Notes under the pieces: generated by a model
Seen by the model: the letters and a program-made list of their open reading frames with translations, nothing else
Database searches by the model: none
What the model was told of the DNA's origin: nothing
Made by a program: the position numbers and the translations under genes
From: Picochlorum sp. SENEW3
Lineage: Eukaryota
Direction: 5' to 3'
DNA length: 64,000 bases
NCBI GenBank assembly: GCA_034226945.1
Contig: CP120453.1
Span: 186,001-250,000 of the forward strand
Shown: positions 1 to 64,000 of the stretch, piece by piece
How the letters are laid out: each line of letters starts with the position of its first letter
Position numbering within the stretch: position 1 is the stretch's first letter

Positions 1-975
1 GCAACAGCGCTGAAGAACATTTCTGCCATATCCTCAACAGATAATGTGTTCCAAGCACCGATTGGTTGGTTGAATGCACTGGCCAGAGAAAACATTCTTC
101 TCATATCCACAACAGATGATGTGTTCCAGTTTCCAATGGGCTGATTGAAAGCCTCTGTTTCAAAGAACATTTCTCTCATATTTCCAACAGATGATGTGTC
201 CCAGTCTCCAATTGACATGTTGAATGCACTGGCTCCAGAAAACATTTGATCCATGGCAGTGACAGAAGATGTATCCCAGTCTTTCAGGGGTTGGTTGAAA
301 CTGATGGCATCGCGAAACATGGCACCCATGTTTTGGACTTGTGATACGTTCCAGTCTCCTACTGGGTGGTTAAAGGCCTGGGATCCGGAAAACATTCCAC
401 TCATGTCAGTAACAGATGATGTGTTCCAATCTCCAATTGATTGATTAAAGGCACCAGCTGACAGGAACATTGCACTCATATCAAGAACAGATGATGTGTC
501 CCAGGCACCAATTGGTTGGTCAAAGGCTTTGGCTCGGAAGAACATTGCTTCCATAGATTTAACAGAAGATGTGTTCCACTCTCCCAGTGATTGATTGAAG
601 ACCTCGGCTCCAAAAAACATGTTCTTCATAGTTGTCACGGATGATGTGTCCCATGTACTCACTGGCGAGTCAAACGCCATGGTTTCAGCGAACATTTCCG
701 TCATGTCTTGCACCAATGATGTATCCCAGCCAACAAGCGACTGGTTGAAAGCAGTCGCTGAAGAAAACATTCGGCTCATGTTTTTCACGCTTGATGTGTT
801 CCAGTGTTTGATTGGTTGATTGAAAGATTGGGCTCCTACAAATATGTTGCTCATATCCACAACGCGTGATGTGTTCCACTCTCCAAGGGGTTGATTGAAG
901 GTGGATGCAAAATAGAACATTCCGTTCATATGAAGCACATCTGATGTATCCCAAGATCCAATGGGGCTATTGAAT
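1..975 (-). repeat. About 13 diverged 75-bp (25-aa) DUF285 repeat units
   Basis: GATGTGTTCCA/GATGTATCCCA...TTGAA motifs recur at about 75-nt spacing. Confidence 0.85.
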
Positions 976-1910
976 GCTGTATCATAGAACAACTGAGACA
1001 TGTTCGCGACGCCACTCGTGCACACTCTCTCAAGACTGTCCCATTGCAACTCATCACCCGCACGGGTACGCAACTGGGTCTCATCAACCTTGGTGTACAC
1101 CATCCCATTCACGATGCCTCTGCTACCTACAGCGGCATCAGGACATAACACTGTCACACCGTTGCTTGCCAAGGAGAAGCCATTGCCACCATCTGGAAGG
1201 CGAGGGTTTGCCGTCAGAGCCGCAATCTCCACTGGAGGCTCCAGGCCTTGTGCAAGAACAGCCTCAACTCCTTGGTCATCCCTCAGACTCCAGGCAAGCG
1301 ACCACGCATTCCGATAGTCATCATATTCAATCTCCAATAAGACATTAGCACTCCCATCAACCACGCGAAGCACCGAGCATACACCCCCGGGCTGCAAGGA
1401 CAGCATATTACCACAGATTTGGTCCTGCTCTGCCACACCAAACGCAGCAGCATTGGGATAGGAGGGGAAGATGAGCCCCACCCTCAGCGACCCAGGAAGA
1501 GGATCTGCCTCCTGACAGTACGACACTTTGCCGCCATCCTTGAAAGATGTCTCAACGAAGCAGCTGTACGACTGATCCAATGCCAGCCCTTGCACCGTCC
1601 CTTGCACAGCCGAGCGACGTACAGGCAACACCCCTTGGACAGACTGCCCTTGCGCAGGAGCATCACACCCTTGCCCCTGGATCACGCACTTGATCGTGAA
1701 TTGGGTGCCTGGCACGTTCGGTCCAGTCTCGAAGCCCACGGAGATGGTCGGCACGTTCACCTGAAGAATGCGAGGCTGCCTCACCGAGGTCAGCAGACGC
1801 TCCGACGCGTCCTCTGCAGAACAAATCCCCCAAGGGACAAACATTACTACTTGCTTTGTTGGTAGAATATTATTAAAAAGGAGGAGGAAACCATAGTAAT
1901 GCAGAAACAT
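1..1910 (-). CDS. DUF285/BspA-like leucine-rich repeat surface protein with N-terminal Cys-containing (FN3-like?) region; 3' end runs off the window
   Basis: Hand translation of the minus strand (not in the ORF track because it is truncated): ATG 1910 [12 protein letters not shown]..., then [12 protein letters not shown]...[14 protein letters not shown], a cap [12 protein letters not shown]...[12 protein letters not shown], and about 13 25-aa repeats such as [25 protein letters not shown]. The frame is consistent at both ends; the start codon is uncertain. Confidence 0.85.
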
Positions 1911-2662
1911 CCGAGGTAGAGGGCACCGTTGTCGTGCTGCGACAACTCCAGAACAAGGCTAACAACCGCAAGGCGGGAACTCGCCACGTCCCGTGTGCCA
2001 CTGTCCAGGCGCTGAATTTTGACACATATATGACACATGTGGATCGACGGGACACCCGCGTGAGTCATAAACAGCGTACCTTGTCCACTCGCCCACCGGT
2101 TGAGCAAGGTGCACACCAAAAGACACCACAACATCAGAAGAAGAACTTGGTCCACGCGCTCTCAGCTGAAACGCCACGTGAATACATAAACCTATTGCAA
2201 CGATGAATAAAAATAATTGGATATCAACAGCAATTGTAGGGACTCCAAACCAGCATCTTCCTCTATGTGTGGATTCCACCCGAATTTGAGTCAACCAATG
2301 TCTGACCGTCAGATGGTCTGACCATCACGTGATTCCGTCGTCCTAGGCCTAAGGTTCGGACAGGGCTGCGTGATTGATATGCATACATGCAGTAGCATGT
2401 TCACAACTCATGCACTACTGAATCTGACAATACGCGATTTTGATATGAATTGTTTTCATTGGAGGTGTCCTCGACACCGTCGTTTTACTCCACAAGAGCA
2501 GCTATAGCTAGGCATCCATGGGCTAGATCTTTACAGATCTCTGTCCCTACATAGAAGATAAGACATCTTGTGATGTACTCGGTACACCCACCACGACTGC
2601 AAAACGAATCAATCTATAAAGAATATAGATATATTAATAGAGAGAGGACGGGCATTGGCGCA

Positions 2663-3898
2663 ATGAATCGGTCAGGAACACTGTCTCATGCCCATCTTTG
2701 CATGGACTTACGGATAGCAGGTCCTCCTGCAGCCCTGTCATTAAGACGACTGAAATTTCAATCTAATAAACATTATGATGAAATTAGTATGACTGGGAGA
2801 TGTCGATCATCGTCTTTTGAAAAGGACGTTGGCATTGAGTGCATGGAAGGGTTGAGGCCCGAAGTTGACCATGCCGTTGATCGTGGGATTGACAATTGTT
2901 TAAACTACACAGAATTGGGTGTTGGTAAAAAGTACGAGGTACGGTAGGATGATGTGCTCGCTGGAGGGAGAGTAAATGCGAAGATGATGATTCCTGTGTG
3001 TGAACTGCAGGGAAAAGTGAGGGATACCTACGATTTGGGAGATACGACAATTATTGTGACGACAGATAGGCAGAGTGCGTTTGATAGACATTTAGCATCT
3101 ATTCCGTTCAAGGGACAGGTGTTGAATGAGACCAGTGCATGGTGGATGAGGAAGACTACCCACATCATTCCAAATGCATTGATTGATGTGCCAGACCCTA
3201 ATATTAGTGTGATGCAGAAATGCACCGTTTTCCCTGTTGAATTTGTGTGTCGAGGTTTTATGACTGGAAGTACGGAGACATCGTTGTGGACGCATTACAA
3301 CAGAGGGGAGCGAGAGTATTGTGGGAATGTCTTTCCTGATGGGATGAAGAAGAATGAACAGTTGAGTCACAATGTGCTCACGCCAACAACCAAAGCTGCC
3401 GATCATGATGTCCCTATTAGCCCAGATGATATTGTGAAGCAAGGACTCATGTCACAGGAGGATTGGGATGTAGCAAGTGCAGCTGCATTGGCGTTGTTTG
3501 AATTTGGGCAAAAGGAGGCTGCGTCTCGTGGTTTGTTGCTTGTGGATACAAAGTATGAGTTTGGAAAGGACCCTGAAGGAAATATCATGTTGATTGATGA
3601 AATTCATACCCCCGATAGCTCTCGATATTGGATTGCGGATGGATATAAGGAGCGATTGGAGAATGGTCAGGAGCCACAGAATATCGACAAGGAATTCTTG
3701 AGGCTGTGGTTCAGGGCCAACTGCGACCCATATAATGACGATGTGTTGCCAGAAGCGCCGAAAGAGCTTGTCAAGGAGCTTTCACGTCGATATATTTTCC
3801 TGTATGAAACAATCACTGGAGAGGCATTTGTGCCAGCAGATCCAGATATTCCTGCACAGGAGCGGATCAAAGAAGCCATTTCCAAATATATTCATTAA
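2663..3898 (+). CDS. purC: SAICAR synthetase (PurC/ADE1/PUR7), with probable transit peptide; intron 2939-3010
   Basis: Spliced KYE|GKVRDTY, TDRQSAFD, KGQVLN, LLLVDTKYEFG, DEIHTPDSSRYW and DKEFLR motifs; GTACGG...TGCAG intron. Confidence 0.95.
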
Positions 3899-5199
3899 AC
3901 CGATTTCATTTCAATTTCCTGGGAAATAAATAGTTCTAAACGCGACTTGAGCAGGGTGTCGTCGTCAGCATGAAGAGATAGCGGTTCACGCTGCTGCAGC
4001 CCTAAGGATCCATGCTGTTTCCTATGCTGACGAATCCTTTCTATTTTCTCTCGCGACGCTGCGTCCCATAATGACTCGTCATAAAAATCTCTCGGGAGTC
4101 CCACCTTTTGTCTCGCATCGTGATTGAATGGTGCTCGCAGCAGATCAGGGCATGTTTCTGAAAGTGTCTCGATAAAAACACGTTTGGCATCCTGCCCCAA
4201 AACATGACACATGGTATTAAACCAATATACACCAACAGCAACATGCGCCTGTTCTTCGTCTGCTATTCGTGCTACAATCGCTGCCGACCGATTATCCCCC
4301 CAACCAACCAAGCGCTCGGCAAGGCGCCCCCCAGCATCCAAACCTCTTGCTTCTTGGGACATTGGGACAACAGCTAATCGTTCTCTCACATCACCCGCAC
4401 TCGCAATACATCCTTCCCACAGCAAATTATGCGCAGGCATGTCACCATACTGTATACCTATTTCAGACATGCGTTGCAAACACCACCCCAAATGCCGAGC
4501 TTCATCATCAGCAACCCCAAGAAAATCCAGATAGAATTGTTGGGGCAGAAACTGCAGATGAGAAAACCGAACTATCGTATCCCACGCCAAATCTATAGCA
4601 TTCAACTCCACATGCGCAAGATTATGCAACGTATATCCATTCATCGGCAATGGTGTCTCTTTCAGCGTAGGAATCTGTCTTGCAGGAAGCAACTCTGGTT
4701 TCTCAGGACGAGCAGGAACATCAGGCGCCACCTCAAGCGTTGTACCATGAATACCAAGAAGACCAGCGTGAAATTCTTCCAACGCTTTGTGAGTCAGTGC
4801 AGCTTTGCGCAGGGGATGTGGCTCGCACAGAACTGTCTTGCCATATTCTGCAACAGTTGCACAGGACACATCGTTCACATCAGTACCCTCCCATAGTCTC
4901 CTGTACACGCCATCTATTTCTTCGGATGCTTCGTTTTCAGTACATGCCCCACCATCCCCCCAAACAACCCTCCCATCAACCTCTCCTCTCCCTCTCCACT
5001 CGTCCAGTCCTGGCCACACCGTAGGTGTTGTCGAGCACGTTGCCGACGTCCTTGAAAACTCCCGCACACCACTCCATCGGCCCATTGGGCGCCATGAAGA
5101 TGCCCTTATGAAATGTGAATACAGAGAGATTCCCCCACAAAGACCCGGGACCAACTTCCTTGCGGAGTAGGACACCATGGACCGGGGCACATGCGACAT
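3895..5199 (-). CDS. Ferritin-like DUF455 family protein
   Basis: LHNLAHVELNAIDLAWD, DEARH, YGDMPAHNLLW, EARGLDAG and EEQAHVAVG motifs. Confidence 0.88.
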   Translation of the reverse strand: MSHVPRSMVSYSARKLVPGLCGGISLYSHFIRASSWRPMGRWSGVREFSRTSATCSTTPTVWPGLDEWRGRGEVDGRVVWGDGGACTENEASEEIDGVYRRLWEGTDVNDVSCATVAEYGKTVLCEPHPLRKAALTHKALEEFHAGLLGIHGTTLEVAPDVPARPEKPELLPARQIPTLKETPLPMNGYTLHNLAHVELNAIDLAWDTIVRFSHLQFLPQQFYLDFLGVADDEARHLGWCLQRMSEIGIQYGDMPAHNLLWEGCIASAGDVRERLAVVPMSQEARGLDAGGRLAERLVGWGDNRSAAIVARIADEEQAHVAVGVYWFNTMCHVLGQDAKRVFIETLSETCPDLLRAPFNHDARQKVGLPRDFYDESLWDAASREKIERIRQHRKQHGSLGLQQREPLSLHADDDTLLKSRLELFISQEIEMKSV

Positions 5200-5509
5200 G
5201 TCACAATTCAATGCTTCACTGTGCGCCTCCCATCAACGGTACTTGGTTTCTTATTACAGAATTACATTCCATATGTGCATATGTACTGACAAATCCGACA
5301 TGAGATACGCAAAGAGAACAAAATTCATCACTAATTGAATACAAAAAAAATCTCTGCAACAACAAATCTTGGACACGTATCTTTACATTGTCAAGTCGAT
5401 CAGAACCCTTCATGTCGAAACAAAACATCCAAAAGGTACCGTCACGGTACTATTAACAATACATTGTGCCTCTGCACAAGTCTGGCACAAGTCTAGGAAG
5501 AAATTAGAC

Positions 5510-5908
5510 ATGCAGGTTGAATTTTTGCAACCAGAAAACGTCAAAGCTATTCTGAAAGATCCAACGCAATCCTGCAAAACACTGATAGTAGATGTACGAG
5601 ATGATGACTTTGCTGGTGGGCATATTCGCGGTTGTGTCAACATTCCCTGCTGGGAGTTGGTGAGTGCTGGCAGCAGTTCCATGGAGGAGTTTATCAAAAC
5701 CTATTGCCAATCTGGTACTACAGACACATTGATATTCCACTGCTATTTATCGCAACAGAGAGGGCCATTAGCAGCTAGACGTGTCGCAGAGAGATTGAAT
5801 CAGCTTGATGGGGAACATGGCATCAAGCAAATATGTGTGTTGAGTCATGGGTGGAGGAGGTTCTCAAGAATGTATGGAGAGGACGAGACCCTGTGTGTCC
5901 TGGAATGA
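5510..5908 (+). CDS. CDC25-like/ACR2 rhodanese-domain protein (dual-specificity phosphatase/arsenate reductase)
   Basis: IVDVRDDDFAGGHIRG and the active-site HCx5R motif FHCYLSQQRGP. Confidence 0.88.
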   Translation: MQVEFLQPENVKAILKDPTQSCKTLIVDVRDDDFAGGHIRGCVNIPCWELVSAGSSSMEEFIKTYCQSGTTDTLIFHCYLSQQRGPLAARRVAERLNQLDGEHGIKQICVLSHGWRRFSRMYGEDETLCVLE

Positions 5909-6117
5909 AAAGCAGGCATGTGGCCTGCTGATATATATCCATAGATGGTTGAATACGACATGATCTGTTAACAGAATTCTGTCTTGTCACTTCAAAGAAA
6001 GTGGTTGAGATCTTTGAAGAAAGAAATAGACAGCCTGATCCCCGATTTGATCAAATTAGAATTTAATAATTAATTGATGTTAGTATTGTAGTATGTAAGA
6101 AAGCACAGAGTCGAATT

Positions 6118-7119
6118 ATGGGCTCTCGTGGAACTAAGATAAATGCGTCCTCGGGAATTTTGAACATTGAGCCAAGTTCGTATTTCGTAGAGAGGGATGG
6201 GGATGCGTTTCGATCATTCTTTGCATCTACTCTGAAATTAGGTCATCTGTTATTCGATGAGAATGCTTCTGTCGTGACGGAGGGCGACACCTGTCGGGTA
6301 TTGTTAGTAACAAAGCCAGAGCTGGGTGCTTGGATTCCCAGTAGTTTGCGATCTCGAGTGGATGCGGCTGAGATTGAGTTTCATGATGAGATTGTGTATC
6401 GTCGAGAAGATATAGAAAGCCCGCCGTATGTGTTACATGTGCGTACGAGCTCTCCATTTCTGAAGGAGAGGTTTCGCTTGGAGAGCACTCTGTCTCTGAC
6501 ACCAGTGGTGGGTGAGGATGGGGCAGTGGGATGCATTCAGAGGCTGCAAGGACATGTTGAAGTCCATATGATGGGTTTGGGTGGTCTGATTCAGAGAATG
6601 GTGAGGGATTCAGTGCATAATACCTATAAAAAGCTTCCTAATGTGATTGAAGGGTGGCTGGTAGAGCGAGAGAGAATGCTACAGTATCAAGGAGGACAGA
6701 GTGCGTTGCTTCATGGGAGGCCTGTTGGGATTGATTGTGGAGTACGTTGGATTCAAACATATCCATTAGAGAGTGAGGAAGAGATTCCATTAAAGCCTCT
6801 CGAGCAAAAACTATATGATGGTGAGGAGCCCATCACAGTGGCTGTGCCTTCTCCTGGGGTGTTCATGGTGTTCTGGTTGCGGGTCATTGATGCCTGCAAG
6901 CTCATTTTTATAGTGACAATTTTAGTATGTATGAGGTTTCGGGTGATTAAAATGACGAGACGGGCACGACCGCTGGATCGGCGATCCATCTCTTCATGGG
7001 CAGCAGCAGTTCCTCACAGAAAAAGTAGGAGCAGGGCAGCATCACAAGACATGTCAGAGGCTGAGAAACTTGTGCAGAGCGTCCATTTTAGAAGACCGTC
7101 GTATTCATCTGTAGACTAA
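6118..7119 (+). CDS. Hypothetical protein, possible DUF2505/SRPBCC(START)-like fold, with a C-terminal hydrophobic segment
   Basis: 333-aa ORF; the pattern GHVEVHMMGLGGLIQRMV resembles DUF2505-type proteins; hydrophobic LIFIVTILVCM. Confidence 0.55.
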   Translation: MGSRGTKINASSGILNIEPSSYFVERDGDAFRSFFASTLKLGHLLFDENASVVTEGDTCRVLLVTKPELGAWIPSSLRSRVDAAEIEFHDEIVYRREDIESPPYVLHVRTSSPFLKERFRLESTLSLTPVVGEDGAVGCIQRLQGHVEVHMMGLGGLIQRMVRDSVHNTYKKLPNVIEGWLVERERMLQYQGGQSALLHGRPVGIDCGVRWIQTYPLESEEEIPLKPLEQKLYDGEEPITVAVPSPGVFMVFWLRVIDACKLIFIVTILVCMRFRVIKMTRRARPLDRRSISSWAAAVPHRKSRSRAASQDMSEAEKLVQSVHFRRPSYSSVD

Positions 7120-7152
7120 CGCCAAGATATAAACAAATGACAGTAATAATAA

Positions 7153-8664
7153 TTATACATAGAGTTTTTGGCGTCGAGCAATGACTGTTCGACAGAGAGG
7201 GCATCTATGGAGGCGCCTGCAACACCGCCGACACATGCAGGCATGCCCACATGGTACGACAACAGTTTGTACCGGCCGATCCATACACACGTTGCAAATA
7301 ACCTCAGCAAGAGGGCCTGTTCCAGCTCGCAACTTCTTCTTCACAATCTCTGTATCGATAATGTCAGGTTCTCGCTGATCATGGGTCTCCTCTTCCTGCT
7401 GGTGCTCCATCTCAGTCAGCCCAGCAGCAGCTGTAGGAGCACTGGTGCTCTGTTCTTCAAGGTCCTCGGCGTTTGGTTCTTCTTCTTCTTCTTCGATGGA
7501 TTCCTGATCCGATTCCTGATTTAATTCTTGCTCCGCAGTATGAATGCGCTCCTCAATATCCGAGTCTTCAGAAGATTCTGTGTCTTGGCTCCCCACACTC
7601 CCATCATCATCCCGATCAATCCGAATCAAAAGGGGCTGTGTCTGTGAATCACCATCCTCGTCGTCCCCATCATGTTGATCCTCTCTCCAATCAAGGATCA
7701 ATTCTGCAACGTATGCCAAAAGTCCAAGAATAATAACTCCAAGAAGACTGCTTCCAATCACAATCAAAACAATTGCCCACCCAGGAATGTCACCAGTGTC
7801 TCCAGAGCGAATCCCACAGTTCGCCCCAGCCCACCCTTTATGGCATTCACATCTCCCTAATATACAACTTCCTCTACCATTACAATTATCCAAGCTGGAG
7901 CAATCCACAGGACTTGGATCTGTCACATTTCTAACACACATGCCACAGCATGACGCATCCCCCACTGGTACATTATGTCCATTAGGAGCAATCCTAAAAG
8001 AATCATACCCCGTCAGCAATCTATCCGTCTGCTTTCCTCCACAGCTAATTCTAAATTCAGCATCATCTTTATTCGAACAATCGCATGCTTCTATTGGCAC
8101 TGTATGGCCTGTGTCCATCAGTAATGATGGAATACAGCATTCTGATGCATCAAGTGGATAATAGGCAGGCTCCCCAGGGGCAAACACACGACCGATATTG
8201 GTAAACCCAACGACAAAGCTTTTCGATTTCCCACGCGCATCGCGCTCACATTGGAATGCCGATTCCGTATTACTGGATGGATGGCATCCTACAGACACCA
8301 CAGCAACAGCATCACTCGGCCATTCCAACTGTCCTTTTTCGACAGTAATTTTATCCTCTGGTAAACATGGTCTACAGCATACTGCTTTCGACAATGGTAC
8401 AGGCTCACCACCCATTGCCCATTGCCCTTCCCTTTCAAAGGAGGCCACAAAATACCCTTCCTTACTACATGAGAGACCCTGGGGATCCCCAGTTGCCTCT
8501 TCGCAATCACATATCTCCAAGCGCACCAGATCTTTAGACGTGTGCTTATCCAATGCCTTCACATTGATGGACTGGTCCTCCTTGAGCGATGCTGCCTGGT
8601 GCGTCTGTATCAGAAGCACCACCAAAAGGGCAGCAACCACCACAGAAAGGAACCGACGTGGCAT
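7153..8664 (-). CDS. Type I membrane protein: signal peptide, Cys-rich repeats, EGF-like domain, TM helix, acidic linker, C-terminal RING-HC (putative E3 ligase)
   Basis: Signal MPRRFLSVVVAALLVVLLI; EGF CNGRGSCILGRCECHKGWAGANC; TM WAIVLIVIGSSLLGVIILGLL; RING CNVCMD...PCGHACMCRRC...CPLCR. Confidence 0.88.
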   Translation of the reverse strand: MPRRFLSVVVAALLVVLLIQTHQAASLKEDQSINVKALDKHTSKDLVRLEICDCEEATGDPQGLSCSKEGYFVASFEREGQWAMGGEPVPLSKAVCCRPCLPEDKITVEKGQLEWPSDAVAVVSVGCHPSSNTESAFQCERDARGKSKSFVVGFTNIGRVFAPGEPAYYPLDASECCIPSLLMDTGHTVPIEACDCSNKDDAEFRISCGGKQTDRLLTGYDSFRIAPNGHNVPVGDASCCGMCVRNVTDPSPVDCSSLDNCNGRGSCILGRCECHKGWAGANCGIRSGDTGDIPGWAIVLIVIGSSLLGVIILGLLAYVAELILDWREDQHDGDDEDGDSQTQPLLIRIDRDDDGSVGSQDTESSEDSDIEERIHTAEQELNQESDQESIEEEEEEPNAEDLEEQSTSAPTAAAGLTEMEHQQEEETHDQREPDIIDTEIVKKKLRAGTGPLAEVICNVCMDRPVQTVVVPCGHACMCRRCCRRLHRCPLCRTVIARRQKLYV

Positions 8665-9178
8665 CTCTGTCTTCTATTCAATCGCACCCAGGCAATTGCC
8701 GCTATCAGGGATATAGTATACGAGTATTAGTAGTAGAATGCTTGCTCTTATAGCATACAAAATGGCTCCATAGGGTTCTGGGAGGTGAATACACCCGAAA
8801 GGAAACCGAGACTTGTGCTTGTCAACCTGTATTCCCCTTCTTCGACAGGGAAATGAAATTCTACAGAAATAGCAGTGGGTGAATTGAGTAGTAGTATTTG
8901 AAGAGACGGGGTGTCGTACAAGACTGAGAAGGCATGGCTCTTTTTCGGGTTGAAAACTCTGTAAATAGAATTTTAAAAACTCAATCGTTTCAAAGGAGAG
9001 ACATGGGCATGCCACAGCAATACGCTATCGGTTTATATTTTTATATATATATGTAGTACATAAATGCATCCTGAACCTCCAAAGATAGCGATAACCCGGT
9101 GTTGAGTGTTGAATGGGTGTTTGTGGATGCGCCGAGGTGGGTGTTTGAGAGTAGACAATCGTATTGGGATATAAAATC

Positions 9179-11311
9179 ATGGTTGGGGGTGGTAATGGTC
9201 CACCAAATGATAATGGGTCTTCTCAGTTGCGAGAATTAGTGACTGGGAGTGATTCTTGTGATGCCTCTGGGAGTGGGAGGAATGCTGTGTCTTCTCTTGC
9301 TGATGCCTTGTTTCGAGGTAGGGCTGGGTATCGGCAGCAGGTCGGCCAGGCGAATGGATTGGGGATTGAGCAGCAGCCAGTTGAGAGGGATGCTGTGGAT
9401 AGAGCGTTGAATGCACCACTTCCATACTCAAACCATGGGTTTGAGGGCCAGGGTGGATTGGACGTGAATGAATTTTTGCAGAGTCAATCCAAAGGGAAGG
9501 AGGTTGTTGGTGAGGCTGGCTTTGATGATATATATGCTGCTGCGGCTGGTGGTGCTATGGGTCATCAGATGGGGCCTGTGGAGCAGACAGGGCCAATTTT
9601 GCATGCCTTTTTGCATAATCAGAGGGGGATGCCAGTCGCGATGGGATTGAATGTTGATGGATTGAATGTGCAAGATAAATGCCATGTCCGTGATCGGAGT
9701 ACGATTTTAGCGAGGCAGTTGTTTGCGGATCAGGGGGAGGAGTACATCCATCACCACTTGGATGAACTGATGAGGTCTTTGAGGATTGATCCTTCGGCGT
9801 TGCCGACAAGTGGGGAGTCTGTGCAGCGTCAATGGGATGGTATTTATGAAGGAGCGGGTACCTCTGTGGCGTTGGAGCATGCAGAGGGTTTGCATGGTGC
9901 TCGGCAGCAGATGCATGAGAGTGGGTGGGCTGATGAGTTTTCCAAGAAAATGACAGTGTCGGATGCGTGGGTGGCTGAACATGAAAGTAAGGCGAATGGA
10001 TGGGTCCATGATTTTGAGAAACAGCAGGAAGAAGACGGAAATAGTACGCAGCGTGCGGCTGGTGTGGATCTGGATCCATCCATATCATCAGTGAGTGCCA
10101 TGGAACATACCAAGAGGCTTGCTGATACATTGTCTGCAGAAACGGACCCGAAGTTTAAGCATTCAAAGTTTCTTCAGTTTGTGAGTAAAATGTCACGTGG
10201 AGAGATTATTGTGGATGGGAATGAGGTGAAGGAGGTGCCAAAGGAGAGTGCTGCGTGGGCTAGTGAATTTGTGCCCCCGATTGATCATCACTTTGATCAA
10301 GCTGCTCGAGGGACTGATTGGGCTGATGAATTTGCGAATAAAATGGGATCAAATTGGGCTGACGAGTTTGAGCATGCAGCTGGACAGGGTGATTGGACAG
10401 AGGAGTATTTGCAGTCGCTTGAAAAAGCCACAGTGTTTGGGCAAAGTGGCTATCGGATGAGCGAGAATAATCCTTTCTTGGGTGACATGGATAGCTTTCC
10501 CAAGGGTAGAAAGTTGTTTCAGCAGGGTTTGTTGAGTCAGGCAGTTCTAGCGATAGAGGCAGAATGTCAACGGAACCCTGGGAATGCAGAAGCATGGAAA
10601 TTGCTTGGTACAGTTCAGGCAGAGAATGATGACGATATACAGGCGATTGCCGCGATGAATAGGGCATTGGCGTGTGACCCGAATAATACGGATGTACTAT
10701 TGAGTCTCGGAGTAAGTCATACAAATGAATTTGACCAGAAGGCTGCAGTTGGGTATCTGAGGCAATGGCTTGGGACACACCCAAGATACAGAGAGCTCGT
10801 TCAGAATGATCCTGGACCTCCAGATTCGTCGCAAAATTTGAGTTATACTATCAGCTTGTTCAAGAGTGCGACGGCACGATCGCATAATGATGCAGATGTG
10901 TATGCAGCGCTGGGAGTTCTCTGCAACCTTGCCAGGCAATATGGAGATGCTGTGGAGGCTTTCAGGCATGCTTTGAACGTCAACCCAAAAGATTACTCAT
11001 TGTGGAATAAACTTGGAGCAACACTTGCAAATTCCTCTAGATCAGGTGAAGCACTTGATGCATATAGACGGGCATTAGAGCTCAAACCAAATTATATGAG
11101 AGCTTGGACAAACATGGGTATTTCACTGGCAAACCTTGGTCAGTATGAAGAGAGCTCAAAATACTACGTCAGAGCGTTGACATTGAACAAGGATTCAAGC
11201 ACTGTTTGGGCGTATCTGAGGACATCGTTGATCTGCGGGGCTCGGGATGATCTTCTGGGCTTTGCAGATGACAACAATTTGGAAGCCCTGAGACAAGCGT
11301 TGCCTCTTTAG
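9179..11311 (+). CDS. PEX5: Peroxisomal targeting signal 1 receptor PEX5
   Basis: Multiple WxxxF/Y pentapeptides (WADEF, WVHDF, WASEF, WTEEY), KFKHSKFLQFVSKMSRGE, C-terminal TPRs (DYSLWNKLGATLANS, PNYMRAWTNMGIS). Confidence 0.95.
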   Translation: MVGGGNGPPNDNGSSQLRELVTGSDSCDASGSGRNAVSSLADALFRGRAGYRQQVGQANGLGIEQQPVERDAVDRALNAPLPYSNHGFEGQGGLDVNEFLQSQSKGKEVVGEAGFDDIYAAAAGGAMGHQMGPVEQTGPILHAFLHNQRGMPVAMGLNVDGLNVQDKCHVRDRSTILARQLFADQGEEYIHHHLDELMRSLRIDPSALPTSGESVQRQWDGIYEGAGTSVALEHAEGLHGARQQMHESGWADEFSKKMTVSDAWVAEHESKANGWVHDFEKQQEEDGNSTQRAAGVDLDPSISSVSAMEHTKRLADTLSAETDPKFKHSKFLQFVSKMSRGEIIVDGNEVKEVPKESAAWASEFVPPIDHHFDQAARGTDWADEFANKMGSNWADEFEHAAGQGDWTEEYLQSLEKATVFGQSGYRMSENNPFLGDMDSFPKGRKLFQQGLLSQAVLAIEAECQRNPGNAEAWKLLGTVQAENDDDIQAIAAMNRALACDPNNTDVLLSLGVSHTNEFDQKAAVGYLRQWLGTHPRYRELVQNDPGPPDSSQNLSYTISLFKSATARSHNDADVYAALGVLCNLARQYGDAVEAFRHALNVNPKDYSLWNKLGATLANSSRSGEALDAYRRALELKPNYMRAWTNMGISLANLGQYEESSKYYVRALTLNKDSSTVWAYLRTSLICGARDDLLGFADDNNLEALRQALPL

Positions 11312-11377
11312 TTCCATGCACCTGGGGATGTGCTATTCAATAAAGACACATTACATATTTATACAAGGTAATTCAAT

Positions 11378-13441
11378 TTAGTAGTTCGAACCAACTTTAC
11401 GGAAATGAACAGCTGCTGGCGTTGCCTCGTCCAGCACTTTTCCATCCTGCACTGTTGCATACAGGAGCCAGTGGTCACCGGTTTCCATCCTCTGCGACAC
11501 TTCACACTCCAAATATGATGCTGCATCAGTTAATATTATAGCACTCGAGGACTCGGACCGCTCCGTATTGAGGTTGGCAAATCTATCTTCGCCAGGAGCA
11601 AACTGTTTCACCATCTCCCTCATAATGGGACGGTCTCTTCCTTCAGCTAATACATTCAACACAAACTTGCCCCCAATAGGTAACAGCGATTCAATCGCTC
11701 TATCCTTTTTAACAGCCACGGTAAGTCCTGGGGGATCAAAAGAAGCCTGGGATACCCACGATGCCAACATGCCACTCTCAGCATCCCCATCCTTTGCAGT
11801 CAACACACACAAGGACCCAATAATCCTTCCAGTTGCCAACAACGTGCCGGAGGCATTCTCTGCGACAGACAACTTCTGAGCTGCAGCCTTCTCTCGTATC
11901 CTTATATTCTTCTTCACTGTCTGAGCGAGGTCTGTACCACTCTGCTCACAAATTTGAAGCATGGCCTCTGTTGGCTTGAATTTGCAGCGGATTGATGGAA
12001 AGGCAAATGGAAATGCTGCATCTTTGAGCTTCCCTTCCATCATATCAACAGCCTCACCACTCCACCCAAAGCTACCAAATACACCACATGGAATTTTATT
12101 CGTCGCTCCCACTCTCATCACTGTGCCCAAGGCCGTCTGAACCTGTGTAGGCATGTGCCCTCCCAGGGTTGGGCTTCCAATCACAAAGCCATCACTCTTG
12201 CTAATCGCCTCCTCGACCTCATCCGCTCCGCATTGCTCCAAGTTTAATGTATTAACTCCAACACCTGCTTTTGTAATACCTCTCGATATCGCTTGAGCCA
12301 AAGCAGCAGTGTTTCCATACGCAGATGCATACAAAACTGCAACACTACTAGAGTCCACCAAGTCTATCTGTTCCTTTGTCCACTCTTTGTACCTCATCCA
12401 TACTTGCATGACACTAGATCGAATCACTGGCCCATGGATGGGACAAATGTACGACACTGCGAGCGGCTCTGGAATCCCATCATCTGCCCCCATGACAGCA
12501 TCATTCACCTCGTTCAAAAATGATTTGAGTGGCGCCAGCACAGCATCCATTGCCGGATTCCCAACACGTGGAGATACTTCATTAATCTTCAGCTTATCCA
12601 ACGCTCGAGACACCTGACGAGCTGCTGGTGCCAACATACAATCAAAGTAGTATTTCACTGAATCTCCGTGCTCACCCCATCCACCATCATCAAACGGACT
12701 GGATCCAGGCTCGGCTGCCTCATGTGCCGCAAAAAAACTTGAAGAAAACAGTATTTGATCCATCGATGAATGGACTGCCACCAAATCAGGCCACCGCGGG
12801 GTAGGTATTGGCACAAACTTCAAAACCTCTCCACCACCAAGACCAATGGTTGTGCTTCCCGTCATAAACGTGATAGTCGCATGCCCATCGACAAGCAATT
12901 TCAGCTCTTCATCTGCATTACATCTATCCTGCAAAAGCTGACCTGCTACTTTCGATAGATAGACGCGAATCTTTTCATTCTTTGATGCAATGTGCCTCAG
13001 CACAGAAACAAGCGCAGGAATCCTCTCAGGATTCAACCGAGTGATAACAACAGCATCCAGGGAGTCCAACACTCCTAGATCTTTCAACCACTCTGTAATA
13101 TCGTACTCGTATGCAGCACTTGGAAGATCGATCAATATCCTATCCTTGTTTGGATTCAACACCTGCTGTGTCTTCACCAGATAAGAATTGGTGGTAGTCC
13201 CCTTCTTCTGACCAAATTGAATCTCAGGCAACCGCTCTGTACAAGTAGCACGGAGAAGGTCCACATTGGCCGTCACAGGTATGCTCTCAAGGTGAACTGG
13301 ATACGTCTTCTTTGGTGGAGGTTTCTCTCCAGGGGGCAACTGCGATGCCACATCTGATTGCTGCACTGCCGCACATTGGAGCGATCTTGTTCCATTAAAA
13401 TTCCTAGATTTCGAGGATCTGTTTCGACAGATCGGGGCCAT
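11378..13441 (-). CDS. flvA: Flavodiiron protein A (Flv1-type, non-canonical di-iron ligands), plastid-targeted
   Basis: Beta-lactamase-like domain (GTTTNSYL; ITRLNPER replacing HxExDH; PTPRWPD), flavodoxin (YASAYGNT, SPTLGGH, GSFGWSGEA), flavin reductase (ASWVSQASFDPPG, GDHW). The ORF is open upstream to 13588, so the start is uncertain. Confidence 0.93.
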   Translation of the reverse strand: MAPICRNRSSKSRNFNGTRSLQCAAVQQSDVASQLPPGEKPPPKKTYPVHLESIPVTANVDLLRATCTERLPEIQFGQKKGTTTNSYLVKTQQVLNPNKDRILIDLPSAAYEYDITEWLKDLGVLDSLDAVVITRLNPERIPALVSVLRHIASKNEKIRVYLSKVAGQLLQDRCNADEELKLLVDGHATITFMTGSTTIGLGGGEVLKFVPIPTPRWPDLVAVHSSMDQILFSSSFFAAHEAAEPGSSPFDDGGWGEHGDSVKYYFDCMLAPAARQVSRALDKLKINEVSPRVGNPAMDAVLAPLKSFLNEVNDAVMGADDGIPEPLAVSYICPIHGPVIRSSVMQVWMRYKEWTKEQIDLVDSSSVAVLYASAYGNTAALAQAISRGITKAGVGVNTLNLEQCGADEVEEAISKSDGFVIGSPTLGGHMPTQVQTALGTVMRVGATNKIPCGVFGSFGWSGEAVDMMEGKLKDAAFPFAFPSIRCKFKPTEAMLQICEQSGTDLAQTVKKNIRIREKAAAQKLSVAENASGTLLATGRIIGSLCVLTAKDGDAESGMLASWVSQASFDPPGLTVAVKKDRAIESLLPIGGKFVLNVLAEGRDRPIMREMVKQFAPGEDRFANLNTERSESSSAIILTDAASYLECEVSQRMETGDHWLLYATVQDGKVLDEATPAAVHFRKVGSNY

Positions 13442-14451
13442 GCCTCGAATGCTGTGCGTGGTCACCCTATCTTGTCCTCTTGCCGGAACCACTCTAGGAG
13501 AGGTCCCGGCCCCTGATTTCTGGGCATATATGCACCGATTTCCATTCATATCCACCAAATAGTATTTAGAATAGCCATCGGAGATCATTCGGGAATCTTT
13601 AGGGTCGTATCGTAGGAGTCAGAATTACTTAGTGTGGGTTACACCACCAGCCTGGGAGTTCCCGCTCAATGGAGCGACTGGATCGAATCTGTCCATTGCA
13701 ATTGGGGGCCCCGCTCCAGACATCATTGACAATAGAAGGAATGAAGATAAAACTACGGTATAAGAACAAGCAAAAAGGACCAAATTTCGACTCAAATCAA
13801 CTCGAGATACAACTCTGCCTGTGATTGTGAACCCACGTACACAGGGAGGAGACCAGTGTCAGAGTAACTCTAAACGCAGGCAAAAGAAAAACGACTGTGA
13901 TCCAGAGCACACATTTCCAGCGAGGAGTATCCATTCAAACAAAGCAGTTGCATCACATGTTCATAATGTTGATGACCAATATAAGAGAAGACATTCCAAT
14001 AGAATGTTCCTGAAACATACAAATTCATACAAGATGGAAGAGCACTGTGATATTCTCCCAGAGCCCTGCTCATGCGGTGTCCAACACATGGAGGATTGAA
14101 AAACAAAGCAATCACCAGACCAGTCACTAGGATTGCTCATGAATGATAAAAGCCACATAATGTGCTGGTCAACAGGGTTCACACGAAAACCGGCAAGATA
14201 AAGACGATATTCGAAAGGAAAAAGCTCAAGAGGACTCCCAGACTGGTGCTGCAACCCACACTAATTAACAATTGCTGCTTTCGGTCCTTTTCGTCCGGAC
14301 ACATCTCCATCCATGGTTCATTTTTCATTTCGTGAGAGACACTACCTCAAAAAAGATTTGTTATGTGATGACAAGTCACATAAAGCATGTTGTGTATTCT
14401 GTTACACGATGTGAAGATCATGTTGCATGACACAGTCTTCTGCTACGTGTG

Positions 14452-14910
14452 CTATCCAGCGAGGGCCATCAGGTTTGCAACCAAAGCAACCAAAATGGGC
14501 AACGCAATTATGGCATCGCTCGATCCACTGTTGATATCCAACAACTTGACTTCAAAGTTTATCGTGGTATTTGGGGGAATCACATCTCCATCACCTTTCT
14601 CTCCGTATGCCAACTCTGGAGGAATCCCTAGAAATCTCTCTTCTTCAATGCACATTCCAGGAACCCCCTGCTCCCAACCTTGGATCACGGACCCATTGCC
14701 GAGAAGGAAAGAGAAGGGAGTGCCCATGTCATAGCTCGATTCGAACACGGTTCCATTCACAAAACTCCCGATGTAATGAACAGACAACAGATCTCCATTC
14801 TCTGCCGTACCAAGAGAGCAATCACCTTGGCGTATGATGGTCTTGTTCAACACGGGTTCGGCAACCACGGCCGACCCCAAGACCAACAGCATCAAAAGAA
14901 TTCGGATCAT
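14452..14910 (-). CDS. FKBP-type peptidyl-prolyl isomerase (FKBP15-like), secretory, with C-terminal hydrophobic tail
   Basis: VHYIG..., LGNGSVIQGWEQG, GIPPELAYG, IPPNTTINFEVKL; N-terminal signal peptide. Confidence 0.92.
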   Translation of the reverse strand: MIRILLMLLVLGSAVVAEPVLNKTIIRQGDCSLGTAENGDLLSVHYIGSFVNGTVFESSYDMGTPFSFLLGNGSVIQGWEQGVPGMCIEEERFLGIPPELAYGEKGDGDVIPPNTTINFEVKLLDINSGSSDAIIALPILVALVANLMALAG

Positions 14911-15040
14911 GTGACTCGCTACGAGCATTCCAACTTTTTACAAGAATTGGCCTTGTTCAGTTACTTTACTACCTGTAGTATATAAAATATGCACTCGTTG
15001 TTGCCCGAATGGCGAATGTTTTGTGCCTTTCGTTCGACAA

Positions 15041-15190
15041 ATCTCGCGAGATATCTCTCGAGAGTGCATCTAGATGCTGATCTCATATATGAGATCTCAT
15101 GCATGAGATCTGATGATGCAGCAGATCTGCTGCACACTCTAGACTCTGCTCCATGGAGATGGAGATGCCATCGCGATTAGCTCGATCGAG
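15041..15190. repeat. Cluster of about 11 perfect short palindromes (8-20 bp) in the divergent FKBP/flvB intergenic region
   Basis: For example ATCTCGCGAGAT 15041-52, GCATCTAGATGC 15066-77, GATCTCATATATGAGATC 15079-96, AGATCTCATGCATGAGATCT 15092-111, TGCAGCAGATCTGCTGCA 15117-34. Confidence 0.9.
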
Positions 15191-15298
15191 TCGATGGAGG
15201 AACGAGATTGGACATGTCCGACACTGTATTCCTCCAACAAGGCTTTCATATAAGTGAAACATCTTTAATCTTTCGACCCAAACAAGATTGTATTCGAG

Positions 15299-17251
15299 AT
15301 GATTGGGTGTGCAGAGCGGGGTTTTCTCCCCATAATGGCACGGGCTGTTCCTCGAGGCACTTTGCAGCATTCAAAGCAGAATAGAGCATTGGACCAATCT
15401 CGATGTCAAAGAAATGAATTTATGAATACATTTTTCAACCCTAGAACAATGGGAATCTGTTGCAAGGTGGCGAGTGATAGCGAGGTATCTCAAGGTGGTG
15501 TGGTACAGGACTGTGGACTGCACACGACAGAGGATGGCCGTCGACTGCAGGTGGTTGTTGCGGATATGGGACTGGATACGATTACTATTAGGTGTTTGGA
15601 CTGGGACAGAGATCGTTTCGATATCGAATTTGGTCTGCAGAATGGAACAACATACAACAGTTATCTTATTTTTGGAGAAGACAAGACAGCCCTGGTGGAT
15701 TCGTCTCATGAGAAATTCCGCGAGTATTACATGCCTGTTCTTAAGCAAGAACTCGAGTCTCGAGGAAGAAGGCTGGATTATCTGATTGTGTCGCACACAG
15801 AACCTGATCATAGTGGATTGACAAGGGATGTTGTTGAAACATATCCTGGGGTACAAGTGATTGGTTCAAAAGTGTGCATTGCATTCCTCGATGGTCTGAC
15901 GCATGTACAGATGGATACGCGTGTCGTAAAAGGAGGTGATACTGTTGATCTTGGAGGTGGGCATGTGGTTGAGTTTGTCATTGCACCCAACCTCCATTGG
16001 CCTGATACAATGTTCTCATACGATCACGCAAGTCAAATCATGTTCACATGTGATGCGTTTGGTATGCATTACTGCTCTGGAGATCCGTATGATACGGATT
16101 CGAAGCTTTTGGATGACCATTATCGGTTTTACTATGACTGTTTGATGAAGCCAAATGCAAGGTCGGTGACAACGGCATTGAGAAAGGTCAAGGACTTGCC
16201 ATACCAGTTGATCGGGAATGGCCATGGTCCATTGCTCAAATACAATGTACCAGAAATGGTGAATCGATATCAGAAATGGAGCGAAGCGACTGCGACAAAG
16301 TCAACGTCTGTGCTTGTATTGTATTCTTCAGATTATGGATACAGTGACAGGTTGAGTCAGACATTGGCGAGAGGTATCACCAAGGCTGATGTGCCAACTG
16401 AAATGATGGATTTGTTATCTGTGGATCCGCAAGAACTCGTTGAAGCTGTGGGCAGATCTGCTGCCATAGTACTGATGGCATATCCATCGGAGAGCAGTGA
16501 GGCGAAAGCATCCATGGGTACGCTTCTCTCAGCTGTCAAGAGCAAACAGACGGTCGTTATTGCTGAGAGTTTTGGAGGAAATGATGAGCCAGTAGATCAG
16601 CTGCGCACAGCTTTCCTCGGGGCTGGTTTGGAACCATTCATGGACCCACTTCGTGTGAAAGATGTTCCAAATGAGAATGTGTATCAATTGTTTGAAGAAT
16701 GTGGAACAGATTTGGCACAGTCATTGACGCAGAAAGATTCTATTGCGCGAAAGAAAACAGCCATGTCTGGTGATGTGGCAAAAGCGTTGGCTCGTGTGTC
16801 TGGAGGATTGTATATTGTCACTGCTGGATTGGCAACCTCGAGTGGGTCTGCAAAGGGAGCCATGGTCGCCTCATGGGTGTCCCAGGCATCCTTTGAGCCC
16901 CTTGGAATCACAATTGCTGTTGCAAAAGATCGTGCCATTGAGTCGTTGATGCAAGTGGGGGACAGTTTTGTGCTAAACTGCTTGGGAGAAGGAGAATATT
17001 CTCACATCATGAAGCACTTTTTGCAACGATTCCCTGCAGGCGCTGATCGTTTCGAGGGAATCGGATGGCATATTGCTGAGAATGGAAGTCCTGTGTTGGA
17101 TGACGCGATTGCCAATATCGAATGCAAAGTGGTCAGTCGGATGGAAGCCGCTGACCACTGGGTCACCTATGCAGAGGTCACCAATGGCAGTGTTGCAAAG
17201 GCAGATCAACGCACTGCTGTCCATCGACGAAAGATTGCGAATTATTATTAA
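15299..17251 (+). CDS. flvB: Flavodiiron protein B (Flv3-type, canonical di-iron site), plastid-targeted
   Basis: DWDRDRFDIEFGLQNGTTYNSY, SHTEPDHSG, PNLHWPD, DAFGMH, GHGP; flavodoxin YSSDYGYSDRL; flavin reductase domain. Confidence 0.95.
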   Translation: MIGCAERGFLPIMARAVPRGTLQHSKQNRALDQSRCQRNEFMNTFFNPRTMGICCKVASDSEVSQGGVVQDCGLHTTEDGRRLQVVVADMGLDTITIRCLDWDRDRFDIEFGLQNGTTYNSYLIFGEDKTALVDSSHEKFREYYMPVLKQELESRGRRLDYLIVSHTEPDHSGLTRDVVETYPGVQVIGSKVCIAFLDGLTHVQMDTRVVKGGDTVDLGGGHVVEFVIAPNLHWPDTMFSYDHASQIMFTCDAFGMHYCSGDPYDTDSKLLDDHYRFYYDCLMKPNARSVTTALRKVKDLPYQLIGNGHGPLLKYNVPEMVNRYQKWSEATATKSTSVLVLYSSDYGYSDRLSQTLARGITKADVPTEMMDLLSVDPQELVEAVGRSAAIVLMAYPSESSEAKASMGTLLSAVKSKQTVVIAESFGGNDEPVDQLRTAFLGAGLEPFMDPLRVKDVPNENVYQLFEECGTDLAQSLTQKDSIARKKTAMSGDVAKALARVSGGLYIVTAGLATSSGSAKGAMVASWVSQASFEPLGITIAVAKDRAIESLMQVGDSFVLNCLGEGEYSHIMKHFLQRFPAGADRFEGIGWHIAENGSPVLDDAIANIECKVVSRMEAADHWVTYAEVTNGSVAKADQRTAVHRRKIANYY

Positions 17252-17277
17252 TTATGCTGTTTATTATTACATGCAAT

Positions 17278-18891
17278 TTAGTACCAATTCGTACCAGCAA
17301 TGCGCCGTTTATACGCTGCAGAGGGCTGAACAGCAGACAAATCTTCACCAGCAGTGCGTTCTCCCCGTTGTGACAAATCCACATAATCTCTGTACCATTC
17401 ACCACAATAGTCCTGCTGTGGTCTTACAATCTTGGTATCTGGATCTTCCAATGTTTCCTTCCAATGCGCTAAATAACCTGTCACGCGTGGCACAGCAAAC
17501 AAGACTGTAAAGAATTGAGGAGGAAATCCCATGGCTCTATAGACCAGTCCAGAGTAAAAATCCACATTCGGATACAACTTTCTCTTCACAAAGTATTCAT
17601 CTGACCGTGCGACCTTTTCCAGCTCCATCGCAATTTCAATCAACGGATCTCTGCCGACGATAGAAAACACCTCATCAGCAACCTGACGGATAATCTTGGC
17701 CCGAGGGTCATAATTCTTGTACACCCTGTGCCCAAAACCAAACATGATTTCCTTTCTAGCTTTCACATCTTCAATAAATGAAGGAATATTAGATTTATCT
17801 CCAATTCTCTCGAGCATTCTAAGAACAGCTTCATTCGCCCCTCCATGCAACGGACCATACAAGGCCCCAACAGCACCCTGAATGACTGTATACACATCCA
17901 CCCCAGAGGATGCCAAATGACGAGCAGCCGACGTAGAGCAGTTCAACTCATGCTCTGCATGCAGCAAAAACAAAACATCCAGGGCCTTTGCAAGCCTTGG
18001 ATTTGGCACATAGGATGATCTATTCGAGGAATCCAGCATGTACAGAAAATTCTCTGTATACCCTAATTTCTGATTAGGCGGCGCTGGCCGCCTTCCAGAC
18101 GCTCTGTGATACGCATACGCTGCAAGAGTGGGTATCTTTCCGATCAATCGAACAATCTGTTTATCAACAACATCCTTTGACTTGTACACATGCTGACCAG
18201 ACAGAGCTGGGTTTTGCTCCGGATGACACGTTGACAATGCAGCAAGACCCGTCAGCAACACACCCATAGGGTGTGCATCATGAGGCAATGCTTCAATAGC
18301 GTCTTCTACCGCAATTGGCAACGCAGAGTGCCTCATGACAGCCTCTTCCCAATGCCTCAACTGCTCTGCCCCAGGCAGGTGACCATAAATGACAAGATAA
18401 GACACTTCCAACAGATTTGATCGCTCCGCCAACTGCTCAATAGGGTACCCACGGTACCTCAAAATCCCAGCCTCGCCATCAATATACGACACACTGCTCT
18501 TGCAGGCAGTTGTATTCACATACCCATTATCAAAGGTTCGAAGCCCAACCCCATCCCCTCCTGCCCGAATCTGCTTCAATGCTGTCCCTTGTATCGTCCC
18601 ATGCTCTGATATCGACACATCATACTGTTTACCAGTCCTTCCGTCCTTGATATGGAGGACGCCACCCCCTCCCCCAGGACTGGGTCTCTCACTTTTGTTC
18701 GACCTGCATTCATCCATAGCATTACCTCAATACACTCGCCCATTCCCAAAACCCAAATTAATATACGCATACCTAGTGTTTTGTCCCGTAGATCGTGTCG
18801 TATTCTGAAGAAGAGACTCTTGCGTTTCGTCGACATTCGAATCTTTGCCGACGTGTCGGTGAAGAACAGCGAGTCTTTGATGAAATGACAT
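17278..18891 (-). CDS. CSY: Peroxisomal/glyoxysomal citrate synthase; exon 1 18891-18773, intron 18772-18704
   Basis: [59 protein letters not shown]; the upstream exon [14 protein letters not shown] splices in phase and carries a PTS2-like motif. Confidence 0.93.
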
Positions 18892-18924
18892 ATTTCACAT
18901 CCAAAATAGTATACAAAACAATAA

Positions 18925-21006
18925 TTATGAATGAAAAATAGGGTACAGGTGGTGCGCAGTCTTCTGCTGCAGGTAATGATACACGGAATCCACCAGATCA
19001 AGGGGAGCATGGCCTCTGTAGGGCTTGGCATCTGCGTGGGCACTGGGTGTTGTTCCAGCGACGACTTTGGAGGTGCATCCGCTACCTGGTGATGATGTAT
19101 TCTTTCGTACAATGATGACGCGGTCCAAAAACGCATCTGAGGGGTCTATATTCCTATTCCACCTCCATTCAAGGGCTGTATCATTCAGAAGAGTGATGGT
19201 TCCATGGCCAAAGGATGGTTCTCTGTAATCTGACCAGGGTGCTTGGGAGTCGTAGCAAAATGGGCCATTGTCTATATGGCCTCGTCCAGTGTATGTTGGC
19301 TGATACCCCGGGGTGGCAAAGTACCTTTCTGGTTCACGGCACAGATCTGAAACTTTCACCTTGGAGTAGGTGTATTCTGTGTCATCAATATACCCCTGTG
19401 TCAATCCTTCTGCATTGCCGCTCCCCAGTACAATATGAACGATTCCGCAAGAATCCACCTTGTTATCAAACACAGGCACGGATCGATCATAGGCATGGAC
19501 GTGCCCTGAGATGACCAGATCAACATTGTATTGTCTAAAGAGAGGTTCCATCATGTGTTGCATTTCGGCATTCTCCTTGTAGGATCCCATGTATGTCGAA
19601 TACCATGGTGTATGGAATGCGACGATGATCCATGGTGTCTGTGATGGATTGACGCCCTGCAGATCCTTCTCCAACCAACGGTACATGACTGAGCCTTTTC
19701 CATATGGAACATAATTGTTCAAAAATACCATGTGTACTGGTCCAGCATTGATGCTGTAAAAAGAATTGTTTGTCACTGCAGTATTTGAGAGATCTTCAGG
19801 AAGGAATATGCCTCGCTGAGGTAGCTGTGTTTGATCCCAATACTGTGATGGATCATTGGGTTCCACAGAGTGCCCAACCCCTGGTGTCTCAGGAAACTGT
19901 GGATTCGGATACCTGGCATTATACGCCATATCCGTTAGATTACGATTCAACCGCTGAGATTCAAGTTCGTGATTTCCTCCGATACTCGCAAACACATGCT
20001 CGCTGATCAATGGCTCCATGAGCCTTCCAAACGTGTCCCATCTTGGCTGAAATGATTTAAAATAGTCCAATGGAACCGTATCATTCCAATAATAAAACGA
20101 TCCATTTGCATAATACGCATCAGCATATGATAAATCACCGGATAACACAACCATATCTGGCTCAAATGCCTTTATGCGATCAACTGCCAAGGAGGAGTTC
20201 CTTGTCTGCCCAAGGTCTGATACCACGGCTATTTTAAAAGGATATGAGGGGCCACTATCAGGTATTTTTACTGAATATACTCTATCCGACATGCCGCATC
20301 GTGTTGTCCCCACTGTATATTTGTATACAGAGCCAGGCGTTAGATTCTTCAGCCTCACATGGTGCAGTATGGGCGATGTGTACACTGTCCCAGTTGTGGT
20401 AGTCCCATCCACAACCAAAGGCCCATTGGGAGCACTATATGCATAGGAATAGACGACACGGTCGTTGACTTCGCGTGCAAGATACACAGCATCCGAATCT
20501 GCCTCCCAATACTGAACCAGACTGTCTCCACATGCATCCTCTGAATACCGAGGAGGAGGAGGATTGACTGTATCGCTCCCAATCCTACCCAGACCTGTTG
20601 CAAAGCTCACCATCAAATCCGTCTCAGTCCACAAGGACACATGCACCTGATCAGGAATGAACTCGAGAGATGAATCCCCTCTCTTGATGGATTCATGCTC
20701 CAACTGATGCATGGGAATATCATGTCCTACTTGATCAAACACCTGGAACCCATCAAAGGAACCATTATGAACCCAAGGCACCACCACTCTGCCAGACCCA
20801 TGGCGCTCAACACCATACTCAATCCTTGACCACCCAGGTACTCCCTGCTGAAGCAATCGTCGTATTGGGGTACGTTGTACAGTTGAATGTAGGAAACTCC
20901 TTTGGTGACCATGGTTTGGTGGTGGTCTATTCACCACCACCAGGAAGAAGAGGAAGAAGAAGACTACCACTCCAATGGCTCCAGGAGCAATGGCGTGTCC
21001 CTTCAT
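18925..21006 (-). CDS. Purple acid phosphatase (PAP15/23-like, possible phytase), secreted or membrane-anchored
   Basis: Metal-binding motifs SDLG, GDLSYAD, GNHE, AFHTPWY, GHVHAY; FN3-like N domain; C-terminal REPSFGHG; hydrophobic N-terminus after MKGHA. Confidence 0.92.
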   Translation of the reverse strand: MKGHAIAPGAIGVVVFFFLFFLVVVNRPPPNHGHQRSFLHSTVQRTPIRRLLQQGVPGWSRIEYGVERHGSGRVVVPWVHNGSFDGFQVFDQVGHDIPMHQLEHESIKRGDSSLEFIPDQVHVSLWTETDLMVSFATGLGRIGSDTVNPPPPRYSEDACGDSLVQYWEADSDAVYLAREVNDRVVYSYAYSAPNGPLVVDGTTTTGTVYTSPILHHVRLKNLTPGSVYKYTVGTTRCGMSDRVYSVKIPDSGPSYPFKIAVVSDLGQTRNSSLAVDRIKAFEPDMVVLSGDLSYADAYYANGSFYYWNDTVPLDYFKSFQPRWDTFGRLMEPLISEHVFASIGGNHELESQRLNRNLTDMAYNARYPNPQFPETPGVGHSVEPNDPSQYWDQTQLPQRGIFLPEDLSNTAVTNNSFYSINAGPVHMVFLNNYVPYGKGSVMYRWLEKDLQGVNPSQTPWIIVAFHTPWYSTYMGSYKENAEMQHMMEPLFRQYNVDLVISGHVHAYDRSVPVFDNKVDSCGIVHIVLGSGNAEGLTQGYIDDTEYTYSKVKVSDLCREPERYFATPGYQPTYTGRGHIDNGPFCYDSQAPWSDYREPSFGHGTITLLNDTALEWRWNRNIDPSDAFLDRVIIVRKNTSSPGSGCTSKVVAGTTPSAHADAKPYRGHAPLDLVDSVYHYLQQKTAHHLYPIFHS

Positions 21007-21466
21007 CCTTTTCCATAGGTGTACTAGGATCAGCACGATAAGAAAAGATTTCGTAATGGATGGCCTAGGGTGGTCACGTGGACGTTTGAAAAAAACGGGC
21101 AAGCGAATGGCAACATAATATTGCCCATCAGGCTGTTGCTTTGATGGGACATGTTGTGTAACGAGATAATAATCGTGCGTTGATCCATGTGTGAACCAAA
21201 ACAAGGGACTCTCTGCTCTTCTTGATTGTATTAAAATACGTATTTTTGTATCACTGTACCTATTCTGTCATTCAAAATGAATGCGACGGCGTCAGTGCTG
21301 ACGCACACGCAGGTACGAATCTAGCCAGCCCAGGGAATTCCGCATCTGTCGCCCTTCTGGGCGACGATGGAGTAGATATGCGAGCTTATGATCTTGTTTT
21401 CATGCTGGTAAATACTAAAATAACACAATATATCGATTTCTGGTGCAGAATGTGGTGTACAGCACA

Positions 21467-23089
21467 ATGGATCAACTGAAGCAATTGCTGCCTGACAGTT
21501 TTTGGCAAGAGACGTTGGCTGCGGAGAAGGCGCTTCGTCGTATGGAATTTGGATTGCCTGGATTTGGATCTTTAATGATGTATGGGGGTGTGATGCTGGG
21601 GGCGTATGTGATGATGGAACAGTTGCGGTTTAAGATGAAGAGGAGGACAAAGAGTGGCAAAGGGATTCCTGGTCCATCTCTGCCTATTCCATTCTTGGGT
21701 GGATTGATTGAGATGGTGAAGGATCCATATGCGTTCTGGGAGCGTCAGAGACTGTATGCATCCAAGGGGGTGTCGTACAATTCCTTGTTTGGGCAGTTTA
21801 TTGTGTTTGTGACAGACCCGATCAAGTGCAGAGAATTGATGACTGTGAATGATCCAGAGAAGATGCTGATGGTGTTGCATCCATCTGCGAAGAATATTTT
21901 AGGGAAGAAGAATATGGCGTTTGACCATGGGCCTGGGCATAAGGCTATCCGCAAATCATTCCTGTCATTGTTCACCAGAAAAGCTCTCTCCGTCTATGTA
22001 CAGCTTCAGGATGGGATTATTCGAAGGCATGTGACCGAATGGTTGGGCAAGCATGAGGGAGAGGAGATTGAGATTCGCACTCTCTTGAGGGATTTGAATC
22101 TCATGACGTCCCAGGAAGTGTTTGTGGGGCCATACTTGGATGATCCAGAGACAAAGGAGAAGTTTACCGCAGCCTATTTGGCAATGACAGAGGCATTCCT
22201 CGCATTCCCATTGTGCTTCCCTGGTACTACTGTGTGGAAGGGTAGACAGGGGAGATTATATGTGGTCAAAGTGCTCGAGCAGTGCGTCAAGCGTGCCAAG
22301 GTGTACATCCAGAAGGGAGGAGAGCCACGATGCTTGGTTGATTTCTGGGTGGCCAAGTGTTTGGATGAGATCAAGGAGGCGGAAGCTGCTGGGGAACCAG
22401 CTCCAGCTCATTCCACTGACCATAAAATGGCTGATGCGATGCTTTTGTTCTTATTTGCTTCGCAAGACGCATCTACAGCATCGCTGACATGGACCATGGC
22501 TCTGATGGCTGACAATCCAGAGATTTTGGCCCGTGTTAGAGCAGAACAGTACGCTGTGAGGGGTAAGAATTTGGATACTGTGATTGATGGAGAGAAAATG
22601 AACGAGCTTAAATTTACAAGACAGGTTGTGAAGGAGATTTTGAGGTTCAGGGCTCCTGCCCCAATGGTTCCTCAGATGACCTACACCAAGTACCAGTTGA
22701 CTGAGGATTATGCACTCCCACCAGGCACCCTCGTCTTCCCGTCTGTGAATGCTGCCTGCCTTCAAGACTTTGAGGAGCCTCTCAAGTTTGATCCAGACAG
22801 ATTTGGAGAACACCGTAAGGAAGATTTGGTCCATGCCAAGAACTATTTGGTCTTTGGAGCTGGACCTCATTATTGCGTTGGCAAGGAATATGCCATCAAC
22901 CAGTTGGTTACATTCCTCTCATTGATGTCTACAACATGCGATTGGAGCCGACGCCGTACTGAAGACAGTGACAAATGGAAGTATCTGCCAACAATTTATC
23001 CGCATGATACCTTCATCACGTTGCACAAACGAAAAGATCATGACAAGGATGTCGCCAAGGTTATCGATCCCTATGCAGGGAAGGCATAA
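21467..23089 (+). CDS. CYP710: Cytochrome P450 CYP710, sterol C-22 desaturase
   Basis: I-helix FLFASQDASTAS typical of CYP710/CYP61; EILR (ExxR); FDPDRF; heme motif FGAGPHYCVG. Confidence 0.93.
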   Translation: MDQLKQLLPDSFWQETLAAEKALRRMEFGLPGFGSLMMYGGVMLGAYVMMEQLRFKMKRRTKSGKGIPGPSLPIPFLGGLIEMVKDPYAFWERQRLYASKGVSYNSLFGQFIVFVTDPIKCRELMTVNDPEKMLMVLHPSAKNILGKKNMAFDHGPGHKAIRKSFLSLFTRKALSVYVQLQDGIIRRHVTEWLGKHEGEEIEIRTLLRDLNLMTSQEVFVGPYLDDPETKEKFTAAYLAMTEAFLAFPLCFPGTTVWKGRQGRLYVVKVLEQCVKRAKVYIQKGGEPRCLVDFWVAKCLDEIKEAEAAGEPAPAHSTDHKMADAMLLFLFASQDASTASLTWTMALMADNPEILARVRAEQYAVRGKNLDTVIDGEKMNELKFTRQVVKEILRFRAPAPMVPQMTYTKYQLTEDYALPPGTLVFPSVNAACLQDFEEPLKFDPDRFGEHRKEDLVHAKNYLVFGAGPHYCVGKEYAINQLVTFLSLMSTTCDWSRRRTEDSDKWKYLPTIYPHDTFITLHKRKDHDKDVAKVIDPYAGKA

Positions 23090-23138
23090 TCATTGATTAT
23101 TTTTTCATCTGAATTTTCATTATTGCTCTTTTGTAGAA

Positions 23139-23788
23139 TCACACCGTGTACTGGGCCCCAAATCCAACCAGATGCAGCAGCCGTTCTTCTGCCTTTTCCC
23201 GTTCATCATCTTGCTCACTCTTTATTGCTACAGCATCTCGTTTCCTAACAAACATCCGTCGCCTTTGAGCACTACGAGAATCTAAAACACCATTTTTACG
23301 AGTCATTGTATCGCATATTTCTGCAACAGATTCCTTCCACCGTCCAGGATCAACCCCAGCCTCTCTATTCAAACCAGCTTCTGCTCTCACTGCCTCGTCA
23401 CCCTCCTTCTCCTGTTCTGGGTACAATCTCGACGCCAACATAATCGGCAGCGTCACTGAATTCATCTGATTCACACTCTTAGGATGCAACGCGTAATGAT
23501 GCGCCACTGGACGAAGCTGCTCCTGCAACTGCTGCAACTGCACGTTGAGCACTGCATACTTGTCGACGACATCACGCCTGCACTCGCATGATTATAGTAG
23601 TATTCTTTCCTCTGATATTTAAAACATAAAACGTACCATTGCAACAAATGAGGAGCAGACCGTAAGGCAAAGAGAAGTTCGTCAATTTGTTGAACAATGT
23701 CACTTGCTCGCCGTCGAATGTTGGTCATATTCAGCTGTCCTGGGCGATTGCCCATATACATATCATCACGACCAGATGCCTCTGCCAT
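23139..23788 (-). CDS. MED8: Mediator complex subunit 8; intron 23636-23578
   Basis: Spliced QLNMTNIRRRA...W|RDVVDKYAVLN...HPKSVN...LPIMLASRLYPE matches the plant-type MED8 pattern. Confidence 0.78.
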
Positions 23789-24583
23789 GGTGACTTTAAT
23801 TAATACTAGGCACTCTCTATATACAGTTGGAGTTTGGAACTGGTGACCTGTCTGAGGTATGGAAGAGGCCCAAGAAACGTGTCACACACCTGAAGTTTTG
23901 CCAGAAACTTTCACAATGCTTTATGAATGATTTGAGTATACCTGCGAGCAAAGATTTTACCAGAGGAAGAGTCCTAGGAGATCTCTCTCTTCGTAGAGAT
24001 CGGATTCGAGGATTGCGATGATGTCAGCAGGCAAGCATTTCTGGAGAACAACAACGTTTCTATTCAATTGCAGTGTCCCTCTTGCAACAAAGGACACATC
24101 CCTTGCAGAGAGCCAAGATCTCATCTAATGTCCATGTGCAACTTCAAGCATAGGAAATTCAATTGTTCAAAAAATGATGTGGGGGTAGAGATACATGCAT
24201 ACATACATACATACATGTTTTTGCTGATTCTCCAAATATATACAAGATGAAGATGTTTTCATTCATCTGAGCAAATTACATGGAATGTATGGGTCGCAAA
24301 TTGCAGAGAAAGAGGTTTCCAGTCGAAGACATTGTCAGAGCAACAACAAAACAAATGCTCTCTCTGCATGTAGAGAATGGATGCATCCGGTCCAATAGTA
24401 CTACTACTATCGTTTTTTGCCAAAAGATGACGTGGCCTTGTTGAACGGGGGGAACAATGCAAAATCCCTAGACATCAAAAATAATTCCCTCCAAGGCATT
24501 TTCGACTGTCTAGTACTTCCCTATGAAAAAATCTTCGCTCTTTGTCTGAGAAAGGGGGCAGTTGTCGGGACCGTTTTGTCGGG

Positions 24584-25561
24584 ATGGATTTTCAACTTTT
24601 CCGCAAGCTTCGCCGACCAAGAATTCTGATGCTGATGCTGATATTCGTATCTTTTGGCTGTATGTATATCGAGAGGGAGAGAGGGAGGAAGCGAATCTAC
24701 CATGTGTGTACAAAGGATGTACGAGATGGGCCTGTCGCACGTGAGAATACGACCTTGGCTACCGTGAATCCTTTCCAGAGCATACTCCGCAATCATTCCT
24801 CATCCAAGTCAAAAGGATTCTGTGCATGTTGTGGTTTCTCTGGTGAATTAGGCGATGTTTACCATTCGGATACGAAATCATCACGGAGTAACGCTGTGTG
24901 CCCAGTTTGTAGGGCCAGAGAGAGGCACAGGGTGGCTTGTTTAGGATTGTCATACAAAATCACTCCATCCACGGGCAGAATATTACATTTTGGTCCCCAA
25001 AAGACAATGCGGTCACAGATACAAGGTATCAGAAGCATTGATCAGATAAACATGGACTTTTTCCAAGAAACAAAAGGAGGGAATTATAAATACTCTGATA
25101 CCTTGTTTGGAGATGTTACGAAGATATCGTTACCTGATGAATTTGTTGATTTAGTTATTATTTTGCATGTCCTTGAGCACGTTCCGCGCGTTGAAAAAGC
25201 TCTTGCAGAGTTGAATAGGGTGTTAAAGCCTAAGGGGTCTATGATTGTTGAGGTGCCTTGTTGGGATATTCCTAAAAGCATCTTTTGTGGTCTCGATTCA
25301 ACATGGAAAGATCGCATCAAGTGTGCTGGGCAGAATGATCATTACTGGAAATTTTCGTGCAGTGAGTTCTTTGCCATGGTGAAGAAAGCGTCTTTCAAAT
25401 GCACCCCAAGTGTCTGCTCTGAGCGTGATCTCCTTGGTAAATTATCTGCACACAATGCGTCGTTTAAAATCTCAGCTGATGCTCATGATAGTGGCATTAC
25501 TGAGAGGACCTGCCAACAAACCCATCCGATGGGAGTACAAGCCATCTGTGACAAATTATAA
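24584..25561 (+). CDS. Class I SAM-dependent methyltransferase (Methyltransf_11-like) with N-terminal TM anchor and CxxC...CxxC motif
   Basis: CACCG...CPVCRARERHR, ILHFGP, DVTKISLPDEFVDLVIILHVLEHV, ELNRVLKPKG. Confidence 0.8.
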   Translation: MDFQLFRKLRRPRILMLMLIFVSFGCMYIERERGRKRIYHVCTKDVRDGPVARENTTLATVNPFQSILRNHSSSKSKGFCACCGFSGELGDVYHSDTKSSRSNAVCPVCRARERHRVACLGLSYKITPSTGRILHFGPQKTMRSQIQGIRSIDQINMDFFQETKGGNYKYSDTLFGDVTKISLPDEFVDLVIILHVLEHVPRVEKALAELNRVLKPKGSMIVEVPCWDIPKSIFCGLDSTWKDRIKCAGQNDHYWKFSCSEFFAMVKKASFKCTPSVCSERDLLGKLSAHNASFKISADAHDSGITERTCQQTHPMGVQAICDKL

Positions 25562-27297
25562 AGTACCTGGAATTAGGATAGGTATGACCGTATACTGCAA
25601 TGACTGTAGAGAGAAAAGGTTTAATTTATGTATAATTGTTCTCAAAACAATGGCAGAAAGGGCATCAGAGCAGACGCTGATGGACAGCTCTGTGGAGACG
25701 AGTGTTGACTTTTCTGCTTTGCGTGATGTATCAGCTGAGGTGTTGAGCATGCGATGTCAGCATGTCAGCATGGATTTTTCTCGTTAATATGAAGCGTAGA
25801 TCTGCGTGAAAGAAAGAAGAATGCCAAGTAAAGAGATGCTCGTGTGGAGTACATCATTGTTCTATGGCGTTGCACATGCATTGGCAGACATTCTGTTGCA
25901 TCTATAGTGGTCTCCTGTTTGACCGCTACGTTAGGTGTGCCAATTATGAGTGATCTCTCAAGATATTAATAATAAATAATAATAAATTTACCCCGTGATC
26001 ATACTTGGAATGTAAATGTCGCTACCGTCAGATCTCCATAATGTACTCCAAGTTTCCAAACTTTTTTCTTGTGTTCTGGAAATTGTCAGTCAGAGAAAGG
26101 CACCTGCAACCTGTCCAGTGATTCTTCGAGCCTCCCGCATGCCATATTTGTAAGCAAATGACAATTTGTGGTTTCAGGTAGACTGAAAAAATGAACATAA
26201 AATACCTCTTTACGACGAATTTGGCATATTAGTTCTGAGGAACTCTAGAGTTTGACCAGATCTGGTCAAAGTTGAATGAGAATTTTGGACACTTTTGGGC
26301 AAGACTGAAGGCATTGTCTTGTCTCGATTCATGGTATCCTTTGAATTATATGTATATTAGTGCTATTGTCGAGAACATTACATTCATTGGCCTCTTGATA
26401 TGCATGAGCCCTGAATGATGGCCAGGCCCTGTTCTGCACGATCCTGCACTTCTGGATTACTGCAGTAGAGAGTCCATGCGGGAGATTCCTTTTCATGAGA
26501 TTCTTCGCAATGTGTTACGATAATATGGCACCAGAGCCACTGAGAATCGACTGTACAGTGCACATGTGCACGCCTGCGCCCCAGGGCGCCTTCGTTGATG
26601 CTGACTGGCCAAGAAGGCAGGATGGAAGCTACAGGTGAAGCAGGCTCTCTCTCGTGTACACGTGTCGCACAGCCAATGCAGCGAGATCCCATTGTACAAG
26701 AAGCTGGAAAGAGCCAACATGTGATGATACAATGGTATGATATCGTGGGATACCAGCGTGCATGCATGGTTGGGGTGGATTGCAGCATGCCATCAAATAC
26801 CTCGTCTGATGGGAGATGGTCTGTCGACTACGCGTGGTGAGGATTCGAATGCTCTTCTGTCATTGCAGAGTATATATTCGCATATAACGCAGTCTGTGAC
26901 CAATTAATACGTAAAAAGATCCAATATTTGTTGAGAACTGACCCAGAATTTGCCTTGAACGCAAAAGACCAACTTGGGCGTGACGAGGTCGAGTCCCAGG
27001 GTATCTCTCGTGTCTTGGCATGAAAGCGTTTAAAGGGACTACGAATCGCTTACAATATTTTACAATGAAACAAAAGTTGAGTGAACTGATAGAATAGTGG
27101 TGTGGGAGGAAAGCAGACGATACGTGTTCAGGAAGGCCGCGAGGATCACTTCAAGGCGTTTTACTGATTCTTAACCCGTTACTCTCAGTTTTCTCTTTGA
27201 GAAAATCAACTTCATAGGCGTGTTGAGGAGTTTGAGCATCTTTGTGGTATTCAGTGTCTCTGTGACCGGAGGCGTGAATTTCTGCTCAAGGTAAGTC

Positions 27298-30200
27298 ATG
27301 GGGACATTGAGAAGTGTAGGGTCGCCATGGCGATTGTGGATGATTACCGTCACGATGCTCGTGATGGTGCATCATATACACGCATCAAGATATTTAGATG
27401 GATTAGGAGTACGATCGGGTAGGGGTGTATTAGCGACTGAGGATGATGGTGTGTCTGCACTGGAATCAGAGCAAGCTTCAGTGGCTGTCAAGGTTGAGGA
27501 GGATATGGTCCAGCAGTCTCAGAAAGATGTTTCCACGGAGGGCGAAGAGAAGAGTCGCAGCGATTGTACTTTTGATGTAATTATAGATAGCAGTGAGGAT
27601 GGGAAGTCGACGACATTTAACCCGACACCGGTTTTTGTCGTTGATTTTGGCAGAAATGTGACTGCAAAGAACCCATTAAAGGTATGCGTTTTGGTGTATG
27701 AATGACCGCAATACGAAGACAGACTTTTTTAATAACCAATTCAAAATATGCAGATGTTTGAGATATCTGGCTCGAACAGAGTGGATGTGTTGTATAGTCC
27801 ATCTCTGGGATTGTTGTATGTTCTCGCTGCTGTATCAGACAGGGAATCTCCCCAAAAGGTCACTCTGCAAGTACAGCAAGGTGTGACGGAGGATGTTAAA
27901 GGACAGTTGAATGAATTCGCGGAAAAGACGGTAGAGTATGTTCCTTATGAGGACAGTTCAGGAGCAAATATTATATCTGATGTTGCTGCATGGGGTATGC
28001 TAGGAGGACTGGCCATGTCCTTTGGAGCTACACTCATTTCGCCGAATGCTGCGATAGGAATCGGGGCTATGAATTTTGCTGGTTTTGTTCAAACATTTTA
28101 CATTTCTGGGAATTTACCAATCACCAACATGCCAGAGAACTACAGGGCAGCTGCGAATGGTTTGGACTGGGTGGGTCTCAACCCTCCATATGGTCCAGCA
28201 GCTCCATCTACAAATACTGAGCAGGAAGAGGCCCAAGAAATACTTCAGGACTTGGCTGTGCGGTTACCGTATCCACCAAAGAATGTAACTGGGATTAAGG
28301 AGGACACCCCTGTGACACAGAATCCTCCTGGGGAGAATGACGAAGAAAAACCACAGCCTGGACCTGCATCAGATGGGAATGTTACCCAGGTGGTTGTGGT
28401 CAATCTTCCAGAAGATGAACTGGTTGATCAAGATGGAAAGCCTCCAAATCCATTTAAGGATGAGGAGGATGAGGATGAGGATGAGGAGGAAAAAGAGGAG
28501 GAAAAAGAGGAGGATGTTCGTGAGGACAATGGTGAGGAGGACAAGGCTACACCTGAGGAGAAGGTACCTGCTGAGGACTCTGAGAGCGCTCCGACTACAC
28601 TTGATGAGGAAGCAAATGATGATCAAATACCAGGGATCGTACCTTTGGATGCTGATCTGCCGATAGTTCCTCTGCAGAAAGATCCACTGTCGCCACCTCC
28701 GCCAACTGAAATATCTCAGGACGGCCCAGCAGATACAGACTACACCCTGATGGCAGTCTCGCCTGAAAGTGACGAGTATGCATACGTACAGCCTTTATTT
28801 GGCTCCAAAGCCCCTGCCCCTGCTCCATATACGGAGAATGCAGTAGAAGAAGCCTATGAAGATTTGTACTACACGTATGAAGATGCAGCCTATTTTTTGG
28901 ATCAAAATGGTGACAGCGTTGAGCAGATTGTTGATCCTGGAGACGATGAAATTGGTGAGGGAGATGACCCTCATAAAGGCAATCCTGAGAAGGGTAATCC
29001 TGAGAAGGGTAATCCTGAGAAGGGTAATCCTGAGAAAGGGAATCCTAATAAGGGTAATGGCAATGCTGGGCAAGGCAAACCCCCAAATGAAGCAGATGAC
29101 GATGACACCAGTGTCGAGTCGAATGAGGAAGCAGACGAGAAGCCTTCTATTAAGGAAGAAGAAACTGATGTAGACAGCAATGTAGATAACGAATCATTGC
29201 CTGAAGACGGTGCTGATAATAATGACGATACAAAGGAAGATGAAGCAGAAACAAACAAGGAAGAGAAGGAACTATCTGACGATACAACTGACGAGGTAGA
29301 TGATGATGCTGACGGTGAAGAGGAGGACTATGTATTTGTCGACCCCTTGATCGGTGGGCATGATGATTCACAAGAGGCTGAAGCGCCTGAACCAACTGCT
29401 GATCAAGAAGAATCTGAAGCCCCTGAACCAACTGCTGATCAAGAAGAAGCCGAAGCGCCTGAACCAGCTGCGAATAAAGAAGAAGCCGAAGCACCTGAGC
29501 ATGACACCAACGAAGATTTTGCCTATGAGGATACATCATATACATATGAAGATCCGAACTATCAAATCGATGACGAAGAGCACAAAACAGATGATATGGA
29601 ATCAACACATGATGAAACGGATGAAGAAACTGCGCCAGAACCCATCGATGAGCTAGATGAGGGTCAGAGACGGCGCAAATTGCTTCTTGCAGACCCCCTT
29701 GCATCCCTTGCAAGTTCAGGTTTCAGTTATGTTGTCGCCACAGCCACTCCAGAAGATGTATCAAAAAATGGTACTGTAGGTACTTCGACAGAAGAAGCTG
29801 TGGGTGCGTCAGTCATGTCGAGAATCAGAGCCATCCAAGTCTCAGCTGATGGTGGTCCAACCGACGCACAACGGCTTGATGTGCTCTGGAACGTATTATT
29901 CTGGTCTGCAATGCTTCTCTCTGCAGTATTTTTGGTGCATGCAATCATCCTGATCATCATGAAGATTTTGAAATGCGAAACCATTCCAAAGATGCTCCAT
30001 TTGCCGCGGCTGGAACTGCTGACTTTTACAATTATGTTGCCAATGATTGCAGCTGCCGGAGCAGCAGCACTACAGGCAGAATCGGCCGGTGCTATTGCAG
30101 CGGGAGTTATATTCGGAGTCTTGATTCCTTTTGGATATCTATTCGGTGCTGGAATATTTTTGGCGCTTGCTGTCATCAGGCCAACAATATCCAAACGAAG

Positions 30201-31125
30201 AGCAGTGTATGTCGTCCAACAGAGTGATAATCTCAACATCTCTGCTCCTAGTCCAGCTCAGATTGAAACACTGCGACACTCCACCGACCCCGAGGTTTTG
30301 GTAGAGTCTAGCAACGGAAGTCAATCCAGTATAGGATTAGAGGCATCCATGCTGACCACCCAGATGAGGAATGACATGGTTGAGGAGGAAGAGCCAGTGT
30401 CTGAACAGCCACAGGCCTCTCGTGGTAGAGAGAAGAAGCGATTCTCCGCCTTCCTGTACAGATGGATTGTGTCCCCCATCTTTGGTTTCCGATCTGCATA
30501 TAGAGTGAATCATGGAGATCAGAGCCCTGCATGGTTAGGAAGAGGCAAACTTGATGGAGAATTTGTCAAGAGATTTGGCTGCTTCTTTGAAGACGCCCAT
30601 GGTCCACAAGTATACCGGGTTCGCTCTCGATACGAAACGGTACAGCACGAGGAATCCGACACCGCGAATGGTGGTATCCTTGTTTCTGTGGGTGTCGAAG
30701 GAACAATGGAAATATTGCAAACGTTTGGCATCATATTTGCAGCACTGAAAATGGTCTTGTTTGCAGTCATCATTAATGGACCTGGAGGTGTGGACAACGT
30801 GGCCCAAGTTGTGGTACTTACACTAGTTGCACTTTTGCATATTCTGTACCTGCGAATATGTGTACCATATCGGCTGCGAGTAGAGCTCGCTGCAGAGATC
30901 GTTGCAGCATTGTGTGACATGGGTGTCTTCATCTGTGGCATAATTCTTGTAGCAAAGAAGGATTGGACAGAAACCGAGAGAAACAGCATGGGCATCGCCA
31001 TGCTTGTCCTCCAAGCAGTCGGATTCCTTATTTTCATCACAGTACGAGTCTCTTTAGCAATCCGGACGAGTGCCATGACAATAGCCCCATCAGTACAGTC
31101 ATGGTACAGAAACAGAAAGAAATAA
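27298..31125 (+). CDS. Large polytopic membrane protein: Ig-like N-terminal region, TRP-like (fungal FLC/PKD2-type) multi-TM domain, long acidic low-complexity insert; intron 27682-27753
   Basis: FVQTFYISGNLPITNMPENYRAAANGLDW, FVKRFGCFFED and LYLRICVPY resemble the TRP (PF06011-like) membrane domain; multiple TM helices; the intron is phase-consistent. Confidence 0.7.
28975..29058 (+). repeat. 15-bp tandem repeat (KGNPE, about 5.5 copies) in CDS
   Basis: AAGGGTAATCCTGAG units. Confidence 0.9.
29371..29502 (+). repeat. 33-bp tandem repeat (about 4 copies, EAEAPEPTADQ-like) in CDS
   Basis: GAAGC(G/C)CCTGAACCA(A/G)CTGC recurs at 33-nt spacing. Confidence 0.85.
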
Positions 31126-31161
31126 CATGTTTACAATTTATTACATTAATTTAAGTCGCCA

Positions 31162-32196
31162 TTAGCCTGTTGGTCGTAATTTACTATTTCCCGATCCCCG
31201 TCGATGAGAATCTTTAAAGTCATCAAACGCCCGCACTTTCGCCAGCCTCTCCTCGTCATCATCATCATCACTCTCGTGCGCACTCTTCTCTGCAAACCTA
31301 TTCAAATTCTTCTTCTGCTCCTCCTCCTCCTTCATCCGTCTTACCTCAAGCTCACCAAACTCCTCCACAGTCATTGTAGGCAGTATATGAGACGGCTTGA
31401 ATACATTCTGTCGCACTCGCTCACGTGCAACATCCACAGAGGACAGACCTAGCGATGCCTGGCGCAGTGCAACCATCAGTTCATTCGCCTTCTCCAACCC
31501 TTCCCCAACAGATCTCATCCGCTCCTCCTTTGGCATTTTCTCTACAGCTTCTAACACCTCAATTTCCTTCTCGACCATCTGTCGCCCACTCACAGCCTTG
31601 GCAGCATACATGTTGATCCGCATCAATCCCACAGCCCGTGCACCATCATCATCGTCATCTTCATTCCATCCCGCACCATCTTTTCCTTTTCCAACCTTTT
31701 CTATACTCTCTTTCAATTCTTTATCCTTCTTATACAGCGCAATCTTCTCCTCCCGCGACATGACCCACCCTGACCCCCCTGCCTCACCTGCCTCTACAAT
31801 CCTTCTCAACCCTGGCTCCAACGCATCATACTCCAAACACCGCTGCAAAAACGCATCATAGTACACCCGAGCCTTCTTCTTCCATTTGAGAGAATCCTCA
31901 CACGCATCCATCCCATGATACCCAACCGCAAGGTAATACGGCACATTAAAATACCTCATGGACAAGACTGTCAAGTCATCCTTGTCCTCATTCTTCGAAA
32001 ACACCCCCATTGTATCAATCCTCCTCTCTAGCACCAATAACGCATCCATACACGATTCATCAACCGACATGATGGACCCATGAGGGCCTTGTCGCATGGA
32101 TTCTTCAACATGCCGAAGCATGTCCCTCATGGACTCCCCATCCTCAGAGGGCTTCTCCCAGCCACCTGGATCCCTATCTGAAGACTCCAGAGTCAT
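31162..32196 (-). CDS. TAP46: PP2A-associated TAP42/TAP46 (alpha4/IGBP1) protein
   Basis: FSKNEDKDDL, VPYYLA, SREEKI, VFKPSHILPTMTVEE, RAFDDFKDSHRRGSGN. Confidence 0.92.
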   Translation of the reverse strand: MTLESSDRDPGGWEKPSEDGESMRDMLRHVEESMRQGPHGSIMSVDESCMDALLVLERRIDTMGVFSKNEDKDDLTVLSMRYFNVPYYLAVGYHGMDACEDSLKWKKKARVYYDAFLQRCLEYDALEPGLRRIVEAGEAGGSGWVMSREEKIALYKKDKELKESIEKVGKGKDGAGWNEDDDDDGARAVGLMRINMYAAKAVSGRQMVEKEIEVLEAVEKMPKEERMRSVGEGLEKANELMVALRQASLGLSSVDVARERVRQNVFKPSHILPTMTVEEFGELEVRRMKEEEEQKKNLNRFAEKSAHESDDDDDEERLAKVRAFDDFKDSHRRGSGNSKLRPTG

Positions 32197-32490
32197 TTTT
32201 ACTTCATTTCAGATGCACAGATACGTGTATTATTGCTGTAGAAAATGCAAATTGCAGAATCTATTTCTCAAATAAGAAAGATATTTCCTGGCAAGATGAC
32301 TCAAGCCCTCTCCAGCGAAATATCCATCGATTACGAAATTGACTATTTCATTACTCAATAAGAAGAAAGGTACCAACAGAGACGATAACAGGAGTCTTTG
32401 GAGTACCAGGGAGAATTGATTTCATTCCCTCTTGTATGTACACATGTTGAAAAAAATTGAAACATTTCTTCAATAGATACGGATGAGACG

Positions 32491-33402
32491 ATGACAGATA
32501 CTGAATCAATTGAAAACTTGTTGGAACATGCGTATCCATCGCCTGCGCATTGGTCTTCGACGGATGTGGCGGATGTCCTTGTCCTCTCCTTGCACTGTAC
32601 GTTGGTTTTTCTTTCTCTCCCTCTTCTTCTCCGTTTGTGTGTCCGTATCATAGTATAGTACTATACCATGGCTCTGTATGAGCACTACTACTGCTAAATG
32701 AATGGTTTTTTGCATGGATGGTGAATCGAATTCACGTGTGGGAGTCTCATCTTGTATACAGGTATGATGGTGGAGCAAGGGTTTGTTGCACAAGGCAATG
32801 GAGGGCAGGCTGCAAAGCAAGATGAGACAGAGCGGCGCAGACTCTTGGACATGAATCAAAAACCGATATATACACCTCCAAAGCGATGGAATGCTCTGGA
32901 GGACGAGTGGATTGTTTTATATGTGCGGGAAGGATGCCCGCATTGGTTCCGATTGCACTGTGCCCTGCAACGCTCCACAGGAAGGCTCTTTATCCATGCC
33001 TGTGAGACAGACGAGCAAGGTGCACCAAAGCCATCGAATATACAAGTGTTAGGGTTACAATTGTCCAATTATACATGCGAAGGAGATAAGGCGAGTGTGT
33101 CTGAAGACTCGTGGAAGGGGTATATTCACAATGAGAGGACATTGAGAGAAATGTTCCGAGAATTTGTCATGGATCCATTGTGGAAGAATGCAGAGGTAGG
33201 ACATATGACCAATGCCGACGAGAATATGGTTCATCGCAATGATGCAGATGCATCCACAGATACCAGTACCAGTTTGTACGACCGGTTGCCCTCTGTGAAT
33301 CCAGCTGTGGGTGGGCTCATTCTGGGCTGCGTGCTTGTTGGCATTGGGTCGTATATGTTTGCATCTCGAGCATCGCAGCGTCTACAACATCGGAGCACGT
33401 GA
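32491..33402 (+). CDS. PI31/FP-domain-like protein with C-terminal membrane anchor; intron 32597-32761
   Basis: Spliced DVLVLSLH|CMMVEQGF...PKRWN...WIVLY resembles the PI31 N-terminal (FP) domain; C-terminal hydrophobic VGGLILGCVLVGIGSYMF. Confidence 0.55.
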
Positions 33403-33828
33403 TATTTTTTGTTCCTCTTCTTCCTCTTCTTTCTTTGAGGAAGAACTGGTTCCTGCTACTCCAATTCCAATACCAATCCTCCCCTCATGCCACGAGAGAT
33501 ACATGGTCAATCTTTCGTAGCTGTTCCTTCATCTCTGGCTCGCGACTATGTATGTGCATGCAACAGGACCATGCAGATGCATCGAGAGAGTCACCCACAC
33601 TAATTCATTGCATCGAGAGACTATGCATGATTTTACATGGATGTTGCCTCTACAAGTAACTTTAAGGTAGCAGAATCATTAGTAGTATTACAAACAACAT
33701 ACAATGTAAAAGCAATTGTATTCATATGTAAAAGCAGTACCCAGAGAGAGTATTTGTGCCAATCGAATTCGAACTTTGAATTCCATGAATCACTAGTAGC
33801 GCAAGAGATTTCATTATTACATGGATAA

Positions 33829-35244
33829 ATGGCATCACAAGACGAAGAAAAGAAGCATTCAGTGACGTTTGCAAAAGAAAATCCAATAATACCTAGCAAT
33901 GAGGACGACAGCCACGAACGACAGCGCCACCACCACGACGCAGGACTAGAAGAAGAAGAAGAAGAAGAAGACCACCACCATCACGGCAGTGACAACAACA
34001 AGGATGCGCAACAACAAGCCTCAGACAGTCGACATGAAACACCTATACAGAGAGAAGAAAAAGATGCTAATGAAGAAGAAGAAGAAGAAGAAGAGCGTAT
34101 GGCGTTGGGGCGTGTTACGCATGCGATGATGCAGTATGCATTCATTGCATCCTTTGAAACCAATCGGTGGAAGAGAAACCTTGGCAAGTTGTCAGAGCGG
34201 CATGCATCCCTTCTTTCTCGTGGTACTATATACGGGAGTGAAGGAGAGCAATCGCTCATTACAGAAGCAATTCATCAGAATGATATGTTCCTGAGGTATA
34301 TAGTGCATTGGTTGGAGGAGGGGGGTCCTCCACCCCTGCATGCTGCATTTGATGCTGCAGATGCATGGAGAGCAACGCACGGTGAGGGCGTGATGCCTGC
34401 TGATTTTGAAAAAGTATTGTATGTGCTGAAGAATGTGGCGCGTGATTGGTCAAAGGAGTTTCAGGCTGAGAGAGATGAATCGTATGGGGTACTGTGTGAT
34501 GTTCTACAGGCCCTCTTCAAACACAGCTTGGGCAATGAACCCTCTCCAAAGGTTCTCGTCCCTGGGTGTGGTCTGGGTAGGTTGTGTGTCGACCTTGTCG
34601 CGAGAGGCTTTGATGTTGTTGGTAATGAACATAGCTATTTTATGCTGATGACATCAGCGTATATATTAAATGGTCTTGCCAGACAAGGCCAATGGACAAT
34701 ACACCCATGGGTATTGCAGTCAAGCAATGTGCTCTCATTAGAAGATCAATTACAGCCCATATCCATTCCAGACGCTCTCCCCCTCCATCTCGTGTCAGAA
34801 TCTTTGGGAAGCTTGGGCATGGTGGCTGGTGACTTTGTCCAAGTATTCAAGTCTGAAGAATTTCACCTCGAATATGATGCTGTTGTCACATGCTTCTTTC
34901 TCGATACAGCACAGAATGTGATTGAATACATGGAAATTATATGGGATGTGTTGCGTCCAGGTGGCGTATGGGTTCACTTGGGTCCACTGCAATGGCACTG
35001 GGCTGATTCACATACATACTTGGACAAGGAAGATGTGTCCATTGAGGTTCCATTGGACACGGTGATGGAGATTGCCAGGCATATTGGATTTGAGTTTGAA
35101 CACATCAAGGGCACTGTTGATGATACAAAGGCGTGTTCATTCCTGTCGTGTTCGTACATGTCCAATCCCACGTCCATGCGCCCTCAGTCGTATACCTGCG
35201 CCATGTGGATGGCACGAAAGCCTCATCAGACTGCCGTCGAATAA
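33829..35244 (+). CDS. CARNMT1: Carnosine N-methyltransferase-like (N2227 family)
   Basis: RDWSKE..ERDESY, VLVPGCGLGRL, GNEHSYFML, MVAGDF, VTCFFLDTAQN, WVHLGPLQWH. Confidence 0.9.
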   Translation: MASQDEEKKHSVTFAKENPIIPSNEDDSHERQRHHHDAGLEEEEEEEDHHHHGSDNNKDAQQQASDSRHETPIQREEKDANEEEEEEEERMALGRVTHAMMQYAFIASFETNRWKRNLGKLSERHASLLSRGTIYGSEGEQSLITEAIHQNDMFLRYIVHWLEEGGPPPLHAAFDAADAWRATHGEGVMPADFEKVLYVLKNVARDWSKEFQAERDESYGVLCDVLQALFKHSLGNEPSPKVLVPGCGLGRLCVDLVARGFDVVGNEHSYFMLMTSAYILNGLARQGQWTIHPWVLQSSNVLSLEDQLQPISIPDALPLHLVSESLGSLGMVAGDFVQVFKSEEFHLEYDAVVTCFFLDTAQNVIEYMEIIWDVLRPGGVWVHLGPLQWHWADSHTYLDKEDVSIEVPLDTVMEIARHIGFEFEHIKGTVDDTKACSFLSCSYMSNPTSMRPQSYTCAMWMARKPHQTAVE

Positions 35245-35313
35245 CTTGATTCAATTGATTATTTTTTTATAGTAACAAAGAAATAGTAGTAGTAATTACT
35301 CGCGAAAAGAAGC

Positions 35314-36900
35314 ATGACGACGCTGGCAGAGTCGTTTTTAGCTGATTTGGAAGATCTTTCTGACGAAGACATTCCTGTGAAGCGAGAAGAGGGTTCTACT
35401 GAGGTATGTACATGTGTATTAATTTACATTCTCACGGAATATATGCTCATACTGGCCAGGTGTGTGATGCAGAGAGAGGAAGGAGGAGTTGAGAAGGAAC
35501 ACGGTACTTCATGTTCCAGACTGTTGCATACTGAGCACTATGCGCGTATTATGTCTCAAGTTAGGGATGGATTGAATGATTCTGAGGATGAGAAGAACAC
35601 GAGCACATCTGCATACGAGTACGTGCGCACATTTTGTTTTTTAATACATGTATTCATGTCTTCTCACACTGATTCCACACATTGCTGCAGATTTCTGGTA
35701 GAGTGTAACAAGCTGGTGGTAGAGATTGATAATGACATTGTCAATGTGTATAATTACATCCGAGATAGGTATCGTTCCAAATTCCCAGAGCTGGAGTCTC
35801 TGGTACAGGCTCCTTTGGACTATGCAGCTGTTGTCAAAGCGATTGGGAATGAAATGGAGGTGACAAATGTGAATTTGGACACTATTTTACCTCCTTCAAC
35901 AGTCATGGTGGTGACAGTGACGGCGACCACGACGAATGGGCAGCCTCTGTCGGATGAAGCCTTGCATGATGTCATGGGTGCCTGTGACATTGCCAAGCAG
36001 CTTGATGAGGATAAGACGTGTATTCTAAAGCTGGTGCAGATGAGTATGGAGAATATTGCGCCGAATTTATCTACATGCGTCGGTTCTGAGATTGCAGCAA
36101 AGCTCATGGGAGTTGCAGGAGGACTGCAATCTTTGGCAACCATTCCAGCATGCAATATTCAAGTGTTGGGAGCGAAACGGAAGCATGCTGCTGGGTTTAG
36201 TTCTAAAACAGCCATGCCACACCAAGGATTCGTGTATGAATCTGAATTAGTTCAGAATACGCCTCCAGGGCTGCGTAATAAAGCGGCCAAGTTGGTTGGG
36301 TCAAAGTGCTCCTTGTTGGCCAGAGTGGATGCGCATGGGTCGAATAAAGATGGGTCAATTGGTAGGTCTACGAGGGAGGAGATTGTTCGAAAGATTGAGA
36401 AATGGCAGGAACCTCCTCCAGCGAGAAAGGGAGACGTCCTGCCTGTTCCCGATGCACAGGAGATGAAGAAGACCCGGCGAGGTGGGCGGCGTGTGCGGAA
36501 GATGAAGGAAAAATACGGCATGACGGAGCTGAAAAAACAAGCAAATAGAATGCTTTTCAATCAAGCTGAAGATGAATTCATTGACGGTGAAGAAAGCATT
36601 GGACTTGGTGCTATTGGAAAGGATGGAAGTGGTCGATTGCGAGCTATTGCTGCCCAGCAGAAGCAGAAACTCAGTGCCAAGGCAGCCAAGAAACACGGGC
36701 TGAGAAATTACGGCACAGCTTCTGGCATAGCAACTTCTGGTCTATCATCCTCGTTGGCATTCACACCCATTCAAGGAATAGAGCTTGTGAATCCCAACAA
36801 TGCACTCGGTCACCAGCGAGTCAAGGATGCAGAGCGTGGTGGCACAGAGTCTTATTTTTCTGAGAAATCCGGTTTCAAAAGCAGCATTGTTAAAAAATAA
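35314..36900 (+). CDS. PRP31: U4/U6 snRNP protein Prp31; probable introns 35404-35472 and 35619-35690
   Basis: MTTLAESFLADLEDL, FPELESLV, IAPNLS, PACNIQVLG, IEKWQEPPP, RRGGRR, GLSSSLAFTPIQGIEL. Confidence 0.95.
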   Translation: MTTLAESFLADLEDLSDEDIPVKREEGSTEVCTCVLIYILTEYMLILARCVMQREEGGVEKEHGTSCSRLLHTEHYARIMSQVRDGLNDSEDEKNTSTSAYEYVRTFCFLIHVFMSSHTDSTHCCRFLVECNKLVVEIDNDIVNVYNYIRDRYRSKFPELESLVQAPLDYAAVVKAIGNEMEVTNVNLDTILPPSTVMVVTVTATTTNGQPLSDEALHDVMGACDIAKQLDEDKTCILKLVQMSMENIAPNLSTCVGSEIAAKLMGVAGGLQSLATIPACNIQVLGAKRKHAAGFSSKTAMPHQGFVYESELVQNTPPGLRNKAAKLVGSKCSLLARVDAHGSNKDGSIGRSTREEIVRKIEKWQEPPPARKGDVLPVPDAQEMKKTRRGGRRVRKMKEKYGMTELKKQANRMLFNQAEDEFIDGEESIGLGAIGKDGSGRLRAIAAQQKQKLSAKAAKKHGLRNYGTASGIATSGLSSSLAFTPIQGIELVNPNNALGHQRVKDAERGGTESYFSEKSGFKSSIVKK

Positions 36901-37369
36901 TGCAGATCTTTAATACATTACAAGTACTCTCTTGGATTCGGAACGAACGGCACTAATCTCCTGGGGCACCAAGGAGATGGAAGAGAGAGGCAGAGCATTG
37001 ACAATGGATCCAAGGAAGAGGAAAAAATCACAGCATCCGTTGTGTCTATCAACATTATCTAACCTATCAGCAATGTAACACATGCCATGCTGCATGGAGA
37101 TGTCACGGACTGTATACATGCTGAGACATGAGCGCCCATGCTGTAACCGTGCATAAGATAAGAGTGTCGATGCCTCCAAGAAGAAAGAGATCTTTCTTCC
37201 TAGGCAGCTGCATCGATGCATCCGAGAGGGGCGCCAGGGTCACATGTGATTGGATTGAATCTACTTTTGGGTATCTGTGAGGTGTACTGAATACTTCGTA
37301 TTAGTATTGACTCGCAGATTTACAAAGATTTGTCAACCTGGTAACAGCCGAGTTCGCGATTTGCCCATC

Positions 37370-40300
37370 ATGAAAGGTGTCGTACCTGTTGTTTTTCTTT
37401 TGTCGGTGCAACTATTGAGCGCTGGATTTGGTGCGTATGTGTCGTGTGTCGATAATGTGCGTTACTATTGTCACTATGATGGATATTTTACTCGATATGC
37501 AGTGTCCGGCAAGGTCTGTCCTGGACCAGACCAAAATATTGCTGACTTGGTTCTTGGGTTCTCCAGATTCGCAGAATTAACTGAGACTGCGGGTCTTACC
37601 GAGACACTGAGCGATCTCGGCCCACTCAATGTCTTCGTGCCGACTACTAGCGCTTTCGAAGCGCTGGCTGCACGGCTTGATGTCGACGTCGACGAATTGC
37701 TGAGCAATGTTTCACTCTCCCAGCAGATTGTGAACAATCACATACAAGCGATTGGAGCGAGCTGCAACGGCCCATTGAATGGTACTGTGTCTACTTTATT
37801 ACCGGGATCTTCAATAACAGTGGATGGTAACACTGTGACGGACGGCAGTGGCGCCAGAGCAACTGTGGTCTTCAATGTATCAGCATCCAATGGACACGTG
37901 TATGTGATTGATAGGGTTTTGCTCCCTTCCTCGCCGGCGAGGCTTGATGTGCAAGAGTCTGGAGGGTCTTCATCTCCTCCTGGAGGGGCATCTGAAGTGA
38001 ATGAGGGACTATTCTACGTGGGTTTAAATGGGAAGACTGTGCTGTGCCCTGATGCAGAGGTTGGAGCACAGGGCGAGGTGAATGGGGTGACTTACGTCAA
38101 GAGGGACGAAAGAGGGTTGAGGGACCTCGTACAAAAGGGATTCAATAATGCCACAGCATGGGAGCAGGTGGAGAAGACGTGTACAAGTGGTATTACAGAT
38201 ATGAGCTCCTTGTTCCAAGGGGCTGAGACGTTCGATCACCCCATTGGGTCCTGGGATACAAACAGCGTTGAGAATATGGCATACATGTTCTACAATGCCT
38301 CCTCATTCAACCAGCCAATTGTTGATTGGGACACAAGCAGTGTCACAGATATGAGGTCAATGTTCGCTGTTGCCTCGTCCTTCAATCAGCCCATTGGTGC
38401 CTGGGACACAAGCAGTGTGACAGATATGTATGCCATGTTCGCTGATGCCTCCTTATTCAACCAGCCCATTGGTGCCTGGGACACAAGCAGTGTTACAGAT
38501 ATGGCATATATGTTTGAGTTTGCCACTGCATTCAACCAGCCCATTGGCAACTGGGACACGAGCAGTGTCACAAACATGTATGCCATGTTCAATCAAGCCT
38601 CCTCATTCAATCAGCCCATTGGTGCCTGGGACACAAGCAGTGTTGAGAATATGGCATTTATGTTCTACAATGCCTCCTCATTCAGCCAGCCAATTGATGA
38701 TTGGGACACCAGCAGTGTCACAGATATGAGGTCAATGTTCAATCGAGGCTCCTCATTCAACCAGCCCATTGGTGCCTGGGACACAAGCAGTGTTACAGAT
38801 ATGGCATATATGTTTAAGTTTGCCACTGCATTCAACCAGCCCATTGGCAACTGGGACACCAGCAGTGTCACAGATATGTATGCCATGTTCGCTGTTGCCT
38901 CCTTATTCAACCAGCCCATTGGCAACTGGGATACGAGCAGTGTTACAGATATGGGATTTATGTTTGAAGCTGCCACTGCATTCAACCAGCCAATTGATGA
39001 TTGGAACACGAGCAGTGTCACAAATATGAGGTCAATGTTCAATCAAGCCTCCTCATTCAATCAGCCCATTGGTGCCTGGGACACAAGCAGTGTTGAGAAT
39101 ATGGCATTTATGTTCAATCAAGCCTCCTCATTCAATCAGCCCATTGGTGATTGGGACACCAGCAGTGCCACAGATATGGAGTCCATGTTCAATCAAGCCT
39201 CCTCATTCAATCAGCCCATTGGTGATTGGGACACCAGCAGTGCCACAGATATGGAGTCCATGTTCAATCAAGCCTCCTCATTCAATCAGCCCATTGGTGC
39301 CTGGGACACAAGCAGTGTTGAGAATATGGCATTTATGTTCTACAATGCCTCCTCATTCAACCAGCCAATTGATGATTGGGACACGAGCAGTGTCACAAAT
39401 ATGAGGTCAATGTTCTATCAAGCCTCCTCATTCAACCAGCCCATTGGTAGCTGGGACACAAGCAGTGTCACAGATATGGCATATATGTTTGAGTTTGCCA
39501 CTGCATTCAACCAGCCCATTGGCAACTGGGACACCAGCAGTGTCACAGATATGTATGCCATGTTCTCTGTTGCCTCCTTATTCAACCAGCCCATTGGCAA
39601 CTGGGATACGAGCAGTGTTACAGATATGGGATTTATGTTTGAGCTTGCCACTGCATTCAACCAGCCAATTGGTGATTGGGACACGAGCAGTGTCGCAGAT
39701 ATGGGGTCCATGTTCAATCAAGCCTCCTCATTCAATCAGCCCATTGGTGCCTGGGACACAAGCAGTGTTGAGAATATGGCATTTATGTTCTACAATGCCT
39801 CCTCATTCAACCAGCCAATTGATGATTGGGACATGAGCAGTGTCACAAATATGAGGTCAATGTTCAATCGAGCCTCCTCATTCAACCAGCCCATTGGCAA
39901 CTGGGATACGAGCAGTGTTACAGATATGGCATATATGTTTGAGCTTGCCACTGCATTCAACGAGCCAATTGGTGATTGGGACACAAGCAGTGTTGAGAAT
40001 ATGGCATTTATGTTCTATCAAGCCTCCTCATTCAACCAACCTATCGGTGCCTGGGACACCAGCAGTGTCATAGATATGTATGCCATGCTCGCTGCTGCCT
40101 CCTTATTCAATCAGCCCATTGGTAGCTGGGATACGAGCAGTGTTACAGATATGAGATTTATGTTTGCGCTTGCCACTGCATTCAACCAGCCAATTGGTGA
40201 TTGGGACACAAGCAGTGTCACAGATATGGACTCCATGTTCAATCAAGCCTCCTCATTCAATCAGCCCATTGGTGCCTGGGACACAAGCAGGGTTGAGAAT

Positions 40301-40834
40301 ATGGCATATATGTTTGAAGCTGCCACTGCATTCAACCAGCCAATTGGTGATTGGGACACAAGCAGTGTTGCAGATATGAGATATATGTTCAATCAAGCCT
40401 CATCATTCAACCAGCCCATTGGCAACTGGGACACCAGCAGTGTCACGGACATGTATGTCATGTTCGCTTTTGCCTCATCCTTCAACCAGCCCATTGGTAG
40501 CTGGGATACGACCAGTGTGACAGATATGGCATATATGTTTGAGCTTGCCACTGCATTCAACCAGCCAATTGGCAACTGGGACACGAGTAGTGTCACAAAT
40601 ATGTATGCCATGTTCGCTGATGCCTCATCCTTCAACCAGCCCATTGGTAGCTGGGATACGAGCAGTGTTACAAATATGGGATTTATGTTTGATCTGGCCT
40701 CCTCATTCAACCAGGATCTGTCCACCTGGTGTGTCTCCAAGGTAGAATCTGCTGATGGGTTTGCCATCAATAGCGCACTGCAAGAATCTAATTATCCACC
40801 TGCATTTGGAAGCTCAACGAATTGCATCGCCTGA
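37370..40834 (+). CDS. Secreted fasciclin (FAS1) + DUF285/BspA-like repeat protein; probable intron 37431-37502
   Basis: Signal peptide [22 protein letters not shown]1 H1 [10 protein letters not shown] and H2 [15 protein letters not shown]; cap TVLCPDA...[12 protein letters not shown]; 33 full 25-aa repeats and terminal [11 protein letters not shown]. Confidence 0.92.
38231..40729 (+). repeat. Tandem array of 33 complete 75-bp units plus a terminal partial unit
   Basis: Consensus TTCAAYCAGCCMATTGGY-NNN-TGGGAYAC-AGCAGTGT...; 38231 to 40706 is exactly 33 x 75 nt. Confidence 0.97.
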
Positions 40835-41039
40835 GACAATCCACTCATGTAGAAAGATGCAATCTCTGAAGAGACAAGAAGGAGACAAGTCGATCGTATA
40901 CGAGTAATTACGAATGTAATGTACTCTTTCCAATAAACAATGCGCTCGGTCAATTCGGTTGCCACAACAACCCCGGCGTCTTTCATTAAAAAATTCGAAA
41001 TTAAAAAACACTCGTCCACGAGATGAAATAAAAATGTGA

Positions 41040-42434
41040 ATGAATTGGCACTCCATTTTGCGTCGGAAAGAATGGACTGGCGGACAAGGCGGGGACGCAC
41101 TTCGAGCGCATCCTCTGACTTGGGTCCATATCGACGACAAAGCCAATGCCCGATGCCTTCGGATGTCCACAGAATTCTTATTAGTAGACTTACATGTACG
41201 ATATAGGGATCTGGTGGTCGTAGACCCCACGATCGCCGTTCCGATGGGCACAGTCATTTTTATCCGGCCAACATGCATTGTATTAAATCTAGACGTCGGT
41301 GGGCATATCCGAATGGTTATTTGTGAGAACCAGTTGTTTATACTTGGGGTTCCGGATGAAAAGGATACGTCGGTATCGGCGATACCGACTGTCGAGCATC
41401 CCTTTGTGCAGTACCTGTCCAAGTGCCTCCTTGACAATCGACACGTGATGCCATACGAGTTGGTTGCATTGGAGGCTGCGTTGAACACGGCAGTGGGCAT
41501 CTTGACAAAGGATGTGGACATGTATGATGATATGTCGATGGAGAAGATTGAAGCGATGCTTCGAAATGTGAATAGGGACACGTTGGAAGGCATTCGAAAT
41601 ATCAAGCATGGTGTTAATGTGTTGCAGCTCCGAGTTTCTCGGTTGCAGACGGAGATACAGGAGATTATGGAGGATGATATGGATATGGCGGATTTGTATC
41701 TGAAGAAGAGAAGGAAGAAGATGAAGTTGAAGAAGCCAGCGTTTCCTTCAACAGAGAAGACAAAGAACAAGAAGAACAAGGACAACAAGGAGCAGAGCAG
41801 CCATAATGCGACATGGAAATCTAGGAAATCCCATGGTATACGCATGTATCGTCCGTTTCGACCGCGTCGATATGGAGGTATGAAGCGGGCATTGAGAAGG
41901 GCGAATTCACGTCGTGGCCCAGATGATATGCTGATACAGCGGCGGTTGGCTCGCAAACTACAGCGGAGACATCATCATGGGGATGATGATAATGATGAGG
42001 ATGTCTTTTCTGCAGCGGATGATGCGATTCATGATGTTGGACAACCACTACCTATAGATCCACATGAAATAGAAGAAGCAGAAGATTTATTGGAAGCCAT
42101 TTTTGTGGACAGTGATATTCTGAATAGGAGGCTGTCAGCTATTGAAGATCGGGCAAAAGACGCAGAAGGTCTGCTGGAATTGGACCTTGATCAGCGACGA
42201 AATGAATTGGTCGGTCTCAATCTCGTCGTAGCAACTATTGCCATGGCATTTGGATTTGGTGCTCTTGTTGCCGGCGTCTTTGGTATGAATCTGGTCAACA
42301 GTGACCTTGTCGATGAGGCATGGGTGCTCCCAGTCGTCCTGGTCGTCACCGTGGTTCTCTGTGTGGCGCTCATTGTGGCAGTCGTCTGGTATGTTCGCAA
42401 GAGAAAGCTCATGTTCATCCCTACAACCCTGTAA
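41040..42434 (+). CDS. MRS2: MRS2/CorA-family magnesium transporter (copy 1)
   Basis: RYRDL..DP, PYELVALEAAL, DDMDMADLYL, LDQRRNELV, FGMN motif and two C-terminal TM helices. Confidence 0.92.
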   Translation: MNWHSILRRKEWTGGQGGDALRAHPLTWVHIDDKANARCLRMSTEFLLVDLHVRYRDLVVVDPTIAVPMGTVIFIRPTCIVLNLDVGGHIRMVICENQLFILGVPDEKDTSVSAIPTVEHPFVQYLSKCLLDNRHVMPYELVALEAALNTAVGILTKDVDMYDDMSMEKIEAMLRNVNRDTLEGIRNIKHGVNVLQLRVSRLQTEIQEIMEDDMDMADLYLKKRRKKMKLKKPAFPSTEKTKNKKNKDNKEQSSHNATWKSRKSHGIRMYRPFRPRRYGGMKRALRRANSRRGPDDMLIQRRLARKLQRRHHHGDDDNDEDVFSAADDAIHDVGQPLPIDPHEIEEAEDLLEAIFVDSDILNRRLSAIEDRAKDAEGLLELDLDQRRNELVGLNLVVATIAMAFGFGALVAGVFGMNLVNSDLVDEAWVLPVVLVVTVVLCVALIVAVVWYVRKRKLMFIPTTL

Positions 42435-42456
42435 TATTATTACTGTTACTAAGAAT

Positions 42457-43578
42457 ATGTTTATTAGATCATGGAAGAAGGAGGATGGTTCGACAACACC
42501 CCTGTTGCTGTCTGAACATTCGAGCCATCACCCAACAACAACACCAGCAGCGGGAGACCACATTGTTTGTATTGCAGAAACCCTAGATGGTCAGGATATA
42601 TCAAACAAAAGATTATACTCTGCATCATTAAATCAGTACGATGTGCACGAGATGATTGAGATTGGGGCATGTACGCTGAGGACCTCTGCGTGTTTTGACC
42701 CTCGTTTCACACCTCCATTTCCGACAGTGTTTTCCATCCGACAGCGGTCCATTCTCTTTAGTATGCACTGCATCAGGATGATTATATGCCCCAAAAAGTG
42801 TTATATTATCAGCATACCGAAAATAAATGAGCCTTTTACACCACAGCCTGCAGATGCAGTGTACCATCCATTTGTTGCCCGGGTTATGGAGATGCTCAAT
42901 CAGGGCGATGATACGGTTCCATTTGAACTCAAGCTTCTTGATGCGGCAGTGTATGGCGTTGTACATGCGTATGAAGCAGAGATATTTGAATTAGAGCATG
43001 ATGCGCATGCGCATGGTTCTAAACTTGCCAAGATTAGTGATACTCATGAAATGACGCTTGTTGAGACAATGCATGAGATTAAAGTGCGGATGTCAAAGAT
43101 CAATGCGTCATTGGAGGAGATACAGAAGGAGCTTGATACGATGTTTTCGGATGATATGTCTCAGTATAGAGCATTCTGGGGGAACAACAACACCAGTGAT
43201 GATCATGTCCAGTTGGCAGAAGATATTTTGCAAGACATGTATCTCAATGTGACGTTTGGATTGAGACGATTGAGGATACTTTCAGAGTATATTGAATCTC
43301 GTGAGATGATGGCCAGAATATCGTTGGATGCGAGACGGAATCAGCTGGTCGGGTTGGAACTGCTTATTTCAAACATTAGTCTAGGGTTTGGATGGGCCAG
43401 CATGCTTGGGGGAATATTTGGGATGAATCTTTGGAACATGTATTTTGCAGACTCAAAGCCGATATTCCTTGTGGTGATGTTTGTGCTTACAGTTGGTACA
43501 ATTGCATTTCCCATTTACTTTCGAAACTTTATGCGCAAAAAAAGGCTGCAATTTCTACCAGAAACAATTGCCTCGTAA
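42457..43578 (+). CDS. MRS2: MRS2/CorA-family magnesium transporter (copy 2, divergent)
   Basis: PFELKLLD, LDARRNQL, GIFGMNL, two TM helices; first ATG at 42457. Confidence 0.88.
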   Translation: MFIRSWKKEDGSTTPLLLSEHSSHHPTTTPAAGDHIVCIAETLDGQDISNKRLYSASLNQYDVHEMIEIGACTLRTSACFDPRFTPPFPTVFSIRQRSILFSMHCIRMIICPKKCYIISIPKINEPFTPQPADAVYHPFVARVMEMLNQGDDTVPFELKLLDAAVYGVVHAYEAEIFELEHDAHAHGSKLAKISDTHEMTLVETMHEIKVRMSKINASLEEIQKELDTMFSDDMSQYRAFWGNNNTSDDHVQLAEDILQDMYLNVTFGLRRLRILSEYIESREMMARISLDARRNQLVGLELLISNISLGFGWASMLGGIFGMNLWNMYFADSKPIFLVVMFVLTVGTIAFPIYFRNFMRKKRLQFLPETIAS

Positions 43579-43680
43579 TGATCATTCTTTTTTCTTGTTT
43601 TTTGAGTCGCGATTTTCACGCAGCATGATTATATTACTCCTCTGTAATACGAATATGATTGAGCAAAAAAAAAAGCATCA

Positions 43681-44814
43681 TCATCGCGCCCCCAGTCGAT
43701 CCAGCACAATGTTCATATCCACAGATTTGCCTTGAGCAGTCAGCTCTCGCAGGACATTTCTCACTTCCTCTCGGCTGAATCCCATGATGGCAATATCATC
43801 AATCACCTTTTCGATTGGCACAGATCCAGTTGAGCTAGATGGATGCTGATGCTGCTGGGCAGGAGGAGGAGGCCCTGTTGGCGGAGCTGGCTGATACGCG
43901 GTAGTATACGCTGGAGCATATGATCCACTCGTCGTAGCACTTGGCTGTCCAGTATATAGTGTTGAATGAGAATGCATTCCATCATGGGTCACAGGAGGAG
44001 GTGGTACACGCAGGCCCTGACCATGAGGCTGTCCTCCAGGTGCGGCATATGAAGAGGAAGAAACAGGATGCGGACCTGGAGGAGGAGGAGGGCCCCGACC
44101 AGCAGGTGGGTGAGGAGGAGGCGGGGGACCACCACTACTGCTACTACTACCAGGCGCCACATGGTGTTGGTGATGATGTGCTGGAGGAGGACCAGGAGGT
44201 GCTGCACCATACACGGTCGAAGCTGATGAAGGCATCGCCACACCACTCTGTTGTTGACGATACCCACCATCCCCATACAACAATGTATTCTCGCCATCAC
44301 CTTTCTTCTTATTATTCTTCTTCTTTTTTGATTCCATCGCCAGCTTTTGATTCAACAACGCCTGCAATTCTTCAATATCCAACCCACCCACCTCTGACTC
44401 TGACTCTGACTCTTCATCCTCCTCCTCATTGTTTCCTCCTCCTCCTTCTTCTTCTTGCTCTTCCTTTCTCTCCCCCACAGCAGCACGCACACTCACCAAT
44501 TCCTCCTTCATCTCATCCAACCCCTTCTTCAACCACACATCTCGCTCCCTCCCATCCTCCTCCATCTCCTCCAACACCAGCTGCATCTGCTTCACCTTGC
44601 CATCCAACGCATCAATCTTCAACATCACCCTCTGAATCAACGGCACCAAACTCTCCTTCACAACCTCCCTCACCACTTTTGACACATCCACCCCCTGAGG
44701 AGGCTCCTCCACCCTATCGTCACCTCCACCCTTGGTGTCCTCTTTTTTCAAACCCACCAAGTCCGAAAACATGGTCGCCTCACCACCACCACCACCCTGT
44801 TCAGAGGTCGCCAT
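43681..44814 (-). CDS. DUF1421 (FLOE1-like) protein: coiled coil, P/Q/S/H-rich disordered region, C-terminal UBA-like domain
   Basis: C-terminal IEKVIDDIAIMGFSREEVRNVLRELTAQGKSVDMNIVLDRL matches the DUF1421 pattern; N-terminal heptad-rich segment; proline-rich middle. Confidence 0.8.
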   Translation of the reverse strand: MATSEQGGGGGEATMFSDLVGLKKEDTKGGGDDRVEEPPQGVDVSKVVREVVKESLVPLIQRVMLKIDALDGKVKQMQLVLEEMEEDGRERDVWLKKGLDEMKEELVSVRAAVGERKEEQEEEGGGGNNEEEDEESESESEVGGLDIEELQALLNQKLAMESKKKKNNKKKGDGENTLLYGDGGYRQQQSGVAMPSSASTVYGAAPPGPPPAHHHQHHVAPGSSSSSGGPPPPPHPPAGRGPPPPPGPHPVSSSSYAAPGGQPHGQGLRVPPPPVTHDGMHSHSTLYTGQPSATTSGSYAPAYTTAYQPAPPTGPPPPAQQHQHPSSSTGSVPIEKVIDDIAIMGFSREEVRNVLRELTAQGKSVDMNIVLDRLGAR

Positions 44815-45144
44815 ACCCAAGCCTTTGTGTGTGTTTTTAAAATATATTCAGAACAACACCTGATGTATTTATTGATTGATTGATAGACACGCTTGTCGAT
44901 TCTTCGTCGTGACTGATTGATCCACTGGATGTTCTCAAGAAGAATATAACACCTTGCTGGTATTGGTAATGATTCCTCGTTTTTATCCTAACGTAGTAGT
45001 TCTGGGTAATAATACGTATTAGTTCTGAACGCCTGTCGACTTTTACGACGCGGTATGTCGTAAAAAAGTAAACAAACATGGCCCATAATCTCTCTCTCCA
45101 TTCCTCTCACCACTATCTATACCCTTGCTCTTCCTCACAACTCC

Positions 45145-45450
45145 GCTGGACACGCGGCGAGTGTCTGTCACCTGTAGCTACTCGCAGGAGCAAACAACGG
45201 GATTGCCATGTGGATTGATAGAGCCATTTGTTGGCCTGTTGACGAGACTGCCCCATGTGAGGTCGCGGTCGCCATAGTCTGTGACACCGGAGGGTATCAT
45301 GGGCGTGGCGTCTAAATGCCGGGACACCGGGTCAGGAGGGAAACCTAGCAGCCCACCTCGGAGCCGTGATCGGCACAGGGATACCAGGCTTGAGGGTCAC
45401 GGTGGAGTTACTCGATCATGTCTGCACTGGCGAGACTATTTTGTCGATTT
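45145..45450 (+). ncRNA. Signal recognition particle RNA (7SL), about 300 nt
   Basis: 5' Alu domain GCTGGACAC-GCGGCGA-GTGTC-TGTCA-CCTGT-AGCTACTC-GCAGG-AGC; SRP54-binding helix 8 GGGTCAGG-AGG-GAAA-CCT-AGCAGCCC at about 45329-45354; long-range pairing TGCCATGTGGA with TCTGCACTGGCG; oligo-T at the 3' end. Confidence 0.88.
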
Positions 45451-45457
45451 TTATTTT
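45439..45457 (+). terminator. Oligo-T RNA polymerase III terminator of the SRP RNA
   Basis: T4/T5 runs (TTTTGTCGATTTTTATTTT) directly after the 3' helix strand. Confidence 0.6.
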
Positions 45458-45526
45458 CTTTGTTTTTATTCGTACTACTACTACTACTAGGAGATACACG
45501 AATTAATTTATTATTGGGTTTTAGAT

Positions 45527-46837
45527 ATGAATCATTCAATGCATCAGAGGGTTACAATCGGGACTCGATCACGCACACCCAAGATCATCACCACCGTCGC
45601 AAGTCACAGCAGACAGCAGCAGCGATGTGTTTCACATATTCCTCAAAAACATGTCGGTATGTTTACAGGAGTGGTTGGATGTAAGGGTGATGGAGCCAGG
45701 CGGTCTGCGTGTACTCGTGCTGCTGGAGCTATCGAAGCAACGCTTCCATTGTCAGAAGCATTGCCTTTTGTGCTGTCTCACATCTACCCACACTACCTGC
45801 TGCCGTTGTTGGGTGGGTTGACGCTCGGTGTGCTTGTGGTGGGGCAGCTGATTATTAGTGGCAAGGTTGTTGGGATTAGCGGGGCTGTTAGAGGGCTGGT
45901 GGAAGGACAGAGGACTCCATGGAGGGTGTTTTTTGTGGGAGGGTTGATTGTGGGTGGTATGATGCTGCGATTTTCTTTGTTTCCTGGGGCGTTTGGTCCG
46001 GATCCCATATATACGACGGCGGCCGAGTCTGCTGAATTGGTTGCGAGTGGGATGTGGAGGCTTGGTGCGGCTGGACTCTTGGTGGGCGTAGGGACATCGC
46101 TTGGGAATGGATGTACCAGTGGACATGGGATTTGCGGGAACGCGAGGTTATCTTTGAGGAGTTTTATTAGTACGTGTACGTTCATGTTGTTTGGGGCCAT
46201 GGCGGCAGCAGCATTGAATACAACGAGGTTTGAAGGATTGCCTCTGGGATTTATTGTGCCTCCTGTTCCAGAGCAAGAGATGGTCACGTTGGCGACACGA
46301 GTGTTGGGAGCTGCGACGGCGTTTATTGTGACCATGGCATCTGTGACGCATCTGTGGGCTGATCAGGGGAAGGCAAAGGTTGTTGCGTTTGCTCAAGATG
46401 TGACTGATTTTGGAGTTGGGTTGTTCTTTGCGTTAGGGTTGGGGATTTCTGGTATGACGCAGCCTAGTAAAGTGGCGGGATTTTTGGGTATTTTGGCTGG
46501 TACTTTTGATGCGTCGTTGATGTTTGTGATGGGTGGGGCGTTGCTGCTGGCGTTGCCTGGATATCAGTATGTGCTTCGGTCTGGTCGAGTGAATCACCCC
46601 ATGGCATGCTCTGCATTTTCTCTGCCAACCTCCAAAGAGATTAATTTGCAGTTGGTGGGTGGTTCTGCTATATTTGGATTAGGATGGGGACTGGCTGGGT
46701 TGTGTCCTGGTCCGGGATTGGTTGGCTTGGCCAGTTTTTCAGCATCAAACTTGACATTTGTGGGATCCATGTTGATGGGCATGGCGTTGGTCAAGACAAT
46801 TCAGAGAATGCAAGCGGCATCGTTTACAAATGTTTAA
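45527..46837 (+). CDS. YeeE/YedE-family sulfur (thiosulfate) transporter with N-terminal transit-like extension
   Basis: GKVVGISG, LGNGCTSGHGICG, LGISGM, FGLGWGLAGLCPGPG; many TM helices. Confidence 0.9.
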   Translation: MNHSMHQRVTIGTRSRTPKIITTVASHSRQQQRCVSHIPQKHVGMFTGVVGCKGDGARRSACTRAAGAIEATLPLSEALPFVLSHIYPHYLLPLLGGLTLGVLVVGQLIISGKVVGISGAVRGLVEGQRTPWRVFFVGGLIVGGMMLRFSLFPGAFGPDPIYTTAAESAELVASGMWRLGAAGLLVGVGTSLGNGCTSGHGICGNARLSLRSFISTCTFMLFGAMAAAALNTTRFEGLPLGFIVPPVPEQEMVTLATRVLGAATAFIVTMASVTHLWADQGKAKVVAFAQDVTDFGVGLFFALGLGISGMTQPSKVAGFLGILAGTFDASLMFVMGGALLLALPGYQYVLRSGRVNHPMACSAFSLPTSKEINLQLVGGSAIFGLGWGLAGLCPGPGLVGLASFSASNLTFVGSMLMGMALVKTIQRMQAASFTNV

Positions 46838-46845
46838 ATATGTAA

Positions 46846-49800
46846 TTATTTTTTGTTTCCTTTGTTCTTCTTTTTGGCTTGGTGTAGCTTTTGAAGGCCA
46901 GCCACCTGAAGTTTTACTGATCCAATCATGGCATTGATGCCTTCCTGTTCTGGGATGGCTTTGATTAAACGTAACTCGACATGCTGAGGGGTTGCTTTGA
47001 ATTTTGATGCGATGACGTCGACTGCCTGACGATATGCTTTACCCTTCTTTTGAGTTCCTGGGACGAGTTTGACATGGTATTTGTAGGATGATGCGACGCT
47101 GTATGGTGCACAGACGGGGATGGCTGCGAGGATGGTGTCTGATGGCGTGGGAATGCCAGTGAGTTCATCCAGCATGGTCATTTTTGCCATCTCATCCTCG
47201 TTGAGGAGTGACACTCCTTCTTCCTGTAAAAGTTCCTCGATATTTTCTTTTTCTTTTTCTTCTTCTTCTTCTTCTTCGTCTTCTTTTTTTGTATGATGTT
47301 GATTGTGCTCTGGTGGGATGTCATTGTCGTGGTCGACAGCAGATGTGGCAGATTCTTCTTCATCAGGAATTGGTTCCTCGTCTTCTGAACTGCTGCTGCT
47401 GTCGTGTAGATCGAGGCGAGCTGTGAGGTTTTGAATGGCGTCCTCTGTTATCTCAGGAGCCTGGATGCCAGATGCTTGTGCTTTGCGGGCTGCCATGCGA
47501 GCTTTTCTCTCCTTTTTTCTCTCTTTTCTGTCCTTTGACTTTTTCTGGCCGTCTGGCTGCAGCAATGCCATGGCAAGTTCGCGTTCTTCTTCGTCCTGGT
47601 CTTGGTATTTTTTCTTCTTCAATGCCTTTTTTTTATGTTTGCCCCTTTTGGGAGCCTGAGGTGGAGCTGCTGCTTCTTCTTTCTCTTCTTCTTGTTCCTC
47701 CTGGATGACGTGTTGAGCAGGTTTCTTTTTATGTTCCTTGATGTGAGATGATTTTCCCTTGGCGCTCTTACTCGTCACGATTGTGTAATCTTCATCCGTA
47801 TTTATTGCTGTGTTTAAAAACTTTTCCAACGCCGAGGTTGGCTCCGCACCAGATGCATCATCTTCTTCATGTTCCATGTTGTGTGGGCGCTCCTTCATCG
47901 CATGCGATGGCATCGAGTCTGGCACGATTGATCGAGGAGCTCGTTCACCTAAATGTGCCGCAATCGATCCCTGCTCGAGTTTAAAGAGCCATCCAATGCC
48001 CATGACTTGGGGCTGCGGCGGCAAATAGTTCTTCCTCCCTCGAATCATCATACTTCCTGTCGTGAGATATTCTCCACTTGGAGCTGTTTTGCTGACTTGT
48101 TCGGGATATACCCAATACGCTGATGCTACTATTTTGGCATCCCATGCAGCACTTCGAGCGACACAGGCCTGACCAGCTTCATTCAATGTCATCAGTGGAA
48201 TTGGCTGGGTAGGGTTGTTGTTCTTGACAATGGTTGATGATGCTCCATGGAGTTCGGCATGGACATACACATCCCCTTTTTGCAAATATCTCTTGACTAA
48301 AAGTTCATTCTGCTGTGCATCCCTTCCAGACACCACCAAATAATTCTCTGAGGATATGAACCAATGAAACTTCTCAAACCAATATGGTTTCCGTGGTGCT
48401 TGATAACTTTCGGAAGCTTTTGATTTTTGCTTTTGAATCTTTTCCAGTTTCACCAGCACTTTACTTTCAGCTGCAGCGAGAGCTTTATCATTCGATTCGA
48501 TTGTCCTCCTGGCCTTTTCTGTGTGCTTCTTTTTCAAATCATAATATGCACTGACATTGGCATGGGCAGTCAGAGATATGTCCACGTCAATAACAATCAT
48601 CTTTTCAACGTCGGGGTCAAACAGAGACAGGGCTATTGTGTTCTTTTCCAACTTGAGGGAATGAATGAGCTCAGCTACAGGATTGCCAGCATCCTTTTCC
48701 ATCTCAATCATCTCCCCCAAATCTTTCCAGCTTATCCCTGCAGCCAGCCCCTCGCGTACCGACTCGATTGATGCATCTACTTTATCAAGATTACTCTGGA
48801 GAACGAGTGCTTTCTGTTCGGCAGCATCAATCTCCCTGGACAAGTTTTCTATTCTCTCCTTGTGCTGCTTCCTAATCGCTTCAAGTTTCTTTTGTGCTGC
48901 TTCTTCTCGCTGCGTGATTTGAACCGACTCTCTATCACCCTCGATTTTAGAGTAAAATTCACGGGCCGCATCGTCAAAACTTGGAAACTGAATCATCTCC
49001 ATTTCATCATGCTGCACAAGCGGTGTTTCATGCACACATGGCTGGAAATCAGCATTGTATCCATGTTTCGAACTGACAAATATACATCCCTTTGGAGCTT
49101 TATCCTCACAAGAATCGATCCATTTCTCAAACATGCGGATCGACTGCAGCAATGTCTCCTTCTCAGCCTCGGACAATGGTTCTTGAGCTGGCTTCCTTTT
49201 GACATTCAACCCTGCATGTTGAATGCAAAAATTTGATACCTGTGGCCCATACCCCAGCATCGGCGTCACTGCATCTTTTAATGATCCGCTGTCTGAGCAA
49301 CTAGATAAAGCCTGCTCGACCGCCTCAAGCGATGTCGAGCTTCGCAGCCTTATTGTCTGAATTGGGTAGGCATGTTGTGACATTATTCCTATGCCTTTCG
49401 CATCGTCTCGATGCGACCGAAGCAACGACAGAACCTGATATTTGCTATCCGCAAGAATAATATTTCCAGATGCATAGAATTCGAGCAAAAGCTTGACTTC
49501 AAAGTCGCCAGTCCCAAATGTGAGCTGAACAACACGATCACTTCCCAACTGCTTGATATCCTCTAAACGCCTCGAACGAATGTGCTTTCGAAGCTTCAGT
49601 GTAAAATTTGAAGGTACATCTGACTTTTCAGGCATCTCATCAATAGTGTGCAGGCGCACTCCACTTTCAATGAGCAGAATGGCCTTTTCACCTTCCTCCC
49701 CACTCCTGGCCAGTCTCAGCGCATACAACTGCACACAACAAGCACTTTATGAGATGTATAGCAATACCCTATACATGATAATGAATTCAATGTACCTTGG

Positions 49801-49906
49801 GACCTATATCGTAGACATTTGTGGCGCGCATTCCCACCAAACCTTTCTTCCTCAGGGCACCAACTTCAGCCCCAATGTCGGCAGTGGACATTCGCTGCTT
49901 TACCAT
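46846..49906 (-). CDS. NEMF: Ribosome quality control factor NEMF/Rqc2; exon 1 49906-49796, intron 49795-49729
   Basis: MVKQRMSTAD, ESGVRLH, KLRKHIRSRRL, WFEKFHWFISSENYLV.SGRDAQQNE, SKTAPSGEYL, PVCAPY...YKYHVKLVPG. Confidence 0.95.
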
Positions 49907-50115
49907 GGCTGTTTGAACAATATGTTTTACAAAATCCAAAATGTGCTGCCAATGAACTGACTGCTCTGGCACATGTGCTTTGTTTGGTTACTTTGAGTAA
50001 AATTGCTGCATCCGATTCAAAACAGTGCGCTATTCCACGAATACATGTGCTATTTCAAAACATTTTACGAAAATAATAATTACTATATAGTAGAGAAATC
50101 AAAAATCTAGCGATT

Positions 50116-53100
50116 CTAGTCCTGTTGATGCTTTTCATCATCCTCACTCAACAGGTGCCAGGATTGGACTTGCAAAGTTCCAGTCTCGTCCTGTGCCCAT
50201 TGAATGGCATACACGGCGCCAGTTTCGGCATGGACAGCTGTATTGGATCCAACAGGGACTTCCAAGATGGAGCCGTCTTCTAAGCGAACATCTTCTGTAC
50301 ATTCCCCAGCCTTGGAAGCTTCAATCTCTGCCTTTTTGGCAATGTTCAAGAAGACTTCCTCCAAGGATGTCATATGAATCTGAATGTCTGTAATACCAAG
50401 TGTGTCTTTGTTGTCCTCCAACTTTTTAAGAGAACGTGCTAGGTCTTCTTCTAGTTCTTTCGGCAGAGAGTATACCGCATAGGAGCCCTTGATTTCATCA
50501 GGTGATTTGATGTTGAACTCCTCGTGTAAGAATGTCTCCAGCATGTCAAACTTGGACTTGACGAATGAAATCGACAGCTGATATCCACTACCAAACTTTT
50601 GCTTCAGTCGGATGGAAGCTCCAAGCGCGCGAACTTTTCCACGAGCCATAATGGCAATCGAGTCACCCAAAATATCTGCCTCTTCCATGCTGTGTGTGGT
50701 CAAGACAATCACCCGCCCACTCTTGGCAGCTTCAATCGCATCCCACACATGCCTTCGAGATATCGGATCCATACCTGTTGTTGGTTCGTCAAGATATACG
50801 ACAAGAGGATCTCCCAGCAGCGAGAGAGCCACAGACAAACGGCGTCTCATTCCTCCACTGTATGCACCAGTGCGGACTTGGGCAGCGTCAGTCAATTTCA
50901 CAGACTCGAGCAACTCGGCAGCCTGCTCATTCACCTCCTTCTTACTCAGCCCTTTGATCCTACCATATATCTTCATGTGCTCTATGCCTGTCAGTTCTTT
51001 CCATAAGACATCAAATTGCGGGCAAACACCCATGGTTGATCGAATCCTGTCAAGGCCTCCAGTGGCAACAATGGATTCCCCACGGACCAGTGCATCTCCT
51101 CCGGTAGGAGGCAGCACACCCGTCAAACAATTGATTGTCGTTGTTTTACCAGCTCCATTGGGACCCAATAAGCAGAAAATATTGTTCTCCTTGATACTAA
51201 ACCAGGAGCCTCTGATTGCCCAAAAGTCCTCTGCCTTTTTGGACTTTTTCTTCTTCTTATTCTTCCTACGCAGGCATGACATCTTCGCCCACATAGCTGC
51301 TAGAATAGAACGTGGAAACATTTTTTGCAATCCAAACACTTGAATAGCGAGATCTTGGTGAACGATTCCAGACGTCAGCCTTTCATCTGAAATCTTGCGC
51401 ATTTTGTCTTCCTCAGCAATGACATCATCATCATCATCACCATCTTGGATTGGGCAAGGGACAGATTTCTGCAGACCTCTCTTCATACTTTTAGATCTTC
51501 CGAATCCCCAATAGGACGGAGAGAACAAATACCATAATTTCTTCTTGACACCGTTTTCATTTGCCAAGACATTGTCCAAGTAGATGCCAATGAGCGTGTA
51601 GACAATAAATTCCAATGCAAGAATACCCATGGACGTTCCAATGGGAAGAACACAGTCAAAATCCCAATATGTATCTGGATTGGACCGGTACAATTTATCC
51701 TCCTCGACAACATTATCAAGGTTCTGGCAGTACTGATTTCTTCTGGACCATGATATTCCATATCCAGCTTCAGACGCTGCACCCAAATCTGCTGCGCTCT
51801 TTGCGAGGAGATTGGACGGGATCAGCGTAAATATAGCAGTGACGATCGGAATACTCCCAATGTATTCTGGCGAGTATGGAAAGTCAAACGCAATTGCAGC
51901 CTGGAAAATCCACCCCACCAAGAAGACAACAAATCCTGTATTAATTGCTCCATTCGTGGTTCCTATGAATGGCGCTAAGAAGAATGCGAGACCAATCATT
52001 GCCCATTGGAATAGAAGAAACAATAGGAAAACCACTCCAAACGAATTCTTGAGGAAAAAGTCAAACTGGAACATGGCACCAAATGCAACCAGCAGCAGGG
52101 AGAAGAGCACTGAGATGATTATTTCAATGAACAACCAGGAGCACCAGAAAGCAGAATCAAGCATTCCACTTGTCGTCATTGCTTGTCGAAGGCCCTTTTC
52201 GCGCTCTCCCACGACAGAAGACATCTGCAGGACACATAGTATTATTGTGTGAATCATCTTGCATCATCATCATCATTTCTCTATGCCATCATCATGCATA
52301 CATACCAAGAGAACAAAGTTGAACATGTTTGCTGCAAAAATAAATGGACCAATAGCCTGACCAACAATGTTAATCGACTGAACCGTCGGATGCGCGAATT
52401 GAGAGTACGAAACATTCCATCCAACATTTCCGGTCCGCCCAGCCTTTCTCCACTGGAATGCAGCAATCTCCTGTTCAACCAATACCTGCATCGGCACGGT
52501 GAAGAAAAACGTCGGATCCTGGTACTGATCTCTAAAGAACTTCACGGTGACGTTCGACAAGAGCACGAAATCCATTGGAGCCGTGACATCCCCCTGTGGA
52601 TCTTGCTCATCAAACAGAAAATGAACCCCTCCCAGCACCCTCTCTGGGTTGTCCGCTAAAAACCCATTCGCAGCCTCAATGCTCTCAAACCCGAGAACTT
52701 GATCTTCTTCTATAGGACGATATGGGTTATTCAATCTCATCTGGTCAACAATCTCCTTTGCCACAACACTTGTATTCGGTGTATACAAAAAGTCCCAGCA
52801 GGGTTTGTTGATGAACAAATCCTCCTCACACGACGGAATACCCTTCACAGGATACACTGTCGGATCTGGATTATTCACAAAAGCAGAAATATTTTGATTA
52901 TCCGTTCGGAACGCAATATCGAGCAACCACAAGAGAAACATGAATATCAGAGGTGAGAACACCCGCAACAATGTTGCCTGTATATTCCGCCCTACAGACA
53001 TTATACGCACGCAGTCAACAAATGAACATCAGCATACCACATCAATGAATCATCGAGTACCCACCATACACTAATATCTGCTTGAAGCACAGCGCCAAGA

Positions 53101-53308
53101 ACTGATCAGAAAACCTTGCCCTCCAAGGTCTAATTCCACTCAACTGGTCAGACGGTGGCGCTGACCCACCCTTCGGCGCCATTCCATCGCCCTTGTCGCC
53201 ATTAATTTTTTTAGATACTGTACGAACATCATGAGTGCCGCTTTCCATGCCTAACAGGGCACCATTTCCCTGGACAGTAGTACCACTACTACCGTTCTCC
53301 ATGCTCAT
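50116..53308 (-). CDS. ABCA-family half transporter (plant ABCA2/ABCA9-like clade); introns 53064-52992 and 52305-52225
   Basis: EREKGLRQAM, Walker A LLGPNGAGKTT, MGVCPQFD, YSGGMRRRLSVA, LDEPTTGMDP, LTTHSMEEAD, SLEEVFL. Confidence 0.92.
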
Positions 53309-53637
53309 TCGATTATGCGACAGAATACCGGCTATCCACAATCATAGATGCACCTAATGTTGTCAAATAATCATATAATATACAATGTGTGCCTTACTAT
53401 GGGCTACCTGTGATGTTTTCTCCAGCCTTGGGTCTTTCATCAGCTGTAACCATGACTTGACGTTGGTTGGACGTCCAATGTGAAGATGTATTCCCCATCA
53501 AGCTGCTCGGTGTGTCGGACCAAAGGGGAGCATATATTTAATTCTTAATACGGAATTCTACCCTACGCGGTATTTTTGTCCATACATCGTACATTGGGCT
53601 TGGATAGGGTTATAACAATTACAATTTCTCAACTGAC

Positions 53638-56600
53638 ATGAATGGCCATTCGAATGGCGATACCTCTGTCGAGGAAGGAGGCTCCATCGATTTGAAGCAT
53701 GGTAGAGTCGCTGGTAGCAACAGCAAACATACCATGGATTCCAATGGAGCAGATATAGCGATGCATAATGGTTCAAAGAGATCAATGAAGTCTGATACGA
53801 GTTCATCTAGGACGAAGCAACGGACCTATGGAGTGCAAGCCAAGGCTTTGCTCAGGCGTAATATGGCGAACCAAAGGCGTTCGCCTTGCGCCAATTTGTT
53901 CATTATATTGACACCGATTTGCTTGTGTGTTCTTCTGTATGTGCTTCAGACCCTCGTGAATGTGGCAATTGATACTCCGGACTCAAAGTGTGGGTGTCTG
54001 TGTTTGACCTGCTGTGATACCATTGACGGAGAAGAGGTGTGCAGGGATGCCACGGAAGAGAATCCATGTCTAGTGTATGATACATGCAAAACCTATGATG
54101 AAAATAAATGTGGGTTTGAGTATAGTAATGCGAGGCAAGCATCGTTTTGTCCTGTTGAAAACCCATCTATTTGGCCTCCTGTGGCTCAGGTTCCGAGTGA
54201 AGGGTTTCTGGCGCATCCATTTTCTCCCAAAGCTGCCATGCTCATGACAGGGGATGATGCCAGTATTGTAGATGATGTTGATCTCTTTCCGGTACCAGAG
54301 GTGACCGTGCAAGGTGGGGCTCAAGCTCGGGCATTCGCAGAGGAAGGTCGCAGGCTGGATGCTGTGTTCCTAGGGACGTCATTCCTTGGGGTGACGCTGG
54401 GAACGTTTCAAAAGTTTCCAAATTTGAACTATTATATTGAGCCTGCGTTTTATCCTACAACTGACTATAATGGGACATTGTCGTTGCTGACGTCGGATGC
54501 GAATGATCCAGGGACCAGTGCTGCGGTGGTGGCGGTGAATGCAGCACTGAACTCGTCTCAGTCTGAGAATGCGCCTCGATTGTCTGTGGTGCCCTTGGAG
54601 ACTGAGCAGGTCTATCTAGAATCAGTCGATGCTATAAATGAGAAGTTATATTGTGGATACAAGCAGGCTAGATGTGATGGGACAAGCGAGATTAACGAGT
54701 TCACAAATGCATGGGATTTTTCTGGCACTGATTTTGACAATGGAAAGTATCAGATGAGGCTTTGGTACAATGCGACCGGTAGATTCCCCGGTGTTGGCAA
54801 TGCTCCGACAGAGATTGTTCGAGTTCAGGCGGCTATCAATGCAGGGACGAATTCGTTTTTGCGAAAAGTACTGGGACCTGATGCCATTGCACGGTTTGTT
54901 GGTGTGATGACAATGCCAAAGCCAGGATCAAAGCTGACGCTGGATATCGCATCGTTAGTTGGAACGCTGTTTTATACGTGGCTTTTACAGTTACTATTGC
55001 CCATGATGTTGGCAACTCTTGTCTCTGAAAAGGAGAATAGGCTCAGAAACATGATGAAAATGCACGGACTGGGTGATGGTGTGTACTGGAGTGTGCAATA
55101 CGTGTGGTATTTTGTGATGAATTTCATTTACGTGTGGATTCTCATCGGTATTGGATCGGCAATAAACCTTGCATTCTTTACAGAGACCTCATACTCGTTT
55201 CAGTTTGTGTTTTATCTCTTGTGGATTAGTTGTTTGGTTGCCACAACATTTTTGTTGTCTGCATGCTTTGCATCCTCCAGGACGAGTACAGTGACGGCAT
55301 TCTTGTATGTGTTTGCGACAGGGCTGATTGGATATCTTTTATTGACAAATTTAGTGGCAGCAGGATACTGGTGGGTGATTTTCATCGAGTTGATACCTGG
55401 TTTTGCCTTGTATAGAGGGCTGTATGAAATTGCCCAGTATGCATTCAAAGCTGCGTATGGAAGCGGGCAGGGTATTACGTGGAGTAACTTGAACGATACC
55501 GATAATGGTATTATTCCTGTGATGATTATATTTGCTGTCGAATCTGTCGTCTTTTTAGTCCTGGCATGGTACGCATTATTTTATCTGAATAAATCAATAC
55601 ATTGTGTGTTGATCCCAGTGGTTGATTTCTCCAATCTTTTGTACTGCAGGTATATTGAGCAAATATATCCTCAAGGATGTGGTGTTCCACGCCATCCGCT
55701 CTTCTTTTTAGGAAAGAAATACAATGCCGAAAAGAGGGATAAAAAGCACAAAAAAGATGGCAAAAAGGATGATCATCTACCATCATCTGATAATGATTTG
55801 AAACTCGACATGAGTGCTCCTGATGTTGAAAAAGAAAAGAACCGAGTAGACGGCATTTTCAGTAAGATGTCTGAAAACGGTGGTCAGATTGATCGCAACT
55901 ATTCCATTGTGACATCTGGATTGCGAAAAGTGTTCCCAGGCAAGAAGAAAAAGGTGGCTGTCCAAGATCTCACCCTGGCAGTCGAAAAGGGAGAATGTTT
56001 CGGACTGCTTGGACCCAACGGCGCTGGTAAGAGTACCTCTCTCAATATGCTGACTGGATTTTTGACACCAAATAGTGGGACAGCAGTGGTGGAAGGACAC
56101 GACCTGACCAGTGACATGGACATGATCTATCGCCTCATGGGTGTCTGCCCACAAGACAACCTGTTGTGGGAGAAACTCACGGCAAGAGAGCACCTTCTCT
56201 TTTACGCTCGTTTGAAGCGGTTCTCTGGTGAACAGCTGGAAAAAGCCGTCACAGACGCATTACGATCTGTCAATCTACTGAACGGCGGTGTTGCAGACAA
56301 ACAAGTCAAAACATTTAGTGGCGGAATGAAGCGAAGGCTGTCTGTCGCCATTTCATTCATTGGAAACCCTTCCGTCGTATACTTGGACGAGCCTTCGACA
56401 GGGCTAGATCCTGCAAGCAGACAAAATCTGTGGAAGGTTGTCAAACATGGCAAATCAGGCAGAGGCGTCATTTTGACCACGCATAGCATGGAAGAAGCCT
56501 CAGTCCTATGCGACAGATTGGGTATTTTTGTCAACGGCGAGCTCGTCTGCATTGGTGCACCAAACGAACTCACCGCTCGATACGGAGGATTTTTTGTCTT

Positions 56601-56871
56601 CACCATCACCGTACACGAGAAGAACCACGAGAAGATTAGCGAATTCGTCAAAGAGCTATGCCCTTCATGCAGACTCACATACTCTGTTGCAGGAACCGAA
56701 AAGTACGAGCTCCCAACCAAAGATGTGACGCTAGACAAGGTATTCAAAGCAATCAAACACTCTCCAGAAGCCAAAGACCTCGACATCATAGATTGGGGCA
56801 TCTCCAATGCCACCCTTGAGGAAGTCTTTATCAAATTTGCCAAAGAAGCTGGCGTACAAGGCGGCCATTAA
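53638..56871 (+). CDS. ABCA-family half transporter (plant ABCA7-like clade); probable intron 55569-55649
   Basis: Cys-rich ectodomain CGCLC...CGFEYS...FCPV, EKENRLRNMMKMHGL, GPNGAGKST, FSGGMKRRLSVA, LDEPSTGLDPASR, WGISNATLEEVF. Confidence 0.93.
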   Translation: MNGHSNGDTSVEEGGSIDLKHGRVAGSNSKHTMDSNGADIAMHNGSKRSMKSDTSSSRTKQRTYGVQAKALLRRNMANQRRSPCANLFIILTPICLCVLLYVLQTLVNVAIDTPDSKCGCLCLTCCDTIDGEEVCRDATEENPCLVYDTCKTYDENKCGFEYSNARQASFCPVENPSIWPPVAQVPSEGFLAHPFSPKAAMLMTGDDASIVDDVDLFPVPEVTVQGGAQARAFAEEGRRLDAVFLGTSFLGVTLGTFQKFPNLNYYIEPAFYPTTDYNGTLSLLTSDANDPGTSAAVVAVNAALNSSQSENAPRLSVVPLETEQVYLESVDAINEKLYCGYKQARCDGTSEINEFTNAWDFSGTDFDNGKYQMRLWYNATGRFPGVGNAPTEIVRVQAAINAGTNSFLRKVLGPDAIARFVGVMTMPKPGSKLTLDIASLVGTLFYTWLLQLLLPMMLATLVSEKENRLRNMMKMHGLGDGVYWSVQYVWYFVMNFIYVWILIGIGSAINLAFFTETSYSFQFVFYLLWISCLVATTFLLSACFASSRTSTVTAFLYVFATGLIGYLLLTNLVAAGYWWVIFIELIPGFALYRGLYEIAQYAFKAAYGSGQGITWSNLNDTDNGIIPVMIIFAVESVVFLVLAWYALFYLNKSIHCVLIPVVDFSNLLYCRYIEQIYPQGCGVPRHPLFFLGKKYNAEKRDKKHKKDGKKDDHLPSSDNDLKLDMSAPDVEKEKNRVDGIFSKMSENGGQIDRNYSIVTSGLRKVFPGKKKKVAVQDLTLAVEKGECFGLLGPNGAGKSTSLNMLTGFLTPNSGTAVVEGHDLTSDMDMIYRLMGVCPQDNLLWEKLTAREHLLFYARLKRFSGEQLEKAVTDALRSVNLLNGGVADKQVKTFSGGMKRRLSVAISFIGNPSVVYLDEPSTGLDPASRQNLWKVVKHGKSGRGVILTTHSMEEASVLCDRLGIFVNGELVCIGAPNELTARYGGFFVFTITVHEKNHEKISEFVKELCPSCRLTYSVAGTEKYELPTKDVTLDKVFKAIKHSPEAKDLDIIDWGISNATLEEVFIKFAKEAGVQGGH

Positions 56872-56946
56872 TTCATTCTTATTTTGTTTCGTTCACAATT
56901 ACATTGTACTACTATAATAATCATGCTACACAAATAACTGATTGAA

Positions 56947-58053
56947 TTACACCCAGTTTCTTGGGTTTTTGCATGCATCCATAAACTCAGCCTCTGGGGT
57001 TCCTGGTGCTGGAGTATGATCATACTCCCATCCAGCAGTCTTTGGCAGAGACATCAAAATAGACTCTATTCTTCCACCAGTCTTCAATCCGAAAGTTGTA
57101 CCACGATCATACACCAAATTGAATTCAACATAACGTCCCCTACGCAACTGCTGCCATGCCTTCTCTTCCTCTGTGTATGGATCATTCATGTGCTTCTTCA
57201 CAATTGGGACATATGCATTGGCTACGCTATTCACGCATTCAGTGGAGAATGCAAGAATCTTCTCTGGATCCCTGTCGTTCAAATCGTCGAAGAAAATTCC
57301 ACCCAATCCTCTCATTTCCTTCCTGTGCTTGATGGTGAAGTACTCATCGCACCATGCCTTGAACTTGGGGTAAAATTCTGGATCATGCTTGTCGCAGATA
57401 TCCTTGTATGTTCCATGGAAGTGCTTCATATCCTCCTCCACGACATAGGATGGGGTGATATCGGTACCTCCACCAAACCACCACTGTCCTGGAATACCAT
57501 TCCAGTCATCAGTCTCGAAATAACGGTAGTTGAAATGCATGGTTGGGCAGTGTGGGTTCCATGGATGCATGACAGAAGAAATTCCAGCAGCAAAGAATGG
57601 CACTCTATCGGCATCCTTCAAATCCTTCACATCATGCCCAATAGCAGCCCTGTATGCCTCCGCAGGCATGCTTCCATACACCACAGACACATTCACACCA
57701 GCCTTCTCCCACACATTACCGTCCTTCAACACACGGGTGATACCTCCACCTCCTCCAGCACGGGTCCACGCATCCTGATGGAATGGCTGACCATCCACCT
57801 CACTGATGGCTGCGCAGATGGAGTCCTGAGCATCACGAATCACACGCTCAAACCTCCCCCGCATGCTGTTTGGATCATCAATACCCTCTCTCAAAAGAGA
57901 ATTAGGCACCTTGTCCACATAATCCTCCTTCTCAATCGCAGCAGCTGAAACCCGCCACGATGCTCTCTGAGCAGCCTTGTGCTTGAACACAGCAGTTGGC
58001 ACAGCTCTGCTGGCAGCAGCAGTCTTGTGCTGCACAGTCGTCGTCTTCAACAT
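56947..58053 (-). CDS. CPX1: Oxygen-dependent coproporphyrinogen III oxidase, plastid
   Basis: [54 protein letters not shown]; transit peptide. Confidence 0.97.
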
Positions 58054-58634
58054 GATGATGCTTATGAAACTCCTGCAGCACCATCAACCATTAGTATTCG
58101 TCATATATCAATCCAACAACAAGGGTATGCATGTATCAAGATATCCAAGACGGTATCGGCGTGACCCGAGTGATTATACATACACAAGAACACACAAACC
58201 CACCTTTGGATGGATGAAAGATTCCTATATGTTGTCAGAAACCTACAACATATATATTAAAATAATTATAATGATTCTTTATGCCCATGAGCAGCCCGTA
58301 AATGCAAATGCCAATCATCATCCCCATCCGGATAATGGCCGTGTCGAGGATGATCGTGTACACGTCGCCAATATCGACATACACCCTCGGTCCAACTACC
58401 CCTTTGATAGGACCCATCCATCACTTTCATCCCATGCGTGCAGCGAGAGAGACGTGTAACAGGACGGGTACTACTTTTGATGAACACGTGTCCTCTTTTT
58501 CTTCTCGGTCACCGTGATATGATCCAGATGTTGTCGGTTCATACCTGCATTGGTAATCAATAGTACATCGCCTTGCACTCTATATAGAACGAGAAGTTTT
58601 TTCATCACACATTCTACTAGATACTCTTAATAAT

Positions 58635-59075
58635 ATGATTGGTCATACCACCACCACCTTGGCAACTGTGAGAGCACCAGGGTGCTATGCTCGCCGCTTG
58701 ACACCTCGTCGCATGATGATGACCAACGCATCATCAATGAGATTGAGAGCTGTGTTTGGTAAGAATGATTACAGAGATCTCAAGGGAGAGCAGAGATCGG
58801 ACTACGAATATCAGGATGCAGATGACTACTTCAACTGTATGGGTATGTTGGCAGCAGAGGGAACGTACGATCGATTAGAGGAGTGGTCTGATGCAGGTGT
58901 CCATCCAATTGATATGATTCTTCTCATGGCATGCGAAGAGGGAGATGCGCCAAAGGTAGAGGAAGTGTTGAATGCTGGAGCCCAACCAACAGTACAGGAT
59001 CCAAGGACTGGAAAGACACCCATGGATGTGTCTACTGATGACGACATCATGGCAATGCTCCGCGCCAATGCATAA
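58635..59075 (+). CDS. LTD: LHCP translocation defect (LTD)-like ankyrin protein, copy 1
   Basis: DYFNCMGMLAAEGTYDR...HPIDMILLMACEEGDAPKVEEVLNAGA; R/T-rich transit peptide. Confidence 0.85.
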   Translation: MIGHTTTTLATVRAPGCYARRLTPRRMMMTNASSMRLRAVFGKNDYRDLKGEQRSDYEYQDADDYFNCMGMLAAEGTYDRLEEWSDAGVHPIDMILLMACEEGDAPKVEEVLNAGAQPTVQDPRTGKTPMDVSTDDDIMAMLRANA

Positions 59076-59077
59076 TC

Positions 59078-59101
59078 ATGATGATGATGATGATGATGAT
59101 G
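59078..59101 (+). repeat. (ATG)8 microsatellite immediately after the LTD copy 1 stop
   Basis: Direct reading. Confidence 0.9.
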
Positions 59102-59456
59102 TTAAGGGTGGTTGTCGCAGTAGAAGCATCTTGATTGCTGTTGGAGGCATCATTCTCTCATTTGGCTTTGCCATCTTATCCATGGCTGGATAAGATGGAG
59201 ATGACCATCGCGGTGGCATTGCATTTTCAGGATGGGCTCCAGCCCTTCTTTAATTCCATTAATTATAATTATTAGTAGTAGTGTATCTGTAATAGACGTT
59301 CCGAATCTGGACAAGTATACCAGTTATCTACTGACAAAGGTATGTACCTGGTATCACCACGAATGGTGTTCACCCTCTGGATACGCACGCATCAAGGCGA
59401 ATAACTGCTAGTAACCCTCTTGTTACTCTTGATATAGATATACCTATAGTATAAGG

Positions 59457-59921
59457 ATGATGATAGTAACGGGAATACAGATGACCAGGCGGAGTATGCC
59501 TCTGGTCTCTGCCACACAACAGAGAAGAACAAGAACAAGATTGGTGACAGCACGACGAGGCAGGGAGTCGTCGATGCGCTGCCACGCATTCTTCAACTTT
59601 AATAAGAATGCGGCCGAAGCCAATGTCACGACCAAGTCGAGGTCTGATTTTGATATGCAAGAGGTTGAGGATTATTTCAATTACATGGGCATGTTGGCAG
59701 CTGAAGGGAACTATGATTCTTTGGATGTGCTCATGGAGTCTGGGTTGGAGCCTGTGGATCTTCTCTTGTTGATGGCGTGCAGTGAGGATGATTTTCCCAA
59801 GGTGGAGGAAGTGTTGGGTGCTGGGGCGAATGTTGGTGTGAAGAATCCAGCTGATGGGTGTCTTCCCATAGAGATGTGTACCAAGGAAGAGATTAAGGAA
59901 TTGTTACAGGCAAATGCCTAA
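59457..59921 (+). CDS. LTD: LTD-like ankyrin protein, copy 2
   Basis: SRSDFDMQEVEDYFNYMGMLAAEGNYD...PVDLLLLMACSEDDFPKVEEVLGAGA. Confidence 0.88.
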   Translation: MMIVTGIQMTRRSMPLVSATQQRRTRTRLVTARRGRESSMRCHAFFNFNKNAAEANVTTKSRSDFDMQEVEDYFNYMGMLAAEGNYDSLDVLMESGLEPVDLLLLMACSEDDFPKVEEVLGAGANVGVKNPADGCLPIEMCTKEEIKELLQANA

Positions 59922-60136
59922 GAGTGCATCATTCATTAGTATCTACGAATAATAGGATACATGTATATAGATATGAACATCGTCGTCATGTCATTCTTCG
60001 CCTTCTAAAGGACACACAGAATTCTGTGCCATCTTCTCATCCACAGATGATGTTTCCTGATCACAAAACGCATCATGCCTCGTCTCTCCGACCCATTAAA
60101 TTAATATTTGATACATAGATATAACTAATCGTCGCC

Positions 60137-60809
60137 ATGAATACAATATTTTCGATGAAGAATGCGATGAACAACGCAGCTGTGTTGGAAGAACGGACAA
60201 GGTACGCTTTGGTTGCATCTACGCAAGAGAGCCACCGTTGTCATTCCACGTCGGTACTTACAATCATGTCATTATTATTTGTAGATCAGATGGTGGATTT
60301 GAAGTCTCTGTGAAGAATGTCGGTCCATTGCCACACGTTCACTTTCTCAGACACAGACCTTTTGCTGCCATCATCCCGGGCGATGGGGTTGCTGAGCAGG
60401 TCATCACGACTGGGTTGAACCAGTTTCTGAGCTTGTATAACGCAGCGTTGATTGGTCGTTTGGTGTTGACGTGGTTCCCGAATCCACCTCAGGTTATTGT
60501 GGCTCCCTTAGCAACGATATGTGATCCATATCTCAACTTGTTCAGAGGAATCATTCCACCATTGGGAGGCACGATTGATCTGTCTCCCATCTTGGCATTC
60601 GTGGTATTGGATGTACGTTTGATTTTTTTTACCCCGATCACGATGACAATGATGATGACAATAATGCTGTGTTGTTGCAGTTGTTTACCAATTCTGCTGC
60701 GGCATTGCCAGCAGAGATGGACATGGTAGAAAAGAACAAGGTAACAACATCTAGAAGACAAACTCAAGCAAAGGCGTGGTGGGCAAAGGTGATGAGCCAC
60801 CGCGAATGA
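60137..60809 (+). CDS. ylmG: YlmG/YGGT-family plastid membrane protein (YLMG2-like); introns 60202-60284 and 60613-60680
   Basis: RLVLTWFPNPP, CDPYLNLFRGIIPPLGGTIDLSPILAF, spliced tail LFTNSAAALPAE. Confidence 0.9.
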
Positions 60810-60928
60810 GAGAAGATGGTTATTGTTGGAGATGAAGAATAATTATCATGACATTGTATGGCGTCAGCAGTAGAAGACTGTAATAATATTTAATACGAGT
60901 ATCAAATAATATTTTTACATAGATAGAT

Positions 60929-62545
60929 ATGGATAGATGGATGAATCCATCTCGGCCACGGGGTTGCGTGGTCACTGTGAATCACATGGGTACCCACAAC
61001 ATGTCCATGTGTTGTTTACGCTATCGATACAAACATGCTGCGACGAGAATTCCTTCTTCTTATCAACGTTTGTCTTTACATAATATTCGTGGGCATCATC
61101 GCGGACAACATGATGGTAGGAGAGGACAGCTGACGATTGTTGCCTGCAACGAAGAGCCAGCCTCGAATACTACCAATGGGCCTGTGTCTCACAGCAAGAC
61201 TAGAGAAGACGCACAGCAGGACGCAGCCATGGCGTCTTCTTTTTCTTCTTCTTCGTCATCTAGTACAACATTGCCTCTCGTGTACGATGGCATCATCTTT
61301 GATATGGATGGGACCTTGTCTGTTAGCTGTATTGATTATCAGCTGATGCGTCAATCATTAGATATACCCCAGGGGGACTTGTTCACAGTCATGGAAACAT
61401 GGGATGATGGTGACCGTATTCTTCGCAGCATGGATACGATTTTGGAGATTGAGGATGTGGCTGCAGGACAGTCAAAAGGCATGCCTGGCTTGGAAGAACT
61501 GCTCTTGTATTTACAAGAGCACCCTGTCAAGGTTGGGTTGGTGACTCGTAATACAGAGTATAGTGTAAATGCATTCTTCGAGTCGATTGGGCATGAATAC
61601 AGGGATGTTTTTGATATCATCATGACGAGAGAGTTTCCATATGTCAAGCCAGATAAGAGATGCCTGACCCATTTTGCAGACGCATGGGGCATCTCTCCAG
61701 CTCGCCTTCTCATGGTTGGAGATTCAACAGAAGATGTAGAGTGCGGCAATGCAGCTGGAACAGCGACATGTCTCATCAGCGGGGGAGGAAATGAGATTAC
61801 CAGCGAGGATGACAAGACAAAGCCCCCTCGGGGTACAATTCCCTCATTTCAGGTAGACTCGCTGTACGAATTACAGCAGCGATTGGAAAAAAGGGATACA
61901 AAGCTGGGTTGGAATGAACTCTCAGTGGATGATAGGGCCATGGATGCTGGGGCACCATTTCAAGGCCTCGAGTTTTTCAATTTTATGTTTGAGAGCGGTG
62001 CTGTGCAGGCTCCTGCCTGCTCCTTCCCTCGCCTCAGATCAACCATACTCGAGACAGACGTAGATAACATGCACCCAGGAGATCGTATCCTACATCTTGG
62101 CTGTGGTGACGGATCATTGACCAAAATGCTCTTCAGTGCTGGTTTCAACTGTGTTGGTGCGGATGTGGGCACATCTGCCGAAAAGGCGCGCACACGTGGC
62201 CTCGCCACCATGGCCATAGACCCAACACTCTCCAAGATACAAGAAGAGATCAAGGAACAGATGGGCGACGCCCTCTTCGACGCTGTGGTCTTCCTCCAGG
62301 ACCACCCACACAACAGCTCAACTGCCACAGCGCTCATCTCCTCCTCACAAGCCCTGTCCTCACTCCGAGCCTTAACCGCCAAAGGAACCGGCACCTGCAT
62401 TTTTGAAGTGAATGTACCATCAAATGATGGCACTGCATTCTCAAAAGAAAGCTTTGTATCCACAGTAGCGACGCCGTCTGGTTGGACAGTCATGTCTGTC
62501 GGCCAGTCTGAAACGACACTTCGGTGCATTCTCCTCAACGCATAA
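60929..62545 (+). CDS. HAD-superfamily hydrolase fused to a C-terminal SAM-methyltransferase-like domain
   Basis: HAD motifs IFDMDGTL, LVTRN, KPD, MVGDSTEDVECG; C-terminal RILHLGCGDGSLT...VGAD. Confidence 0.82.
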   Translation: MDRWMNPSRPRGCVVTVNHMGTHNMSMCCLRYRYKHAATRIPSSYQRLSLHNIRGHHRGQHDGRRGQLTIVACNEEPASNTTNGPVSHSKTREDAQQDAAMASSFSSSSSSSTTLPLVYDGIIFDMDGTLSVSCIDYQLMRQSLDIPQGDLFTVMETWDDGDRILRSMDTILEIEDVAAGQSKGMPGLEELLLYLQEHPVKVGLVTRNTEYSVNAFFESIGHEYRDVFDIIMTREFPYVKPDKRCLTHFADAWGISPARLLMVGDSTEDVECGNAAGTATCLISGGGNEITSEDDKTKPPRGTIPSFQVDSLYELQQRLEKRDTKLGWNELSVDDRAMDAGAPFQGLEFFNFMFESGAVQAPACSFPRLRSTILETDVDNMHPGDRILHLGCGDGSLTKMLFSAGFNCVGADVGTSAEKARTRGLATMAIDPTLSKIQEEIKEQMGDALFDAVVFLQDHPHNSSTATALISSSQALSSLRALTAKGTGTCIFEVNVPSNDGTAFSKESFVSTVATPSGWTVMSVGQSETTLRCILLNA

Positions 62546-63116
62546 TAATGTTATTAAAATGCTGTAATATTACAAGAACAAAAAACACAAAGTATACCTC
62601 ACAGACATGACCAAAAGAAGAATGTCCCGAATGTTCCACGGACACGTTACGCTTTGCTTTGTCTGTCAAACTCCGCTTGGGTGGATGCTTTGCACTTGCA
62701 TCGATCCTGTTCTGGTACTCCACTCAAAGCAGTGTCAATATGACGACCGCACCCACTCCAGGTGGCTTTAGAGCAACTTCCGCATGTCGACTTGAAACAC
62801 ATTGTGAATTCTTCCTTCTTTCTTTCTTCTCACGTATATATGAAATGATAAATTAAAATACTATTACCGTGTGGTTGCAGTAATAGTAAAACGAATGTGA
62901 ATTAATTCTGAGCCCTAGGGAGGGGACGAGGCCCTGTTGTAGAGCCCTTCATCCGACAGTCATGACGAGAGTACTCTCGAGAGAGAGAGTGAGACAAGAA
63001 AGAAGAACAAGACATGCCTCTGGATTGTTGTTGTTGTTACAATTGTTGTGACAAAAGATTGCATTTCAAAGACCTGAATATACATGTAAGAATAGAAAAG
63101 AAAAAAAAGAGAGAGA

Positions 63117-64000
63117 CTAGGCAAACAATGTGGTGTTCTTGGCAGCTTCAATCATGCTCTCCACCGATGCCACAATGACTGCCAAGGTGATGAGGAAGCA
63201 GAATAGATCAACACAACGCAGGAAGATTCTGTATGCCCTGCTAGGCCTGAATACACGGATGTAGCACGCAATGGGGAAATATACTGTCATGGGCCAGAAT
63301 CCAATGGCTCCAACAAAGCCCAGGATGGACTGGAAGAAGGGCAGCAAAACTGCCAAGAATGTCAGCAATATCACATATATTGTTCTGTATACCAATCTGA
63401 GGCCAAGACCGCGTGTGCACCACCTGAGATATTTGTTTTTCACGTCTTTGCAGACTTTGAATTCAATCCATTCTTCCACCAAGACGAAATGAGGCTGTGA
63501 CCACACCTGGTAGGCAGGAATCATGTGCAGTACAACCATCACATTAGCCATATCCAATACCCATTGAGGTGCGATACCAGCATAATCAGTCAGGATGTAT
63601 CCTGTGGGCATGTTATATCCCAGGCTTGCAAAGCCAGCACAGGATACTGCAATATAAAAGCCAGTCATGACGGCAACAGAATAGTTGACTGCTCTCTTCA
63701 TCGATGTAATAGGCCCCGTATTCTTCCCCTTAGCATTTTGAAGAGTATCTTGAATTTCCAACAGAATAATAGCGAACGAATAGGCAAAGAGCACAGCTCC
63801 AATTGAGTTTAAAATATTCCAGACCTGTTTTGCTGTGGTGTTGAATTGCATGGGTGAGATTCCACCATTCGTGCCATGAAACCCAACTGTAATACCAAAC
63901 GCAATGATACTGTATCCAAATGACATGATAGCCCCGAATGCAGAGGCCCACCAGAAACTCTCCAACGTGGGAACTTGGGATAAGAATATTTGAACAACAC
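63117..64000 (-). CDS. Amino acid permease (AAP/Aa_trans family); 5' part lies outside the window
   Basis: QIFLSQVP, IMSFGYS, FAYSF..ILLEIQDTL, AYQVWSQP, LPFF..ILG.VGAIGFWPMTVYFP. Confidence 0.92.
   Translation of the reverse strand, partial: VVQIFLSQVPTLESFWWASAFGAIMSFGYSIIAFGITVGFHGTNGGISPMQFNTTAKQVWNILNSIGAVLFAYSFAIILLEIQDTLQNAKGKNTGPITSMKRAVNYSVAVMTGFYIAVSCAGFASLGYNMPTGYILTDYAGIAPQWVLDMANVMVVLHMIPAYQVWSQPHFVLVEEWIEFKVCKDVKNKYLRWCTRGLGLRLVYRTIYVILLTFLAVLLPFFQSILGFVGAIGFWPMTVYFPIACYIRVFRPSRAYRIFLRCVDLFCFLITLAVIVASVESMIEAAKNTTLFA

Follow-up and report, generated by a model that had tools for sequence, protein, structure and literature searches.

A probable secreted fasciclin-PARCEL (DUF285) protein with a mosaic 33-unit repeat array in Picochlorum sp. 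SENEW3

The DNA analyzed here, a window of 64,000 nucleotides from contig CP120453.1 of Picochlorum sp. SENEW3, encodes a real and probably expressed secreted PARCEL protein, in which a known repeat family has acquired a new domain partner, a fasciclin (FAS1) domain. We consider it probable that this is a secreted or wall-bound binding protein remodelled by ordinary tandem-repeat recombination; its location, its binding and the recombination pathway are what we infer. The genome around the window comprises 13.85 Mb in 14 contigs, with about 46% GC. A sequence-only reading of the window had described a fasciclin-DUF285 protein with about 33 cassettes of 75 bp, and Pfam matches, alignment of the units and TRF confirm that description. 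The features of the gene are collected in Table 1.

Table 1. Features of the FAS1-PARCEL gene and its immediate surroundings (positions in the window)
Feature	Positions	Strand	Basis
Exon 1, start codon and predicted signal peptide	37370..37430	+	hydropathy; layout as in secreted P0068
Intron, 72 bp, in frame, GT..AG	37431..37502	+	public model, L055, X14 contig
FAS1 domain, diverged copy of the Picochlorum FAS1 subfamily	37556..37927	+	Pfam PF02469, paralog identities
Linker, Ser/Gly/Pro-rich	37928..38008	+	sequence
PARCEL solenoid N-cap, Cys pair	38009..38230	+	common to the genome's DUF285 genes and bacterial BspA-named proteins
33 x 75-bp DUF285/PARCEL units	38231..40705	+	TRF, alignment, TIGR02167
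Duplicated block, about 7 units; second copy 9 units further on, at 39258-39790	38583..39115	+	533 bp, 20 mismatches
Tandem duplication of a single unit without mismatch (units 13 and 14)	39110..39299	+	115-bp exact match, lag 1
C-cap, Cys pair, then stop	40706..40834	+	hydropathy; dN/dS vs L055
Stretch from Prp31 stop to MRS2-like start, skipped or replaced in X5 second branch	36902..41034		contig joint

Gene structure, predicted product and origin

The gene occupies positions 37370-40834 of the forward strand, and its uninterrupted frame translates into 1154 amino acids. The sequence-only reading was correct as to the open frame but overlooked the 72-bp GT..AG intron within it, which is supported by a public gene model, an ortholog and an RNA-derived contig. 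Picochlorum model P0062 lacks exactly the 24 amino acids of 37431-37502; the ortholog, L055, has a stop codon and a 2-bp deletion at the intron position; and the contig from run X14 starts at the acceptor (37502), preceded by 6 unaligned letters. Because 37431-37502 is an intron, the spliced product has 1130 amino acids rather than 1154. None of the listed runs is recorded as RNA, and X14 is treated as such because it skips two in-frame GT..AG introns of the neighbouring Prp31 gene (35402-35470 and 35619-35690). Its cover of 37502-38353 and 40621-41467 suggests that the FAS1-PARCEL gene is transcribed in a related strain.

Pfam identifies Prp31 on one side of the gene and an MRS2-like magnesium transporter on the other, where two adjacent frames are of magnesium-transporter type, 41040-42434 (MRS2-like/CorA in Pfam) and 42289-43578 (by resemblance to the eye). 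Elsewhere in the window, a long acidic frame (27736-31125) contains tandem repeats of 15 bp (28981-29058) and 36 bp (29372-29498), with hydrophobic segments toward its end.

Pfam places a Fasciclin domain (PF02469) at residues 63-186 (E 1e-14, 55.3 bits, profile positions 2-123 of 123), which, with the N-terminal hydrophobic segment, upholds the FAS1 fusion proposed earlier. The protein scores 1346 bits against DUF285 (PF03382, cut-off 25) and 554 bits against TIGR02167 (cut-off 30). Three cysteine pairs are likely, one each in FAS1, the N-cap and the C-cap, to judge by the sequence. Hydrophobic 19-residue windows (above 1.6) start only at residues 1-8 of the 1130-residue product; the signal peptide is predicted from this hydropathy, which over all 1130 residues revealed no membrane anchor, hydrophobic tail or cytoplasmic part. 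Since it lacks a membrane anchor and a cytoplasmic part, the protein is not by itself a signalling receptor, and the earlier label of receptor was too strong.

The N-cap and 10 units were modelled by AlphaFold with a pLDDT of 97.7 and one beta-bridge per unit, at unit position 15. Structures matching the model are LRR solenoids with Z scores of 15-19 (maximum 18.9), and the top Foldseek match is the FNIP protein 7zal (E 1e-4, 18% identity, TM-score 0.41); model and matches support the LRR-like solenoid that had been suggested. Sequence searches of the PDB gave no real match and no solved DUF285 structure, and the ESM Atlas gave no usable match for the protein. The sole beta-ladder of the model, at position 15, adjoins positions 17-18; because equal positions stack in such a coil, geometry would unite positions 17, 18, 21 and 22 in one strip. 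Mapping of the motif onto the FNIP consensus (PMC9525666) suggests that this variable strip may lie at or beside the concave face. The solenoid would show a stacked strip of variable, partly aromatic residues, and probably binds protein or glycan. FAS1 is an adhesion module, and by analogy with its family it probably anchors the protein in the wall or matrix.

The origin of the protein is best explained by a fusion in which a fasciclin domain native to Picochlorum was joined to a PARCEL/DUF285 solenoid with its caps. Its FAS1 domain shows 43-50% identity to its nearest paralogs in the genome; these in turn are 60-68% identical to P0068 of Picochlorum soloecismus. Other members of this Picochlorum FAS1 subfamily are stand-alone or tandem. 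P0068 shares the signal peptide, the Cys-Pro start and a FAS1 domain (42% identity) with the protein studied here, but is about 178 amino acids long and has no repeat array. Among 259 proteins, a non-exhaustive sample from three word searches, an HMMER search (best 150 of 6901 matches) and cluster look-ups, FAS1 and PARCEL occur together only in the query and P0062; because these two alone carry both parts, domain shuffling at the level of the lineage appears to account for the fusion. The genome contains at least 11 DUF285 loci. Each lies in a long open frame; their N-terminal regions vary and their N-cap is shared. This cap is also present in bacterial proteins named BspA. A protein search with the C-cap found no Picochlorum protein, and an exact look-up found no identical entry in the collection searched. 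No title or abstract opening in the literature on DUF285 and Picochlorum describes the gene; supplementary tables might list it.

Several related loci were also noted. A second DUF285 gene on the minus strand (window 1-1958, C1:185.9-188 kb) extends beyond the window start and has about 14 older, diverged units (mosaic p=0.63) and a different N-terminal region. The DUF285 paralogs L030 and L015/L035 (C6:1,042-1,048 kb) are neighbours, 89% identical over 833 bp; their likeness at the 3' array ends and C-caps suggests a possible tandem duplication or conversion. Locus L037 (C8:352-354 kb) encodes four near-identical tandem FAS1 domains with Pro/Glu/Ala linkers between them.

P0062, a 213-amino-acid model from Picochlorum sp. 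BPE23, matches the protein at 99% identity in the N-terminal part. A truncated allele in BPE23 was considered and rejected, as a second, false intron with its start at 38078 suffices to derive P0062 from DNA like that of the window; the X14 contig passes through this region without a skip. The BPE23 assembly was repeat-masked ahead of gene calling (PMC9615354). We read the 213-residue model as an annotation artefact, the BPE23 locus being known here from the protein model. Annotation may hide such genes: the public model ends before the array.

Array structure and turnover

All 33 units are exactly 75 bp long, with zero indels, and lie in a single unbroken frame in one exon (TRF: period 75, 32.5 copies, score 2259). 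Entropy across the units is highest at positions 7, 17, 18, 21 and 22, in agreement with the earlier observation that variation is concentrated at the dipeptides. There are 26 different dipeptide pairings in the 33 units, drawn from 11 and 15 dipeptides. The recurrence of VENMAF with MFYN, MFNQ or MFYQ also agrees with our counts, in which ENMAF is followed by MFYN three times and by MFNQ and MFYQ once each. Half-cassettes thus do recur in new combinations, as the sequence-only reading held, but they are not freely shuffled: the mean difference between units is 16.8 nt, about four sequence families can be distinguished, and much of the array has arisen by recent block duplication. The 533-bp block recurs at a 9-unit lag; units 6, 15 and 21 are identical, as are units 13 and 14, for which the depth of run X1 is consistent with two copies. 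Exposed aromatics occur at positions 17, 18, 21 and 22 and at none of the other polar positions, and position 18 is aromatic in 52% of the units here vs 19% in the family.

Tests for intragenic recombination support the exchange proposed from the sequence. A copying model of the array requires 29 segments at a cost of 448, compared with 510±8 when unit order was shuffled and 516±10 when codon columns were shuffled (12 shuffles each). The two-parent gain was 65 vs a codon-column null of 40.6±5.4 (p=0.001), in three phases. Covariation of neighbouring codons could also beat these permutation nulls; even so, exact multi-base joins and blocks require copying, and unit 12, for instance, joins two other unit types exactly. 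A PHI-like test was significant with a 2-codon window (p=0.0007) and not with windows of 4 or 6. Breakpoints, which are not independent events, fell between the two variable dipeptides in 5/12, 6/9 and 7/14 cases vs 21-23% expected (p 0.09, 0.007 and 0.026). That this clustering is a trait of the PARCEL family was considered and rejected, since nine other arrays gave 16/103 vs 21.5 expected.

Dyad symmetry appears weak in the coding DNA of this array, compared with the PARCELs of Röske et al.; our own whole-unit test, which differs from the MEME analysis of those authors, gave 32/75 (p=0.66), with a folding z of -1.29. Seven short inverted pairs are found near codons 15-21 of the unit. Across a short dyad (16 nt, 94%), as at 38421-38586 and in comparable pairs of units, the Tyr-Ala variant of the dipeptide is the reverse complement of the Ala-Tyr variant; the two are related by exact inversion, in place, of a loop of 5 nt (p 0.04-0.05, post hoc). 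Loop inversion may lie behind these variants, which we regard as a weak lead. As a source of diversity, hairpin-loop inversion was rejected: only 2 of 1034 pairs showed it in 15 arrays (2 of 17 loci, with fewer than 3 units, were left out), with 0-2 in controls.

The array also varies between lineages. The ortholog L055 is 87% identical in DNA (dS about 0.23) and keeps both caps, the C-cap with a dN/dS of 0.14, but has 12 units rather than 33. Of its 10 and 8 dipeptides, no more than 4 and 3, respectively, recur in the array of the window, and its internal units lie 8-18 nt away from any unit there. Because L055 comes from a metagenome, collapse of its array is conceivable, but with a longest internal exact repeat of 35 bp it is not likely.

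Four of 21 runs (X1, X5, X6 and X14) were compared as contigs, which drop rare variants. X1, likely from the same strain, showed no substitutions and no rearranged joints across the gene in its contigs. Three of its seven array pieces end exactly where the assembly predicts, most others end close by, and depths fit. An assembly artefact was rejected on the fit of these ends and depths to the assembly, an agreement that is not independent because X1 may be the source data. In the N-terminal part, letters were changed at 10/1443 positions in X5, 17/1739 in X6 and 20/852 in X14, and units 24-26 and 31-33 match X5 and X6 with 0-4 differences. A 180-bp contig of X6 crosses words repeated in the window, a hint that the X6 array may differ; low X6 and X14 cover in parts of the array was not counted as evidence.

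A second branch in X5 joins 36901 directly to 41035, supported by 30-letter sides, at a depth of 93 vs 164-171 for the gene and 231-232 for the flanks. The branch leaves directly after the Prp31 stop and returns 5 bp before the next start, and the 1-kb flank is unbranched. X5 thus includes a second haplotype or strain in which the gene is absent or has a very different sequence, and the gene is possibly dispensable.

Mosaic units, block duplications, the largely different units of L055 and the gene-skipping branch of X5 together argue that the array does turn over. We propose that in-register 75-bp units would exchange by unequal crossing-over and gene conversion, a pathway that would yield block duplications, chimeric junction units and length changes as heritable, ordinary tandem-repeat turnover, presumably with no dedicated diversification machinery behind it.

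Selection and possible functions

Over the 33 units, the scaffold has a pN/pS of 0.05. At five variable sites, picked post hoc, pN/pS is 0.99 for 528 pairs and rises to 1.49 for the 96 close pairs. Private changes comprise 8 replacements over 11.5 variable sites vs 12 silent changes over 14.6 sites (0.69 vs 0.82 per site, p=0.82), a comparison of low power with 20 changes. An excess of nonsynonymous change at the variable sites, to which the sequence-only reading had pointed as a test, is therefore not apparent among private changes, and pN/pS there is about 1. The scaffold is under purifying selection, with the exposed positions probably drifting near-neutrally.

A variable non-self recognition or decoy protein would also fit a number of these observations, with ordinary recombination supplying variants that diversifying or balancing selection retains; viruses, bacteria, grazers or mates would select new dipeptide pairings and the gene-less or divergent haplotype. 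The number of pairings (26), the gathering of breakpoints between the variable dipeptides (p 0.007-0.09), unlike in the nine other arrays, and the aromatic enrichment at position 18 are in keeping with such a role, as are 33 vs 12 units at a dS of about 0.23, an X5 branch running from the Prp31 stop to 5 bp before the next start beside an unbranched 1-kb flank, and motif mapping to FNIP LRRs that puts these variable residues at the concave face or next to it (PMC9525666). The close-pair pN/pS of 1.49, the gathering of breakpoints and the aromatic enrichment count against near-neutral turnover. It is harder to reconcile with private changes that show no replacement excess, with the close match of units 24-26 and 31-33 to X5 and X6, and with variation at the same positions across all PARCELs, and we hold recognition to be possible, on balance unlikely. 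We are more doubtful of a polymorphic self/non-self or anti-parasite locus, at which exchange would be focused between the dipeptides and balancing selection would keep the gene-less or divergent haplotype. The exchange site would there adjoin the short dyad, the first dipeptide forming its loop, and new pairings would arise often. If true, a green alga that is minimal and genetically tractable would possess a binding protein whose combinatorial variation is heritable.

It is highly improbable that the protein is a structural or stress protein of the wall for which length and a regular Ser/Thr/Asp surface matter and the variable residues do not. Expression of algal DUF285 has been linked to high latitude, low light and nitrate limitation, and the solenoid has been likened to antifreeze proteins (PMC11992049, bioRxiv 10.64898/2026.09.29.755320); published hints of this kind, which extend to host-virus exchange, are correlative. 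A pN/pS of about 1 at the variable sites accords with such a role, but exposed aromatics restricted to positions 17, 18, 21 and 22 do not, nor does tolerance of a nearly threefold change in length. Programmed somatic assembly from donor cassettes, in the manner of the lamprey VLRs to which the sequence-only reading had likened the array, is scarcely credible. It would account for an LRR-like fold with caps at both ends and for mosaicism below the level of the unit, but the gene is complete in the genome with both caps, rather than an incomplete germline gene of VLR type. DNA searches of the genome with 3601-bp and 300-bp queries found no near-identical donors (best matches outside the gene, 68-73%). 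The 48 DUF285 matches counted in the genome, a lower bound, all lie in open frames of 303-1191 amino acids, and the contigs of X1, from which rare variants drop out, fit the assembly without substitutions or new joints. These observations do not demonstrate adaptive-immunity-like assembly in an alga.

The secreted or wall-bound binding protein, remodelled by ordinary recombination, is the reading we prefer. In marine phytoplankton, DUF285 ranks with the most highly transcribed of the unknown domains (PMC11992049). The Picochlorum gene offers a case in a cultivable alga: its array is young and has a readable history, its ortholog differs in length, and what looks like a null haplotype occurs naturally, which together make the function of PARCEL proteins in algae testable.

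Comparison with known repeat systems

The closest relatives of the array are other PARCELs (PF03382, TIGR02167), which share its tandem unit of 25 residues, with conserved hydrophobic and variable intervening residues, as well as variable repeat numbers, secreted or surface location and several copies per genome; fusion to FAS1 sets the Picochlorum protein and P0062 apart from the other PARCELs in the sample of 259 proteins. Röske et al. (2010) described the variable positions, the variable repeat numbers and members in green algae and diatoms (PMC2996958); that paper leaves the selected or neutral origin of the variation undecided and reports no PARCEL from the archaeal genomes of its time. 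In a Nitrosopumilaceae archaeon (L056), about 40 PARCEL units give a strong signal of mosaicism. The most variable positions in 709 units of 69 other proteins are 21, 24, 17, 18 and 22, and the entropy profiles of nine of nine other arrays correlate with that of the window array (0.55-0.85). The same mosaic test was significant in 7 of 10 arrays, among them one archaeal, one flavobacterial and one Helicobacter array; seven further loci, out of 17 in all, had fewer than 6 units and were left out. Variable positions and mosaicism are thus family-wide in PARCEL arrays and not special to the Picochlorum gene. The nearest-neighbour distance between units is 4 nt here vs 9-29 nt in nine other arrays, by which measure this array appears unusually young and fast-turning among those compared.

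FNIP/FGxxFN LRR proteins of CroV and Dictyostelium (7zal) resemble the array in their LRR-like solenoid, near-identical repeats, FNQPI motif and small number of variable residues, which lie at the concave face or next to it in the FNIP proteins (PMC9525666) and may do so in the array; they differ in having a 22-residue rather than a 25-residue repeat and no FAS1, and the TM-score is only 0.41. Lamprey VLRs likewise have a capped LRR-type solenoid, and the recombined pieces are shorter than one repeat; their germline gene is incomplete, and somatic, deaminase-linked assembly draws on hundreds of donor cassettes (PMC12264053), whereas neither an incomplete gene nor a donor library was found for the Picochlorum array. 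The exon-shuffled receptors of Ectocarpus (PMC3341825), algal repeat proteins that are also remodelled unit by unit and proposed to serve variable recognition, differ in having one repeat per exon, reported diversifying selection, and GTPase or NB-ARC signalling domains; the FAS1-PARCEL array lies in one exon, with no such selection detected and no signalling domain. The Ectocarpus receptor set is a closer analogue of the Picochlorum gene, and an algal one, than the VLR system.
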